A stretch of DNA of 64,000 bases, taken from the NCBI GenBank assembly GCA_963824995.1, contig CAWGRK010000010.1, positions 184,928 to 248,927 of the forward strand, in the 5' to 3' direction. The notes under the pieces were generated by a model. It did no database searches, was not told where the DNA came from, and worked only from the letters and a program-made list of their open reading frames with translations. The DNA is from an uncultured Actinomycetes bacterium. GTDB taxonomy: Bacteria; Actinomycetota; Acidimicrobiia; Spongiisociales; DATADW01. Positions 1 to 64,000 of the stretch are shown piece by piece. The position numbers and the translations under genes are program-made. How positions within the stretch are numbered: the stretch's first letter is position 1; each line of letters starts with the position of its first letter.

Positions 1-372
1 GCGCCGGCCAAGGTCGATACCGGCTGCGGGCAGTGGAGGTTGTGCGACTCAGAAGCGGTGTCGATCGAAGAGGTGGCAGCGGTCATCGACGGCGTGCTGG
101 CTCTGGATCCGATCCCTGGCCGAACCGCACCCCATGCCCCGATGCTGGATTCCATCAGGACGCTCACCTACCACGGTGTGCTGTCCACCTGCACCGACCG
201 ACCCGCCTCGTTGCTCGGACAGCACGTCAGCCGCGGAGCGCTCGCCTCGCTGATGACCCGCGCCGCCGGTCTCGCCGACGCAGAGCCCTGTGACACGGCC
301 GCCATCGCTGAGATACGCCTCTTCGGCGGTTCTCACCGGGAGCCCGTCAGCTTCCGGCCCTTCGCCGACTGA
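1..372 (+). CDS. C-terminal part of a protein with degenerate S-layer homology (SLH)-like repeats (5' truncated)
   Basis: Frame 1 is open from base 1 (APAKVDTGCGQWRLCDSEAVSIEEVAAVI...VSRGALASLMTRAAGL); resembles the GC-x4-C..RAEMA repeats of the SLH protein at 24540. Confidence 0.45.
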   Translation, partial: APAKVDTGCGQWRLCDSEAVSIEEVAAVIDGVLALDPIPGRTAPHAPMLDSIRTLTYHGVLSTCTDRPASLLGQHVSRGALASLMTRAAGLADAEPCDTAAIAEIRLFGGSHREPVSFRPFAD

Positions 373-1215
373 TCACCACCCTCTTCGGGTCTCTTCCTGG
401 ACCCGCGCCATGAACGCCTCCACCAGGGTGACGGTGACGGTGCCCGTGGGGTATCGGCGGTCGTTCACCTCGACCACGGGGGTCACCTCCTTCACCGTGG
501 AGAATGCGATGGCTTCGTCGGCCCCGAGAAGCCGGTCGAGATCGAAGGCGCCTTCAACGACCGTCAGTCCCCGACCGGCAGCCTCCTCGAGCAGCACCCT
601 GCGGGTGATCGAGTCGAGAATCCCCAATTCGAGTCCAGGCGTTTCCAGCACCCCTGCGCGGACCCAGCCCACCGAGAAGGTCGGGCCCTCCAGAACCCAC
701 CCATCTTTGCTCACCAGTAGGGCGTCGCTCTTCCCCAACCGGCGGGCGGATCGGGTCGCAGCCATGTTGGGCGCATAGCTGAGCGTCTTCGCCCCCGACA
801 GATCCCACGCCGCGCCGCCGGCGTGCCACGGCGCCGCCACCGCCGCCAAGGTGACGCTTGGCTCAGGGGGCGGCAGAGGCAGGGTCATCACCACCACCCG
901 AGGCTTGCCTTCGGGCCGTCCCGCCTCGCCGCCCCTCGTCACCAGGATCCGAACGATCCCGTCCCCCGCCTCCGATGCCACCTGCTCCACCCAACCGGCG
1001 ATCGTCTCGGTGTCGGGCAGGTCGAGTTCGAGCATCGAGGCGCTCCGTCGCAGCCGGGCGAGGTGGGCGTCGCTCTGGAAGGGGACTCCCCGATAGGCCC
1101 GGATCGCCTCGAAGCAGCCATCGCCCCGCATGACCACACCGTCGAATACCGGAAGCACGGCGTCGGCCGCCGGGAAGGCCACACCGTCGACCAGGACCTG
1201 GGGTGAGGTCACCAC
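373..1215 (-). CDS. PLP-dependent aminotransferase class IV (IlvE/PabC-like)
   Basis: RGDGCFEAIR, AKTLSYAPN, EGPTF, ILDSITR motifs; GTG start just after the nadE stop. Confidence 0.9.
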   Translation of the reverse strand: MVTSPQVLVDGVAFPAADAVLPVFDGVVMRGDGCFEAIRAYRGVPFQSDAHLARLRRSASMLELDLPDTETIAGWVEQVASEAGDGIVRILVTRGGEAGRPEGKPRVVVMTLPLPPPEPSVTLAAVAAPWHAGGAAWDLSGAKTLSYAPNMAATRSARRLGKSDALLVSKDGWVLEGPTFSVGWVRAGVLETPGLELGILDSITRRVLLEEAAGRGLTVVEGAFDLDRLLGADEAIAFSTVKEVTPVVEVNDRRYPTGTVTVTLVEAFMARVQEETRRGW

Positions 1216-1216
1216 C

Positions 1217-2920
1217 TCAGCCGCCGTGATACCGGTTGGTGATGGGCATCCGCCGCTCCTTACCGAAGGCCCGGGTGGTGATCTTGACCCCGGGGGCCGC
1301 CTGGCGCCGCTTGTACTCATTGCGATCAACCAGTTCGGCGACCCACTCGACGACATCTCGACGTTGGCCGCCGTCAACGATCTGGTCCACCGAGAGGTCG
1401 CCCTCGACGTACCCGGCGAGTATCGAGTCGAGCACGTCGTAAGGGGGCAGGCTGTCGCTGTCCTTTTGATTCGGTCTCAGTTCGGCCGAGGGCGGCTTCT
1501 CGATGCTGCTCGGAGGTATCACCTCTGATTGCAGGTTGCGCCAGCGTGCCAGGCGGTAGACCAGGGTCTTGAAGACATCCTTGAGCACGGCGTATCCCCC
1601 GACCATGTCTCCGTACAGCGTGGCGTAGCCCGCTGCCATCTCAGACTTGTTCCCGGTGGCAACCACCATTGCCCCGAACTTGTTGGAGAGGGCCATGAGG
1701 ATGGCCCCGCGTATCCGTGCCTGGAGATTCTCCTCGGTCACGCCGGTGGCGGTTCCGGCGAACAGGGTCTCGAGCGCATCGAGGTAGGCGGAGAAGACGC
1801 CGTCCATGGGGACGAGGTCGAACCTCATCCGAAGACGCGTCGCCAGGTCCTTGGCGTCGAGCACCGAGCCCTCCGAACTGTGACGGGATGGCATGCCCAC
1901 TCCCCACACCGCCTCGGGTCCGAGAGCGTCGACCGCGATGGCGGCGGTGAGTGCCGAGTCGATCCCTCCGGAAAGCCCGACGAGTACTTCGCTGAACCCG
2001 TTCTTGCGGACGTAGTCGCCGAGGGCAATAGTGAGGGCGCGGTACACCTCAGCCTCGACAGGCTCCAGCAAAGGGGTGATCTCCGAGTGATGAGACTTCT
2101 CGGGCAGTGGTCTGGAGCGTACGGGCGAGGCGGACCCGACCGGCGAGCCGGCTACTTCGAGGTCCACCAGCAGGCGGTCCTCTTCGAACTGGGGGGACCG
2201 GGCCAGTACCCGGCCATCGGCGGTTATCGCCACAGAGGCACCATCGAACACCAACTCGTCCTGTCCACCCACCAGATTGAGAAAGACCAGCGGCACCCCG
2301 GAGGATTGGGCACGCTCGGCCAGCATCCCCTCGCGTGCCAGCGCCTTGCCGTAGTGGAACGGCGATGCGCTGATGTTGAGCAGGGCCTGGGCACCGGCGG
2401 CCGCCTGTCTCGTCGGAGGCCCATCGGGGAGCCAGATGTCCTCGCAGATCGAGACGCCGACGGCGACCCCGCCTATGTCCCAAAGCCGGTCGGGATCGGT
2501 CCCTACCGTGAAGTACCGGTCCTCATCGAACACCCCGTAGTTGGGAAGAAGCACCTTGTGGTAGATGCCTTGGAGTCGGCCCCGGCAGAGGACGGCGGCG
2601 GCGTTGGCGACGTCCCGAGGAAGGGCATCGGCCGCATTGCGACCCACCCCGGTATGGCGGTCGACGAACCCGACGACGGTGGTCACCTCGCCGGAGGCGA
2701 CCGCAAGGCGATCAACAACCTCCCGGTTGGCCTCGACGAATCCCGGGCGGAGCACCATGTCCTCGGGCGGGTATCCGGTGACCGCCAATTCCGGCAGCAG
2801 CAGGACGTGGGCACCAACCTCCTCGGCCCAGCCCATGGCTTCGAGAATCCGAGCTTCGTTGCCGTCGAAGTCGCCGACAACGAGGTCCAATTGGGCGCCT
2901 GCTACCCGAAGGACGGTCAT
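1217..2920 (-). CDS. nadE: Glutamine-dependent NAD+ synthetase
   Basis: Nitrilase-type domain (PELAVTGYPPED, ICEDIW) plus GLSGGIDS, ENLQARIRG, TGNKSE, PSAELRP. Confidence 0.97.
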   Translation of the reverse strand: MTVLRVAGAQLDLVVGDFDGNEARILEAMGWAEEVGAHVLLLPELAVTGYPPEDMVLRPGFVEANREVVDRLAVASGEVTTVVGFVDRHTGVGRNAADALPRDVANAAAVLCRGRLQGIYHKVLLPNYGVFDEDRYFTVGTDPDRLWDIGGVAVGVSICEDIWLPDGPPTRQAAAGAQALLNISASPFHYGKALAREGMLAERAQSSGVPLVFLNLVGGQDELVFDGASVAITADGRVLARSPQFEEDRLLVDLEVAGSPVGSASPVRSRPLPEKSHHSEITPLLEPVEAEVYRALTIALGDYVRKNGFSEVLVGLSGGIDSALTAAIAVDALGPEAVWGVGMPSRHSSEGSVLDAKDLATRLRMRFDLVPMDGVFSAYLDALETLFAGTATGVTEENLQARIRGAILMALSNKFGAMVVATGNKSEMAAGYATLYGDMVGGYAVLKDVFKTLVYRLARWRNLQSEVIPPSSIEKPPSAELRPNQKDSDSLPPYDVLDSILAGYVEGDLSVDQIVDGGQRRDVVEWVAELVDRNEYKRRQAAPGVKITTRAFGKERRMPITNRYHGG

Positions 2921-2971
2921 CCGGTCAGCATAGATATGGTCCCGGACCCCGCCTCAGATGTCTACCTACCC

Positions 2972-2999
2972 GTACCAAGTACCAAGTACTGAGTACTTA
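2972..2999. repeat. Heptamer tandem repeat GTAC(CA/TG/TT)A x4
   Basis: gtaccaa gtaccaa gtactga gtactta. Confidence 0.75.
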
Positions 3000-3446
3000 C
3001 ATAAGTACGGCGCTGGTGCCCTTTTCGGCGTCTCGGAGCCTGCTGCACATGGTCACAAGCAGCTTGAAGGTGATCGTCGGCGAGGACTTGAGCAGCGGGT
3101 GGAAGTCCCACGACGCCACCCCGAAAGTGCGCAACGCTGTGCCCGCAATCACGGTGGCGGTGCGCGGCCCCCCGTCGATCATCGAGACCTCTCCGAACCA
3201 CTGCCCCGCTCCCAGCTTGGCAACGGTGCGTCCCTTCTTCGTGACCCGCGCCTCGCCATCGAGGATCAGGTGAAAACCGACCCCCTTCTCTCCCTCGGTG
3301 ACCACGGTGTGCCCTTCGGCGTGGTCCACCACCCGCCCGGTCCTGGCGAGTTGGTCGAGCTCGCGTTTCGATAGATCGGCGAAGAGCGGCACCCGTCGAA
3401 GCATCTCCACTTGCTGCTTCCTCGTCACCAATGAGATCACCTCCAT
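2997..3446 (-). CDS. Stand-alone cyclic nucleotide-binding domain protein
   Basis: LRRVPLFADL, FGEVSMIDGGPRTATV; no CRP HTH domain. Confidence 0.9.
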   Translation of the reverse strand: MEVISLVTRKQQVEMLRRVPLFADLSKRELDQLARTGRVVDHAEGHTVVTEGEKGVGFHLILDGEARVTKKGRTVAKLGAGQWFGEVSMIDGGPRTATVIAGTALRTFGVASWDFHPLLKSSPTITFKLLVTMCSRLRDAEKGTSAVLM

Positions 3447-3507
3447 CCCCCGCCTCCCTCAGCCTACGCAACGGAAGCCGCCTTCGGCGGCGGCGTACCC
3501 TGTCGCC

Positions 3508-6439
3508 GTGCGGTCGCACGATGTATCGCCCGCCCGGCTCGGTATCTGGGACGGGCTACTGCCACGGTTGCGTGCCGTGGGTTGGGTCGACTCGGACGGG
3601 CTGGTCGTCGGACCGGCGGTGACATTGCTTCGACGGCTGCGGGGTGGCCCCGACCCCGAGGGGGCCCTCGAACGGCTGACGGCCGTGGTGGAAGCCGAAC
3701 CCCGGCTGGCGGAGGAGGCCCTCTCCGACTATGCGGTTGGCACCGCCCTGGTGACGGTGTGCGGGTCGAGCCGCGCTTTGTCTACGACTCTGGCGTCCCA
3801 CCCCGTGTGGATCGCTGAACTGCAAGATGGCGACCCTCATCTTCGAGACGAGGTCGAGCCCGGACTGCGGAGCATCGAGTTGCGTACCTTCACCCGAAGA
3901 TCGGTGCTGGGCATCGCGGTCGATGATCTCTCCGGGCGTATCGCCATGCCCGAGGTGGGAAGGCGACTTGCCTCCCTGGCCGACGCAGTAGCGAGGACCG
4001 CCCTCCAGTGGTCAAAGGAGGAGGTCCTCTCGACACCCCGTTTCGAAGGGCTGACCGACCTTCCGATGACGGTTGTCGCCATGGGGAAGTGGGGCGCCGG
4101 CGAGCTCAACTACTCGTCCGACATCGACTGTCTATTCGTCTACGACCTTGCTGCCAACGCCGATCCCGATCAGTCGCGTCATGCGGCGCAGCGGATCGCC
4201 TCGACCTTTACGAACCTGCTTGCCCGGGCGACGCCTGAAGGCATCGCCTTTCGGGTGGATGCCGACCTGCGGCCCGAAGGGAAGAACGGGCCACTCGCAA
4301 GGAGCCTCTCCTCGTACTCCGCCTACTACGCCAAGTGGGGCGAGCCGTGGGAGTCCCAGGCGCTGCTCAAGGCAAGACCGGTGGCCGGTGATCCGGACCT
4401 CGGTGACCGCTTCGCCGCAGATAGCGATCCGGACCGTATGGCCGGAGTCGCTCGACCCCGCCTCGATCCGGTCCATCAGAGGCATGAAGGCGCGAAGCGA
4501 AGCCCGTGTCGAGAAGCAGGGCCACGCCGCCACCGAGATCAAGCGTGGATTCGGCGGTATCCGCGATGCCGAGTTCGCCGTCCAACTCCTCCAACTCGTA
4601 CACGGTCGTTTCGACCCATCGCTCCGGGCGCCGGCCACGCTCGACGCCTTGGCGGCGCTGGCTGCCGGAGGCTACGTGCGGCAGGAGGACGCCAACGCTC
4701 TCGACGCCTCGTACCGGTGGCTCCGGACCCTCGAACACCGGCTGCAGCTATGGGAAATGCGACAAACCCACGCCCTCCCAACCACTCCTGCAGGGCGGGA
4801 GCGGGTGGCCAAGGCGATGGGGTACCGCGACGAGGAAGGTGGGTCTGCCCTCGAGCAGTTCGAGCATGACCTGAAGACGCATCGGTCCAGAGTCAGGGGG
4901 ATCCACGAACAGCTCTTCTACCGGCCGCTCCTCGATGCCATCGCCGCCTCGCCCACGGTTCGGCTCACTGCCGAGGAGATCGCCCGGCAACTGGCGGCAT
5001 TCGGTTTCAGGGACGTCGTCTCGGCCCGAAGAGCGGTGGACGAGTTGACCGGCGGGCTCTCTCGGCGCTCTCGGCTCATGCGGCAAACCCTGCCGTTGGT
5101 GCTCGACTGGCTCTCCACCGCCCCGGACCCCGATCTCGGGCTCAACCAGCTCCGACTGCTGGTGACTTCGACAACCGACAACGCCCCGCTGGTTGCCGTG
5201 TTGCGCGATGACCCGGTCGCGGCCGAGAGGCTGTGCCGTCTGCTCGGTGACAGCGTGCTGGTCGGCCGTTACATCGATCGGCTCCCAGATCTCCTCCCCG
5301 AACTCGGCGACGACCGCCGACTGGGATCGGCGCCGACCGGCGACGAACTCGAATCGGAGGTGACAGGGGCCATAACGCTTCGCCCGACTTGGGAACAGCG
5401 GCTCGACGAGTTGCGACGATTCGTCCGTCGTAGGGTCCTCAGAGTGGCGGCTCGCGACCTCCTCGGGCTGGCAGACGAGGGAGAGGTCGGCACCGAGTTG
5501 TCGGCGATCGCCGACGCCGCTACCCGGGCAGGCATCGTGCTGTCGCGGGATCGTCTTCTGCTGCGCTACCCGTCGTCGGTCGAATTCGCCGTTATCGGAA
5601 TGGGGCGCTGGGGGGGCGAGGAACTGGGATACGCATCCGATCTCGATCTCCTCTACGTGTACGACGTGCCCGAGGGCGCCGACCCGGTGGGGGCGAGGGA
5701 GCAAGCACTCAAGCTGGCCAACCTGCTCGGTGCAGCCCTCGGCGGTGTTCGACCCGAAGGCATCGCCTACCGGGTGGACGCCGGACTGAGGCCCGAGGGC
5801 CGGGCCGGGCCACTCACCCGGACGCTCGACTCGTACCGCGCCTATTGGGAGCGCTGGGCGGAACCGTGGGAGCTCCAGGCCCTCATCCGGGCACGTCCTG
5901 TGGCGGGTGACGAAGGGCTTGCTGCACGGTTCGTCGCTGCCGCCGCCCCGTTCGTCTGGCCCGAGCGGCTCTCGTCGGAGCGCGTCCGGGCGATTCGAAC
6001 CATGAAGGCCCGCGTCGAAAGAGATCGGATACCTCCTGGTGAGGATCCCGACTTCCATCTCAAGCTCGGTCCCGGCGGTCTCGTCGATGTCGAGTTCACC
6101 GCGCAACTTTTCCAGCAGAAGCACGGCGGAGCGACGCCGGCGCTGCGCGGTCCCGGGACGCTTGGAGCGCTGAGGGCGGTGGCCGCGGCAGGACTCATGC
6201 CGGTCCCCGAGGTGCAGGCACTCGATGAGGCTTATCGGTTCTGTACCCGTGTCCGCAACCGGCTGTTCCTGCAGACGGGTCAGGGCCGCGACTCTCTGCC
6301 CACCGACCCAGAGGAGGCGATCAGGCTCGGTCTATCGCTTGGTTTCCTCGACGCGCCACGTGCCAGCCTACGAGAGGACTACCGACGGCTCACCAGACGC
6401 GCCCGCCGGGTCGTCGAACGGAGGTTTTATAGAGACTGA
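3508..6439 (+). CDS. glnE: Glutamine synthetase adenylyltransferase/adenylyl-removing enzyme (frameshift near 4420)
   Basis: Two NTase domains (MGKWGAGELNYSSDID...DADLRPEG; MGRWGGEELGYASDLD), IKRGFGGIRDAEF and KLGPGGLVDVEF; split between ORFs 3298 and 4073. Confidence 0.93.
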
Positions 6440-6446
6440 GAGAACG

Positions 6447-6480
6447 GACGGCAACGGCAGACGGCACAACCCACAACCCA
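6447..6480. repeat. Heptamer tandem repeats (GACGGCA-like x3, CAACCCA x2)
   Basis: gacggca acggca gacggca caaccca caaccca just after the glnE stop. Confidence 0.65.
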
Positions 6481-6513
6481 TTTGTGAAGTCCGTAGGCAT
6501 CGCTGCCGATACC

Positions 6514-7725
6514 ATGAGCTCTTCCCGCAAACCCCGAGACAACGTGTCCACGAATCTCCACGAGCAATTCAGAGTCCTCGCCGCGGCAGCCGCAGCCGAA
6601 GCGGTGGCGTTGCGGCGCGAGATCCATCGCCATCCTGAGCTGGGCAACCAGGAGTTCCACACCACCGACCTCGTCGCAGACGCACTCGGTGCGGAGGTGA
6701 CGGTCAACCGTCGGCCGGGACGGAGCGGGCTGGTAGCGGAGGTGGGCTCTGCCGGACCTGTGGTCGCCTTCCGCGCCGACCTGGACGCACTACCCATCGA
6801 GGAGCGAACCGGGTTGGACTTCTCGTCGCGCATCCCGGGTGTGATGCACGCCTGCGGGCACGATGTCCACACTGCTATTGCTGTCGGGATTGCCAAGGTC
6901 ATGTCGCAGGTGGACGACATCGGCGGTCGGGTGCGGTTCCTATTTCAGCCCGCCGAGGAAACTTTTCCAGGTGGTGCTGCCGAGTTGATTCGCGAAGGAG
7001 CGATGACCGGAGTGAGCGCGGTTCTCGGCTTCCACGTGGACCCGGCCCTCCCTCCAGGGAAGGTGGCGCTGCTCGCTGGAGCGGTCACCAGCTCATCCGA
7101 TCGGGTCTCTGTCGTGATCGAGGGTCCGGGTGGTCACACTGCCCGACCCCACCAGACCGTGGACACCGTCTATGCAGCGGCCCACGTGGCTACCGAGCTT
7201 CCCGGGTTGCTGGCGCGCCTCACCGACCCGCGTTCGCCACATTGTCTGGTCTTCGGACAGATCCATGGTGGCGAGGCCGACAACGTGATCCCAACCACTG
7301 TCGAACTCTCCGGCACCTCGCGCACGTTGTCGCGGGCGTTGTGGGAGGAGATGCCCGCTCTGGTCGACCGGTTGGTTGCCGACCTCGTCGCCCCGACCGG
7401 CGCCAAGGCGAGGGTCGAGTTCCAGCGGGGTATCCCTCCTGTGATCAACGATGCCGCCATCACCGCCCAGGCCGAGGTCGCAGTGGCTGAGATGCTCGGG
7501 GTAGCCGCGGTGACGACCACCGAGCCGAGCATGGGAGCCGAGGACTTCGCCCGCTATCTCGAGCTTGCCCCCGGGGCGCTGTTGCGGCTCGGCGCTGCGC
7601 CCGACGGCCGGCGAGTAGATCTGCACAGCGCCACATTCGACGTGAACGAAGCCGCCATCGGGGTCGGGATCCTCGCGGGCTGCGCCATCCTCACCAGGCT
7701 CCTCAGCTCGACGCCGGCGGTCTGA
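6514..7725 (+). CDS. M20D family amidohydrolase
   Basis: HRHPELGNQE, RADLDALPI, MHACGHDVH, FQPAEE, MGAEDF. Confidence 0.93.
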   Translation: MSSSRKPRDNVSTNLHEQFRVLAAAAAAEAVALRREIHRHPELGNQEFHTTDLVADALGAEVTVNRRPGRSGLVAEVGSAGPVVAFRADLDALPIEERTGLDFSSRIPGVMHACGHDVHTAIAVGIAKVMSQVDDIGGRVRFLFQPAEETFPGGAAELIREGAMTGVSAVLGFHVDPALPPGKVALLAGAVTSSSDRVSVVIEGPGGHTARPHQTVDTVYAAAHVATELPGLLARLTDPRSPHCLVFGQIHGGEADNVIPTTVELSGTSRTLSRALWEEMPALVDRLVADLVAPTGAKARVEFQRGIPPVINDAAITAQAEVAVAEMLGVAAVTTTEPSMGAEDFARYLELAPGALLRLGAAPDGRRVDLHSATFDVNEAAIGVGILAGCAILTRLLSSTPAV

Positions 7726-7770
7726 ACCGCCCGGCGGGCGAGTTTCGCTCTCTCGTTACTCTGCAGCACC

Positions 7771-8427
7771 ATGAGCAGAGCTTCCATCGGACTGACCGAC
7801 GAACTTCAGGCGTACGTCGTCGAGCACTCGACCGCGCTCGATGAGGTCGAACTCCGGTTGATCGAGGCGACCTCGCAACTCGGGTCGCCTGCCTCGATGC
7901 AGGTGGCGCCCGAGCAGGCATTGCTGATACGGATGCTGGTGGCGTCAACCGGGGCGCGCCATGCTCTCGAGGTCGGGACGTTCACCGGTCTCTCCTCGCT
8001 GGCCATAGCCCGGGGCCTCCCACCTGACGGCCGCCTGCTCTGCTGCGACATCAACCGCGAATGGACCGATATCGCCCGGACCGCGTGGGAGACGGCTGGT
8101 GTGGCCGACCGGGTGGAACTCCGTCTCGCGCCGGCGCTCGACACGCTGCGGCGTCTTCCAGAGGAACCCACCTTCGACTTCGCCTTCCTCGACGCCGACA
8201 AGAGCACCTACCCGGAGTATCGAGAGGAGATAGTCGTCCGGCTCGAACTCGGCGGCCTATTCGTGGCGGACAACGTGTTGTGGGGTGGCGAAGTCGTCAC
8301 AGCCGCCGATGACGACGCTGACGTGGTGGGTCTTCGGCGGTTCAACCGGGAGATGGCCGAGGACGACCGGCTCATCACGGTGATGCTCCCGGTCGGTGAT
8401 GGCCTCACCATCGCCCATCGGGTCTGA
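7771..8427 (+). CDS. SAM-dependent O-methyltransferase (caffeoyl-CoA OMT-like)
   Basis: LEVGTFTGLS, FDFAFLDADK, ADNVLWGG, GDGLT. Confidence 0.92.
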   Translation: MSRASIGLTDELQAYVVEHSTALDEVELRLIEATSQLGSPASMQVAPEQALLIRMLVASTGARHALEVGTFTGLSSLAIARGLPPDGRLLCCDINREWTDIARTAWETAGVADRVELRLAPALDTLRRLPEEPTFDFAFLDADKSTYPEYREEIVVRLELGGLFVADNVLWGGEVVTAADDDADVVGLRRFNREMAEDDRLITVMLPVGDGLTIAHRV

Positions 8428-8813
8428 TGCCACAGGGGGTGGTCGGGCTAGCCGGTGTGGTGCTTTGGACGACCGACGAGCGCCACGCCGCGATGCGGGC
8501 CTTTTTTGTCGAGGTCCTGGGGATGCATCCCAGGTCGGACCGCACAGGATTCGTCAACTTCGAGCTTGGCGAGGCCCGTTTGACCGTTGCCGTCCACCGC
8601 GAGGTGAGCGGAAGAGCGAGAGATCCGCTTCGGATAATGGTCAACCTGACCGTGGACGAACTCGACGGCATGCATCAGCATTTGCTCGATGCCGGTGTGC
8701 CCTGCCTGCGTCCCCCTGAGCGGGAGAGCTGGGGCGGTCGGGTCGCCACCTACCAGGATCCCGACGGAAACGTCGTCCAGCTCTTCGAGTTTCCCGCCTC
8801 AGGTGGGGGCTAG
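8427..8813 (+). CDS. VOC/glyoxalase family protein
   Basis: AFFVEVLG...SWGGRVATYQDPDGNVVQLFE. Confidence 0.85.
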   Translation: MPQGVVGLAGVVLWTTDERHAAMRAFFVEVLGMHPRSDRTGFVNFELGEARLTVAVHREVSGRARDPLRIMVNLTVDELDGMHQHLLDAGVPCLRPPERESWGGRVATYQDPDGNVVQLFEFPASGGG

Positions 8814-9829
8814 TCCACCACCGGGAAACCCTCGTCGATAAGAGCTCTGCGCAGTGCTCCGGCCTCACCGGGGCGCACAGAGACAGCCAACACCCCACCG
8901 CCGCCATGCGGGGAGTGGCGAAGTTGCAGGTCGCGGACATCGACCCGGCTCGTGGCCATTGCTCTGCCGACCGCGGCGAGTTCACCGGGCTCGTCGCGCA
9001 ACGGCACCTCGACGAGCACCACAGGCGGCGCCAGACGGCGGCGCCCGTCCCTGGCATGCTCGAGGCGTTGCAGCAGCGACGCTGCGTCACCGCCGGAGAG
9101 ATCGGCGGACCAGCCGCCGAGAGTCCTGACCATCTCGGCGAGCGCGGTATCCACCTCGGTGCGGTTCTCCAGCAACACCTCCGAGGACCATCCTGGCTCC
9201 GAAAGCGCAACCCGGGTCAGGTCGCGGAAGCTGCCAGAAGCCAGATCAGCCGCCTCGGGCTCGCCCTCGAGCGATTCGATCAGAGCCGCGGCCAGCAGTT
9301 GTGGGAGATGACTGATCACCGCCACCGCACGATCGTGACGCTCGGCGGACATCACCACCGAACGGGCGCCGAGCGAGGAGACCAGCCTGGATAGTTCCTC
9401 GATGTCTTCGGCCTCGGCCCCGTCGTTGCAGAGCACCCAGGCCGAACCGCGGAACAATCCAGCCGACGCGGCATTGGGCCCCGTGTGCTCTCTCCCCGCC
9501 ATCGGATGTCCGCCGACGAACCGGCGGAGATGGGCACCGGCAGCCACAACGGGCCGCTTGACTCCGGCAACGTCGGTCACCAAGGCGTCTGTTCGGAGCC
9601 GGGTTAGATGGTCGATTATGGCGGCGGGCGGTCCCGCAAGCACCACCAGGTGGGCCTCCTCCACAGCGTCCTCTACCGACTCCGCAATCAGCCCCAACGC
9701 TCCCCTATCGGCGGCCCCATGCGATGCCGAAGGGTCCGGGTCCCACCCCACGACGTCCCACCCGAGATCGGTCAACCCGAGAGCGATCGACGTCCCGATC
9801 AAACCTGTGCCGACGACGCCAGCCCTCAT
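8810..9829 (-). CDS. tyrA: Prephenate dehydrogenase with C-terminal ACT domain
   Basis: GTGLIGTS, FVGGHPMAGRE, HDRAVAVISHLP, FRDLTRVA, DEPGELA. Confidence 0.92.
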   Translation of the reverse strand: MRAGVVGTGLIGTSIALGLTDLGWDVVGWDPDPSASHGAADRGALGLIAESVEDAVEEAHLVVLAGPPAAIIDHLTRLRTDALVTDVAGVKRPVVAAGAHLRRFVGGHPMAGREHTGPNAASAGLFRGSAWVLCNDGAEAEDIEELSRLVSSLGARSVVMSAERHDRAVAVISHLPQLLAAALIESLEGEPEAADLASGSFRDLTRVALSEPGWSSEVLLENRTEVDTALAEMVRTLGGWSADLSGGDAASLLQRLEHARDGRRRLAPPVVLVEVPLRDEPGELAAVGRAMATSRVDVRDLQLRHSPHGGGGVLAVSVRPGEAGALRRALIDEGFPVVD

Positions 9830-9830
9830 T

Positions 9831-10844
9831 TCAGACGACGATGCCGAGCGCATCAGCCAGGGCTCGAACCTGGTCCATGAGCGCGGCGAACTCGTATGGA
9901 AGAAGCGCCTGAGCCCCGTCGACCATTGCGGTTTCGGGAGCGGGATGGACATCGACCATGAACCCGTCGGCTCCCACGGCTACCGCTGCACGTGCCAGAG
10001 GAGCAACCAGTTCGCGCCTCCCGGCAGCGTGCGAGGGATCGATCATGATGGGGAGGTGCGAAAGCTCCTTGACCACCGGGATGGCGGTGATGTCGAGGGT
10101 GTTGCGCGCCGCGGTCTCGAATGTCCTGATGCCGCGCTCGACCAGCACGATCTCGTGGTTGCCCGACTTGAAGATGTACTCGGCGGCGTTGAGCCACTCC
10201 TCAACCGTTGCGGTCAGCCCTCGCTTGAGTTGCACCGGCTTGCCGGCCGTCCCGACCTCGGCGAGAAGACTGAAGTTGGCCATGTTCCGAGTCCCCACCC
10301 GGATCATGTCGGCGTAGGACGCCACCAGCGTGACGTGTCTCGGGTCCACCACCTCGGCCACGAACGGGATCTCGAAGGCATCGCGCGCTTCGGCGAGGAG
10401 TTCGAGGCCCTCCTCGCCGAGGCCCTGGAACGAGTAGGGCGACGTGCGTGGTTTGAAGGCGTCGCCACGGAGCACGGTCGCTCCCGCCTTCTTCACCGCC
10501 TCGGCGGTGCGCATGACCTGGTCCCTCGTCTCGACGGCACACGGGCCCGCGATCGGGGCGAAGAACCCTCCGCCGATCCGGGCCTCACCCACAATGACCA
10601 CCGTGTCGTTCTGCTGGAACTCGCGGCTCACCAGTTTGAAGGGCTTGAGCACCGGGATGGCTCTCTCCACCCCCGACATCGCCTCCCATGGCAACTGCTG
10701 GATCCTGTCGCGATCACCGACGGCCCCGATGACGGTGCGGTCTCGCCCGTTGGAGACGTGCGCCTCGCACCCGATCTGGTGGAGCCGGTCGCAGACAGCG
10801 GCGATGTCCTCGGCGGTCGCAGCCGGCCGCATCACGATGATCAT
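9831..10844 (-). CDS. aroF: DAHP synthase class I-beta with N-terminal regulatory domain
   Basis: IAGPCAVE, AFKPRTSPYSFQG, GTRNMANF, ERGIRTFE, DPSHAAG. Confidence 0.95.
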   Translation of the reverse strand: MIIVMRPAATAEDIAAVCDRLHQIGCEAHVSNGRDRTVIGAVGDRDRIQQLPWEAMSGVERAIPVLKPFKLVSREFQQNDTVVIVGEARIGGGFFAPIAGPCAVETRDQVMRTAEAVKKAGATVLRGDAFKPRTSPYSFQGLGEEGLELLAEARDAFEIPFVAEVVDPRHVTLVASYADMIRVGTRNMANFSLLAEVGTAGKPVQLKRGLTATVEEWLNAAEYIFKSGNHEIVLVERGIRTFETAARNTLDITAIPVVKELSHLPIMIDPSHAAGRRELVAPLARAAVAVGADGFMVDVHPAPETAMVDGAQALLPYEFAALMDQVRALADALGIVV

Positions 10845-10889
10845 GCGCCGGATTGTGCCAGGTCGGTCCGAGCCCACCGGACTGCCTCG

Positions 10890-10942
10890 ACCCAGGGTTG
10901 GCAGCTACCTGACAGGTACTCACCAACCCAGGGTTGGCAGCT
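10890..10942. repeat. Dispersed ~50 bp element, copy A (two ACCCAGGGTTGGCAGCT units)
   Basis: acccagggttggcagct at 10890 and ccaacccagggttggcagct at 10923; related copy at 13141. Confidence 0.8.
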
Positions 10943-10976
10943 TTGGCGTGGGCACCGTGCCCGTACACTCACCGCC

Positions 10977-11924
10977 ATGCCGACCATCCTGGTCACCGGT
11001 GCGGCCACATGGGTGGGGGGACGGCTGGTCCAGCGGCTGGAGGCGCGGCCGGGCACCACCGTGGTGCCGGTGGACGAGTTGTCCCCCCGTGTCGCCTTCA
11101 CCACCCCGTTGCTCAAGGCGTCTCTGGACACGCTCGAGTTCGCCAGAAGCGTCATCGATCTTCGCCCCGATGTCGTGATCCATCTCCAGACCCTCGACCG
11201 CATCGCCGAATTGGGGAGGGTCCGATCGCGCGAGGGGATGGTGCTGGGTGCGCAGGCGCTGTTCGGCGCCATCTCGCGGGTCGGCACGGTACGCCAGGTC
11301 GTGGTGAAGTCGGACACGGCCATCTACGGTGCCGGGCCTCGTCATCCTTCGATTCTCGACGAGACGACAGAGGTCCCCGAACGGACCACGCACCGCTTTG
11401 AGCGGAACCTGGAGGAGGTGGAGCGGTTCGTCGGTGAAGTCGCCGGGAGGATGCCCGAGGTCGACTTCACCGTTCTCCGCTTCGTGGGGATCTTCGGCGC
11501 CCCCATCGAGAACGGGATATCGCATTACCTACGAATGCAGACCGTCCCGACCGTCCTCGGTTGGGACCCACGCCTCCAACTGATCGATGGGGACGAGGCG
11601 GTACGCGCTCTTCTTCATGTGCTCGACAAGCCGGTCCCGGGCACCTTCAACATCGCCTCTGAGGGCCAGCTCTACCTGTCGCGCATACTGAGGTTGGGTG
11701 GTCGCAGGGTCCGGCCAGTACCCCGCCAGCAGCTCGAGAGGGCGCTGCGTGTGCTCGGTGCCGGCGAGGTCGCCAAGCAGCGCCACCTTCTCTCGCTGCT
11801 CCACCACGGAAGAGTCGTGAACACCAACAGGATGCGGGAGATCCTCGGCTTCTCCTCGTTGCTCGATTGCCGCCAGACGGTCCTCGCCGGGTACGGACGG
11901 CTCGATCCGGCCCTGGCGGTGTGA
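10977..11924 (+). CDS. NAD-dependent epimerase/dehydratase (mycobacterial GalE2/Rv0501-like)
   Basis: ILVTGAATWVG, VVVKSDTAIYG, VPTVLGWDPRLQLI. Confidence 0.85.
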   Translation: MPTILVTGAATWVGGRLVQRLEARPGTTVVPVDELSPRVAFTTPLLKASLDTLEFARSVIDLRPDVVIHLQTLDRIAELGRVRSREGMVLGAQALFGAISRVGTVRQVVVKSDTAIYGAGPRHPSILDETTEVPERTTHRFERNLEEVERFVGEVAGRMPEVDFTVLRFVGIFGAPIENGISHYLRMQTVPTVLGWDPRLQLIDGDEAVRALLHVLDKPVPGTFNIASEGQLYLSRILRLGGRRVRPVPRQQLERALRVLGAGEVAKQRHLLSLLHHGRVVNTNRMREILGFSSLLDCRQTVLAGYGRLDPALAV

Positions 11925-11931
11925 TGAGGAA

Positions 11932-13127
11932 GTGGTCAAAGTGAGCGATCCCATCGTCTTCGCCCTCGAGGCGCTGGATGCCGAAGAGTTGGAATCGGTG
12001 GCAGGTGCCCTTGGCATCGAAGCGCCCCCTGATGCCTCCACCACCCACCTGGCGGGGTTGGTCGCCGGTGAGCTACGACGTCGCGCCGGGTTGCCGGAGT
12101 CGAGCGCTCTAGCGTCCTTCGAGGAGCCGGACGCCGCGACCCGGCGGTCGGCCCTGGCCGCCCGGCTCTCCGACATGGTGGACGAGGACCGCGGCTGCAC
12201 ACATCGAACCCTCGAGGGTTTCGCCTGCGGCCTCCCCTCGATCAAAGGCGAAGAGCGATGCTCGCTCCACGGCGGGGTCGATTCCTCGAACCTCGCCGTT
12301 CCTGCGCTCGGCCGGCTCGGGACGGACACCTGGCCGGCGCTGATCCGCCACCTCCGGCTCGCCAGCTATGACATCGATGCGCTCGGGCTCGACCCGGTGC
12401 TCGCCGAACTCGCCTGGCACCTCGGGAACAGCCTCTACTTCGAGTACTTCCGGGTTCGTGTCGAGGGCATCGAAAACGTACCCACCACCGGGCCTGCCGT
12501 TCTTGCGGCGAACCACGGGGGGGCGGCGATCCCATACGACGCAGCCATGATCCAGTTGGCGGTGCTCAACGAGTCGGCGGCCCCGCGACGGGTTCCGTCG
12601 TGGTGGGAACCGAAGTGTTCAACATGATGCCGTTCGTGTCGCATTTGTACCGCAAGATCGGGGCGGCGTACGCCTCGCGACAGGACGCTCGCTGGGTCCT
12701 TGGCCAAGGACAGCTCCTCGGAGTGTTCCCCGAGGGAGTCCAGGGTTTTCAGAAGCCGGTGTCCGAGTCCTACCGACTCCGCCGGTTTGGCCGGGGCGGG
12801 TTCGCCTCACTCGCCGCCGAGTCGGGCACACCGATTGTCCCGGTCGCCATCCTGGGGTCGGAAGAGACCCACCCCGCGCTCTTCACATCGCGCACCCTGG
12901 CGAAGTTGGTGAGGAGCGTCTTCCCTGAGCAGCGGGTTGACGAGATGGCGGTCTGGGTCAACCCGATACCGCTCCCAGTGCGGTGGATGATCAGGTTTCT
13001 CCCCCCGATCGCCACCATCTCAGGCGACCTCGACGGGCTCGCCGCCCTGGAGTTGGCGGAACGGGTGCGCACCCAGATCCAGGCGGCGCTCGACGAGATG
13101 ATCACCCTGCGGGGTCGCACCTACTGA
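11932..13127 (+). CDS. Lysophospholipid acyltransferase (Rv0502-like) with N-terminal C3H zinc-finger-like extension (frameshift near 12595)
   Basis: YFRVRVEGIENVP, ANHGG, VFPEG, RFGRGGF, PIVPVAILGSEE across ORFs 11932 and 12600. Confidence 0.85.
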
Positions 13128-13140
13128 CCCAGGCTGTCCC

Positions 13141-13190
13141 CCAACCCAGGGCTGGCAGCTGCATCTGAGGTACTCCCCAACCTGGGTTGA
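13141..13190. repeat. Dispersed ~50 bp element, copy B
   Basis: ccaacccagggctggcagct...aggtactccccaacctgggttg aligns to 10890-10940. Confidence 0.75.
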
Positions 13191-13266
13191 AACGAGCAGA
13201 ACCCTTTGTGTATTCATTCACAAAGCGCTTGCATTTGCTAGCAGTAACTGCTACGTTTGCTACCAC

Positions 13267-13644
13267 ATGACCGGCATCGAGGAGAGAACGGATACCGGAT
13301 CGACCGTCGGGTCGTTCATCCGTCAGCAGCGGGAGCGGGCCAATGTCTCGGTCCGCCGTTTGGCGGAACAGGCGGGCATCTCGAATCCCTACCTCAGCCA
13401 GATAGAACGTGGGCTTCGCAAGCCTTCGGCTGAGATCCTCAAGTCGATCGCCCGGGCACTGTCGATCCAGGCCGAGTCGCTCTACTCGCAGGCCGGGCTC
13501 ATCGAGCAGGGGCCGCGGCCTCCGACCGTCATCGAATCGGTCGAGGCTGACCCGCAGCTCTCCATGCGACACAAACAACTACTCCTCGACCTGTACCGGA
13601 CGCTGGTTGGGGAACGAGACGAGGTCCGGAAGGAGAAACCATGA
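13267..13644 (+). CDS. XRE-family HTH regulator (Rv0474/MLDSR-like)
   Basis: GSFIRQQRERANVSVRRLAEQAGISNPYLSQIERGLRKPSAEIL. Confidence 0.9.
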   Translation: MTGIEERTDTGSTVGSFIRQQRERANVSVRRLAEQAGISNPYLSQIERGLRKPSAEILKSIARALSIQAESLYSQAGLIEQGPRPPTVIESVEADPQLSMRHKQLLLDLYRTLVGERDEVRKEKP

Positions 13645-14156
13645 AGATGGATGGAACGAAGACAGCCCTCTATGCCGCCGTCGGAGCTCCCGTGGTGGCC
13701 ACGCGCAAGGTGACCGATGCGCTCACCGAGTTGCGCACCAAGTTCGCCGGTGACTTCCGCAAGGAGTACAGCACCTGGGCCACCGAGGGCGAGAAGGTCG
13801 TCGGGCGGATCGCCGACCAGAAGCTTGTCGAGGACTTCACCTCTCGGGTGGATGTCGACAACATATCCGAGCAGGTGGGCAGGTTGCGCGGGCAGCTGGA
13901 GGACCTCGTCGCCACATGGCGGCAGAACTTCAACCCCGAGAAGCCGGTTGAGGCCGCCAAGGCGGTGAAGGTCGAGATCGACGACGGCGCCGAGAAGGCG
14001 GAGAGCGCGGTCAAGAAGGCGACCGACGAGGCCCTCGAGACAGTCGAGAAGACGGCCAAGGCCGCCTCCAACACCACGACCCGCAAGCCGTCCACCCGCA
14101 AGCCGACGACGACCAAGGCCACCACCAAAGCCACGGGCAGGTCGAGCGCAGCCTGA
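13641..14156 (+). CDS. HBHA/MLDS-like helical protein with Lys/Thr-rich C-terminal tail
   Basis: N-terminal ALYAAVGA, amphipathic helical core, tail RKPSTRKPTTTKATTKAT; ATGA overlap with the regulator. Confidence 0.6.
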   Translation: MKMDGTKTALYAAVGAPVVATRKVTDALTELRTKFAGDFRKEYSTWATEGEKVVGRIADQKLVEDFTSRVDVDNISEQVGRLRGQLEDLVATWRQNFNPEKPVEAAKAVKVEIDDGAEKAESAVKKATDEALETVEKTAKAASNTTTRKPSTRKPTTTKATTKATGRSSAA

Positions 14157-14243
14157 TCACAAGCTCTCCGGATCCGAGCCCGGGCTCGGCACCCCCGTAT
14201 CCTCCTCGGTGGTGCACGGCGTCCGAGCCGGTCGGAGTCAATA

Positions 14244-14283
14244 GCCGAGGGACCTATCCGGTCCCTCGGCTTCTATTTTTTTT
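14244..14283 (+). terminator. Rho-independent terminator
   Basis: Stem gccgagggacc/ggtccctcggc followed by ttctatttttttt. Confidence 0.85.
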
Positions 14284-14289
14284 GTCGAT

Positions 14290-14694
14290 TCAGTAGGTGA
14301 CTCTGCCGTCGAGCTGAGAGGCGTGCTCCACCCAGCGCTCCACCATCGCCTCGGTGGGGAGTCTTCGCACCAGCTTTTTCTGCTCGTTGATCTGGGCGAG
14401 CTTGGCGGCGAGAGCGGCCGGCTTGCGGCGGCCGAGCTCCTTGATCGTGTCCGCCCCTGAGGTTTCGAGCAGGTCGGCGTACTCGGGCCCGACGCCGCGC
14501 ACCCTCATGAGATCGGCCCGGTTGACCCATGCCAGGATCTGGGCCTCGGTGCAGTTCGCAAGGGTGGCTAGCTCGGAGCGCCCACGCCTGGTGGCTCCTC
14601 GCCGTAGCAGCGCCTCTGTGGTGCGCACTCCGCTTCGCCTGAGCTTGGCGGCGTCTTTGGCGCCGATGCTCACGATGGCGGCAATCGAAGCCAT
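14290..14694 (-). CDS. DUF4332 domain protein
   Basis: WVNRADLMRVRGVGPEYADLLETSGADTIKEL. Confidence 0.85.
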   Translation of the reverse strand: MASIAAIVSIGAKDAAKLRRSGVRTTEALLRRGATRRGRSELATLANCTEAQILAWVNRADLMRVRGVGPEYADLLETSGADTIKELGRRKPAALAAKLAQINEQKKLVRRLPTEAMVERWVEHASQLDGRVTY

Positions 14695-14731
14695 CACAAT
14701 CCTTTCGCTGGTGCCCGATTCCGGGGCGAGA

Positions 14732-15367
14732 TTAGACGTCGCTCGTCGGAGGCCGTCGGTCGTCCTCTTCATGCCGAATATGGCGTGGCTGCAATTCCTC
14801 GACATCGAAGTTGGTGTCAACGTCCCGTGGTGGAAGACGCTCCAACCAGACCTCGGTGACCCAGTCGGGATGTGAATCGAGCAAACGGCGGGCGCCCTCA
14901 TCGCCTTCGAGACTCATCAACCTCGGCCAGAGCAACCGGTCGACCAGGACCGGGTTGCCCCGGATATAGCGATACTTGGGAACGACCGCAGCCGTCTTGC
15001 CCGGGCGGTAGGCGGCGACCACCTCCGCCACCGCCTCCTCGCTCACATCGGGTTGGTCTCCCATCACGATCAGAGCACCATCCACCCTCGACAGCCGGCC
15101 TATCGCGTCCAGACCCGCTCGCAGTGAAGACGCCAGCCCCTCTTCCCACTCCGGGTTCTCCACGACACCGACGCCGGTGAGGTCGACCCGCTCGCTGACG
15201 GTGTCGGCATGGGCCCCGAGAACCACCCATATCTCGTCGATCTCCCACCGCCGCACCCGGTCGAGGACATGGTCGAGCAATGTCGCCCCGCCCCACGGGA
15301 GCAGTTGCTTGGGCCGGCCAAGGCGGCGCGAACCGCCACCGGCGAGAACGAGAGCGGCGACCGTCAC
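14732..15367 (-). CDS. mocA: Molybdenum cofactor cytidylyltransferase-like nucleotidyltransferase
   Basis: LAGGGSRRLGRPKQLL, GLASSLRAG, GDQP, GNPV, GDEGAR, DVDT; inside the cox cluster. Confidence 0.8.
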   Translation of the reverse strand: MTVAALVLAGGGSRRLGRPKQLLPWGGATLLDHVLDRVRRWEIDEIWVVLGAHADTVSERVDLTGVGVVENPEWEEGLASSLRAGLDAIGRLSRVDGALIVMGDQPDVSEEAVAEVVAAYRPGKTAAVVPKYRYIRGNPVLVDRLLWPRLMSLEGDEGARRLLDSHPDWVTEVWLERLPPRDVDTNFDVEELQPRHIRHEEDDRRPPTSDV

Positions 15368-15383
15368 TTCGAAGCGATCTGGC

Positions 15384-16169
15384 TCAGATGTCGCCCTCGT
15401 CGTCGGTCCGCTGGCGGTGGATACGGCCCTCCCGCCCACGGAGAGACCGGCCGGTGCCCGCCCCGTAGCGCACCTGGATCATCTCGGCGAGGATTGAGAT
15501 GGCCACCTCCGCTGGAATCTCCGCTCCGATGTCCAGCCCGACCGGGCCGTGTATTCGGTCTATCGCATCGGTGTCGAATCCCGCGGCCAAGAGGCGCTCG
15601 CGCCGTGCCGCGTGGGTACGACGACTTCCCATCGCACCGATGTAGCGAACCGGGCTGCGCAATACCGCCGGGTATACGGGATCCTCGAAGCGAGCGTCGT
15701 GGCTGAGAACGACCACGTATGTCCGGCGATCGAGGTCGAGATCGGCGAGCACGTCCTCGGGACGGCCCAGCGCCACCTCAGCATCGGGGAATCGTTCGGT
15801 GGTCGTGAAGGCAGGGCGGGAGTCGGACACGGTGACTCGGAACCCGAGTTCGGTGGCGAAGGCGGCGAGCGGTTGAGCTATGTGCACCGCCCCGAATATG
15901 ACGAGCCGAGGTTGCGGCGCCAAGGTCTCGATGAACACGGACACCTCGTCGTACTCGAGGGTCCTGCTCTGCTCCTGGTCCATGAGTTGGCGCGCATCGT
16001 CCAGGATGTGCTCCTCGAGGCCAGAAGGGAGGTTTCCCTCGATGACGCCCTTCTCGGCATCGAGCACGGCGTGGGATCCTTCACCTGGCCCGGTCAGCAC
16101 GGTCACCGCCGCACCGAGCCTCTCCTCTTTCTGCAGCCGGCGGATTGCCTCGAGGTGGGCGCTCACCAT
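15384..16169 (-). CDS. XdhC/CoxF family Moco maturation factor (Rossmann part)
   Basis: [40 protein letters not shown]. Confidence 0.9.
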
Positions 16170-16471
16170 CGCTCGACGTATACCTGGATCGTCCCCCCGC
16201 AGGCCAACCCCACCTCGAACGCCTCGTCGTCGGCGATGCCGTAGGTGACGAGTCGCGGCTCGGCTCCTCCGAGGATCTCCTGCGCATGGAGGAAGACATC
16301 GTTCTCGACGCAACCCCCACTCACCGATCCCTCCATGTCACCACCCGAGGAGACGAGGAACTTGGCACCCTCCGGCCTTGGCGCTGACCCCGAGACGCGG
16401 ACCACCGTGGCAACCGCCACATCCTTGCCCTCCGCCGTCCAGCGGTCGTAGATCTCGAGGGCGTCCTTCAT
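16163..16471 (-). CDS. XdhC/CoxI N-terminal domain protein
   Basis: [31 protein letters not shown]; last 102 aa of ORF 16163-17521. Confidence 0.88.
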
Positions 16472-17607
16472 GGTCTCGCTACCTCCCGTCGACGCGCCGG
16501 CAATGACTCTAGGAGTCGGATCACGTCGACGAGGTGGGTGAGGTTGGCGGCCGGCAGGAGGTCGTCGATGTAGGGAAGAACCGTGCGCATTCCTCGTGTC
16601 TCGGGCGAATAGCCCTCGCGCCCGGCGAGCGGATTCAGCCACACCACCCGATGGACGCTGCGGGCGAAACGCGCCATCTCCTCGCGGAGCAACTCGGGAT
16701 CGCCCCGGTCCCAACCGTCGGACACGATCAATGCCACCGGGCCGCCCCTTCCGACTCGCCGGCTCCATTCGACGTTGAAGGTGTGGAGCGCTTCGCCTAT
16801 CCGGGTACCACCCGACCAATCGACGACGTGCCCGGCCACCTCCTCGAGGGCATGGGTGGGGTCGCGTCGACGAAGCTGGCGGGTTATCCGGGTGAGACGG
16901 GTCGAGAAGACGAAAGCCTCGAGATGCCCCAGCCGGTCGCGGGCGGCGTGGGCGAAATAGAGCAGCATCTCGACATAACGCTCCATCGAGCCGCTCACGT
17001 CGGCGATGATGATCAGCGGACGACGGCGGCGGCGGCGCTCCGACATCGCCAACCTCAATAGCTCGCCCTCGTTGCCGACCGCCCGGCGCAGGGTCCGACG
17101 GAGGTCGGGTTGGGATCCGTTTCGGGCCGGGGCGAAGCCGGCGGCTCCTGGCGTCGGCCGGTCTCCAGACCATCCTGGCGATGAGACGGCGGACCTCTTC
17201 GCTCTCTGCCGCCGACATCTCACCGAAGTCACGACGCCCCAGCCGTTCGGCGGAGGAGGCTCCAGTTCGGTCAGCCACGTCCTCGAGATCGGGCCCCACT
17301 GCACCCGATGGCACGACGGATAACCCGCTCGTGGTGGCGACAGCCTGTGTGGTCGATATCGCCGGAGCAGGCGAGACCGCGGCCCCCATTCCGAAGAAGA
17401 GGTCGAAGGCCTCGTCGAAGAGCGCCACCTCCGACTGACGGATCACAATGATCGAGCGAAAAGCGTGGTAGACGTCCTCGCGCCGATCCAGACCCACCGC
17501 GACCGCAGCCCGGGACAACACTCACCGGCCGACTGGGGAGGAAGCCGGAACCCGAGACCGCGGAGGTGACGGACAAAGAGCACCAGGTTGTCGGCGAACG
17601 CAGTCAT
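16468..17607 (-). CDS. coxE: VWA-domain CoxE-like protein (frameshifts near 17522 and 17139)
   Basis: N-term [54 protein letters not shown]. Confidence 0.85.
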
Positions 17608-17626
17608 CGATGGCAGGCTTCCAGGC

Positions 17627-18736
17627 TCAGTCGACCACTGGCAGCGGGAAGCGGAGCATGGCGGCGGCGCCGTCGATCGGCGATCCCTCGGGCAATTGGA
17701 CGAGGCGTCCGCCCGATCCGATCACCCGCTCGATCGCCTCGGCGGCTATGTCGGGGTGATGACGGGTATCCGCACCGCAAACCGGACAACTGCCCTCCTT
17801 GCGGCCGATCCATCCACAGGCAGGGCACACGACGCCAGGCTCGGGCTTGGTACCTACGACGGCGAGTAACTCGACCGCGGCCAGGTTGGCGGCGGTCACG
17901 ACCTGGTCGAGACCCCAAGCCACCGATTGTCCCGATTCCGATCCCGCCACCAGTTGGTCGGACACCGCCTGGGAACTCCGTGTTCGAGCCGCCTCCTCCA
18001 AGGCAGCCACTGCTTCCTTGACGGTGTGGGCGGTGGCGGTTGCCGGATCGATCACGAAGGTCCCGATCATCCGCTCGGCCAGGTAGGGGTGGAGGTGCCC
18101 GGCAGCCTCCTCGACCTGGCCCTGATGACCCCCTATGGCCACCCAGGTCACCGGATCGGTCTTGTGCATCTCGAAAAACCGCTCGGCAACACGATCGAAG
18201 TGCCTTCTTGCGATCTCCTCGGCGGCCTTACGCGCCCCATGCTCGGCGAGGCCCTTCCAACCGCCGTAGTTCGCCTTGTGCCCCGCCTCCTCTTCGACTA
18301 CCCCCGCTGGCGTCAACTCCCCGCCCCTCTTGATGAAGATGTCGGCGTGGCGCCTGTCGGTGGTGGCGACCAGGGTCACGGTCGACTCGGGCAAGGCTCT
18401 AATCGGTCGCAGGTAGGGGCCATCGGCCAGCACGGCAACATCCCAGACCTCGCCAGGGAGCGGCTCGTAGCTCACCTCCCCGTTGGTGGCGAATATGGCG
18501 ACGCCCGGTGCCTGCTCGGTTTCGAGCCTCCAACTCAGGTCCATCACAGACTTCGTTGCCTGCCGGACCACCTTCTCCCGGCTGTGGTCGTCGCCGCCGG
18601 CCGCCGCCTCGCGGATCGGACGAAGCAGGTCGGTGAGCCGGGCGGAAGGGTTCACCTGCATGGGTCGCGACAGGTAGACGGAGAGCACCGGCGCCTCCGC
18701 CTCGGTGAGGCGGTCGAGCGTTTCAGCGTCGATCAT
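17627..18736 (-). CDS. Bacterial archaeo-eukaryotic release factor-like protein (baeRF, eRF1 fold) with zinc ribbon
   Basis: VLSVYL, PYLRPI, GGW loop, HFDRVAE, LHPYL, GLDQVVTAANLAAVELL, CPACG..CPVCG, GAAAMLRF. Confidence 0.75.
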   Translation of the reverse strand: MIDAETLDRLTEAEAPVLSVYLSRPMQVNPSARLTDLLRPIREAAAGGDDHSREKVVRQATKSVMDLSWRLETEQAPGVAIFATNGEVSYEPLPGEVWDVAVLADGPYLRPIRALPESTVTLVATTDRRHADIFIKRGGELTPAGVVEEEAGHKANYGGWKGLAEHGARKAAEEIARRHFDRVAERFFEMHKTDPVTWVAIGGHQGQVEEAAGHLHPYLAERMIGTFVIDPATATAHTVKEAVAALEEAARTRSSQAVSDQLVAGSESGQSVAWGLDQVVTAANLAAVELLAVVGTKPEPGVVCPACGWIGRKEGSCPVCGADTRHHPDIAAEAIERVIGSGGRLVQLPEGSPIDGAAAMLRFPLPVVD

Positions 18737-18889
18737 GTGACCCCTCTATGACCAGGAACCTAACGCAACGGGGTGGCTTTGGCTTCCCGCTGAGAGCGGA
18801 GACCACAGCAGCTCGGTTCGGGCCGCCCATTTCCCGAATAGATCACCGGGACCAGTGCACCCGCTGCGGACTCGGGTAGGCGATCTTCC

Positions 18890-19780
18890 TCACCCGGCGA
18901 GCAGCGACTCCAGACCGGTGGAGCGGACCCGCTCGATGTCCTCGCGGTACTTGAGCGCAACGCCGATGGTCTGCTCGATCACCTCCGGGGTCAGCCGGGT
19001 GGCGTCGAGCACGTTGAGCGCCTGTGCCCAATCGAGCGTCTCTGCCACCCCGGGCGGTTTGAACAGGTCCATCTGGCGCAACCGCTCCATCGCCCGGGCC
19101 AGTTCGGAGGCGAGGACATCGCTTATGCCCGGAACCTTGCGACCGACGATGGCGACCTCGCGCTCGAATGTCGGGTAGTCGATCCAGTAGTAGATGCACC
19201 GCCGCTTGAGGGCGTCGTGGATCTCACGGGTGCGGTTCGAGGTGAGGATGACGATTGGCGGTTGGTCGGCTGCGATGGTCCCCACTTCGGGGATGGTGAC
19301 CTGGAAGTCGGAGAGAAGTTCGAGCAGGTAGGCCTCGAATTCCTCGTCCGCTCTGTCGATCTCGTCGATGAGCAGCACTGGCCGCTGACCGAGCGTCGCC
19401 AGCTCCACCGCCTTGAGAAGCGGGCGAGCCACCAGATAATCCCGGCTCATGATGTCCTTGACGTCGGCCGCTTGGCCTTCGCCGCGTGCCTCGAGCAACC
19501 GGATGGCGAGCATCTGCCTGGCGTAGTCCCACTCATAGAGTGCATGCCCTGCGTCGAGTCCCTCGTAGCACTGGAGCCGAATCAGCGGGGCGTCGAGGAA
19601 CACGGACAGCACCTTGGCCACCTCTGTCTTGCCCACCCCGGCTTCGCCCTCGAGGAAGAGAGGCCTGCCCAACTGCAGCCCCAGATGGATGGCAACGGCC
19701 AGGCTCCGGTCGGCGATGTATTCACTCGCGTCGAGGGCCTGTTGGACTGCGTCGACGTCGGCTGGAAGCGGTTTTGCCAT
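18890..19780 (-). CDS. coxD: MoxR-type AAA+ ATPase, CoxD-like
   Basis: GEAGVGKT, RLQCYEGLD, LLIDEIDR, TSNRTREIHDALKRRC. Confidence 0.92.
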   Translation of the reverse strand: MAKPLPADVDAVQQALDASEYIADRSLAVAIHLGLQLGRPLFLEGEAGVGKTEVAKVLSVFLDAPLIRLQCYEGLDAGHALYEWDYARQMLAIRLLEARGEGQAADVKDIMSRDYLVARPLLKAVELATLGQRPVLLIDEIDRADEEFEAYLLELLSDFQVTIPEVGTIAADQPPIVILTSNRTREIHDALKRRCIYYWIDYPTFEREVAIVGRKVPGISDVLASELARAMERLRQMDLFKPPGVAETLDWAQALNVLDATRLTPEVIEQTIGVALKYREDIERVRSTGLESLLAG

Positions 19781-19862
19781 GGAGGGAGCACGTTAGTGGT
19801 CGGCGGCGAACCACTCCCTCCCGAGCGTCGTAGTGTCTCGGACATTCCCCGGAGGAGGGACG

Positions 19863-20270
19863 ATGAGACGCGGTAGTGGCTTACTGGCGATGCTGGCCCT
19901 GATGGCTGTTGTGGCGTGCAGTGGCTCCGACGGTGGGACCGCTACAACAGTCGGGGGTGGGTCCGGCACCACGACTGATGGAGGGGCCGACACAACGGCC
20001 GCCGAGGATGGCGGGAGCAGCGCCGCATCAGTGAGTATCGTCGACTTCGAGTTCAGTGCCCCTGCGAGCGTCGCCGCCGGTACGGAGATCACGGTGGTCA
20101 ACAACGGCGAAGCCACCCACACCTGGACCGAACCGGGTGGCGCATTCGACACCGGTCAGATCGCACCAGGATCGAGCGCCACCGTCACCATCGACGATCC
20201 CGGCACATACGACTTCGTCTGCTCGATCCACTCCAACATGACCGGTACGATCGAGGTCACCGACGGCTAG
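19863..20270 (+). CDS. Cupredoxin (plastocyanin/azurin-like) lipoprotein
   Basis: Lipobox VVAC, type-1 Cu ligands ATHTW and CSIHSNM; GGAGG RBS. Confidence 0.85.
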   Translation: MRRGSGLLAMLALMAVVACSGSDGGTATTVGGGSGTTTDGGADTTAAEDGGSSAASVSIVDFEFSAPASVAAGTEITVVNNGEATHTWTEPGGAFDTGQIAPGSSATVTIDDPGTYDFVCSIHSNMTGTIEVTDG

Positions 20271-20278
20271 GTGACCAC

Positions 20279-20599
20279 TTGCCCGACATCCCATCGGTGA
20301 ACCCCGCCGACGTCCCCAGCCTGCTCGGCGAGGGGGCGTTGCTCATCGACGTGCGCGAAGAGGTCGAATGGGACGAGGCCCGCATCGCCGGTGCGGTGCA
20401 CCACCCCATGACCGACTTCGCCGCATGGTGGGCCGAGGTCCCCGAGGACCGAACCGTGGTCGTCTACTGCAGGACCGGCGCCCGCTCGGGTCTGGTGGTC
20501 GAGGCGCTGTCGAACCAGGTCGGGTTGGCCAACGTCGTCAACCTCGAGGGCGGGATCGTTGCCTGGGCCGAGCACGGGCTCGAGGTGGAAGAGACCTGA
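20279..20599 (+). CDS. Single-domain rhodanese
   Basis: LIDVREEVEW, YCRTGARS, NLEGGIVAW. Confidence 0.9.
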   Translation: MPDIPSVNPADVPSLLGEGALLIDVREEVEWDEARIAGAVHHPMTDFAAWWAEVPEDRTVVVYCRTGARSGLVVEALSNQVGLANVVNLEGGIVAWAEHGLEVEET

Positions 20600-20630
20600 A
20601 ACTCTGCTGACCGACAGAGGATCCAAACGC

Positions 20631-20657
20631 GAGAGGAGGCCCCTCGGGCCTCCTCTC
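20631..20657. terminator. Hairpin between convergent genes
   Basis: gagaggaggccc-ctc-gggcctcctctc. Confidence 0.7.
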
Positions 20658-20674
20658 CCGTGGCGGCGGTTGCC

Positions 20675-21535
20675 TCAGCTCGCCGCCGCCAGCGCCTGAC
20701 TCAGCGCCCTTCTGGCAAAGACCTTCGCCAGGTGGGTCTTGTACTCCACCGACCCGTAGAGGTCTTCGAGCACCGTCACCCCATCGGCTGCACGCTCAGC
20801 CGCGGCGGCGACTGCCTCCTCGGTGGCATCCGCACCCTGGATCGCCTCGATCACGCCATGGGCGAGCATCGGCTTGGTACCGACACCGGTGAGCGCCACA
20901 GTGGCCTCGGCGATGCTGCCGTTCTCGCGCCGCACCCATGCGGCGGCTCCTGCCACGGCGTAGTCGGAGTGGCCGCCTCGCCGCCCCATCTTGTCGTATG
21001 CGGACCCACCATCGCGCTTGGGCAACTTGATCTCCACCAGGATCTCGTCTGGCTCCAACGCAGAGGTCATCACGTCTACGACGAAGTCACCGGCTGCGAT
21101 CTGGCGCGACCCGCCCGAGGACTTCACCACCATTGTCGCCCCGAGGGCGATCACCGCGGCTGGCTGGTCGGCGGCCACATCGGCGTGAGCCATCGAGCCG
21201 CACAGCGTGCCCCGATTCCGCACCTGGACGTCACCGGTCCACGACGCCGCCTGCGACAAGGCGGTGGCGTGCTCCCGGATCAGATCGCTCGACGCGATCT
21301 CGTTGTGACGTACTAGTGCCCCAATTGAGATGTGTTCGCCCTTGTCCTCGATCTGGTCGAGGTCAGGGATCCGCCCGATGTCCACGACCAATTCGGGTGA
21401 GAGAAGACGCAGCTTCATCAGTGGGAGTAGCGACATCCCTCCCGAGAGCACCTTCGCCCCCGGGTTCTCGGTGAGGATGGTGAGCGCCTCCTCGATGGTC
21501 GCTGGAGCGACATACTCGAAGCTTCTCGGGTACAT
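20675..21535 (-). CDS. coxM: Molybdenum hydroxylase medium (FAD) subunit
   Basis: LSGGMSLLPLMKLRL, QVRNRGTLCGSMAHAD. Confidence 0.92.
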   Translation of the reverse strand: MYPRSFEYVAPATIEEALTILTENPGAKVLSGGMSLLPLMKLRLLSPELVVDIGRIPDLDQIEDKGEHISIGALVRHNEIASSDLIREHATALSQAASWTGDVQVRNRGTLCGSMAHADVAADQPAAVIALGATMVVKSSGGSRQIAAGDFVVDVMTSALEPDEILVEIKLPKRDGGSAYDKMGRRGGHSDYAVAGAAAWVRRENGSIAEATVALTGVGTKPMLAHGVIEAIQGADATEEAVAAAAERAADGVTVLEDLYGSVEYKTHLAKVFARRALSQALAAAS

Positions 21536-23889
21536 CAGCCCTCACCTCCCTGACCTGCATCCTGTATCGCCTGCCAGACCCGCCTTGGTCGTAGCGGCAT
21601 GTCGATGGTCTGCACCCCCAGCGGCCTGAGGGCGTCGAGCACGGCGGCCACGATGGTCTGAGCCGACCCGATGGTCCCCGCCTCGCCGATCCCCTTCACT
21701 CCCAGGGGGTTGGCGTCGGTGGGGGTCACCGTGCTGTCCATCTCGAACGACGGAATGTCCGCAGCCGTCGGGATCTGATAATCGGCCAGCGAAGGTGTCA
21801 GCAGACTCCCACTCTCGTCGTATACGGCCTCCTCGAAGAGCGCCTGACCAATTCCCTGAACGATCCCGCCATGGATCTGGCCGGCGACGATCATCGGATT
21901 GATCACCGTCCCGCAATCGTCCACCGCCAGATAACGCAGCAACTCGACGTTGCCTGTCTCCACGTCTACTTCGACCACCGCCATGTGCGCCCCGTACGGC
22001 CATGTGGCGTTGGTCGGGTCGAAGAAGGCGACGTCCTCGAGTCCGGCCTCCACACCCTCTGGCAGCTGGTATTGCTGGTAGGCGGTGGCGACCAGATCGT
22101 CCCATTCCACCGATTGCTCCGGCGACCCGGCCACGAAGGCCTTGCCGTCCTCGAATCGAATGTCCTCGGCGGCGGCTTCGAGCATGTGAGCTGCGATGCG
22201 GGCTGCCTTCTCCTGGACCCTCCCCGCGGCCCGTGCGATAGCGGGCCCGCCGACGGCCGCAGACCGGCTGCCGAAGGTGCCGATGCCCATGGGTGAATCG
22301 TGAGTGTCGCCGTGCCGTACTTTGACCCGTTCGAATGGGACCCCCAGCGTGTCGCTGGCGATCTGGGCCCAGGTGGTCTCGTGTCCCTGCCCGGTTGGAC
22401 CTGTGCCCGTTACCACGGTGACACTTCCATCGGGGTTGGCCCGCACCGCCGCCGACTCGTTGAATGCCGACGGCAACCCATAGCCAGCCCAGGAGAACCC
22501 GCCCTCGAACATTGCCGAGGGAGCGAGACCACAGTTCTCGACATACGTTGTGAGCCCGATACCGAGGTAGCGCCCTTCCTCTCTCGCCTTGGCCTGCTCC
22601 TGGCGGAGACTGTCGACGTCGGCCATCTCGAGCAGGCGGTCGAGTGTGGCGGCGTACTGGCCCGAGTCCATCACCATCCCCACCTTCGTCTCGAAGGGGA
22701 AGTCCTCGGGTTTGACGTAGTTGCGGCTCCGCAGCTCAGCCGGATCCATGTCGAGCTCAGCGGCCAGGGCGTCGACGGCGCGCTCCAGGTAGTAGGCCGC
22801 CTCGGGCCGTCCAGCGCCGCGGTACGCATCGGTGACCGGGGTGTTGGTGTACACGCAGTCGATCTTGAAGTGAACGTTCGGTATGTCGTACTGACCCGGA
22901 GCGGTGAACTGGCCCAGCACTGGTATGGCGATGGTGAAGTTCTGCGAATAGGCGCCCATGTCGGCGAGCCCGACCAATTCATAGGCGACGATCTCGCCCT
23001 CCTTGGTCGCTGCGATCTTGGCGGTAGCCACCCAGCCTCTCCCTTGGATCGTGGCTACGGCCGCCTCTCGTCTTGTCTCGGTCCAGCGGACCGGGCTCCC
23101 CAGCGTCTTGCTGGCGAATGTGCAGAGGATCTCGTCGGGATAGACGTTGAGCTTGCATCCGAACCCACCGCCCACCTCGGGTGCGACCACCCGCACGTCG
23201 TTGGCGTCCAGTCCGAACGTGGTGGCGATGGCGCCGGCGAGGGCATGCGGTATCTGGGTGGTGGACCAGGCGTTGACCCTGCCGTAGCCATCATTCCATT
23301 CCGCTAGGACTGCTCGGGGCTCGATAGGGACCGGGATGAGGCGCTGGTTGACCAACTTGCGCTCCACCACCACGACGTCGTCCCTCCCGAAAGCCTCGGC
23401 ACAACCGTCGGCGTCCCCCGCTTCCCAGGTGTGGACGACGTTGGAGGCGTCGTGGACCTGGATCCGATCGGTGGCGGCATCTTCGAGATCTACGGCGGCC
23501 TCCATGGCGTCGTAGTCGACCTCGACAGCGTCGGCAGCGTCGCGGGCCAGGTACTTGTCGTCGGCCACCACCATGGCGACCGCTTCGCCGACATGGCGCA
23601 CCTGTCCATCGGCCAGAAGCGGCTTCAAGGTCCCCACCGGAACCTGCGCCAGCAGCGGGCCGAGATGGCGGACGTCCTCGATGGTGTACACGGCGTGAAC
23701 ACCCGGCATCTCGAGGGCCGCCGACCCATCGATCGAGTTGACCATTGCACGGGCGTACGGGCTACGGACGAAGGCAGCCGACAACTCGCCGGGGAGCCGG
23801 ATGTCCTCTACGTAGCGGCCGGTGCCCACGATCAGCGCCGGATCCTCCTTGCGCTTGATCGACTTGCCAAACAACTTCGTGGTGGTCAT
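21535..23889 (-). CDS. coxL: Molybdenum hydroxylase large subunit, form II CODH-like
   Basis: [14 protein letters not shown], active-site AYRGAGR, GQGHET, FGSRS, KGIGEAG. Confidence 0.9.
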
Positions 23890-24389
23890 ACCGGCACCTC
23901 CTCCCATTCGGCAGGTGCCGGGGTGTCGCCGCGCATCTTCGCTGCGGCGTACTCGATGGCGCGCACGATGTTGTGGTAGCCGGTGCAGCGGCAGAGGTTG
24001 CCGTCGATCCCGTGACGGATTTCGTCCTCCGACGGGTTCGGGTTGTCCGCCAGGAGGCCAACCGCCGACATGATCATCCCGGGGGTGCAGAACCCGCATT
24101 GCAGACCATGGCGCTCCCAGAACCCCTCTTGTACGGCGTGGAGCTCGCCGTCGCTCGCCAGCCCTTCGATGGTCGTCACCTCGGAGCCCTCGGCTTGCAC
24201 GGCGAGCATGGTGCATGACTTGGTCGTTATCCCATCGACCAGAACCGTGCAGGCCCCGCAGTACGAAGTCTCACAGCCGACATGGGTGCCGGTGAGGTGC
24301 AAATTGTCCCTGATGAGGTGTACGAGGAGTGTTCTGGGCTCCACATCCACCTTGACGGGTCGCCCGTTGACCGTGAGGCCGACTTGCAT
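23886..24389 (-). CDS. coxS: Molybdenum hydroxylase small 2x[2Fe-2S] subunit
   Basis: [27 protein letters not shown]. Confidence 0.95.
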
Positions 24390-24539
24390 AACTCCTCCTC
24401 CCAGCCCCCCTGCGATGCGGCTCCGGTGTCGCTGCCGGCCCGCCGTCCGAACTTATCAGAGCCGGGGCCGCGATGTCGGCTGTGTGGCCCCCGAGTGAGT
24501 GGTGACTCTGATCAATCGAACCTACGGTGGTCACCGAGA

Positions 24540-25946
24540 ATGCGATATCGCCGACTCAGCCTGCTGATCGCGGTGGTGGCTACCGCCACCGCCATCGCGT
24601 CGCCCGCCAGCGCCGACCGCATCATGGACGAGCACTTCGAGGAGTATCCATGGAGCGATGACGGCAGCAACGCGCCCTGGTCGGATGTGCGCTCTGCCGA
24701 TTTCGCCAACAGCCGGTTGGGCCCCGGGTTCCTCGAGGAGGGATTGCAGGTGGCGATCCCCGCCGGTCAGCAGCGCGGTGTCGGGCCGATGTACAACTTC
24801 AAGGGGAAGGGACCGTCCGAAGCCTGGTTCCGCTACTACGTCTGGTTGGAACGCTGGCGCCCCACGTACTCGGGAAAGCTCCCCGGGCTATCCGGCTTGT
24901 ACGGCTCGTCGGCCAAGGGCTGTATCCCGTCGGTGCCAGGAAACCCCGGCTGGTCGGCACGGCTCTACTGGCTCCCACCGGGGGTGGATGGAGTGGCCGT
25001 GGGGGAGACGGCGATCGGATCGTACGTCTACCACCTCGACCAGCCCACAGAGTGCGGAAATGCACTCGCCTGGGATCCTGGTTCGCTCGAGAGACAGCGC
25101 TGGCACTGCATCGAGGGCCATGTGCGGCTCAACACGCTCGGCGAGTCGGACGGCGTGATCGAAGGGTGGATAGACGGTGAGAAGGCCTTTCGGCGTGCCG
25201 ACCTGCGATTCCGCCTCGCCGGTCAGAAGTTCGTCCAGATCAAGGAGTTCTGGATGGACGTGTACTTCGGCGGTACGTTCGCCACTCCCAATCGCCTCGT
25301 GCTCCGCCTCGACGAGATCGCCGTCTCCAACGAGGGGCGACCCCGCTGCATCGACCCCTTCACCGACGATGACAACTCGACCCACGAAAGCGATCTCACA
25401 GACCTGCACGCCCGAGGGTTCTTCGAGGGGTGCCAGCGCCGGCGCGCCTGTCCGGATGACACGCTGACCAGGGCGGAGATGGCGGTGCTGCTGGTGCGTG
25501 TGCTCGCCCTCCCCCACACCGAGACCAACCACTTCCGCGACGACAACGACCACTGGGCTGAGGCGTACATCGATCGGCTCGCCGCCAGCGGCATCACGAT
25601 GGGGTGTGATCGCCGCCTCTTCTGCCCGGAGGACCCGGTGACACGCGCCGAATTGGCCACCTTCCTCGACCGGGCCTATGAGCCTCCCGGCACCAGCCAG
25701 GATTTCTTCACCGACGACGACGACCACTGGGCGCGGCGCAGCATCGATCGGCTCGGCGCCGCCGGTGTGATCAATGGATGCACCCCGACTGCGTTCTGTC
25801 CGGAGGCGACGATAAGTCGTGGCCAGACCGCGGCATTGCTCGCCAGGGCTATCAGATGGTCAGAGGCCCAGACTGAGGAGACCGCGGTATCGGCAGCCCT
25901 CAGCCAGGCTGAGCGCGACGCCATGACCGCCGGGGACCACGACTAG
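24540..25946 (+). CDS. Secreted polysaccharide lyase (PL14-like) with three C-terminal SLH domains
   Basis: Signal peptide ending ASA; GKLPGL, GWSARLYW, YVYH, YFGG; TRAEMA/TRAELA/SRGQTA repeats. Confidence 0.72.
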   Translation: MRYRRLSLLIAVVATATAIASPASADRIMDEHFEEYPWSDDGSNAPWSDVRSADFANSRLGPGFLEEGLQVAIPAGQQRGVGPMYNFKGKGPSEAWFRYYVWLERWRPTYSGKLPGLSGLYGSSAKGCIPSVPGNPGWSARLYWLPPGVDGVAVGETAIGSYVYHLDQPTECGNALAWDPGSLERQRWHCIEGHVRLNTLGESDGVIEGWIDGEKAFRRADLRFRLAGQKFVQIKEFWMDVYFGGTFATPNRLVLRLDEIAVSNEGRPRCIDPFTDDDNSTHESDLTDLHARGFFEGCQRRRACPDDTLTRAEMAVLLVRVLALPHTETNHFRDDNDHWAEAYIDRLAASGITMGCDRRLFCPEDPVTRAELATFLDRAYEPPGTSQDFFTDDDDHWARRSIDRLGAAGVINGCTPTAFCPEATISRGQTAALLARAIRWSEAQTEETAVSAALSQAERDAMTAGDHD

Positions 25947-26398
25947 GCGAGTGCTATGGCGAGCGAGGCTTGGAGATAGCCGAGGTAGTCGAGCGTCGCC
26001 ATCTCGGGTCCGCCTCGCTCGCGAGCCAGGTCGTAGTCGCTCTCCTTGTCGATCCCGAGCCTGGCGGCGAGAACCCGTCGGGCCTCGCCGAGAACCCGCA
26101 ACCAGGATTCGGCCTCGTCCTCGGAAAGAAACGCCCCCCTCTCGGCCCCGCCGAGTGTCTCCTCGAAGCGGATGCGGTCCTCCGACTTTTCGCGAGCCAT
26201 GTCGGCCCCCATGAGCCGCCAGAACTCGTCATCCTCATCCGGAGAGCCCGGATACACCGGAAGCCGACCGTGAGCCTGGGTGGGAGAGGGTGCTTCGGCC
26301 ACCAGAAGAGGTAGCAACTGACCAAGCACGGCCACCTCGTTGATATCGAGCTTGACCTTGATCCGGCCCTTGCGGTCGACGCCAAACGGCTCCCTCAT
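25943..26398 (-). CDS. DUF2017 family protein
   Basis: Coupled to clp[32 protein letters not shown]. Confidence 0.75.
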
Positions 26399-26694
26399 GA
26401 CTTCTCCAGGGTGGCCCAAAGCCCATAGTGGTGAAGCCGATAGCAGTCGACTTCCGACTTCTCCCTAGGTCCGCACGCCACCACCGCCCGCCCCTCGTGG
26501 TGAACGGCGAGCATCAACCGGGTGGCCTCCTCTTCCGAATGGCCGAAGAGCTTTCGGAAGACATAGACCACGTATTCCATCAGGTTCACGGGGTCGTTCC
26601 ACACCACGACGTTCCACGGAGTGTCGCCCCGGACCTCCTTGTCGGCGTCGGGACGATCGGTCCGGACCGGCAGCGCCACCGTGAGTTCAGCCAT
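26395..26694 (-). CDS. clpS: ATP-dependent Clp protease adaptor
   Basis: [29 protein letters not shown]. Confidence 0.95.
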
Positions 26695-26911
26695 CGCCGC
26701 CGCGGCCCCGGTTGAGCCAGTCCTCGAGATCCTGGCGCGCCACCCTCCATTCCCGGCCCACCTTCACCCCGGGCAGTTCCCCCATCCTCAGCCGGGCGGT
26801 GATCACGAACGGCGACACATCGAGATAGTCGCACACGTCGGCCACCGAAAGCCAGTCCTTCTGGATCGTCACCCGGATCGGGTCCACCGGTTTGAGGCTA
26901 GCTATCCGCAT
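26687..26911 (-). CDS. Small excisionase/BldC-like HTH DNA-binding protein
   Basis: [14 protein letters not shown]...[14 protein letters not shown] (end of ORF 26687-27925); start uncertain. Confidence 0.75.
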
Positions 26912-26996
26912 CTGGTCGATTGGCCCGGAGCGCGAAACGCAATCGCCCAGATCCTGCTGACATTGGATATGTTTGCGATATCTTGAGTTATCTAGG

Positions 26997-27332
26997 ATGA
27001 GACAGCTTTCCGTCATGGTGTTGAGCCCAGAAGACCCGCTTCGCCACCCGGACCTCGTCGAAATGGCGCGGAGATTGAGGTCGCAACTCGAGTCGGTGCT
27101 CGATGCCGAGCGCGCCGCAGCGCATGCCATCGCTCGTCGCAGCGAGACGATGCGCGATCGTTTGATCTTCGCTGAGGACAATGGAGACAGGGTCGTGATC
27201 ACCTGCTGCGACGGCACCAGGAGGGTGGGGAAACTCGGTGGTGTCGGCCTCGATGTCGTCGTGATCGTCGCACCGGAGAGGGAGCAGGTGGTGGCCATGC
27301 GGCACATCGTCAGCTTGGAGACGATGCAGTGA
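26997..27332 (+). CDS. Hypothetical protein
   Basis: Plausible codon usage; GTGA overlap with the next gene; start uncertain. Confidence 0.6.
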   Translation: MRQLSVMVLSPEDPLRHPDLVEMARRLRSQLESVLDAERAAAHAIARRSETMRDRLIFAEDNGDRVVITCCDGTRRVGKLGGVGLDVVVIVAPEREQVVAMRHIVSLETMQ

Positions 27333-28387
27333 CCGAGCGACCGCTGGTGGCCACGGTGCTCTCGGCACGACCCTGGGAGGCCCGACTCGTTGCGGTGGCT
27401 CGCGCCGCCGGGAGCATCAGGGTGGTGGGACGCCTCTACCAACCAGAGGATCTTGACCGACTTCGTCGGGTCGACGTTGTCGTCGTCGGTGCCGAGACGC
27501 CCTGGGCGACACCGGCTCGGGTGAAATCGTGGCGCGACCGGGGCATCGCCGTGCTCGGCGTAGTACCCGATGGGGACAGACCGGCGGCGGCCCGCTTCAG
27601 CGGTTCGGGTGCCATGGTGACCGGGGAGCACACTCCGACGCAGTCGCTTCTCGCTTCGATCCGGCTGGCGGCCACCGCAAGACCGACCACGGGCGGAGCG
27701 GGCAGGTTTGCCGCCGTCGTGGGTCCGCGAGGCGCCCCGGGGGTCACCGAAGTGGCGCTGGCACTCGCCGGCGGTCTGGCCGGGGCGGTGCGGACGCTTC
27801 TCGTTGACCTCGACACGGGAGCCCCCAGCGTCGGGATGAGACTGGGTCTGCCACCGGGAGGCGGGCTGACGGTGACCACCGAACGGCTGCGGTGCAACGC
27901 CGGGTGGCTCGAGGAGGGAGCCCACAAGTTCGGCGCGTTGAGTGTTGTCCCGGGGGAAGGGCCGCGGTGCGCCCCGTCGGCGGTCGACGACCTCCTCGTA
28001 GCCGGGCGATCGGGGTTCGAGATGATCGTCGCTGACCGGGGACCGGTCGAGGGCAACGACCCGGTCCTGGTCGCAGCCGACTCGGCGGTATTGGTGTGCC
28101 GCCCCTCACCCACCGGCCTCGTGAGGGCTGCCCGACTGGTCGCCGAGTGGGGTGGTCCGATCCCCTGGCTCGTGGTCAACCGGGTGGAGGATCGACGAGC
28201 CGCGACCATGGCGGCCCGCAGATTCATAGGGCTGGAGCCGGCCGTCTTGCTGCAGGAGGACGCAGGCATTGGAGGTACCGCTGGTGAGGGCCCATCGCCT
28301 CGGATGATCGAATCGCTACGTCCGCTCCACGCCGGCCTCGTCGAGAGCAGCGGTGGGCGCTGCCCGGTAGGAGCCGAGATGATGTAG
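27329..28387 (+). CDS. CpaE/MinD-like protein (receiver-like N-terminus, degenerate P-loop)
   Basis: GPRGAPGVTEVALALA, TLLVDLD, MIVADRG, LVVNRV. Confidence 0.6.
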   Translation: MTERPLVATVLSARPWEARLVAVARAAGSIRVVGRLYQPEDLDRLRRVDVVVVGAETPWATPARVKSWRDRGIAVLGVVPDGDRPAAARFSGSGAMVTGEHTPTQSLLASIRLAATARPTTGGAGRFAAVVGPRGAPGVTEVALALAGGLAGAVRTLLVDLDTGAPSVGMRLGLPPGGGLTVTTERLRCNAGWLEEGAHKFGALSVVPGEGPRCAPSAVDDLLVAGRSGFEMIVADRGPVEGNDPVLVAADSAVLVCRPSPTGLVRAARLVAEWGGPIPWLVVNRVEDRRAATMAARRFIGLEPAVLLQEDAGIGGTAGEGPSPRMIESLRPLHAGLVESSGGRCPVGAEMM

Positions 28388-29173
28388 CTCGACCAGCGTC
28401 GCCGGGATCGGCTCGAAGATGGCGGCGTAACCGTCTGGACCGGGAGGGTGCATCAGGTCCACGAAGAACCGGTGGCGCCAAGCCTCCTCGCTGGGGCGTG
28501 ACTCGATGCGGGTGAGGTTGGCGCCCCGCAGCCCCAACTCGGTGAGCGCCAATGCGAGCGCTCCCGGCTGATGCAGGGTTATGAAACTGATCGTCGTCTT
28601 GTCTGCGTCGGGTGCCACGGGCTCGGGGCCGGGCGCCAGCACGGCGAACCGGGTGGTGTTGTGCCATCGGTCTATGACTTCGGTGGCGAGCACCTCGAGT
28701 CCGTAGCGATCGGCCGCTGCTTCGGGCGCCAATGCCGCCTCATGGAGGTCGCCCCGCTCGGCCACCTCGCGGACCGCTCCTGCGGTGTCCGATGATGAGA
28801 CCGCCATCCAGCCCCTCTCGGCCATGAGGAATTCCGCCTGTCCTAGCGCCTCGGGATGAGAGCGGACCCTTGTGATCCCGTCGAGCGACGACCCGGGCAC
28901 GCCGAGCAGTGCATGGCGAACCTCGAGCAAGTGCTCGGCGACGATGGAGGCCGAAGAGCGGAGCAGCCGATCGAGCACGGGTAGGACGCTTCCCGTCGTG
29001 GAGTTCTCGATGGGGAGGACCAACCGATCGACCTCGCCCCGCTCGAGGGCGGCGAAGGCATCCGAGAACGACGCCAGCCCAGTCCGCCGGCATCCGGGGA
29101 ATAGCTCCCCTGCCGCCTGGTGGCTGTAGGAGAGCTCTTCGCCCTGGTAACCGATACCGAGCATCCGGTCCAT
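28316..29173 (-). CDS. pheA: Prephenate dehydratase
   Basis: YQGEELSYS, PIENSTTG, SHPEALGQ, NTTRF, NLTRIESRPS. Confidence 0.92.
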   Translation of the reverse strand: MDRMLGIGYQGEELSYSHQAAGELFPGCRRTGLASFSDAFAALERGEVDRLVLPIENSTTGSVLPVLDRLLRSSASIVAEHLLEVRHALLGVPGSSLDGITRVRSHPEALGQAEFLMAERGWMAVSSSDTAGAVREVAERGDLHEAALAPEAAADRYGLEVLATEVIDRWHNTTRFAVLAPGPEPVAPDADKTTISFITLHQPGALALALTELGLRGANLTRIESRPSEEAWRHRFFVDLMHPPGPDGYAAIFEPIPATLVELHHLGSYRAAPTAALDEAGVERT

Positions 29174-29257
29174 CGCCGTTGGACAGTAGAGCGCTCGCCG
29201 CGGCAGCCATGCGACGCTCGGGTGACAAAGCGAAGGCGCCTCTACCCTTGCCCGCCA

Positions 29258-30709
29258 ATGGCGACGCCCCCTGATCGGCCCCCGGAGTGGGTGGCCGACG
29301 CAGTCTTCTATCAGATCTTCCCCGACCGATTTGCCCGATCGGGCCGCGTGCCGCAACCGGGGAACCTCGAGCCGTGGGGGGAGCCTCCCACCCATCACGG
29401 CTACAAGGGAGGCGACCTGATTGGGATCGCCGAGAAGCTCGACTGGATCGAGGAGCTCGGTGCCAACGCCATCTATCTCAACCCCATCTTCCGTTCAGGG
29501 TCCAACCACCGATACCACACGCATGACTACTTCGTGGTTGACCCTCTGCTGGGGGGCGACGTTGGATTCGAACAGCTCATCGCGGCGTGCCGTGCGCGGG
29601 GAATCAGGGTGGTGCTCGACGGCGTCTTCAACCACGCCTCTCGAGGGTTCTTTCCCTTCCACGACATCATGGAGAACGGCGCCAGGTCACCCTGGATCGA
29701 CTGGTTTCACATCGACGGCTTCCCGATGAGGGCATACGACGAGGACAAGCCGCCCAACTACGCGGCGTGGTGGGGGCTCCACGCCCTCCCCAAGTTCAAC
29801 ACCGCCAACCCCCAGGTGGTCGATTTTCTCTACGCCGTGGGTGAGTACTGGGCCCGGCGCGGCATAGACGGTTGGAGGCTCGACGTGCCCAACGAGATCT
29901 CAACACCCGGGTTCTGGGAGGGGTTTCGGCAGCGGGTGAGAGCGGTGAACCCCGACCTTTACATCGTGGGCGAGATCTGGGAGCACGCCACCGCCTGGAT
30001 CGCCCGTGGCGACCGGTTCGACGCCACCATGAACTACCTGTTCGGTGGTTGGACGATTGCCTTCACCATTGGAGAAGCCATCGACTCCGATCTCACACGT
30101 GGTGCCTTGTACCCCATCGCCCCGCCACTCGACGCCGCCGCATATGGCGCCGCCGTCGTCCGCCTGCTCGACATCTACCCGGACCACGCCAACAGATCGA
30201 ATCTGAATCTGCTCGGCTCGCACGACACGCCGCGCGTGCTCAGCCTGGCCAAGGGAGATGTCACCGCGGTCGTGCTGGCAATGGTGCTGCTGCTCACCTT
30301 CCCCGGAGCTCCCTGCATCTATTACGGCGACGAGATCGGGATGGAGGGCGGTCGCGAACCGGCGTCACGCGCCGCGTTCCCCTGGAGCGATCCCGAGCGA
30401 TGGCATTCGGGGATCCTCTCCTCGATCCGCTCGCTCGTAGCACTCCGCCACGCCCATGCGGCTCTCCGCCACGGCTCCTACCGGTTGCTCCCCACCAGCA
30501 CCACGCTCCACTGGTTCACCCTCGACCATCCAGAGGAGCGGCTTGTGGTTGCCGTCAACGTCGGGCACGACGCTGCTTCGGTGAACGCGCCATCGATAGG
30601 CTCCCACTTCGAGACTCTGTGGGGCTTCGGCGGCATCGCCACCGAAGATGGGACCACCAGGGCCGCTATCGGACCGCGCTCGGCAGCCGTCTGGCGGGTG
30701 GTGGGCTGA
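29258..30709 (+). CDS. GH13 neopullulanase/cyclomaltodextrinase-like glycoside hydrolase
   Basis: YQIFPDRF, DGVFNH, GWRLDV, VGEIW, GSHDT, YYGDEIG. Confidence 0.93.
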   Translation: MATPPDRPPEWVADAVFYQIFPDRFARSGRVPQPGNLEPWGEPPTHHGYKGGDLIGIAEKLDWIEELGANAIYLNPIFRSGSNHRYHTHDYFVVDPLLGGDVGFEQLIAACRARGIRVVLDGVFNHASRGFFPFHDIMENGARSPWIDWFHIDGFPMRAYDEDKPPNYAAWWGLHALPKFNTANPQVVDFLYAVGEYWARRGIDGWRLDVPNEISTPGFWEGFRQRVRAVNPDLYIVGEIWEHATAWIARGDRFDATMNYLFGGWTIAFTIGEAIDSDLTRGALYPIAPPLDAAAYGAAVVRLLDIYPDHANRSNLNLLGSHDTPRVLSLAKGDVTAVVLAMVLLLTFPGAPCIYYGDEIGMEGGREPASRAAFPWSDPERWHSGILSSIRSLVALRHAHAALRHGSYRLLPTSTTLHWFTLDHPEERLVVAVNVGHDAASVNAPSIGSHFETLWGFGGIATEDGTTRAAIGPRSAAVWRVVG

Positions 30710-30711
30710 AC

Positions 30712-32907
30712 TCAGTCGGCGGGTTCGGGAATGGGCGATCGGTCGAGGGCGGCGGCGAGGATCGAGGCGATGTCCCGGACCCGCACATCGTCGCCGCGCC
30801 CGATCTCCTTGACCCCGTCGTCGATCATCACCAAGCAGAATGGGCAGGCGACGGCCACCGTCGATGCGCCCGTGGCGACCGCCTCCTCCGCCCGCTCCAC
30901 GTTGACCTTCTTCCCGGTGTGCTCCTCCATCCAGAACCTGGCACCCCCGGCCCCACAGCACATGGCGCGGTTGCCATTGCGCGGCATCTCCACCAGGTTC
31001 CCGCCCGCGCCCGAGGCCGCAACCTCTCGGGGCGGCAGGTAGACGTCGTTGTGCCTTCCCAGGTAGCAGGGATCGTGGTATGTGATCTCACCTTCCCCGC
31101 CGTCCGGTGACGGCACCAGCCCGCGCCTCATCAATTCGGCCAGCAACTGGCTGTGATGGATCACCTCGTATGACCCTCCGAGTTGGGGATACTCGTTGGC
31201 GAGCGTGTTGAAGCAGTGCGGGCACTGGGTAACCACGGTGCGCACCCCGAACTCGTCGAGGGTGGCGATGTTCTGCAGGGCCAACTGCTGGAAGACGTAT
31301 TCGTTGCCCGAGCGACGGGCCGGATCACCGGTACATAGCTCTCTGGGTCCGAGGATGGCGAAGTCGAGCCCGGCGTGGTGCATCAACCGCGCCATCGAGA
31401 TGGTGACCGTCCTGTTGCGATCGTCGAACGAGCCGGCGCAACCCACCCAATACAGGTAGTCAGCCGACTCGACGCCGTCGCGACCCAGCACTGGTACGTC
31501 GAAGTCGAGCGAAGCCGTCCAGTCGGCCCTGCTCTGCTGGCTCATCCCCCACGGGTTCGACTGGTTCTCCATGGCTATGTACGCCTTGCCGAGTTCAGCG
31601 GGGAACTCAGACGCCATCAGCGAGAGATGACGTCGCATGTCGAGGATCTTGTCGAGGATCTCGATGTTGACCGGACAGATCTCGTCGCAAGCCCTGCAAC
31701 TGGTGCACGACCACACCTCTTCGGGTTGGATCCTTTCGAAGACGCTGGCCGAACTGACCGTGATCCCTTCCACCATGCTCACCGGTGGTGAAACTGCCGG
31801 GCTGCCGGTGAGAGCGGCGACCTCCCCGAGCTTGATCACGATCTCTCGGGGATCGAGTGGCTTGCCGGTGAGCTGCGCCGGGCAGACGGATGTGCACCGG
31901 CCGCAGATGGTGCAGGCATCGGTGTCGAGCAACTGCTTCCAGGTGAACTCGGTTATCTCGGCGGCGCCGACGGACTCGATATCGTCGGTCTCCATCAGGT
32001 TGGGGACCGGTCGCATCGCCCCTTTGGGACGTTGGCGCGGTGAAAGGAACATGTTCGCCGGTGAGGTGAACATGTGCCGCAGTTTGGTGGTGGGGAGGAT
32101 CACCAGAAACCCGGCAAAGGCGACGACATGAGCAACCCAGAAGATCTGGTGGAGAGCAACGGTCGCCGTCTCGGGGACGAGATAACTCAGCGGATAACCG
32201 ACGAATGACCAAACCTCGAATGCCGGCCGGCCATCCAGCGCGATACGAGCCGCCTCGGTGGCCAGTCCGCTCAGGCCGATGAGCGCAAGGATCGCCAGGA
32301 TCCATGCATCCTCCGGCCTCGTCTTGGTGCGGGTCCGCCAGGGGCGTTGTCCGTAGCGGCTGAGCGCTCCCAGGCCAGCCCTCCCAGGAACATGAGCGAT
32401 GCCAGATCGAGGATCGCCGAGTAGCCCTGGTACACCCTCCCCTCGAGGAACTGGAACTGCTCGGGGAGGATGTGGTCGATTTCGAGCGTCACCGTCCCGA
32501 GAAACAGGATGAGGAAGCCCCAGTAGATCAGCGAGTGCATCAGACCCGCCGCCGGGTCGCGCATCAAGGTCCGCATCGACAGACCGCGCATCAACTGGAC
32601 GACCCGTTGCTTCCACTGGCCGAGGCGGGCCTCGGGACCGCCTCTTCCCCAGTTGCGTGCCCTCTGGGCGAACAGATACGGCCGCGACGAACACCGCAGC
32701 GGTGACGGCGACGTAGAAAAGAACGATCACCGCCGAAGGGATATTGTCGAAGACCACGCGTCCGATCTCGGGACGACGATCCTCGAATAGCTCCCCCAGC
32801 CACCAGAGCCCGAGCGTCCCGCCGGCCAGCACGAACGCCAGACCCAGCAGGAACCCAGCGGCGGTGAATCTCCGCTTGCGCTCCTCAGTCGCCTCCGGCT
32901 CGGTCAT
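30712..32907 (-). CDS. Membrane Fe-S oxidoreductase (FadF/heterodisulfide-reductase-like); compensating frameshifts about 32370-32680
   Basis: CTICGRCTSVCP, CTSCRACDEICP, CTGDPARRSGNE, YHDPCYLGRHN, CCGAGG; TM segment HSLIYWGF lies in alternate frame 32271-32594. Confidence 0.88.
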   Translation of the reverse strand: MTEPEATEERKRRFTAAGFLLGLAFVLAGGTLGLWWLGELFEDRRPEIGRVVFDNIPSAVIVLFYVAVTAAVFVAAVSVRPEGTQLGKRRSRGPPRPVEATGRPVDARSVDADLDARPGGGSDALADLLGLPHPVSRDGDARNRPHPPRAVPVPRGEGVPGLLGDPRSGIAHVPGRAGLGALSRYGQRPWRTRTKTRPEDAWILAILALIGLSGLATEAARIALDGRPAFEVWSFVGYPLSYLVPETATVALHQIFWVAHVVAFAGFLVILPTTKLRHMFTSPANMFLSPRQRPKGAMRPVPNLMETDDIESVGAAEITEFTWKQLLDTDACTICGRCTSVCPAQLTGKPLDPREIVIKLGEVAALTGSPAVSPPVSMVEGITVSSASVFERIQPEEVWSCTSCRACDEICPVNIEILDKILDMRRHLSLMASEFPAELGKAYIAMENQSNPWGMSQQSRADWTASLDFDVPVLGRDGVESADYLYWVGCAGSFDDRNRTVTISMARLMHHAGLDFAILGPRELCTGDPARRSGNEYVFQQLALQNIATLDEFGVRTVVTQCPHCFNTLANEYPQLGGSYEVIHHSQLLAELMRRGLVPSPDGGEGEITYHDPCYLGRHNDVYLPPREVAASGAGGNLVEMPRNGNRAMCCGAGGARFWMEEHTGKKVNVERAEEAVATGASTVAVACPFCLVMIDDGVKEIGRGDDVRVRDIASILAAALDRSPIPEPAD

Positions 32908-32930
32908 GAGCCGTCGAGACTAGGTGACAA

Positions 32931-33066
32931 TTCCCTCCCCCCGGCGGGGGGAGTAGCCCGACGCCGCAGGCGTCGGGGGAGGGGGGAATGCTCACTCCCA
33001 AAAGGTGCCAGAGGCGCGGAGCAAGCACCTCTGGGAGGAGTGGGATTCCCCCCGCGTGGCGGGGGA
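32931..33066. repeat. REP-like multi-hairpin element
   Basis: Stems ctccccccg/cggggggag, cccgacgcc/ggcgtcggg, ccagagg/cctctgg, cccccgc/gcggggg. Confidence 0.6.
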
Positions 33067-33086
33067 CGGAGGAGGATGTCTGCCGT

Positions 33087-33863
33087 TTATTCGGGGGTCT
33101 GTTCTCCATCACTCCCGGCGGGCATTGCTTCGACTGCTTCGGGGGATTCCGTTTCGAGACCGAGCTCGCGACGAAGTTCTTCGAGCTTGGCGTCCGCGCC
33201 TGCCACCGAGATCGCCTCGCGCAGCTCGGCCTCTGCTCCCGCGGGTGTCGCTTCTCGTAGCTCGGTGCGTGCCTTGGCCGAGGCGAGCCGCTGGTTGATC
33301 TTGTCCTCGACCTTTTCGAGCGACGGAGCCTCGGACTCCATGTTGGCCGAGATCGACTCCACCGCCGAGTTGACCGCCTCCTGCATGCGCGCCTGCTGAA
33401 GTGACCCCAGCAGCTGCATCCGCTTGGCGGCGAGTTCCTGGAGCCGCATGGCGTTCTGCTGCACAGCGCCCTTCGCCGCGTCGGCCTGACCCACCGCGAT
33501 CTCGTACTGGTCCTTGAGCGATTCGAGGTTGTTCTCGGCCGCTTGGAGCTTGAGCGCCAGGCTCTGCGCAGCCTGATTCCACTTGCTCTCCACCGAAGCA
33601 TCGCCGGCGTTCTTTCCAGCTTCCCCTCTGAGCAGCGCCTGCTTTGCCATCTCCCGCGTCTCCCCCACGGAGTCGGCGGACTGCTCGAGTTTCTGCTCCA
33701 GTTGGGTGCGGTGGGCGATCACCTTGGCCGCCTGGTTGCGAAGCTCCTGGTCGCGCTTGCGGGCCTCCGTGATGGCCATCTCGATCTCGACCTCCGGATC
33801 CATGACCCGTTCGGCCGTGCCGCGAAACCATTGCTTGATGTAGTTCCAGATGCGACTGAACAT
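33087..33863 (-). CDS. pspA: PspA/IM30 family protein
   Basis: DPEVEIEMAI, coiled coil, QARMQEAVN, PSLEKVEDKI. Confidence 0.88.
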   Translation of the reverse strand: MFSRIWNYIKQWFRGTAERVMDPEVEIEMAITEARKRDQELRNQAAKVIAHRTQLEQKLEQSADSVGETREMAKQALLRGEAGKNAGDASVESKWNQAAQSLALKLQAAENNLESLKDQYEIAVGQADAAKGAVQQNAMRLQELAAKRMQLLGSLQQARMQEAVNSAVESISANMESEAPSLEKVEDKINQRLASAKARTELREATPAGAEAELREAISVAGADAKLEELRRELGLETESPEAVEAMPAGSDGEQTPE

Positions 33864-33934
33864 CGGTGCCCCGCCTCCTGACTGTTAGGAAGCGATCCTA
33901 AACCCGCTCGGTGATTCGGTCTTCGAGATGGTTC

Positions 33935-34399
33935 TCAGCTCTCGAGCAGTTCTCCGGTGATCTTGGCGACGTGTCCCTTGGCCTTGACGTTGCGCCAAGC
34001 CCGATCGAGCTTCCCGTCACTCCCCACCAGGAATGTCGAGCGGATGAGGCCTTCGAACTTCTTCCCGTACATGCTCTTGGTCCCCCACGCTCCGAAGGCC
34101 TCGGCCACGGCATGGTCTTCGTCAGACAGCAAGGCGAAGGGAAGTCTCTCATTCGCCTTGAACTTGGCGTTGCGGTCCGGGCGGTCCGGGCTGATCCCCA
34201 CGACGCGGTACCCGGCATCTTGCAGCGACCCGTAGCTGTCCCTGAAGTCGCACGCCTCGGCGGTGCATCCCGGGGTCATGGCCGCCGGGTAGAAGAAGAT
34301 GACCGTGGGCTCGCTGAAGAGGTCCGAGGACGACACCTCGTTTCCCTTCTCGTCGGAAAGAGTGAACTCGGGAGCGGGGTCACCGATTTCGGCCGTCAT
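33935..34399 (-). CDS. bcp: Peroxiredoxin BCP
   Basis: FYPAAMTPGCTAEACDFRD. Confidence 0.95.
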   Translation of the reverse strand: MTAEIGDPAPEFTLSDEKGNEVSSSDLFSEPTVIFFYPAAMTPGCTAEACDFRDSYGSLQDAGYRVVGISPDRPDRNAKFKANERLPFALLSDEDHAVAEAFGAWGTKSMYGKKFEGLIRSTFLVGSDGKLDRAWRNVKAKGHVAKITGELLES

Positions 34400-34474
34400 G
34401 TTCTCCCAAGGCTATCTGGGCTCGCACGCCAAGGGTCGATCATAGGAACGGCCGGCATCCCTGTCCGGCCATGC

Positions 34475-35389
34475 TCAGCCGGCGAAGAGCGCCTTGAGGA
34501 AGAAGGAGACATTGGCCGGCCTCTCCGCCAGCCTGCGGGTGAGGTAGGGATACCACTGCGACCCGTATGGGACGTACACGCGGAGCCGCTGACCTGCCTC
34601 CAGCAGCCGCCGCTGGAGCGGCTGCCGGACCCCGTAGAGCATCTGGAACTCGAAGTAGTTGGTTCGACCCTGAGCGAGGATCAGCGCGACCTCCACCAGT
34701 CGCTCGTCGTGGGTAGCTATTGCCGGCATGCAACCCTCCTCGGCCATCAGACGGGACATGAGGAGGGCGAAATTGGCGTCTACCGCTTCCTTGCTCTGCA
34801 TGGCCACGTCGGCAGGCTCGGCGTATGCCCCTTTGCACAGCCGGATGTGGCCACCCAGCGGCGCCAAGGCCGCCACATCGGCGGCGCTCCGGTGCAGACA
34901 GGCCTGGATGGCGAGCCCCAGGTTGCCGGACTCCTGTTGGGCCTCGCTGTAGAGACGGACCGTCGACTCGGTCCAGCGGCTGTCTTCCATGTCCACCGAC
35001 ACCGACTGCCCGGCGTCAGCCGCCGCCGCCGCCAGTTCCTTGAGCTGTCCGCTCGCAAGGTCATCGTCCACACCCATCCCGAGTTGGGTGAGTTTCACCG
35101 AGATGTTGCCGTCGATTCCTTGTTCGGAGATCTGCTCGATGCAGTCGAGGTAGACCCGCTGGGCGCTGCGACATGCCGCGGGATCACCCACTTCTTCGCC
35201 GAGGTGGTCGAGCGAGGTCCGAATGCCCTGCTTGTTGAGCTCGCGGGCTGCTGCCATTCCCTCAGCCAGCGTCTCCCCGGCGACGAACCGATGTGCCAGC
35301 GCCAGACCGGCCGAAGTGCCGGTGAAGGCGGCGCGCACCGGTGGGAATCGGGTTGCTGCCAGCACCGCCCCGGTAAAGGCGCCTCCCAT
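34475..35389 (-). CDS. Monofunctional proline dehydrogenase
   Basis: RFVAGE, SVKLTQLG, DMED, RLCKGAY, FQMLYGVR, RRLAERPAN. Confidence 0.93.
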   Translation of the reverse strand: MGGAFTGAVLAATRFPPVRAAFTGTSAGLALAHRFVAGETLAEGMAAARELNKQGIRTSLDHLGEEVGDPAACRSAQRVYLDCIEQISEQGIDGNISVKLTQLGMGVDDDLASGQLKELAAAAADAGQSVSVDMEDSRWTESTVRLYSEAQQESGNLGLAIQACLHRSAADVAALAPLGGHIRLCKGAYAEPADVAMQSKEAVDANFALLMSRLMAEEGCMPAIATHDERLVEVALILAQGRTNYFEFQMLYGVRQPLQRRLLEAGQRLRVYVPYGSQWYPYLTRRLAERPANVSFFLKALFAG

Positions 35390-35391
35390 CG

Positions 35392-36213
35392 TCAGTCGCT
35401 CTCCGCAGCGGAACCCATCTGGCGTGCCCGCTCTGCGGCGGCACGGACCGCGTCCTCGACGATCGCCCGGAAGCCACGCTCTTCGAGCACGTGCACCGCT
35501 GCCGCCGTGGTCCCACCCGGCGACGTCACCTGGGACCTCAGTTCGAAAGGACCGAGGTCGGTCTCGACCAGCAGCGCCCCGGCCCCTTTGATGGTCTGGT
35601 TGACCAGCCGCTCGGCCAGATCGCGGGGCAGCCCTTCGCGCACCGCCGCCTCGGTGAGCGCCTCGGCGAGGAGAAAGGCGTAGGCCGGGCCGGTCCCGGA
35701 GACCGCGGTCACTGCATCCAGCAAGGCCTCGTCCATCACGGTCACTTCCCCTGCCGCCCGAAGCACCGAAGCGGCGAGGTCTACCGCGTTCTGATCGGCG
35801 TGACGACCGGGTGCGATCCCGGTGATCCCCTCACCGACCAGCGCCGGGGTGTTTGGCATCGCCCGCACCACTCCAACCGTGCCCAGGCTCTCCTCGAGAA
35901 GTGCGGTTCGGACCCCCGCCGCCAGGGTGAGCACGACCTGTTGCTCGGTGACTGAGCCTGTGATCTGGCCGAGGAGAGCGGGGACATCCACGGGCTTCAC
36001 AGCCACCACCACCAGATCCGCCCCTTCGAGCGCCTTCGCCGGGTCGAGCAGGCATCGCGCCCCGACCCTCGCCTCCACGTCAGAGGCTCTCTCGGGGCGG
36101 CGGGCGGCGAGCGTGATGTCGTTGGCCTCCCAACCTGCCCGCAGCAGCCCGAGCGCCAATGCCTGGCCCATGGCGCCGGCGCCGAGGATGGCGACGGTGG
36201 GGCGTTCGCTCAT
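35392..36213 (-). CDS. proC: Pyrroline-5-carboxylate reductase
   Basis: GAGAMG, RAMPNTP, AVSGTGPAY, VTSPGGTT. Confidence 0.95.
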   Translation of the reverse strand: MSERPTVAILGAGAMGQALALGLLRAGWEANDITLAARRPERASDVEARVGARCLLDPAKALEGADLVVVAVKPVDVPALLGQITGSVTEQQVVLTLAAGVRTALLEESLGTVGVVRAMPNTPALVGEGITGIAPGRHADQNAVDLAASVLRAAGEVTVMDEALLDAVTAVSGTGPAYAFLLAEALTEAAVREGLPRDLAERLVNQTIKGAGALLVETDLGPFELRSQVTSPGGTTAAAVHVLEERGFRAIVEDAVRAAAERARQMGSAAESD

Positions 36214-36218
36214 GGCGG

Positions 36219-36905
36219 TCAGACAGTAGACAACGGTGACTGGCGAAGGTGGTCCCGAAGCATCCCGCCTACGGCCCGGACCGCGCTCGGTTTGAACCCC
36301 TCGGGGATGATTATGTCGGCGTACCGCTTCGAAGGTTCGACGAACTGGAGATGCATCGGCCGAACCGTCGCCTCGTATTGGTCGATCACCGAAACGAACG
36401 TGCGGCCTCTGTCGCGGGTATCGCGTCGCAGCCGGCGCAGCAACCGCAGATCGGCGTCGGCGTCCACGTAGATCTTGAGGTCGCAACGCCCCCGCAACTC
36501 GGGCTCGGAGAGGATCATCAGCCCCTCGATCAGGATCACCGACTGGGGCTCGACAATCACCGTCTCGTCCATTCGGAGGTGGGCGGCGAAGTCATACCGT
36601 GGCTTGAGCACCCGCTTCCCGGCGAGCAGGTCCTCGAGGTGCATGAGCATGAGATCGGTCTCGAAGGAATCCGGGTGGTCGTAGTTGATCGCCGCCCGGT
36701 CTTCGAACGGCAGGTCGGGACGGTGGTGGTAGTAGCCGTCGTGCTCGAGGACCGCCACCGAATCGGTTCCCACCTGCGACACCAATTCCTGGGCTATGAG
36801 CGACTTGCCCGATGCCGAGCCCCCGGCGATGCCCACCACCAGAGACTTGCCGAGCGGCCAGGAGGCGGCGAGATCGGAGGTGAGATGGGGCGAAGAGCCG
36901 GACAC
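36219..36905 (-). CDS. udk: Uridine kinase
   Basis: GIAGGSASGKS, NYDHP, RRLRRD, FVEPSKRYADIIIP. Confidence 0.93.
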   Translation of the reverse strand: MSGSSPHLTSDLAASWPLGKSLVVGIAGGSASGKSLIAQELVSQVGTDSVAVLEHDGYYHHRPDLPFEDRAAINYDHPDSFETDLMLMHLEDLLAGKRVLKPRYDFAAHLRMDETVIVEPQSVILIEGLMILSEPELRGRCDLKIYVDADADLRLLRRLRRDTRDRGRTFVSVIDQYEATVRPMHLQFVEPSKRYADIIIPEGFKPSAVRAVGGMLRDHLRQSPLSTV

Positions 36906-36926
36906 GACGGAGCGGTCAGATCCGTC

Positions 36927-37478
36927 TCATCGAGCGCTCTTCATCTCCTTCTTGCGCGCCCTGAGATCGGCGACATCGTCCCATTTGGCCACATCGGCGA
37001 TCGACGGCCAGTCGGCGGCCTGCTCTTCCCAACCGGGCGGCCCGGCGCCAAGTCGCTTCCCCACGATGCCCACGAAGATGCGCGACTTCTGTTCGCCGAA
37101 CCCGGGTAGCTCACGCAGCCTCCGGAACAGTTCATCTCCGGTCTCCGCCGTCTCCCAGAGGCGTTCTGCCACACCCTCGTACTTCTCGAGAAGGGTGCTG
37201 CACAGTTCCTGGGTGCGTTTCGCCATCGAACCGGGGTAACGGTGGATCGCAGGTGGCCCGCGGAAGACTGATGCCAGGTACTCGGGATCGGCCTCTGCGA
37301 TGAGCGCACAGTCGAGCGGTTCACCGAGCCTCTCCTGGAGGAGATACGGACCATAGAAGGCTCGTTCCATGGGGAATTGCTGGTCGAGCAACATTCCGAT
37401 GAGCAGCGCAAGTCCGTTCTCTGCGAGGAACCGGTCGGCATCGGCATTGCCGGTCCAAGGCAGCAGTTCCGGCGGCAT
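36927..37478 (-). CDS. HhH-GPD-type DNA repair family protein (actinobacterial)
   Basis: LLIGMLLDQQFPMERAF, AIHRYPGSMA, LPGFGEQK. Confidence 0.88.
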   Translation of the reverse strand: MPPELLPWTGNADADRFLAENGLALLIGMLLDQQFPMERAFYGPYLLQERLGEPLDCALIAEADPEYLASVFRGPPAIHRYPGSMAKRTQELCSTLLEKYEGVAERLWETAETGDELFRRLRELPGFGEQKSRIFVGIVGKRLGAGPPGWEEQAADWPSIADVAKWDDVADLRARKKEMKSAR

Positions 37479-37592
37479 GAGGGCACACGCTACCCCTGGC
37501 CGGCACCAGTGCGCTTCAGTGGAGGGCACTCGGTGCCGTAAATGATCGGGGGATCCGTATGTAGGGAGTCGGGAAGTCGGTGGGAAGAGATC

Positions 37593-39275
37593 ATGAATCT
37601 ACGTTTGGTCCAACGTGCGCGTCGTATCACGGGCGCCCTGGTCGTTTTGGCATTGGCCGCAGGGGTGCTGGCGGGGACGCCGCAGCCGGCTCGCACTGAG
37701 GAGCCCGAGGGGCCGATCTTGTGGGGGGCGTACGCCCGTCGCCGTGGCGGCCAGTCCCCGCAGGAGGCAGTCGAGGCTCTCGAGGCGGACATGGGTCGCC
37801 AGCTCGGCATCGTGCGGGTGTTCGACCTGTGGAACACTCCGTTTCCCGACTCGTACACCACTTGGCTGCGCGATAGCGGGCACACCGTCCTCCTCTCGGT
37901 GAGGCCGAAGCGCACCAACGGGACCGACATCCGATGGAGCGATATCGCCAATGCCACTCCGGGGACGGCGCTCTACAACGACATTGTGGGCTGGGCGAAC
38001 GCGGTGAAAGACTTTGGGGCACCGCTCTACTTCACATTCCATCACGAGCCGGAGGCAGTGATCAACCTGGTCAATGGCACCGCTCCGGAGTACATCGCCG
38101 CCTGGCGCAAGATCGTGGGCATCTTTGGAGAACAGGGGGTCAGCAACGCCCGCTTCCTGTGGATCATGACCGCCCACAGCTTCGCGGTGAGCCCGACCGA
38201 CCGACGCCTCGCGTCCAAGTGGTATCCCGGTGATGCCTACGTCGAAGGTATCGGCTCCGATGCCTACAACTGGTACAGCTGTCGTGAGGAGGTGAATAGC
38301 CCCTGGCGGTCGCTGCAAGAGATCCTCGAGCCTATGCGTCAGTTCGGCGCATCCCATCCCGACGAAGGATTGTGGGTGGCCGAATTCGCTTCGGTCGAAG
38401 ACCCGGCCCAACCGGGACGCAAGGCCCAATGGATCGATGATGCCCGCTTGCTGTTCCAGAACCCGGGGTGGGAACGATTCCTCGGGGTGTCGTATTTCCA
38501 CTCTGAGCGGGACGCGGGATCGGCTTGCCAATGGTGGGTCGACAGCGGCACCGCGGCATACGCCGCCTTCGCCGACATGGGCGCCGATCCCTATTACAGC
38601 GGTGACGCCTTACCTACGACGACGAGTTCGACAACCACAAGCTCAACTACCACGACAACGGTCCCGGCCGGGCCGGCACAGTTGCTCTTCGTCGTGGACA
38701 ACCCTGCTGCCCTCGGGGCCGGTGACGCGGCGGTCCAAACCCGGATGGTTGGTGCGGGACACGACGTGGTCACCGTGAGCGATGACACTGCGACGGCGGC
38801 TCAGGCGGCGTCGGCCGATGCCGTCATCCTCTCCTCATCGATCTCCACGAGCCGGGCGGCGGTGTTCGAGAGGGTGGCCACGCCTGTCCTGTCCTGGAAG
38901 CCCTGGTCCTACGACCCGCTCAACCTCACCGGTTCGGGCGCCAATGTGAACTACGGCAACGCCACCGCGCGTTCGGTCTCGATTGTCGACGCCCAGCACC
39001 CCCTCGCCGCTGGCCTGAGCGGGACGGTCGCCATCACCGCATCCAACCAGGTCACGGGATGGGGCATCCCCGGGGCCGCAGCCGACGTAGTTGCGACGAT
39101 GGCGGGCAGGCCCGCTCTGTTCATCTACGGTCCAGGTGACGCCCTGGTGGGTGGTGGCCCGGCTCCTGCCTGCCGCATCGGCTTCCCCTCCGGCCAACTA
39201 CCTCCGACCACGTTCACCGCGGCCGGATGGGCCCTTTTCGACAGGGCTGTGGAATGGGCGGCGGCCGGCTGCTAG
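37593..39275 (+). CDS. Secreted GH26-like glycoside hydrolase with Thr-rich linker and extra C-terminal domain
   Basis: Signal peptide; FHHEPE, WYPGD, DAYN, WVAEF; TTTSSTTTSSTTTTT linker. Confidence 0.72.
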   Translation: MNLRLVQRARRITGALVVLALAAGVLAGTPQPARTEEPEGPILWGAYARRRGGQSPQEAVEALEADMGRQLGIVRVFDLWNTPFPDSYTTWLRDSGHTVLLSVRPKRTNGTDIRWSDIANATPGTALYNDIVGWANAVKDFGAPLYFTFHHEPEAVINLVNGTAPEYIAAWRKIVGIFGEQGVSNARFLWIMTAHSFAVSPTDRRLASKWYPGDAYVEGIGSDAYNWYSCREEVNSPWRSLQEILEPMRQFGASHPDEGLWVAEFASVEDPAQPGRKAQWIDDARLLFQNPGWERFLGVSYFHSERDAGSACQWWVDSGTAAYAAFADMGADPYYSGDALPTTTSSTTTSSTTTTTVPAGPAQLLFVVDNPAALGAGDAAVQTRMVGAGHDVVTVSDDTATAAQAASADAVILSSSISTSRAAVFERVATPVLSWKPWSYDPLNLTGSGANVNYGNATARSVSIVDAQHPLAAGLSGTVAITASNQVTGWGIPGAAADVVATMAGRPALFIYGPGDALVGGGPAPACRIGFPSGQLPPTTFTAAGWALFDRAVEWAAAGC

Positions 39276-39395
39276 TGACCTAGACACCTCCGGGAACCCG
39301 CCGCACCGCTCCGCCACGCCTCCCCGGACCGCCTTGCAAGAGTTGCGAACCGCGCGGTAGCCTCGCCAAGAGGGTCCGAAACCAGGAGGGGAACA

Positions 39396-40388
39396 ATGGT
39401 TCGGAGGATCTTTCTTCACACGCGCCGTGGCTTGGCCGCTTGCTTGGTCATCCTGACCGTTCTGGCTGTGACACCGCTGGATGCTCGTTCTCAGGAGCCC
39501 GATGACCCGATACGGTGGGGGGCCTACGTCAAGCCCCGGTCGGGCCAGACCCAGCAGACCGCGGTCGAGGCGTTTGAGGAGATGGTGGGCCGCCCACTTG
39601 GGGCAGTTCGAGTGTTCGACGGCTGGGACACTGCTTTCCCCAATTCGTTCACCACTTGGCTGCGTGATACCGGACACACCGTTGTCCTTTCGGTCAAACC
39701 GGCGCGCCCCGGCGGGACCATCATTCCCTGGCGGAACATCGCGAATGCAGCTTCGGGCACGTCGTTGTACAACGAGATCGTGGCCTGGGCGCAGGGAGTG
39801 AAGTCATTCGGCGCCCCGCTCTACTTCATCTTCCATCACGAGCCCGAGGCGTCGGGCAACCTTTCCTACGGCACCGCAACTGAGTTCATCGCCGCCTGGC
39901 GCAAGATCGTCACGGTGTTCCGAGAACAGGGGGTCACAAACGCCCGCTACCTCTGGACGATGACCGCCAATAGCTTCGCGGTGTCCGAGTCGGACCGACG
40001 TGCCGCATCCAAGTGGTATCCGGGCAACGGATACGTTTACGGCATCGCCGGCGATGCATACAACTGGTTCAATTGCACCACCAACACGTGGCGGTCGCTG
40101 CAGGAGATCATCGAGCCAATGCGCCAATTCGGCGCAGCCCATCCCGCTGAGGAACTTTGGCTGGCCGAGTACGGCACGTTGGAGGACCCGGCGCAATCGG
40201 GCAGAAAAGGCCAGTGGTTCGGCGCCGCCCGTGGGCTCTTCAAGTCGGCGGGATGGGAACAGTATGGGGGTGTCCTCTACTTCCACAGCGACCGGAACTG
40301 TCCGTGGTGGGTGAACACCAGCACCAGCGCACGCAACGCCTTCACCGCCATGGGCGCCGATCCTTACTACCGCGACGGAATTTCCTGA
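39396..40388 (+). CDS. Secreted GH26-like glycoside hydrolase (tandem paralogue)
   Basis: FHHEPE, WYPGN, DAYNW, WLAEYG; closely similar to the upstream catalytic domain. Confidence 0.72.
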   Translation: MVRRIFLHTRRGLAACLVILTVLAVTPLDARSQEPDDPIRWGAYVKPRSGQTQQTAVEAFEEMVGRPLGAVRVFDGWDTAFPNSFTTWLRDTGHTVVLSVKPARPGGTIIPWRNIANAASGTSLYNEIVAWAQGVKSFGAPLYFIFHHEPEASGNLSYGTATEFIAAWRKIVTVFREQGVTNARYLWTMTANSFAVSESDRRAASKWYPGNGYVYGIAGDAYNWFNCTTNTWRSLQEIIEPMRQFGAAHPAEELWLAEYGTLEDPAQSGRKGQWFGAARGLFKSAGWEQYGGVLYFHSDRNCPWWVNTSTSARNAFTAMGADPYYRDGIS

Positions 40389-40462
40389 GTTCCGGGGGGT
40401 CGTGCGTTCCATCGGGCGGTGGCAAGCTGCCCGTGAGCACTCGGCGCGCATAACCTTCCCTC

Positions 40463-42061
40463 ATGGAGGTCCTCCCGAGCAGGATCGATACTTCCGACGG
40501 AGAGTTTCGGGCGAACCGCCAGGCGATGGTGGAGCGGCTCGAGGAGTTCGAGCGACTGCTCGCCCAGGCGCGCGCCGGCGGGGGCGAGAAGTACGTGGCC
40601 CGTCACCGTTCCCGCGGCAAGCTGCTGGCGCGGGAACGGATCGAGCTTCTGGTCGACCGAGACTCACCATTCCTCGAGCTGTCCACGTTGGCCGCATGGG
40701 GGTCGGACAAGCCCCTCGGCGCCAACGTGGTCACGGGGGTCGGGGTGGTCTCCGGAGTGGAGTGCGTCATCTCCGCCCACGACCCCACCAGCCAGGCGGG
40801 GTCGTCCAACCGCTACTCGCTGGCCAAGTCGCTGCGCGCCCAGGACATAGCGAGAGAGAACCGCCTCCCCTTGATCAATCTGGTCGAATCGGGCGGCGCC
40901 GATCTGCCCGATCAGGCCGAGGTGTTCATCACTGGGGGCAAATGGTTCCGCAACCTCACCCAACTGTCCAAGGATGGAATCCCCACCATCGCCATCGTGT
41001 TCGGGAACTCCACCGCCGGCGGCGCCTACGTGCCGGCGATGTGCGACTACGCCGTGATGGTCAAGGAGCGCGCCAAGGTCTTTCTGGGTGGGCCGCCGCT
41101 GGTCAAGATGGCCACCGGTGAGGAATCCACCGACGAGGAGTTGGGGGGTGCCGAGATGCATTCCCGCACATCCGGGTTATCGGACTATTTCGCCGTCGAT
41201 GAGCACGACGCCATCCGGATCGGCCGTGAAATCGTCGTCCATCTCAACTGGCGGAAGAACGGGCCCGGGCCGAGCATGCCGAGCGAGGATCCCGTCCACG
41301 ATCTCGAGGACCTGCTCGGGATCGTCCCGCGCGATCTCCGCGTCCCCTTCGACATGCGAGAGGTGCTCGCCAGGGTGCTCGACGGGTCCCTGTTCGACGA
41401 GTACAAGCCGCTGTACGGAACGTCGATGGTGACCGGATGGGGTTCGATCCACGGCTATCCGGTGGGTGTCGTCGCCAACCAGCAGGGCGTGATCTTCTCC
41501 GAGGAAGCCAACAAAGCCACCGAGTTCATCCAACTGTGCAACCGCTACGACACACCGATCGTCTTCGTGCACAACACCACCGGGTACATGGTGGGGAGGG
41601 ACTATGAGCAGCGGGGGATCATCAAGGACGGCGCCAAGATGATCAATGCCGTCGCCAACTCTGCGGTTCCCCACATCGCCCTGATGGCAGGCGTCTCATA
41701 CGGGGCGGGGAACTATGGGATGAGTGGAAAGTCCTACAACCCTCGATTCGTGTTCGGATGGCCAACCCACAAGGTCGCCGTGATGGGCCCCAAACAACTC
41801 GCCGGTGTCATGTCGATCATCGGACGACAGGCCGCCGCGGCGCAAGGACGCGAGCCGGACGAGGAAGCCGACGCTGCGATGAGTGCCGCCATCGAAGCCC
41901 AGATCGAGCACGAGGAGCAGGCCTACTTCTCGACCGCCCGGGTGCGCGACGACGGGCTGTTCGACCCCCGGGACACTCGAACGGTGCTCGGAATCGGCCT
42001 CTCGGCGGCGCACTCGGGCCCGGTGCGGGGCACGGCGAAGTTCGGTGTCTTCAGGATGTGA
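40463..42061 (+). CDS. Acyl-CoA carboxylase carboxyltransferase (beta) subunit, MCC/GCC-like
   Basis: RGKLLARERI, VESGGADL, GNSTAGGAY, GAGNYGM, FGVFRM. Confidence 0.93.
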   Translation: MEVLPSRIDTSDGEFRANRQAMVERLEEFERLLAQARAGGGEKYVARHRSRGKLLARERIELLVDRDSPFLELSTLAAWGSDKPLGANVVTGVGVVSGVECVISAHDPTSQAGSSNRYSLAKSLRAQDIARENRLPLINLVESGGADLPDQAEVFITGGKWFRNLTQLSKDGIPTIAIVFGNSTAGGAYVPAMCDYAVMVKERAKVFLGGPPLVKMATGEESTDEELGGAEMHSRTSGLSDYFAVDEHDAIRIGREIVVHLNWRKNGPGPSMPSEDPVHDLEDLLGIVPRDLRVPFDMREVLARVLDGSLFDEYKPLYGTSMVTGWGSIHGYPVGVVANQQGVIFSEEANKATEFIQLCNRYDTPIVFVHNTTGYMVGRDYEQRGIIKDGAKMINAVANSAVPHIALMAGVSYGAGNYGMSGKSYNPRFVFGWPTHKVAVMGPKQLAGVMSIIGRQAAAAQGREPDEEADAAMSAAIEAQIEHEEQAYFSTARVRDDGLFDPRDTRTVLGIGLSAAHSGPVRGTAKFGVFRM

Positions 42062-42104
42062 AGCGGAGTCCCCCGGATCGGGACGACAACTACGCTCAGC
42101 CACC

Positions 42105-44066
42105 GTGACCCGCATCACCAAGCTGGTCGTGGCCAACCGCGGCGAGATCGCGCGACGGGTTGCCCGCACCGCCAAAGCGATGGGGATATCGACGGTCGCG
42201 GTGTTCTCCGAACCCGATGCACATGCGCCGTTCGTAACCGAGGCCGACGAATCGGTCCCGCTCGGGGGCAGCACTCCGGCTGACTCCTACCTCCGAGGCG
42301 ACAGCATCATCGCCGCCGCAAAGCTGACCGGGGCGGATGCGGTCCACCCCGGGTACGGGTTCCTCGCCGAGAGCGCGCCCTTCGCCCAGGCGGTGATCGA
42401 CGCCGGCCTCATTTGGGTGGGACCGCCACCCACGGCGATCTCGGCGATGGGCTCCAAGCTGGAGGCGAAGAGGATGATGGAGGAAGCGGGCGTCCCCACC
42501 CTGCCCTCGGTGGACCTCACCGGCCTCGACGACGAAGGCACTGAGAGCGCGGCGGAACAGATCGGCTGGCCGGTCCTGGTCAAGGCGTCGGCCGGTGGCG
42601 GGGGCAAGGGGATGCGCGTCGTCAGGATCGGTGCCGACCTGCTCGAGGCGGTGGAGGGATCCGCCAGGGAGGCCGGGGCTGCGTTCGGTGATGCCACCGT
42701 CTTCCTGGAGAAGTACCTGGAAGGGGCACGCCATGTCGAGGTCCAGGTCCTCGCCGACACGCTAGGGACCTTCATCCACCTCTTCGAACGGGACTGCTCG
42801 ATCCAGCGCCGCCACCAAAAGATCATCGAGGAGTCGCCCTCCCCGGCCGTCGGGCCCGAGTTGCGCGCCCGCATGGGTGAGGCCGCCATCGCCGCTGCCC
42901 GCGCCGTCGGCTACGCCTCGGCGGGGACTGTCGAGTTCCTCCTCGACCAGGACCAATTCTGGTTCCTAGAGATGAACACCAGGCTCCAAGTGGAACACCC
43001 GGTCACCGAGGCAGTCACCGGCCTCGACCTCGTAAGGCTCCAACTGCTCGTCGCACAGGGCGAACCGCTCCCCGATGATGCGATCGCCGCCGAGATGCGG
43101 GGTCACGCCGTCGAGGCCCGGATCTATGCAGAGGATGCCACCACCTACTTCCTACCAGCCACCGGGATGCTGCACCGCTTCCGCATCACAGGCGCGAGGG
43201 TTGACACGGGTGTCGAGGACGGCTCGGAGGTCACCGTCCACTACGACCCGATGCTGGCCAAGGTGATAGCCCATGCGCCCACCCGCACCGAGGCCGTCGC
43301 GGTTCTGACGGCGGCGCTCGCCGGTGCCCAGATCCACGGTGTCACCACCAACAGGGACCTGCTGGTTCGGGTCCTCCGTCACCCGGAATTCGTCGCCGGC
43401 GAGGCCGATACCGATTTCCTCGACCGTCACGACCCGGCCGAGTTGGGGCGGCCGCTCGTCACCTATACGGAGATGTCGCTCCACGCCGTGGCCGCCGCTC
43501 TGGCTGCCCAGGCGGTGCGGCGCGAGGCGCCCACGGTTATGTCGGGGTTCCCCTCTGGGTGGCGCAACAACCCGTCGCAGCCACAGCGCGCCGTTTACCA
43601 CGGACCACACGGGGAGGTGACGGTTGGGTACCGCTTCACCCGTGGCGGCCTCGAGATCGAGGTGGACGGAGTGTCGATTCCGGACCTGGCCGTCGTCGGG
43701 ATCACCGAGAGCACGGTGGACATCGAATCCAGCGGCGTTCGGCGCCGGTACCGCGTCCACAACCGCGGTGGGGAGAATTGGGTAGATGGTCCCGACGGAT
43801 GCTCCCACCTCGTCGAGCATCCCCGCTTCGCAGAGGCGGTCCTCGAGGAGGTTCCCGGTTCGCTCCACGCCCCGATGCCGGGCAGAGTCGTAAAGGTGCT
43901 CGTCGCCAAGGACGATCCGGTGGAGGCCGGACAGGCACTGCTGATCCTCGAGGCTATGAAGATGGAGCACACGCTCCGCGCTCCCCACGCCGGAAAGGTG
44001 ACCTCTGTGGAAGCTCAACCGGAGGACCAGGTGGAAGCCGATCAGGTCCTCGTGATTGTCGAATGA
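42105..44066 (+). CDS. Acyl-CoA carboxylase alpha subunit (biotin carboxylase + BCCP)
   Basis: ANRGEIA, GGGGKGMR, EMNTRLQVEHP, EAMKM. Confidence 0.95.
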   Translation: MTRITKLVVANRGEIARRVARTAKAMGISTVAVFSEPDAHAPFVTEADESVPLGGSTPADSYLRGDSIIAAAKLTGADAVHPGYGFLAESAPFAQAVIDAGLIWVGPPPTAISAMGSKLEAKRMMEEAGVPTLPSVDLTGLDDEGTESAAEQIGWPVLVKASAGGGGKGMRVVRIGADLLEAVEGSAREAGAAFGDATVFLEKYLEGARHVEVQVLADTLGTFIHLFERDCSIQRRHQKIIEESPSPAVGPELRARMGEAAIAAARAVGYASAGTVEFLLDQDQFWFLEMNTRLQVEHPVTEAVTGLDLVRLQLLVAQGEPLPDDAIAAEMRGHAVEARIYAEDATTYFLPATGMLHRFRITGARVDTGVEDGSEVTVHYDPMLAKVIAHAPTRTEAVAVLTAALAGAQIHGVTTNRDLLVRVLRHPEFVAGEADTDFLDRHDPAELGRPLVTYTEMSLHAVAAALAAQAVRREAPTVMSGFPSGWRNNPSQPQRAVYHGPHGEVTVGYRFTRGGLEIEVDGVSIPDLAVVGITESTVDIESSGVRRRYRVHNRGGENWVDGPDGCSHLVEHPRFAEAVLEEVPGSLHAPMPGRVVKVLVAKDDPVEAGQALLILEAMKMEHTLRAPHAGKVTSVEAQPEDQVEADQVLVIVE

Positions 44067-44151
44067 GAGGACCTCTGGTTGCCCTCCCGCCCGAGTTGCG
44101 CCGGCCCGAGCAGCGCCGGCCGAGTGGCGCCGGCCCGAGTACCGTTGACCT

Positions 44152-44936
44152 GTGGACGACGTCCTCGCCGACCTGGACCAGATCGAGCGCTCGCTCGACG
44201 CCATCCTCCAGCCGCTCGACGACGAGGCATGGCGACGACCGACCCCCGCCGAGGGCTGGAGCATCGGTGACACTGTCAGCCACCTCGCCTGGTTCGAGGA
44301 GCAGGCCGAACTGGCGGCTCGCGATCCGGACAAGTTCGCCTCCTCGTTGAATGAGCTGCTCGGTGGCGGGGTGGACGAATACATGGCGGTGGCGATCGAT
44401 CTCGGCCGCGACAAGACCGGCTCGGAATTGCTCGACTGGTGGCGCCGGGCGCGGGGGCCGCCCAAGATGCGTTCCGCGGTCTCGACCCGGCGGGCCGTGT
44501 CCTCTGGTTCGGGCCGTCGATGGCGAGCCGCACCTTCGTCGGGGCGCGAGTGATGGAGACATTCGCTCACGGGACCGATGTCGCCGATTCCCTGGGTGTC
44601 CCCTTCCGCGTCGGTGACCCACTGCGTCACGTCGCCGCCCTCGGTGTGAAGACGTTCGGTTGGAGTTTCCAGAACCGAGGGCTCGCCGTCCCCGACCATC
44701 GGGTTCGCATCGAGTTGACCGACGCCAACGGCGAGGTGCACCGCTGGAACGAGAACGACACCCAGTCGATCGTCGGCACGCTCGAGGACTTCTCACTGGT
44801 GGTGACCCAGCGGCGCCACGTGGACGACACCGCGCTGATGGTTGACGGCCCGATCGCCCGGCAATGGATGGAGATAGCCCAGTGTTTCGCCGGCCCACCC
44901 AGCGTTGGGCGCCAGCGTGCGAAAGGTGGCCGCTAG
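44152..44936 (+). CDS. TIGR03084-like MDMPI/DinB-superfamily metal-binding protein (frameshift at G-run 44453-44457)
   Basis: PTPAEGWSIGDTVSHLA; WFGPSM, ARVMETFAHGTD, VTQRRH, AQCFAGPP. Confidence 0.85.
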
Positions 44937-45907
44937 GGCGAGTCGACGGGAAGCGGCTGCTCGATCACCTCGGGCGGAGTCGGCTTGCCCGCTCTGACGA
45001 AGGCGGCGCCGCCGGCGAGCAAGCCGGCGGCAGCCGGGATCCAATAGGACACCAGCCTGTAGACCAGAATCGCCGGGAGGGCTGGTTTGAGGATCCACCC
45101 CGAACGCCGCCAACGCCCCCACCAGACCGGCTTCGACCAGCCCTATTCCCCCCGGGGGTCCGGGAAGGCCGCCGACGAGCTGGGAGAAGCCGTACGCGGC
45201 GAACAAGGCCGGAACTGGCAGATCGATTCCAACCGGTCCCAGCACCAGGCCGAGAGCCAGCACCTCGAAACCGGTGCGGGCGAGCACCGTCATCACCTCG
45301 GCGAAAGTCACGGGCCGGTCGATGAGGGTTGCCGAAACCCGCTTGCGCGCACCCTCCGGTACGAGTCCGACCAGAGTCGCCAGCCGGCCGGAGCCGGCCA
45401 GACGATGCCGCCGAGCACGACGAGGATGATCCCCAGGACGACCATCGACACGGTGAGCGTGGTCTCGAGACCGAGCAGGGCGGCCCACAGGGCACCAATT
45501 CCGGTGACCATCAGCAGTGAGCCGTAGGCGAGAACCGTCGCCCTCGCCGCCGGACCACCGGTCCTGGGCGCCTCCGACCGCACCGTCCATGCCATGGCGG
45601 CCGGGGTGAACACGCCGCCGGCGGGTATGAGTCTGGCAACTCCGGTCGCCACCAGAGCGGCCTTGAATCCGCCCCACCGGCTCACGGCAACACCCGACAG
45701 CGCTGCCGCTTCGATGAAATTGAGCCCAAATGCGGCGATTGCGGCGGTGTGCGCCAGCAGCGAAGCCACCAGCGACAGCCAGACCGTGAGATCGAATGCC
45801 GGGAGCCGGGTTCGCTCGCCCAAAAAGCCGGCTGCGACAAGGTAGGCGCCCACCCCCAGGGCGACCCACGCCGGCCATTGCAGCCAGCGCGACTGCGGTA
45901 GCCGCAC
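44933..45907 (-). CDS. Lysylphosphatidylglycerol-synthase-like/flippase membrane protein (frameshifts near 45370 and 45082)
   Basis: Multi-TM; RLIPAGG, PGGIGLVEAGL, then LVYRLVSYWIP in a third frame ending at 44933. Confidence 0.7.
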
Positions 45908-45910
45908 CCC

Positions 45911-46552
45911 TCAGCCGTCCAGTTTGCTCATGGCGCGGTCGGTGTCGAAGACCATCCGCTGAGCGGCCGCCTGCCAGCCGCGGACTGCATCGGCGTTCCC
46001 CTGCATTCGGCGGATCAGGATGAGCACGGCGAGCCCCGCGGTCACCGGGACCGCAACCTGCGGCACCTGGGGCACGTCTATGAGCGCCGCCACGAAGGGG
46101 AGAGCGGTCCATCCGATGAACCCGGCGATTCCTCCCCCGATCCACCATCCGGCGATGCCCCACACCAACGGCCAGAGGAGGAGCAGCGGCGACATGGCGA
46201 GGACGACCCCAGCCGCGGTGGCCAATCCCCGCCCCGATCGGAAACCCATGAACACCGACCAGTTGTGACCCACGACGGTGGCGAGTGCGGTGAGGACGAG
46301 GACGAGATCCGGGATATTGCCGAGGAGCGGCAACACGATGAAGAGACCCTTGAACCCGTCGAGCAGACCGGCGGTCAACGCCGCCGGAAATCCGACCACC
46401 CGGCGTAGGTTCCCCGCCCCGGGGTTACCCGTCCCCTCGTTTCTGAGGTCTACTCCAGAGGCTTTCCCAACAAGATAGGAAAAGGGAATCGAGCCGATCA
46501 GGTATGCCCCCACGGGCAAGACCAGCAATAGCCACCATTCGTTCGTCGTCAC
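45911..46552 (-). CDS. plsY: Acyl-phosphate:glycerol-3-phosphate acyltransferase
   Basis: YLIGSIPF, GTGNPGAGN, DGFKG, VGHNW, GRGLATAAG. Confidence 0.88.
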   Translation of the reverse strand: MTTNEWWLLLVLPVGAYLIGSIPFSYLVGKASGVDLRNEGTGNPGAGNLRRVVGFPAALTAGLLDGFKGLFIVLPLLGNIPDLVLVLTALATVVGHNWSVFMGFRSGRGLATAAGVVLAMSPLLLLWPLVWGIAGWWIGGGIAGFIGWTALPFVAALIDVPQVPQVAVPVTAGLAVLILIRRMQGNADAVRGWQAAAQRMVFDTDRAMSKLDG

Positions 46553-46596
46553 CGAGCGGCGACGTTACCAGCAGGGGCCTGTGGGTCCGGGTGACC

Positions 46597-47766
46597 TCAT
46601 TCCACCTTCCACTCCCGCTCGAGCGTATCGGCGAGGTGGGGGGCGAACAGCTCCGGTTCGAGGAGGAAGGAGTCGTGGCCTTTGTCGGAGTGGACGGTGA
46701 TCCGCCTCACCGGCACCTTCGCGCTCTTGAGCACACCAACCAGCGCCTCCTGTTCCTCGGGGTAGTAGCAGACGTCTGAATCGATGCTGAAGACCATGTA
46801 ACGCTGATGCCTGCAGCGGGCGAAGGCAGGCACAGCCGATCCGCCGTGCTCCGCCACCAGGTCGTAGCGCTGCCACGCCTCCATGAGCAAAAGGTAGGTG
46901 TTGGCGTCGAAGCGGAGGACGAACTTGCTCCCCTGGTGCCACATGTACGACTCGAGGGGGTGCCGGATCCGGCCCCCGAGCGCATCCCCGGGCGAGGTGA
47001 CTTCACCCCTGGCGCGCTCTTCGATTGCGGACAGCGACACGAAAGTCTTGTGGCCGATCATCCGGGCCAGAGCCAGACCCCGGTCGGGCGGGGATCCGCC
47101 GTAGAAGTCACCGCCGGCGAAGTCGGGGTCGTGGAGGATGGCCACCTTCTGCTCGAAGTTGTGGAGACGTTGCAGCACCGTCGTCGCCAGCCCGGTTGCA
47201 ATCGGTATGACGATCGAGACACGCTGGGGGTACCGGGTGGCGAGGCTGAGGCACATTTGCCCGCCGACCGATCCCCCCACGACGGCATGAAGGCGGTCAA
47301 TCCCCAGGTGATCGAGCAGCCGCACCTGACTGTCGACTATGTCGTCAAACGTCACCGCCGGGAAGGTCGAGCCGTAGGGCCGGCCCGTCTCCGGGTCGAG
47401 GCTGGCAGGACCGGTGGACCCGTAGCAGCCACCCAGGTAGTTGACGCAGAGCACGGCGAACCGGTCCGTGTCTATTGCGCGGCCCGACCCGATGAATGGG
47501 TCCCACCAACCCGGACAGCACTCCTCGGTCCAGCGGTCGCCGATCCCGCCCACCATCTCGTTCCACCCGGCGGCGTGCTGGCTGCCGGTGAGAGCATGGA
47601 TGACCAGGACCACATTGTCCTTGTCAGGGGAAACCTCGCCGTAAAGCTCGTATGCCAGGGTCACCTGGGCAAGCGATGCCCCGCTCTGGAGACGCACCCG
47701 GTCGTCCGGTCCTCCGTAGGTGAAGAACCGGGTGGTGACGGCGCCGATCGACCCACCTGGATCCAT
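46597..47766 (-). CDS. metX: Homoserine O-acetyltransferase
   Basis: HALTG, GWW..IG, GGSVGG, RFDANTY, GHDSFLLE. Confidence 0.92.
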   Translation of the reverse strand: MDPGGSIGAVTTRFFTYGGPDDRVRLQSGASLAQVTLAYELYGEVSPDKDNVVLVIHALTGSQHAAGWNEMVGGIGDRWTEECCPGWWDPFIGSGRAIDTDRFAVLCVNYLGGCYGSTGPASLDPETGRPYGSTFPAVTFDDIVDSQVRLLDHLGIDRLHAVVGGSVGGQMCLSLATRYPQRVSIVIPIATGLATTVLQRLHNFEQKVAILHDPDFAGGDFYGGSPPDRGLALARMIGHKTFVSLSAIEERARGEVTSPGDALGGRIRHPLESYMWHQGSKFVLRFDANTYLLLMEAWQRYDLVAEHGGSAVPAFARCRHQRYMVFSIDSDVCYYPEEQEALVGVLKSAKVPVRRITVHSDKGHDSFLLEPELFAPHLADTLEREWKVE

Positions 47767-47790
47767 GTGGGCGAGAACGGTAGATCAAGA

Positions 47791-47825
47791 GACGGAGGAC
47801 GGCGGACGGCGGACGGCAGACGGCA
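47791..47825. repeat. Heptamer tandem repeat GACGG(AG/CG/CA) x5
   Basis: gacggag gacggcg gacggcg gacggca gacggca. Confidence 0.8.
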
Positions 47826-47861
47826 GCCAGAAGGCTGAGTGGGAGTTCCTATGGGGGGTGC

Positions 47862-48020
47862 CTGAGGGGGGTGGCTCCTGCCTGCCCCCCTCAGTCTGGT
47901 CGGGGCCGGCGTGTACGGCCCGACCAGGAGAAATGGGCGCGGCCGAAGGCCGCTCGTTTGGACACGCCCGGCGGCCTGCCGCCGGGCGAGAGCTCAACTG
48001 AATCGGTCGGTTCAACCGAC
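47862..48020. repeat. Cluster of five GC-rich hairpins (REP/MITE-like)
   Basis: ctgagggggg/cccccctcag, ctggtcggg/cccgaccag, gcggcc-gaa-ggccgc, cgcccggcggc/gccgccgggcg, gtcggtt/aaccgac. Confidence 0.6.
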
Positions 48021-48040
48021 GAGATGCAAGCTGGGGTGCA

Positions 48041-48451
48041 TCACTTGGCGAGCGAAGCCGGGTCGACGTCGATGTCCACTAAGGCGGCAATGCGGTTGAG
48101 GTCCGCGTCGCGGGCCAGGAGCGATGCTCTGGTCCGCCAGGCGACCGCGGCGATCATGCAGTCGACCATCCCCCTCGGAGTGATCCCAGAGCGCCGGCAC
48201 CTTCGGTAAATGGTGGCGGCGCCTTCGAAATCGACCACCGAATCGAACCGGAGGAGATGGAATCTCAGCAACAGGCGGCGGAGATCAGAAGCGCTCGCCT
48301 CGTCGTGAGCTCCGGCGAGAACTTCCATAGCAACCGGCTCCGTGACGGCGAGTTCGGCGCCGGCCGCGATCAGCTCGGTGAGGCGCCGGTCTACCCGGCT
48401 GCCGGTGCTCCGGTCGTACTCGACCCATGCCGAGGTGTGTACGAGTATCAC
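48041..48451 (-). CDS. vapC: VapC PIN-domain toxin
   Basis: ILVHTSAW, EVLAG, DCMIAA, RDADL; overlaps the antitoxin stop. Confidence 0.88.
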   Translation of the reverse strand: MILVHTSAWVEYDRSTGSRVDRRLTELIAAGAELAVTEPVAMEVLAGAHDEASASDLRRLLLRFHLLRFDSVVDFEGAATIYRRCRRSGITPRGMVDCMIAAVAWRTRASLLARDADLNRIAALVDIDVDPASLAK

Positions 48452-48654
48452 GACCTTGGGCCGGCGTCCTCGGGTGGTGTTGCTATGGCGTGGGCGCCGC
48501 GCATCTTCAGCGCCTCCTCACGGGTCATCGGCAGCCCGGCAAGCTGTCTCAGCGCAAGGTCGACTGCCTCGGTCTTGGTCCTGACCCCGTACCGGTCCAT
48601 GATCGCCTCGACGTAGCGGTCCTCGATCTCGATATTGGTACGAACCCGGCTCAT
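48448..48654 (-). CDS. vapB: VapB antitoxin
   Basis: RTNIEIED...TKTEAVDLALR. Confidence 0.88.
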   Translation of the reverse strand: MSRVRTNIEIEDRYVEAIMDRYGVRTKTEAVDLALRQLAGLPMTREEALKMRGAHAIATPPEDAGPRS

Positions 48655-48660
48655 ACACCA

Positions 48661-48679
48661 AGTCTACACCTAATGTGTA
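48661..48679 (-). promoter_or_regulatory. vapBC leaderless promoter (-10 TAGACT) overlapping inverted repeat TACAC-N5-GTGTA
   Basis: Minus strand atacacattaggtgTAGACTtggtgtATG. Confidence 0.6.
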
Positions 48680-48798
48680 TATTCGGTGTACTCAGCCGAC
48701 CATCCCTCAAGATCTCTGGGAAAAGCCGAAGGACGGAGGAAGGGCAGCGGTAACCCGGTCGAAACAGAGCCGACACCCAGCCCACCTACCGTGCAGAG

Positions 48799-48862
48799 GT
48801 CCCGCTCTCTCCTCCTCCAGCGGGAAAGCGGATGGGACCGGGGCATCCGCCCCGGTCCCATC
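48799..48862 (+). ncRNA. Candidate sRNA with anti-SD loop; second hairpin may also terminate hppA
   Basis: TACCGT at 48787; stem cccgct/agcggg with loop ctctcctcctcc; 14-bp stem gatgggaccggggc/gccccggtcccatc. Confidence 0.4.
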
Positions 48863-48865
48863 AAA

Positions 48866-51181
48866 TCAGGCCGCTGCCCTGACCGGCTCTTCCTCGGAGG
48901 GACGGAGCACGGCGCCGCTGCGCTTCGATATGAAGATCGCCACCAGCAACACGATCAGCGCCACCCCGGCGACGACGAAACGCCACCCGCTGTCCTGGAG
49001 GGCGATCACCGCCGGGAGAACCAGCAGCGATACGAGGTTCATCACCTTGATCAGCGGGTTGAGGGCTGGCCCGGCCGTGTCCTTGAACGGGTCGCCGACC
49101 GTGTCGCCGATCACCGCCGCCTTGTGCGACTCCGATCCCTTGCCGCCGAGATGCCCGTCCTCGATGTATTTCTTGGCGTTGTCCCATGCACCGCCTGCGT
49201 TCGACAGATAGTTGGCCATCAACTGTCCGGTGAGGATCACCGCCGCCAGGAACGCACCGAGCGCGAAGTAGTTGATGCCGAACCCGATGATCAGCGGGGT
49301 GAGCACCGCCAACAGCGCCGGTGTGGCCAACTCGCGCAGCGAGGCGCGGGTGCAGATGTCGATCACCGGCGCGTAGTCCGGCCGTTTCAGCCCCGACATG
49401 ATCTTGCCGTCGGCGAATTGCCGCCGAACCTCCTCGACGACCACACCGGCCGTTCGGCTCACGGCTCGAATCGCAAGCGATGCGAACAGGAAGGGAACGG
49501 CGCCCCCGATGAGCAACCCGATGAAGGTCACCGGGTTTGCCAGGTTGATCGAGGTCGCCACGTCCTCGAACAGGGCACTTCCCTCGAGGCCGAGGCTCAA
49601 CTCGCCGCCGATGGTCTCGATGTACGAGGCGAACAGCGCCACCGCGGCGATCACCGCCGAGCCGATGGCGAAGCCCTTGGTCACCGCCTTGGTGGTGTTG
49701 CCCACCGCATCGAGGCTCACCATGATCCGCTGCGCCTCGCCTTGGAACTCGCCGGACATCTCGGCGATCCCGGCAGCGTTGTCTGCGACCGGGCCGAAGG
49801 TGTCCTCGGAGACCACCACACCCGTGGTGGCAAGCATCCCCATTCCGGTGAGTGCCACCAGGTAGAGCGAGAACATCAGGTTCCCCCCGCCCAGCCCGAC
49901 GGCAACACCGATGGCTCCGGCGATGGCGACGATCGCCCACACCGACGACTCGAGCCCGATGCTCGTCCCGGCGAGCACGGTGGTGGCGGGACCGGTGCGG
50001 GTGGCATCTGCGATCTCCCGGACCGGCTTCTCCTCGGTCGAGGTGAAATACTCGGTGAGCCGGCTCGCCACCTGCGCCAGGATCAGACCGGCGACCACTG
50101 CGGCGAACACCTTCCAACCCTCACCGCCGTTGTCGTTTCCCACATAGAACAGAGCCACCCCGAGAGTCCCGATGACGGTGAGGATCCCGGCGGTGAGGAA
50201 GCCCCTGTTGATCGGAGCCATGGCGGTCCGGTCCCGGTCGGTGGCGCGCACCGCGAACACCCCGGCGATCGAAGCGAGCACGCCGATGGCGCGCACGATC
50301 ACCGGGAAGATCAACCCGAGCACCGGGTTGGCGCCGATCGAGGCGAATGCGGCCACACCGAGGATGATCGATGCCACGAGGGTGACCTCGTAGCTCTCGA
50401 AGAGGTCGGAGGCCATGCCGGCGCAGTCCCCGACGTTGTCGCCGACGTTGTCGGCGATGGTGGCGGGGTTGCGCGGGTCGTCCTCCGGGATCCCCTGCTC
50501 CACCTTGCCCACCAGGTCGGCGCCCACGTCTGCCGCCTTGGTGAAGATTCCGCCGCCGACACGGAGGAACAGGGCGATCAACGAGCCACCGAAACCGAAG
50601 CCGATGAGGATCGCCGACGAGACGTTCTGGAAGATCATGATGATCAATGTCGCCCCGAGAAGCCCGAGTCCGACGGTGAACATCCCCGCCACCCCCCCGG
50701 TGCGGAAGGCGATCCGCAACGCCGCCGGGAGCGATCCCGTCTTTGCTGCTGCTGCGGTGCGGACATTCCCACGTACGGCAAGGCTCATCCCGATGAAACC
50801 GGTGAGACCGGAAAGAAAGCATCCGGCGATGAACGCCAGCGTCCGGTACGTCCCCGATTGGGTGAAGGTCAAGACCTCGGCCCCGTCGGCATCGAAGACG
50901 GCGGTCGAAGTCAGGAAAACCACGGCGGCGACCGGGAGCAGGATCAGCACGATGGTGCGGAATTGGCGTTTCAGGTAGGCCATCGCCCCTTCCTGGATTG
51001 CCTTGGCTATCTCGATCATCTTGGGGGTGCCTTGGTCCGCCCTGATGACGGTGCGCGACAGGGCAAGTCCAACGATGAGGGCGATCACCGCAGTCACCGC
51101 GGCGAATATCAGCCAGAACCACTCGGCCGTGCCGAGCGTGAATTCCTGGAAGCCGCCCTCCGCGGCCAGAACGACGCTCAT
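48866..51181 (-). CDS. hppA: Membrane H+-translocating pyrophosphatase, K+-independent type
   Basis: DVGADLVGKVE, DNVGDNVGD, GNTTKA, GDTVGDPFKD. Confidence 0.95.
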   Translation of the reverse strand: MSVVLAAEGGFQEFTLGTAEWFWLIFAAVTAVIALIVGLALSRTVIRADQGTPKMIEIAKAIQEGAMAYLKRQFRTIVLILLPVAAVVFLTSTAVFDADGAEVLTFTQSGTYRTLAFIAGCFLSGLTGFIGMSLAVRGNVRTAAAAKTGSLPAALRIAFRTGGVAGMFTVGLGLLGATLIIMIFQNVSSAILIGFGFGGSLIALFLRVGGGIFTKAADVGADLVGKVEQGIPEDDPRNPATIADNVGDNVGDCAGMASDLFESYEVTLVASIILGVAAFASIGANPVLGLIFPVIVRAIGVLASIAGVFAVRATDRDRTAMAPINRGFLTAGILTVIGTLGVALFYVGNDNGGEGWKVFAAVVAGLILAQVASRLTEYFTSTEEKPVREIADATRTGPATTVLAGTSIGLESSVWAIVAIAGAIGVAVGLGGGNLMFSLYLVALTGMGMLATTGVVVSEDTFGPVADNAAGIAEMSGEFQGEAQRIMVSLDAVGNTTKAVTKGFAIGSAVIAAVALFASYIETIGGELSLGLEGSALFEDVATSINLANPVTFIGLLIGGAVPFLFASLAIRAVSRTAGVVVEEVRRQFADGKIMSGLKRPDYAPVIDICTRASLRELATPALLAVLTPLIIGFGINYFALGAFLAAVILTGQLMANYLSNAGGAWDNAKKYIEDGHLGGKGSESHKAAVIGDTVGDPFKDTAGPALNPLIKVMNLVSLLVLPAVIALQDSGWRFVVAGVALIVLLVAIFISKRSGAVLRPSEEEPVRAAA

Positions 51182-51846
51182 CGATTGCTCTCCTTCTTCG
51201 GTCGGACATAGATCTCGCGGGCCAACCGGTTCCCCAGAGTGCGCTCGCTGCCGGCGACACTCAAGGTAAGCGGCCCCTCGAACCTCTGCTTTTCCTTCAG
51301 TCGGACCTCGACACCGGGGCGAATCCCCAACTCGTTGAGAAAGCTCACCACGTCGGGGTTGGTTGTGCCCGGTATCGCCACTTCGGCGACGTCTCCCGGT
51401 TCCAACGTGTCGAGCGTCGGTAGGACCGGAAGGCTATCGGCGTCGCCCGGAGGTATCGAAAAGCCGTGCGGACAGGTGGCAGGTCGGCCCAGCGCAACGA
51501 ATAGACGTTCCTCGACCTCGTGGGGCAGATGGTGCTCGAAAGTCACCGAGAGGGCATCAGCCTCATCCCACCGGTACCCGAGCGTGTCCGCCAGGAACCG
51601 CTCGACGATCCGATGGCGACGGATCGCCGCCACGGCGAGACGACGACCTTCGGCGGTCAGGGTCACCCCCTGATAGGGAGCATGATCCACCAGTCCATCG
51701 GTGGTGAGTCGCTTCACCCTGCTCGTTGCGGTGGCGGGACTGCACCCGAGAGCGGTGGCAAGATCGCCGGTGCGCGCCTCACCCCCGTTCGAGGCGAGCC
51801 GCCAGATCGCCTTGAGCGTTTCCCGCTCCTGTTGATTGATGGCCAC
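51178..51846 (-). CDS. DtxR/MntR-family metal-dependent regulator with FeoA-like domain
   Basis: HTH, RRHRIVERFL, FEH, CPHG, LNELGIRPG. Confidence 0.9.
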   Translation of the reverse strand: MAINQQERETLKAIWRLASNGGEARTGDLATALGCSPATATSRVKRLTTDGLVDHAPYQGVTLTAEGRRLAVAAIRRHRIVERFLADTLGYRWDEADALSVTFEHHLPHEVEERLFVALGRPATCPHGFSIPPGDADSLPVLPTLDTLEPGDVAEVAIPGTTNPDVVSFLNELGIRPGVEVRLKEKQRFEGPLTLSVAGSERTLGNRLAREIYVRPKKESNR

Positions 51847-51924
51847 GGGATCTCGACCCTAGAAGGCTGGGTTTTAGGTTGTCAAAACTTGGAGTTGCGA
51901 GAGCCACAAGTTCCTCTTGGGCCT

Positions 51925-53736
51925 CTACACGACCGGCACTAGCTGCGCGGGATCCTTGGCATCTTGATCGGCTGACCAGATGGCGCGCATCACGTCGTTC
52001 GTGGCGAGCAACCGGTCGAGCGTCCCCACGGCGGCCACTGCTCCATCGTCGAGCACGACGATCTGGTCGGCGCGCCGCAGAGCGGCCCGACGGTGCGACA
52101 CCACCAGGCAGGTGACATCGCTCTGATCGGCGAAAAGCCGTGCCCACAGTGTCCGTTCGGTCTCCACGTCGAGAGCAGAGGAGAGATCGTCGAACACGAG
52201 CAGGTCGGCACGGCGGAGCAGCGCCCGCGCCGTCGCCGCCCTCTGCACCTGACCACCTGACAGCCGGACTCCGAGCGGGCCGACCTTGGTGTCGAGGCCG
52301 TCGGGCATGTCGACGACGTCCTCATCGAGGACCGCAGTGCGGAGAGCGGAGTCGATCTCGACCTCGGCGTGATCGAGGCCGAGATCCAGGTTGTCACGCA
52401 GCGTCATGGAGAAAAGGCGCGGCACCTGGGGCGTGTAGGCGGCCCTGGGGGGCACCATGAAACCGCCCGGGTCGGGCACAGTCTCCCCGTTCCATCGGAT
52501 CTCCCCCGAATCGGGCACTACCAGGCCGAGCATCGTCCTGAGCAGGGTCGTCTTTCCCGACCCGATTCTCCCTGCGATCACGGTGAACGAGCCGGCCGGA
52601 ATGATGAGGTCCACCTCGGTGATGCCTCTTCCGGTGCCGGGGTGCCGGTAACTGAGACCTCTCGTCTCGAGCAGCGCCAGCCGCTCGTGCATCGGGGCCG
52701 GGGGCGGCGAAGCCACGGGCTCGGTTTCGCCCAGGTGGAGGTCAGATCGCTCCGCCAGCCTCCGTGGTGGTGCGCCGCCGAGCATCCCGCTCATCAGGTC
52801 GATTGCCACCCGGCCTTGGCGGAACCGTGCGATGAAGAGGCCGAGCACATGGACGTTCTCGGTGATGAAGCCCATGAAGTAAACGAATAGGGCGAAGTCG
52901 CCCACGGTGATGCCATCCGGCTGCCCGATCCTGTCGGCCGCCAACAGCAGGACGAGTCCGGTGCCGAGGTTGACCGTGTTCCAGAAGAGGGCGTCCAATC
53001 CCTCCTCGAGGACGCGGTCGCGCACCATGAACTTGAGGCGCGCCTGGTTCAGCCGGCGCAGATGACCTACCGCCCGGTCCTCGGCGCCCGCCAACTTCAC
53101 GGCCTGGACGCCTCCGAAGATCTCGCCGATGGCACCGGTGACCTCGCTGGTGGCGTCGCGCGCCTGTCGCCGCGCCCGCTCCACCATCGAGCCGGCCCGC
53201 TCCGCCAGGACGACGACCACGATGAGCGGGGCGAACACGACGAGTGTCAGTTGGGCGTCGATCGAGGCGAGCACCCACAGCGCCACCGTCGAGAAGACGA
53301 TCGACCCGATGACGTCGACGGTCCAGCTCAGGGTCTCCTCGATCTGCTCCACGTCCTCCCTGAAGCGGGTCAATGCGTCCCCCGTCGATCCGGGGACGGC
53401 GGTGGCACCGGGGAGTTCGAGGATCCTGCTGATCAGGTTGATCCGTAGCCGCGAGGACATCCGGAATCGGAAGTTCACATCGTTCCTGATGGCGACGAAG
53501 ATGTTCGATACCCGGAAGACGGCGTAGCCGAGGAGCAGTGCGATCAGCGTCGGCACCGTGACGCCGGCCGGGGCATCGCCGGTGAGCTCATCGAAGAACC
53601 ACTTGGTGAGCAGGCCGGGCACGATCGGCGACAGGTAGATGATCACCCAGAGGGTCACGTTGGCCAGGTAACGCCACGGTTCGGTGCGCAACAGCTTGGC
53701 CATGATCCTCGCCGCGGGGATGGGGCGGTCGCTCAC
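51925..53736 (-). CDS. ABC exporter, fused TMD-NBD subunit B
   Basis: [16 protein letters not shown], degenerate Walker B LVFDDLS. Confidence 0.92.
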
Positions 53737-55487
53737 ACCAACACCTCTTCCAGGCCCACCCGGAGGTAATGGGCGAACCTGCTGGACGGGTCGGCGGCAA
53801 GGTCACCACGCCGCCCGTGCTCCACCACCCGGCCGCGGTCGACGATGAGGATCTCGTCGGCCCTCTCCAGCGTGGCAAGCCGGTGGGCGATGATGACCCC
53901 GGTACGACCCTCCAGCAGATGGTCCACGGCGCGTTCGATCAGTCGCTCGGTTGCCGGGTCGAGGCGCGACGACGCTTCGTCGAGCACGACGAGTCCTGGG
54001 TCGGCGAGGAAGGCGCGGGCAAAGGCGAGCAGCTGGCCCTCGCCGGCGGACAGACCTCCCCCACCAGGCGGTAGCACCGTGTCGAGTCCCGACGGCAGCC
54101 CCATCGCCCAGTCGCCCAGCCCGAGCCGATGGAGCACGTCGAGCAGCCGATCGTCGTCGACCGACTCGGAGAACAGCGTCAAGTTGTCGCGCAGCGACGC
54201 ATGGAAGAGCTGGACGTCCTGGCTGACCATCCTCACCCGCTGCCGCAGGTGGATGGCATCGGCGTCGGGCAAGGCGACTCCACCCACTCTCACCGACCCC
54301 TGGTCGGGGTCATACAGGCGCGTGATCAGACGGGCGACGGTGGTCTTCCCGCTGCCGGTGCGCCCCAGGACGCCGAGGACGACCTCCTCCCCCACCTCGA
54401 ATGAGACCTCTTCAAGAGCGGGGCCCCCGCCGGAATCCTCGTCGTCGTAGCCAAAAGTGACCCGGTCGAAGGAGACCGACAGAGGGCCGGCGGGCAGACG
54501 GCGGCTCCCGAGGTCCTCGACCTTGGTCGATACCGAGAAGAGGTCCTCTACCCGGTCTATCCCTGCACCGGCCTTCTGCAGATCCTCCATCTGTTCGCGG
54601 ATCCGGTCCATGGGCAACCGCAAGAGCTCCACGTAGGTGAAGACCAGATACACCGACCCGATGGTGAGGTCCCCAGCTCCGAACAACCGCTCGCCCAACC
54701 AGTAGATGAGTGCCGTGCTCAAGGCGAAGATGAAGACGTTCGCCGACCAGAGCGCCGACCATCCGGCGCCGGCGCGCTGTTGATCGGGCAGCCAGGAGTG
54801 GAGGATCCGGGTAAGCCGACCCATGAAGAAGGGAGAGGCACCGTTGGCCCGCACCTCCTCGGTGCCACCGAGGATCTCGCCGAGAAAGCCGAAGAACTCA
54901 GCGCTACGGGCCCGGAAGCCCGCCCACCAGGGCACCGCGAGGTGGTGGATCCTCATCGTCGCGAACATCGAAACCGCGGCGAACACGATCATCACCAAGC
55001 CGATCCAGAGGCTCTCGATGGTGAGCAGCACCAGGATCCCGACCAGGAGGACGAGGTTGCCGACGACGTGGACCACGAACTGCGAGAAGAAGTTGGAGAG
55101 GGCAGTGACGTCCCCGTCGATCCTCTCGATCAACTCGCCTGGAGTCCGACGCTTGTGGAATCCGAGGTCGAGCCTGACGCAATGCTCGGCGAGATCGGCA
55201 CGCAACTCGTTGGTCGCAGCCCAACCGATCCGCTGCCCGAGCCAGGTGGCCGCCAGGGCGAGGCCCTGCTGAGCCACGGCGAGAGCCATGAAGAGCACGG
55301 CGAGACCCACCAGGTTGGTTTCCTCGTCGCCGGCCACGGCGCCATCGATGATCTGTGCCATCAACTGTGGGTTGATCAACTGCAGGGCGATTCCACCGGC
55401 GACCAACAGCGCGAGGAAGCCGACCCTGGCCCGATGGGGGCGGAGATAGTCGCGTAGCAGCTTCCAATAGCGGCGCACCGGGATCAT
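53733..55487 (-). CDS. ABC exporter, fused TMD-NBD subunit A
   Basis: [27 protein letters not shown]. Confidence 0.92.
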
Positions 55488-55629
55488 CGGGATCCTCGTG
55501 GGGGAAGCCGAAGACGGTAACCCCGATCGGCCTTGGGGGCGGCCGGATTGTTTGACTCCGTTGACCGCTCGTTGATGAGGTCTTGATCATGCGACCCCAA
55601 GGATTGGTGCCATATCGACGAGGGGATCC

Positions 55630-56211
55630 ATGAATACGAAACCGCGACGCGTTCTTGCCCGTTCGCTCATCCTGGGAGTTGTCACCGTCCCTGCCATCGC
55701 CCTGTTGGCAGTGGCCTTGTCGGCTCCGCCGGACCCGCCGCCGGCCGCGGAAGACCAAGAACCGGTGGCCGTCGCCGCGCCCACCGGGGTGAGAACGGCG
55801 ACAGCCGCACGGACCGTCTCTGCCGTAGCAAGCGGACGCGACTACCGCCTCGCATGCGGAAGGGACGGCCGGGCATTGGTCAGCCGGCAGAAAGCCGGAA
55901 AGACCAGCCAGGTCGAGGCGGCGGCCCTTGCCGCTCTCCGACCGATCTGCGAGGCGCGGGGAAAGCCGCTGCCCGGAGCCGACGAGGCGACCCCCGAGGT
56001 CGCAGTCGAAACGGTTGCGGCACCGGTTGCGGCAGCCGCCCTTTCCCAGGAGGCAGCAGCGGCGCCTCCGATCGACGTCCCGGACGATTCGGACGACGAC
56101 GACTGGGACGAGGACGAAGTAGACGAGGACGACTGGGACGAGGACGACTGGGACGAGGACGAAGTAGACGATGACGACGACCGGGACGACGACGATGATG
56201 ACGACGACTGA
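55630..56211 (+). CDS. Exported/anchored protein with a Cys pair and a very acidic repetitive C-terminal tail
   Basis: N-terminal hydrophobic segment; LACG...PICE; tail DDDDWDEDEVDEDDWDEDDWDEDEVDDDDDRDDDDDDDD; AGGGG RBS. Confidence 0.75.
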   Translation: MNTKPRRVLARSLILGVVTVPAIALLAVALSAPPDPPPAAEDQEPVAVAAPTGVRTATAARTVSAVASGRDYRLACGRDGRALVSRQKAGKTSQVEAAALAALRPICEARGKPLPGADEATPEVAVETVAAPVAAAALSQEAAAAPPIDVPDDSDDDDWDEDEVDEDDWDEDDWDEDEVDDDDDRDDDDDDDD

Positions 56212-56548
56212 TCGATCGGGGCCCGGCAGCGGCCTGACCAGGCGGTTGGTCGTCCCCTCCGTGGTGACTGCGGCATCGATCGCGCTGCTGTTGTTCACCG
56301 TGGGAGGTGCGGTAGAGCCCGCCACGTCCACCCCTCCTTCGACGGCGGGCTCCGCACCTCGATCGAATGTGACCCAACCGACCGCTGTTGGCCAGCCTCG
56401 CATCGCCGGACTCGACACCGCCGTCCAGCGGGTGCTCGCCGACAGCGGGGCGAGCCGGGTCGTTCCAGCAGCACAACTGCGACGTATCCCCGACTCGATC
56501 ACCGCAGTGCTGCGGGCCGAGCAGACCGCCCTCACGGTGGGCAAATGA
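56198..56548 (+). CDS. Small exported/membrane hypothetical protein
   Basis: Hydrophobic segment LVVPSVVTAASIALLLFTV; ATGA overlap with the next gene; start uncertain. Confidence 0.65.
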   Translation: MTTTDRSGPGSGLTRRLVVPSVVTAASIALLLFTVGGAVEPATSTPPSTAGSAPRSNVTQPTAVGQPRIAGLDTAVQRVLADSGASRVVPAAQLRRIPDSITAVLRAEQTALTVGK

Positions 56549-56946
56549 CCGAGATACCAAATGGCCCTTCGGTTGCGGCTAACAGGCTCCGACCGGCCCG
56601 GATCGCTCGGATCATCGCCTGGTCGGCCGCAGTCACCGCTGCCACAGCCGCCGGGATGGCCCGGTTGGCATTGGCGGATGAGGTCTCCCCAAAGCCCCAG
56701 CCGGTTGCAACGACGGTGACCACCACTCTCGTGCAAGCGGCTCCCCTCCCCAATGCACCGACCAAGGGGCTGGTGATCATCCGCCACTCAACCGCGGAGC
56801 GATCGACCGAGCCGGCCCAAGCACCAAGATCGGCACCAGCACCGGCTCCCGCTCCTGAACCGGCTCCCGCTCCTGAACCGGCTCCCGCTCCAGCGCCTGC
56901 GCCCGCCCCGGCACCGGCACCCAGCACTCAGAGCTCGGGCTCGTGA
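56545..56946 (+). CDS. Small exported protein with PA/PE repeat linker and C-terminal TQSSGS (candidate flavinylation substrate)
   Basis: TM/signal segment, PAPAPEPAP repeats; GTGA overlap with apbE. Confidence 0.7.
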   Translation: MTEIPNGPSVAANRLRPARIARIIAWSAAVTAATAAGMARLALADEVSPKPQPVATTVTTTLVQAAPLPNAPTKGLVIIRHSTAERSTEPAQAPRSAPAPAPAPEPAPAPEPAPAPAPAPAPAPAPSTQSSGS

Positions 56947-57773
56947 CCGCCTTCCGGGCGATGGGGACGAAGGTATGGGTCTACGGGGACGACGAAGATC
57001 GGGTCGCTCCGTGGTTCGAGCAGGTAGAGGACGTGTGCAGCCGGTTCCGACAGGAAAGCGAGTTGTCGCGTCTCAACTGCGCCGGACCGGGTTGGGTCAA
57101 CGTCTCACCTCTGCTCCACAAGGTGCTTGCCGCAGCCGATGAGGCTCGGACGATCACGGGTGGGCTGGTCGACCCGGCGATAGGCGCCGCGGTCGAGGCG
57201 TGGGGGTACGACCGCAGCTTCGAGCTTGTTACCGACACCGATTCGGACCCCGGCCCGGTCCCTGTGGGGTCGTGGACCCTGGGTGTCGGTTCTGTTTGGA
57301 GGAGTGGAGGAACGCGGCTCGATCTCGGCGGTGTAGCCAAGGGATGGACCTGTGATCGAGCGGTTGAGAACCGCTTGGCGAGTGTGGTCAACGCAGGTGG
57401 CGATCTTCGCTCCGGCCACCCCGACCTGCGTGTGGAGGTCCTCCACCCCGACGGATCGACCGCCGCAACCGTGAAGGTAGGAATTGGAGCCCTCGCCACC
57501 AGCTCGACCAGCCGGCGCCGCTGGCGGGCAGGCGACCGAGCGGCGAGTCATCTGGTGGACCCGAGAACGGGTGAGCCTGTGGAATCACCCGTGCGTTCGG
57601 CGACTGCGATAACCGCCACCGCCACCGAGGCAGAGGCGGCGGCAAAGGCGATGCTGCTGGCCGGTGCCGACTCGCTCGCCTGGGCTGAAGAGCAGACCTG
57701 GGTGCGCGGCGGTCTGGTGGTCTGGTGGGACGGATCGGTGTTCGCCACTTCTGACCTGGAGTTGGCGGCATGA
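56943..57773 (+). CDS. apbE: FAD:protein FMN transferase
   Basis: FRAMGT, SRFRQESELSRLN, DLGGVAKG, NAGGD, ALATS, HLVDPRTG. Confidence 0.92.
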   Translation: MTAFRAMGTKVWVYGDDEDRVAPWFEQVEDVCSRFRQESELSRLNCAGPGWVNVSPLLHKVLAAADEARTITGGLVDPAIGAAVEAWGYDRSFELVTDTDSDPGPVPVGSWTLGVGSVWRSGGTRLDLGGVAKGWTCDRAVENRLASVVNAGGDLRSGHPDLRVEVLHPDGSTAATVKVGIGALATSSTSRRRWRAGDRAASHLVDPRTGEPVESPVRSATAITATATEAEAAAKAMLLAGADSLAWAEEQTWVRGGLVVWWDGSVFATSDLELAA

Positions 57774-58609
57774 ACCCCATCTGGATGCTGGCTCGGGGCT
57801 CGGGGGTTGCGGCCTATCTCCTGCTCTCGGGGGCGACCATCTGGGGCCTGTTGCTCTCCAGCAAGGTGCTCGACCGATCGGCATCGGCCCGCGACCTCAC
57901 ATGGGTCCACGAGTCGCTGTCCCTGGCCGCGGTCGCGTCGACTTTGGTGCACATGGTGAGCCTCGGGCTGGAGGAGTTCATCGATTTCGACCTTCGCCAC
58001 CTGTTGATCCCGGGCGCCTCGACATTCCGTCCCGTTCCCGTCGCCCTCGGCGTGGTCGCGTTCTGGGCGCTGGCGGTGATCACCCCGTCGTTCTACCTCC
58101 GCAACCGGATCGGTCAGCGCGCCTGGCGCACGCTCCATTTCGCCACATTTGGGTGTTTCCTTTCAGCGGCTATCCACGGGATCACCGCCGGGACCGATAG
58201 CGCGCAGCCGGTGATGGTGATCATGTACGCCGCCACCTTGACCGCAGTGATCGGACTGGTCGTCCTCAGGGTCGTCAAATCAGGAGGCTCGTCGTCGCGG
58301 CGGACAGCCTCGGTCGAGGCGACGGCCGGTCCAGCGACCCCCGCCGCCGAGGCGCCGGCCAAGCAACGCATCCCTCCCGAGCTGCTCGAGAGGTCCGCGG
58401 CGCGGGGGACACGGGTCACCGAAACGGAAGAGATACCGGCCAAGCCACGCATCCCCCCGGAGTTGCTCGAGCGGTCGCAGGCCCGGGGTGCCGCCAAACA
58501 GGCTGCGGTGCCGGCAGAGGCCACCGCCTCCCCGGCCAGCGAGCACAAGCCACGCATCCCCCCTGAGTTGCTGGCGAGGTCCCAAGCGAGGTCGGCGGCC
58601 GACCGATGA
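57770..58609 (+). CDS. Ferric reductase-like (MsrQ-like) heme-b membrane protein with repeated C-terminal motif
   Basis: ARGSGVAAY, WVH, LVH, WRTLH, IHGITAGTD; three RIPPELL-RS repeats. Confidence 0.8.
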   Translation: MNPIWMLARGSGVAAYLLLSGATIWGLLLSSKVLDRSASARDLTWVHESLSLAAVASTLVHMVSLGLEEFIDFDLRHLLIPGASTFRPVPVALGVVAFWALAVITPSFYLRNRIGQRAWRTLHFATFGCFLSAAIHGITAGTDSAQPVMVIMYAATLTAVIGLVVLRVVKSGGSSSRRTASVEATAGPATPAAEAPAKQRIPPELLERSAARGTRVTETEEIPAKPRIPPELLERSQARGAAKQAAVPAEATASPASEHKPRIPPELLARSQARSAADR

Positions 58610-58634
58610 ATCATTGGGTGCTTGACTCGCCGCC

Positions 58635-59606
58635 GTGCACCTGCGCCCTCTGGGATCTACCGGGCTCTCGGTCACCCCGATCGGGCTGGGGTTGGCGGCG
58701 CTCGGCCGACCCGCCTACATAACACCCCACCGCGGCGGTGACCTCGGGGTGGATCGCACCGAGGAGGCCATGAGGGAGCGCACCAGCCAGATGCTCGACC
58801 TCGCCGCCGCCATCGGGGTGGGTTACATCGACGTCGCCCGCTCCTATGGGCTGGCCGAGCAGTTCCTGGCGGAATGGCTCGAAGACCATCCATCGAGCGA
58901 ATTGACGATCGGTTCCAAATGGGGATACAGGTATGTCGGTGAGTGGCAGATGGACGTGCCGGTCCATGAGGTGAAGGACCATTCACTCGACGCCCTCCAG
59001 AGCCAGTGGAAGACGAGCCGCCGGCTGCTCGGCCGACGGCTCCGCCTCTATCAGATCCACTCTGCAACGCTTGAAACCGGTGTCCTCGGCGACTCGGCGG
59101 TCCTCGCCGAACTGGTCAGGATCGGCGAGGAGGGGGGCGTGGTTGTAGGTCTCAGCACGAGCGGGCCCCGGCAGGCGGAGACCATCGAGCGCGCTCTGAT
59201 GACCGAGGTGGATGGGCTGAACCCCTTTCGGCAGGTGCAGGCGACGTGGAACGTCCTCGAGACATCGGCTGGACCCGCCCTCGAAGCGGCATACCAGGCT
59301 GGGTGGGGGGTCATTGTGAAGGAAGCCCTGGCCAACGGCCGGCTGGCGGGGGACCCGTCTCCGCCACAGATCGCCGACCTCGCCCGAACTCACCGAGTAG
59401 GAGCAGACGCGGTGGCGATCGCCGCCGTCCTGGCCCAGCCCTGGGCGGGCATGGTCCTCTCCGGAGCGGTGACCGCCGGCCAACTCCATTCCAACGTCGA
59501 GGCGACCGGCCTGCGCCTATCGGCCTCCGAGGTCGAATCGCTGCGGCCGCTCACCTCCGATCCCGAGGTTTACTGGCAGGAGCGTTCCATGCTCGACTGG
59601 GGCTGA
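58635..59606 (+). CDS. Aldo/keto reductase
   Basis: GLGLAALGRP, DVARSYG, SKWGY, YQIHS, KEALANGRL. Confidence 0.9.
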   Translation: MHLRPLGSTGLSVTPIGLGLAALGRPAYITPHRGGDLGVDRTEEAMRERTSQMLDLAAAIGVGYIDVARSYGLAEQFLAEWLEDHPSSELTIGSKWGYRYVGEWQMDVPVHEVKDHSLDALQSQWKTSRRLLGRRLRLYQIHSATLETGVLGDSAVLAELVRIGEEGGVVVGLSTSGPRQAETIERALMTEVDGLNPFRQVQATWNVLETSAGPALEAAYQAGWGVIVKEALANGRLAGDPSPPQIADLARTHRVGADAVAIAAVLAQPWAGMVLSGAVTAGQLHSNVEATGLRLSASEVESLRPLTSDPEVYWQERSMLDWG

Positions 59607-59616
59607 AGGAACGCTC

Positions 59617-60798
59617 TTGCGAATCACATCCACCTTGCCCACCACCGCCCAGATGGTCATCGTCGGCGGAGGCATCGCGGGAGCGTCGACCGCCTTCTAC
59701 GCGTCGAAAGCCGGGATCCAACCGGTGATCCTCGAGCGCCGGCCAGCTCCCGTGACCCACACCACTGCGGCCAGCACGGGCGCCTTCCGGCTCCAGTTCG
59801 ACAATCAGGAGGAGATGGAACTGGTCCGGAAAACGGTGACCCTGCTCGACAACTTCGCCGAGTTCACCGGCCAGGGTCGCTACGACCCCGGCGTGCGCCG
59901 GCAGGGCTATCTGTGGGCGACGACGTCGCCGTCCCGAACTGACGGGCAGCGCCGGTTGGTCGAGCAACAACACCAATGGGGCCAGACAGATATCGAGTTG
60001 CTAAGCGGCGACGAGGTGCGTTCCCGCTTCCCATTTGTCGGCCCGGATGTCGTCCAGGCGCGGTTCCGAGCGAATGACGGCTTTCTCGACCCAAGACAAC
60101 TGGCCCTCGGGTTGATCGAGGGCTCTGGCGCCAACGTCGTGGTCTCCTGCGGGGTGAAAGGGTTCGGCTTGACCGGTGGAAGGGTCAGCACGGTCGAGAC
60201 ATCGCTCGGCACCATCTCGACCGAGCTGGTGGTGGTGGCTGCCGGCCCGTTCTCCGGCGCGGTCGCGGGTATGGCGGGGGTCGAGTTGCCGCTCGAGATG
60301 GTGATCAGGCACAAGGTCGTCGTCCCCGACCTCCCAGCGGTGCCGCAGTCCGCACCCATGACGATCGACGACGACACCGGGGCACACTGGCGACCAGCCT
60401 TGGCAGGGGCGTTCCTGCTCCACACCGACCCATCCACCCCGCCAGGACCACCACTAGAGGACGTCCCGCCCGATGCCGCATTCGCATTCCGGCTTCTCGA
60501 CCCGGCGAGCCCTGTATCCCTGGCCAAGGTCGCCCCGTTCTGGGCCGACGTATGGGGTGATGGTTCGGTGTCGTGGATGGTGCAGTCCGGGCAATACGAC
60601 ATGACGCCCGATCACCGTCCCCTGCTCGGCGAGACAGGTGTCGCCGGGCTGTGGACCAACTGCGGGTACAGCGGACACGGCATCATGGCCGGACCAGCAG
60701 GCAGCCGGCACCTGATCGGCATCGTCACCGATGGTGAGCACCACAACCCGTTCGGTCTCGATCGGGCGTTCGTTCCACGACCGACCGACGTCCTCTAA
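59617..60798 (+). CDS. FAD-dependent oxidoreductase (DAO/sarcosine oxidase beta-like)
   Basis: IVGGGIAG, YDMTPDHRPLLG, GYSGHGIM. Confidence 0.88.
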   Translation: MRITSTLPTTAQMVIVGGGIAGASTAFYASKAGIQPVILERRPAPVTHTTAASTGAFRLQFDNQEEMELVRKTVTLLDNFAEFTGQGRYDPGVRRQGYLWATTSPSRTDGQRRLVEQQHQWGQTDIELLSGDEVRSRFPFVGPDVVQARFRANDGFLDPRQLALGLIEGSGANVVVSCGVKGFGLTGGRVSTVETSLGTISTELVVVAAGPFSGAVAGMAGVELPLEMVIRHKVVVPDLPAVPQSAPMTIDDDTGAHWRPALAGAFLLHTDPSTPPGPPLEDVPPDAAFAFRLLDPASPVSLAKVAPFWADVWGDGSVSWMVQSGQYDMTPDHRPLLGETGVAGLWTNCGYSGHGIMAGPAGSRHLIGIVTDGEHHNPFGLDRAFVPRPTDVL

Positions 60799-60808
60799 TT
60801 CTCAGTCT

Positions 60809-60835
60809 TGTTATATAACAGATCTGCGATATACT
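60809..60835 (+). promoter_or_regulatory. ArsR operator candidate (TGTTATATAACA palindrome) and -10 TATACT of a leaderless promoter
   Basis: Perfect 12-bp AT-rich palindrome at 60809-60820; TATACT 7 nt before ATG 60843. Confidence 0.6.
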
Positions 60836-60842
60836 GGCTGGC

Positions 60843-61163
60843 ATGGCAGATCCCTTCTCCGCGATAGCCGATCCGACGCGCCGTCGCATGCTCGAGATGC
60901 TGGCATCGGGCGAGCTGGCGGCTGGAGGCCTGGTCGCCGCTTTCCCGGCCCTGTCACAACCAGCCATCTCCCGCCACCTGCGCGTCCTCCGCGACGCCGG
61001 ACTAGTGATATATCGCCGCGAGGCCCAGCGACGCATCTACTCGATGGATCGCGCCGGGCTGGGCGCGGTGGAAAGCTGGCTCGATCGCACCAAGGCTGAC
61101 TGGGATGACCGCCTGGCCCGGTTGGCGGCAGAGATCACCAACAGGAACGAGAAGGACCAATGA
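60843..61163 (+). CDS. ArsR/SmtB family regulator
   Basis: FSAIADPTRRRML, SQPAISRHLRVL. Confidence 0.93.
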   Translation: MADPFSAIADPTRRRMLEMLASGELAAGGLVAAFPALSQPAISRHLRVLRDAGLVIYRREAQRRIYSMDRAGLGAVESWLDRTKADWDDRLARLAAEITNRNEKDQ

Positions 61164-61735
61164 GTGACGGGACCATCATCGACCGGGATCCAGAGCACGC
61201 CACCGTGAGGTTCGAGCGGAGCGTGGACGCCGATATCGCCGATACGTGGCGGTGGTTCACCGAGCCCGACCGGCTCGAGCAGTGGCTTGCGGCGACCAAG
61301 ATCGACCTGAGGGTGGGAGGAACCGTCGAGCACCGCTTCGATGACACCGAAGGGGGACTGGCTCATGGCCGTATCCGGCGCCTCGAGGTGCCTCACGCCC
61401 TCGAGTATGAGTGGCGGTTTCCCGGTGAGCCTGACAGCTTGGTGAGCATCGAACTTCGGCCCGAAGGTGACCGCACGGTCATCACCCTCACCCACCGCCT
61501 GCTCGGCATCTCCCATGCAGCCGGCTACGCCGCCGGGTGGCACGCCCACCTAGACCTGCTCGAGGCGGCGATCACGGGAGGATCGCTGAGCTGGGACGAG
61601 CGGTTCGGGGAGCTGATCGGTGGCTACCAGGCAATGTTCAACTCTCCCTCGGCGGCGACCACCTCCACCGAGACCCCGGAAACCGCGGGCGCCTCCCGTG
61701 GGGAGACGCTCACCACTGGGCAAACGACCCCGTAG
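61160..61735 (+). CDS. SRPBCC/AHSA1 domain protein
   Basis: VRFER, WRWFTEPDRLEQW, GWHAHLD. Confidence 0.88.
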   Translation: MSDGTIIDRDPEHATVRFERSVDADIADTWRWFTEPDRLEQWLAATKIDLRVGGTVEHRFDDTEGGLAHGRIRRLEVPHALEYEWRFPGEPDSLVSIELRPEGDRTVITLTHRLLGISHAAGYAAGWHAHLDLLEAAITGGSLSWDERFGELIGGYQAMFNSPSAATTSTETPETAGASRGETLTTGQTTP

Positions 61736-63339
61736 AGCGCGGAGGCCGCCATCGCCCCGACGGAGATGATCACGTCCGGCTCGGAGAGGACGATCGCCGC
61801 CGGCCCGGTTCCAAGTCGAAGCGATTCGGCGAGCACGCTGGACGACGAACTCGACCCGCGACCCGATGGCATGACCAGCACCCGACCGGTCACCGACTCT
61901 CCAAACTGGGGGTGATGTGGGTCGATGATCCGACCGTCGGCAGGATCGACACCGCCCCAGAAGGAGAGTGCCTGGCGGAGCAGCAGGGCGGCGCCGGTGG
62001 CTCGTCCCGGGAATAGGACACGGTCGTCTGAGTCCGCCGGCTCGGACACGGCCAATTCCTCCCAGTGGATTGGGTCTCCGCCGGACCAGAGGGGAGATTG
62101 GCGACGCACCACACCCGAGACCGCCGAAGCGACGCGGTCGCGGCGCGATCCGAAAATCACCTCCACCCCGAGATTGGCCGGGGCGTACCAGGCCCACTTG
62201 GCCGAGTCGGTCATCACCACCCTCGCCTCGGGGTCGAGGATCGGGGTGATATAGGTGCAAGTGTCGCTGACCATCCGAACCCCGGCCGCCTCGAGGACCT
62301 CGACATCTGAGCGGGCGGCAGCGACATCTCCGCGACCGGCGTTCACGTAGGTGTCGATCCGCACCTCGCGGCCATCGAGCAGCCGAGCCAGTTCGGCGAG
62401 TTCTGTCCTGGAAGCATGGGGAGTGCCAATGCACACTGCGTCGAGCCGGTCCCCGGTCGCCGTGGAAAGCTCGGCTGCCGCGGCCGAGAGAAACCCAGGA
62501 TCGACGAGCACCTCGAACTCGGCGGCCTCCCGGCCGCCAAGGGCGTCTTCGAGTGTCGCCGCCTCCGGCGTCACGCCGACGGCGTGGAACATCGCCACCG
62601 ACCCGGCAGACGCCGCAGCGGCGCCGACCGCCTTCAACCGGTCCTCATCGGTATCGGGAGGCAAACCGACGAGCACCGGGACCACCGACCCCGCCAGCCG
62701 ACCGAGAACGTGGCCAACCACCGGATAGAGGGCGTCATCCTCGAGCCAATCGTCCGGGACGCCGTCGAGGCGGACGACGAGACGGGCCCGCCGCCCGGCG
62801 TCGAGGTGGAGCCCAGCGGCGGGCGCCCGACCAGTCACAGCGGCGGAAATGTCGATGAAGTCGCCGTAGCGGCCGGTACGCGCCCCGAGGACGCTGTTGG
62901 CGAAGACGATGGCGTTCGACTCTGCCCAGGCAACTTGGTCCCCGAACGACGGACGCTCCATCAGTTGGTACGGGGAGCACGTCCAGGTGGGGCGACATCC
63001 CATCTCGACGTAAGCGTCCATGAGCCGGCGGGCTTGCACGGCCAATTCGGGATCCCCGCGAAAGCGCTCGGGATGGAGCAGGTCGAGCGTGGACACGTTG
63101 AGCGTGGTGGGCACAGCCGCCTTCGTCCCTGCCTCGGCCAAGAGAAGGGCGAAATCGAGACTCGCCTGACCGTGGTAGAGGCAACCGTCCACGTGGGCCC
63201 CGGCGATGTCGAGCAGACGATCCGCACCTAGGGCTTTCGCCGCCCCCACCACCACCTCCATGGCGATCCGCGGACCCTCACCACGGTCACCATCGAGCAT
63301 TCCGATGTCGTCGTCTTCGAGATGAAGTTCGGGTCGCAC
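61624..63339 (-). CDS. Aconitase X, catalytic domain in frame with a C-terminal swivel domain
   Basis: HVDGCLYHG, TCSPY, WAESNA, GTPH, DTC, TDSAKWAWY; LSFWGGVDP, GRGSSSSS; start uncertain. Confidence 0.85.
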   Translation of the reverse strand: MRPELHLEDDDIGMLDGDRGEGPRIAMEVVVGAAKALGADRLLDIAGAHVDGCLYHGQASLDFALLLAEAGTKAAVPTTLNVSTLDLLHPERFRGDPELAVQARRLMDAYVEMGCRPTWTCSPYQLMERPSFGDQVAWAESNAIVFANSVLGARTGRYGDFIDISAAVTGRAPAAGLHLDAGRRARLVVRLDGVPDDWLEDDALYPVVGHVLGRLAGSVVPVLVGLPPDTDEDRLKAVGAAAASAGSVAMFHAVGVTPEAATLEDALGGREAAEFEVLVDPGFLSAAAAELSTATGDRLDAVCIGTPHASRTELAELARLLDGREVRIDTYVNAGRGDVAAARSDVEVLEAAGVRMVSDTCTYITPILDPEARVVMTDSAKWAWYAPANLGVEVIFGSRRDRVASAVSGVVRRQSPLWSGGDPIHWEELAVSEPADSDDRVLFPGRATGAALLLRQALSFWGGVDPADGRIIDPHHPQFGESVTGRVLVMPSGRGSSSSSSVLAESLRLGTGPAAIVLSEPDVIISVGAMAASALYGVVCPVVSVSPREAPAVSGVSVEVVAAEGELNIAW

Positions 63340-63440
63340 GCCCGGATTCTGGTCGGGCGGACCTGCCACCTGAGGTGGTGGCTCGGACAAATTTCCGGCC
63401 TCCCGGTCCGCAATCCCCCAATTTTCGGTATTCTGCCAGC

Positions 63441-63558
63441 CACGCCGAGCCCGGCTGTCTGCGGCCGGGGCGGGGGACCCAATCCATGGGGCGAATCCCG
63501 GTACGCCGGGTAGGGCGCCTTCCGGCCCGAGCCCGTCAGCTAACCCCGTAGGCAGCAG
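63441..63558 (+). ncRNA. c-di-AMP riboswitch (ydaO-yuaA)
   Basis: Hallmark segments gccgagccc, cgggggaccc, tggggcgaatc, gtaggg, cccgagcccgtcagctaaccccgtaggc in the expected order; -10-like TATTCT at 63429. Confidence 0.88.
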
Positions 63559-63629
63559 GAAGGAGGCCAGCTTGCTGGCTCTCCGCGGATCGCCGGTCTG
63601 GGACCGGCCGACATGAGGGGGCGGAGAAC

Positions 63630-64000
63630 ATGCCGCACCGGAGAGCCGACATAAACCGGCAGATGCGCCGAAGGGTCTTGGTCGCCGATCGCGAGGGGGC
63701 CAACCTGCCCTACTCGAAGGGGCTGATGGCCGCCTCGATCATGGCAACGGGCATCCCGCCGGGCCGGGCCTATGACCTTGCCGAACTCATCGAGCACGAT
63801 CTGCTCTCCTTGCGACAGGACACCGTCGATGCAGACACGCTCTCCGGCATCGCCGCAGATGTCCTGCTCCGGCACGCCGGCGATCACATAGCGCGCGGAT
63901 ATCTCGCCTGGAGGGCGGCTAAGCGCTCCCCGCGCCCAATCGTCGTCCTCATCGGCGGCGCCACCGGTGTGGGCAAGTCGACTGTCGCCACCAAGCTCGC
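63630..64000 (+). CDS. 2-phosphoglycerate kinase-like protein (ATP-cone + P-loop), 3' truncated
   Basis: Manual translation: LPYSKGLMAASIMATG...YLAWRAAKRSPRPIVVLIGGATGVGKSTVATKL; absent from the ORF track because it has no stop in the window; start 63630 or 63663. Confidence 0.8.
   Translation, partial: MPHRRADINRQMRRRVLVADREGANLPYSKGLMAASIMATGIPPGRAYDLAELIEHDLLSLRQDTVDADTLSGIAADVLLRHAGDHIARGYLAWRAAKRSPRPIVVLIGGATGVGKSTVATKL

Follow-up and report, generated by a model that had tools for sequence, protein, structure and literature searches.

A riboswitch of the c-di-AMP class precedes genes for a putative 2-phosphoglycerate kinase and a putative cyclic 2,3-diphosphoglycerate synthetase in an uncultured bacterium

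The stretch of DNA that was analysed, hereafter the window, is 64,000 nucleotides long and comes from a bacterium of the Acidimicrobiia (Actinomycetota), apparently a soil organism. At its 3' end the plus strand carries a riboswitch aptamer followed by the 5' part of a gene of the 2-phosphoglycerate kinase (2PGK) family, and a homologue of the synthetase of cyclic 2,3-diphosphoglycerate (cDPG), abbreviated cDPGS, is encoded directly downstream, beyond the window end. The features of the leader and of the start of the operon are the following, in window coordinates:

63429..63434, plus strand: candidate -10 box TATTCT, of the TANNNT type, located by sequence reading 8 nt 5' of the first P1 base
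63433..63569, plus strand: c-di-AMP riboswitch aptamer, RF00379, ydaO/kimA type, from the Rfam covariance model
63518..63523, plus strand: loop CCUUCC, 5' strand of the pseudoknot, complementary to the tail at 63558-63563
63558..63563, plus strand: 3' tail GGAAGG, 3' strand of the pseudoknot, located after P1 in every aptamer examined
63562..63584, plus strand: hairpin H1, GGAG-G-CCAG / CUUG loop / CUGG-C-(U)-CUCC, a conserved stem and predicted minimum free energy (MFE) element
63579..63586, plus strand: CU-rich strand b, CUCUCCGC, a candidate anti-Shine-Dalgarno (anti-SD) or anti-initiation-region segment, from complementarity
63615..63627, plus strand: purine-rich Shine-Dalgarno (SD) region, GAGGGGGCGGAGA, upstream of ATG 63630, from sequence reading
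63638..63647, plus strand: segment of codons 3-6, CCGGAGAGCC, predicted by folding as the downstream partner of strand b
63630..64000, plus strand: 2PGK-family gene, 5' part, from NCBIfam models

An Rfam scan of the 64-kb window returned a single family above threshold, RF00379, at 63433-63569 on the plus strand; its score of 76.8 bits is well over the gathering score of 38, and the E-value is 4.4e-16. The preliminary description of this DNA had read a complete ydaO-yuaA aptamer here and had proposed a covariance-model check; the match is strong and significant, and it spans model positions 1-134 of 134, that is, a full-length c-di-AMP aptamer. It is the only RF00379 match found in the genome (85% complete), and the relatives' aptamers score between 75.5 and 92.4 bits. 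The loop CCUUCC and the tail GGAAGG are presumably the strands that form the pseudoknot of the RF00379 class. The loop is unchanged across the nine aligned aptamers and is also found in L056 and L135, and the tail, which reads GGGAGG in L028 and GGAAGG elsewhere, maintains its pairing with CCUUCC in L028 through a G-U pair. In the alignment of nine aptamers, compensatory changes on both sides were seen at 6 of the 33 predicted pairs, most other pairs being invariant. Ligand binding is described as promoting formation of the pseudoknot of the class in competition with a stem-loop (PMC11963983). The genome also encodes a DisA-type diadenylate cyclase, and judging from the aptamer sequence the riboswitch probably binds c-di-AMP.

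The candidate -10 hexamer is TATTCT or TAATCT in five leaders of the same genus, and the same site reads TAGCAT in L027 and TAGGCT in L028. A -10-like box had been proposed at this place; the hexamer is indeed present, but a strict sigma-70 scan of 63250-64000 gave 0 promoter-like sites, so that TATTCT stands as a TANNNT-type candidate only. Over the same interval the plus strand showed no hairpin plus T tract resembling a terminator, the sole match of the terminator scan lying on the minus strand within the coding region. Other candidate elements were discarded: a leader peptide encoded by a short upstream open reading frame with a UUG start (14 codons, 63572-63616, overlapping H1) loses its UUG in L022 and L026, and a pairing of GCUGGC with GCCAGC at the 5' flank of the aptamer involves a flank that is unconserved within the genus. 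No sequencing run contained half or more of the words of the stretch. In four RNA-library runs, the aptamer was covered only by conserved-core pieces of 31-45 nt; because both ends of these pieces are loose, we attribute them to riboswitches of other organisms, and they are silent on this leader.

Between the aptamer and the kinase, the hairpin sequences that had been named from a first reading are all in place (ccagc-tt-gctgg at 63567-63578, tctccgc at 63580-63586, and gcggaga at 63621-63627, just 5' of ATG 63630), as are the motifs PYSKGLMA and IGGATGVGKST in the kinase translation. The lower stem of H1 contains the CU-rich strand and has two G in common with the pseudoknot tail. H1 is the predicted MFE element with a free tail in L022, L024, L027, L028, L056 and L135. 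Its stem is conserved in all five lineages and its loops differ (CUUG, UUCG, CUAG, CUCG, UCCG, AGAUG, CGCG, UCUG, ACCG); as the stem is invariant, covariation cannot prove it. Strand b complements the tail (GGAG), the SD region (GCGGAGA, 63621-63627) and codons 4-6 (CGGAGAGCC, 63639-63647), and complementarity to either the SD or the early codons recurs in 5/5 lineages. A 9-bp helix is predicted between the segment of codons 3-6 and 63578-63586, and CCGGAGAGC also occurs in L027 despite a different N-terminal protein sequence. The SD region is conserved within the genus, and L027, L028, L056 and L135 have SD regions bearing GGAG.

The consequences of blocking the pseudoknot tail were assessed by folding eight leaders. 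The pairing probability of strand b with the tail fell from 0.10-0.73 to 0-0.27, and its pairing with the SD or with the codons increased in 8/8 leaders. In these predictions strand b can pair with only one partner at a time, as an anti-SD strand would, and one of its partners is available or not depending on the aptamer. At equilibrium, the mean SD accessibility of the window leader was 0.63 with the tail free vs 0.63 with the tail blocked (0.54 vs 0.52 by another measure); the mean unpaired probability over -14..+3 was the same in six of the eight leaders and the SD-region measure dropped by at most 0.1. Since equilibrium folding showed no useful difference in SD accessibility, thermodynamics alone cannot argue for a switch. 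In G000 the helix between strand b and the codons was dominant even without the pseudoknot (P 0.71), so that a switch in this leader would need to be kinetic or to act at another level.

The full kinase gene (L002 558..1502, corresponding to window positions 63630-64574) starts at ATG 63630 and encodes 314 aa. Its best NCBIfam matches are the 2-phosphoglycerate kinase models (E = 2.3e-75 and 4.2e-69, compared to 2e-21 for the mevalonate-3-phosphate 5-kinase model), whose E-values are some 50 orders of magnitude better than that of the next function-named model, although its scores lie under the curated equivalog cut-offs of NF003259 and NF008994 (233.2 vs 343 bits and 254 vs 603 bits) and the family also includes mevalonate-3-phosphate 5-kinase. 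The protein covers positions 5-296 of the 306-position, archaeal-length 2PGK model. The Pfam ATP-cone model reached 22.3 bits, below its cut-off of 25.8, P-loop families matched weakly, and a PDB sequence search with the kinase gave 0 matches, i.e. no solved relative. The protein had been described as an archaeal-type 2-phosphoglycerate kinase. Membership of the 2PGK family, as opposed to another P-loop family, is supported by these best matches; the label "archaeal-type" is too narrow, as the family model also matches in the Thermus and Deinococcus control genomes.

A cDPG synthetase had been expected beyond the window, and a homologue is found there (L002 1499..2806, 435 aa), sharing a 4-nt overlap, GTGA, with the kinase stop; the same overlap occurs in L022-L024, L027, L028 and L135. 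Local copies of Pfam and NCBIfam held no family for this protein, whose identity comes from the PDB sequence search; its precomputed Pfam family is PF27272. The phmmer alignment with the crystallised Methanothermus cDPG synthetase (PDB 8ork, E = 2.2e-65) joins query residues 5-415 to residues 6-440 of 8ork and takes in the unique N-terminal domain. The Walker A motif GTGKRTGKT is present (pattern GxxGxGK[T/S]). When the ligand and catalytic residues given in section 8 of PMC10690619 were placed by hand, 10 of the 11 mapped residues proved identical (E45, K46, K145, R146, K149, T150, D208, T353, E404 and K406), E305 being replaced by D and P335 not being placeable. Bacterial homologues run into the thousands (of 8000 proteins scored, 4994 match at E ≤ 1e-10), and JGI and NCBI already use the name cDPGS for them. 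The synthetase gene adjoins 2PGK in 42 of 54 well-flanked loci, as expected for consecutive pathway steps, and is linked to a GpdQ/Rv0805-like phosphodiesterase in 44 of them; in the present locus the neighbouring metallophosphoesterase gene occupies L002 3090..3914. From these homologies, cDPG is the likely product of the operon.

A survey of riboswitch-kinase synteny, suggested at the outset, recovered the order riboswitch-2PGK-cDPGS at 10 loci in five lineages (G000 with five genus-mates, L027, L028, L056 and L135). The eight riboswitch-linked rows of a 28-row cDPGS tree form one clade (SH-aLRT 99). In a 2PGK tree of 67 rows, all 10 riboswitch-linked rows fall inside a 99-supported clade of 11, the eleventh member being one long-branch sequence. 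The link between riboswitch and cDPG operon is confined to one clade. Scanning of cDPGS loci found no riboswitch in the same-order relatives G008, G017, G019, G028 and G037, and among the cDPGS-bearing loci scanned it was missing from 79 of 80 metagenome loci and from 16 of 23 species-representative loci. The riboswitch-less cDPGS/2PGK loci carried no other Rfam family upstream except tRNAs; in one of them, L038, an EGFOA RNA lies 3.3 kb downstream. In the sibling genomes G009, G031 and G373, an RF00379 riboswitch is located upstream of a gene of the Na_H_Exchanger family, with the pseudoknot tail directly at the SD, 1-14 nt upstream of the start codon. G373 has both riboswitch targets, the antiporter and the cDPG operon.

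We consider it probable that this ydaO/kimA-class riboswitch controls a translationally coupled 2PGK-cDPGS operon and turns it off at high c-di-AMP. What is observed of this arrangement is the aptamer, the identity of the genes, their synteny, conserved within a single clade, and the complementarity between the segments. The kinase would convert 2-phosphoglycerate to 2,3-diphosphoglycerate (2,3-DPG), from which the synthetase would form cDPG with ATP. At low c-di-AMP, the free tail GGAAGGAGG would pair with CUCUCC as the lower stem of H1, leaving the initiation region open for production of both enzymes. At high c-di-AMP, the pseudoknot CCUUCC/GGAAGG, stabilised by the ligand, would sequester the tail; the freed CU-rich strand could then bind the SD region or codons 4-6, and kinase translation would decrease together with that of the coupled synthetase. 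Control would be of OFF polarity and exerted on translation, and its role would presumably be osmotic, a signal of K+ and osmolyte repletion stopping the synthesis of a trianionic solute. c-di-AMP restricts the uptake of K+ and osmolytes, and in methanogens the cDPG trianion accumulates with K+. In Methanothermus fervidus, K+ is reported at 500-900 mM and cDPGS to require high K+ (PMC12136491).

The same genes and the same OFF polarity might be governed by transcription, through terminator-less attenuation or Rho-dependent termination, instead of occlusion of the SD. We regard this as unlikely, although the SD accessibility hardly altered in equilibrium folding fits it, and a tight translational block would expose the mRNA to Rho. 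Premature termination induced by c-di-AMP is described for rpfA (PMC10117811), and the Streptomyces rpfA riboswitch is described as having no canonical terminator (PMC9960051). Against a transcriptional mechanism, the plus strand of 63250-64000 offers no terminator hairpin with a T tract, and all five lineages keep a CU-rich strand that matches the SD or the early codons by complementarity. Moreover, the position of the tail at the SD in the sibling antiporter leaders points to a translational logic in the order. The aptamer could also be a leftover, inherited but without regulatory function, or respond to another ligand. The predicted "off" helix of G000, favoured even without the pseudoknot, leans in this direction, but full-length aptamer scores of 76.8-91.3 bits are kept although enzyme identity between the lineages has dropped to 54-59%, the platform segments are conserved and the genome encodes DisA; we judge either possibility highly improbable.

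It is quite unlikely, in our view, that the riboswitch controls the operon for a purpose other than the compatible solute cDPG, the enzymes acting on another phosphorylated acid, or cDPG (or 2,3-DPG) being a store of phosphate, carbon or energy and not an osmolyte or K+ counter-ion. The kinase scores under the equivalog cut-offs of a family that has other specificities, and the titles of the records and the labels of the runs suggest that the hosts are mesophilic bacteria of soil, to which the thermoprotective role known from methanogens is therefore not transferable. The phosphodiesterase link would fit a turnover or reserve cycle, and a reserve role of cDPG in Methanothermobacter is reported in older literature. 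On the other side, the residues that contact 2,3-DPG (E45, K46, K145, R146) and the Mg2+ ligands (T150, D208) are identical, cDPGS and 2PGK are neighbours in most well-flanked loci, and the riboswitch of the sibling genomes controls a cation/proton antiporter. The known targets of c-di-AMP riboswitches are, as presented in PMC9960051 and PMC10117811, overwhelmingly genes of K+ and osmolyte transport or of the cell wall.

The regulatory context serves as a functional clue, suggesting that the many bacterial cDPGS homologues belong to osmotic and K+ physiology. A wider proposal, which we put forward tentatively, is that soil Actinomycetota may commonly balance K+ with cDPG as a compatible solute, the three genes of one module providing 2PGK and cDPGS for its synthesis and a GpdQ/Rv0805-like metallophosphoesterase for its turnover, in the role of the cDPG hydrolase that has long been sought. 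To our knowledge, cDPG has not been demonstrated in any bacterium. The compound is presented in PMC10690619 as limited to hyperthermophilic methanogens, and the c-di-AMP riboswitch targets of Actinobacteria in PMC9960051, citing Nelson 2013, as almost all cell-wall genes. The control of such a solute by c-di-AMP in a bacterium had been put forward as a pairing not known to be described, and nothing on the pairing of the riboswitch with 2PGK and cDPGS was found in the literature searched; the gene-association lists of Nelson et al. 2013 and Block et al. 2010 may nevertheless mention the kinase. If the proposed control is real, de novo synthesis of a solute, as opposed to transport, would for the first time come under a c-di-AMP riboswitch; the c-di-AMP regulon would widen from transport to synthesis, and the signal for K+ would be connected with its balancing anion. 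The question of whether cDPG is a bacterial solute becomes directly testable, and the enzymes of these apparently mesophilic hosts, perhaps simpler to work with, could serve to make an extremolyte in which biotechnology is interested (PMC12136491).

Compared with known systems, the locus shares with Bacillus subtilis ydaO/kimA the aptamer class RF00379, the conserved core and pseudoknot strands, the expected OFF polarity and a K+/osmotic regulon. The B. subtilis riboswitch is described as acting through an intrinsic terminator on a K+ importer (PMC9960051), whereas here two biosynthetic enzymes follow a leader with no terminator. The c-di-AMP riboswitch of the Bacillus thuringiensis kdpFABC operon likewise serves K+ homeostasis, but is reported as transcriptional control of a transporter operon (PMC6488665), and here the presumed target is synthesis of a K+ counter-anion. 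With Methanothermus fervidus (8ORK/8ORU, PMC10690619, PMC12136491), the likeness lies in the enzymes, namely full-length 2PGK and cDPGS homologues and, in the synthetase, conservation of the Walker A motif GTGKRxGKT, the substrate contacts and the Mg2+ ligands; the host here is, in contrast, an apparently mesophilic bacterium, the genes stand in one operon under probable riboswitch control and the kinase scores under the 2PGK cut-offs. The leader of Corynebacterium glutamicum nlpC is also terminator-less, and its three elements, GGAG upstream, CTCC and an RBS with GGAG, recur in the leader here; reporter data led to the proposal that it is a translational OFF switch, CTCC being released by c-di-AMP and then masking the RBS (PMC9960051). 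That riboswitch serves a cell-wall peptidase gene, this one 2PGK and cDPGS, and codons 4-6, not the SD, are the predicted main partner of the CU-rich strand in the G000 genus and in L027.

A scan of the whole window against Rfam returned a single family over threshold, the c-di-AMP riboswitch RF00379, at 63433-63569 on the plus strand (76.8 bits, gathering score 38, E 4.4e-16), with a match spanning all 134 model positions. The covariance model thereby confirmed the ydaO-yuaA aptamer of the preliminary description, whose layout of elements at the window end reads in the sequence as it was given. The window lies at 184928-248927 of contig C10 in the source genome G000 (2.9 Mb in 17 contigs, 85% complete). 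This was the only RF00379 match in that genome, which encodes one diadenylate cyclase, DisA, with its DAC, DisA-linker and HhH domains, so that the c-di-AMP ligand can be made. The downstream 2-phosphoglycerate kinase (2PGK) family ORF starts with ATG at 63630, runs past the window end and reaches 314 aa in L002, the fetched continuation. Its best NCBIfam matches were two 2PGK models (E 2.3e-75 and E 4.2e-69, the latter covering positions 5-296 of 306), under the strict equivalog cut-offs of both; the next function-named model was mevalonate-3-phosphate 5-kinase (E 1.7e-21), Pfam gave a sub-threshold ATP-cone match and a P-loop match, and a PDB search found no solved relative. The kinase had been called archaeal-type; the family model also matches in Thermus and Deinococcus control genomes, and the qualifier is therefore too narrow. 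In a single rhizosphere metatranscriptome study, contigs from four RNA-library runs matched the 5'-terminal third of this gene (L002 574-915, window 63646-63987) with 0-3 differences per 150-229-nt contig, a weak hint that this gene, or that of a near-identical strain, is transcribed in soil; DNA carry-over is an alternative source.

Directly after the kinase, L002 carries a 435-aa ORF whose GTG start overlaps the kinase TGA stop by 4 nt (GTGA). It matched no family in local Pfam or NCBIfam copies and aligned over its full length with the crystallised cyclic 2,3-diphosphoglycerate (cDPG) synthetase of Methanothermus fervidus (8ork, E 2.2e-65; also 8oru; 9sxb, E 1.1e-62). A homologue of the cDPG synthetase (cDPGS) that was to be looked for beyond the window is therefore present next to the kinase. 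The residues that PMC10690619 (section 8) names, with E45 and K46 as trans-subunit substrate contacts, were placed by hand on the 8ork alignment. These two are identical in both enzymes, as are K145, R146, K149 and T150, all in the P-loop GTGKRxGKT, and D208, T353, E404 and K406; E305 is replaced by Asp, and P335 could not be placed. In three genus-mates (L022, L025 and L026, from genomes G005, G004 and G003) the reading frame of cDPGS is broken up or displaced and matches in 2-3 pieces, with ORFs of 473, 335 and 325 aa; either MAG assembly indels or real pseudogenes would account for this.

The order riboswitch, 2PGK, cDPGS was found in every riboswitch-linked locus, and the 4-nt gene overlap was read in L022-L024, L027, L028 and L135. 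A synteny survey proposed at the outset showed that this arrangement recurs in the genus and in four loci of other lineages (L027, L028, L056 and L135). Of 41 genomes from this order, with G000 counted among them, 13 have cDPGS and 10 have RF00379, always in single copy; the riboswitch lies directly before 2PGK-cDPGS in all six genomes of the G000 genus. When 23 loci from species representatives that have a cDPGS relative were scanned, seven carried it: five genus-mates, L027 and L028, the last two with cDPGS 54-55% identical. From 490 confirmed metagenome relatives, 80 loci were kept and scanned with a custom covariance model, R1, which found the riboswitch only in L056; Rfam confirmed this result on the 20 closest loci. 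A 2PGK relative at E <= 1e-40 occurs in 20 of 401 Acidimicrobiia genomes, and of the 19 2PGK loci from other genomes of this class only L135 (genome G373) has the riboswitch. The trees omit HSPs containing stops and all loci from G010 and G404, two unpublished genomes, and apply HSP minima of 250 aa for 2PGK and 370 aa for cDPGS; for the latter, 30 rows were picked from 103 distinct ones and 28 are present. In the cDPGS tree the eight rows linked to a riboswitch, out of 28, group as a single clade (SH-aLRT 99), and all ten in the 2PGK tree (67 rows) fall inside a 99-supported clade of 11, whose other member, L153, is a single long branch of unsure placement. The riboswitch-operon link is a conserved single-clade innovation, and the simplest reading of these sequences would be that the riboswitch joined 2PGK-cDPGS in one capture event. 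The same-order, Acidimicrobiia-genome and gene-neighbourhood counts include the unpublished G010, G021 and G404; no conclusion rests on them.

The surroundings of cDPGS were surveyed by tblastn in 109 loci, 54 of them with enough flank on both sides. Among these well-flanked loci, 2PGK adjoins cDPGS in 42 and a calcineurin-like metallophosphoesterase (MPE) gene does so in 44, all bacterial; the commonest order is MPE, cDPGS, 2PGK (23 loci), with the three genes on one strand. The 8 loci of the riboswitch clade differ in that 2PGK comes first and a convergent ABM-MPE pair follows cDPGS. The flanking genes in G000 are:

window 61624-63390, minus strand: aconitase-X-family protein (AcnX and swivel domain, E 3e-123), divergent upstream neighbour
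L002 2788..3914, just beyond the window end, minus strand: small ABM-domain gene and MPE; the former accompanies the MPE in G000-related loci

The aconitase-X-family gene and the riboswitch promoter share a 240-nt intergenic region. The MPE (Pfam Metallophos, E 1e-19), whose closest solved relatives are the phosphodiesterases GpdQ and Rv0805 (PDB, E 2e-9 to 3e-7), is a candidate cDPG or 2,3-DPG hydrolase. In a riboswitch-less sister group (L011, L012, L016 and L057; cDPGS 52-54% identical) cDPGS is followed by the convergent ABM-MPE pair and, last, by a 2PGK of lower similarity (38-41% identical), so that a rearranged or replaced kinase gene also sets the riboswitch clade apart. In L043, a contig of 3.3 kb that was binned under 'Zavarzinia sp.' (Pseudomonadota), there is a cDPGS-2PGK pair; its kinase groups with Actinomycetota sequences on a long branch of the 2PGK tree, and the contig may be mis-binned or represent a transfer.

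Elsewhere, the single riboswitches of G009 and G031 and the second one of G373 precede a gene for a Na_H_Exchanger-family protein of about 500 aa (Pfam PF00999, E about 1e-49, checked on the G009 and G373 copies):

L045 1501-1640, minus strand: c-di-AMP riboswitch before the Na_H_Exchanger-family gene of G031
L049 1501-1637, minus strand: the same arrangement in G009
L155 833-982, plus strand: the same arrangement in G373

The pseudoknot tail GGAAGG of these leaders lies 1-14 nt before the start codon, a position predicted to be a direct SD-occlusion design. G373 has both targets, the exchanger gene and 2PGK-cDPGS; G000 has no closer relative of the antiporter than one at 27% identity. The local c-di-AMP riboswitch regulon therefore comprises the cDPG operon together with a cation/proton antiporter, which fits an ion and osmotic theme. 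c-di-AMP signals K+ and osmolyte repletion, and cDPG is a trianion. Riboswitches of this class are OFF switches (PMC9960051), mutation of disA makes Streptomyces hypersensitive to osmotic stress of the ionic kind (PMC10117811), and M. fervidus contains 500-900 mM K+, its cDPGS requiring high K+ (PMC12136491). We infer the following role: at high c-di-AMP, in a replete cell, 2PGK and cDPGS would be repressed and production of the K+ counter-anion would stop; with K+ import under way, they would be de-repressed and the counter-anion made.

In the literature searched we found no pairing of 2PGK with c-di-AMP or ydaO, in line with the initial impression that it was undescribed; an unremarked table entry in older gene-association surveys or supplements is possible. 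The same literature yielded no diphosphoglycerate in Acidimicrobiia and, by titles and abstracts, nothing relevant on c-di-AMP riboswitches or ydaO with compatible solutes. The cDPGS literature searched treats cDPG as methanogen-confined, with gene mentions in ammonia-oxidising archaea, and ydaO-preceded genes in Actinobacteria are almost all cell-wall related (PMC9960051). Bacterial proteins are already labelled 'cyclic 2,3-diphosphoglycerate synthetase' by JGI and NCBI, so the gene annotation itself is not new; the combination of riboswitch and cDPG pathway, and the domain of life, are undescribed in the literature searched.

Scans near the riboswitch found no terminator-like site on the plus strand and no consensus sigma-70 promoter. 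The elements of the leader, all on the plus strand, are:

63429-63434: TATTCT, TANNNT-type -10 candidate, kept in the genus
after the aptamer helix P1: (a) tail GGAAGGAGG, its first six bases complementing the invariant loop CCUUCC (predicted pseudoknot)
after the tail: (b) hairpin H1, with an invariant stem GCCAG/CUGGC and a loop differing in nearly every sequence
after H1: (c) CU-rich strand CUCUCCGC, which can lengthen H1 by pairing with the tail GGAG
before the 2PGK start: (d) purine-rich SD region GAGGGGGCGGAGA
2PGK gene start, codons 3-6: (e) CCGGAGAGC, in the G000 genus and L027

A 14-codon UUG-started uORF (window 63572-63616, plus strand), overlapping H1 and ending at UGA inside ACAUGA, is probably fortuitous, since genus-mates do not conserve its UUG. 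Strand (c) can pair by complementarity with the tail (a), the SD region (d) and the codon segment (e). We computed partition-function folds of 8 leaders from 5 lineages, blocking the six tail bases to mimic the pseudoknot. Blocking lowered the pairing probability of (c) with the tail from 0.10-0.73 to 0-0.27, raised that with the SD in L028, L056 and L135, and raised that with the early codons to 0.86-0.95 in the G000 genus and L027. With mean SD accessibility barely changed and the codon helix of G000 favoured at equilibrium even with the tail free (0.71), these predicted folds lend directional, not decisive, support to a strand-exchange switch, which would have to rely on a kinetic choice made co-transcriptionally. 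We propose that the pseudoknot would take the tail and that strand (c) would re-pair with the SD or the early codons, the choice being made during transcription.

The riboswitch is real and belongs to a known class, and the pathway on which it sits is one of known enzymes; the mechanism and product of the operon are what we infer from these on good grounds, and the explanation as a whole, combining riboswitch class, enzymes, mechanism and product, appears moderately probable. A single-molecule study describes the pseudoknot as the ligand-sensitive regulatory element, with strand displacement letting it compete with a stem-loop (PMC11963983). The nlpC c-di-AMP riboswitch of C. glutamicum was concluded from reporter and RT-qPCR data to be a translational OFF switch, and its authors propose the same upstream-GGAG / CTCC / RBS-GGAG relay (PMC9960051) that we propose for the present leader.
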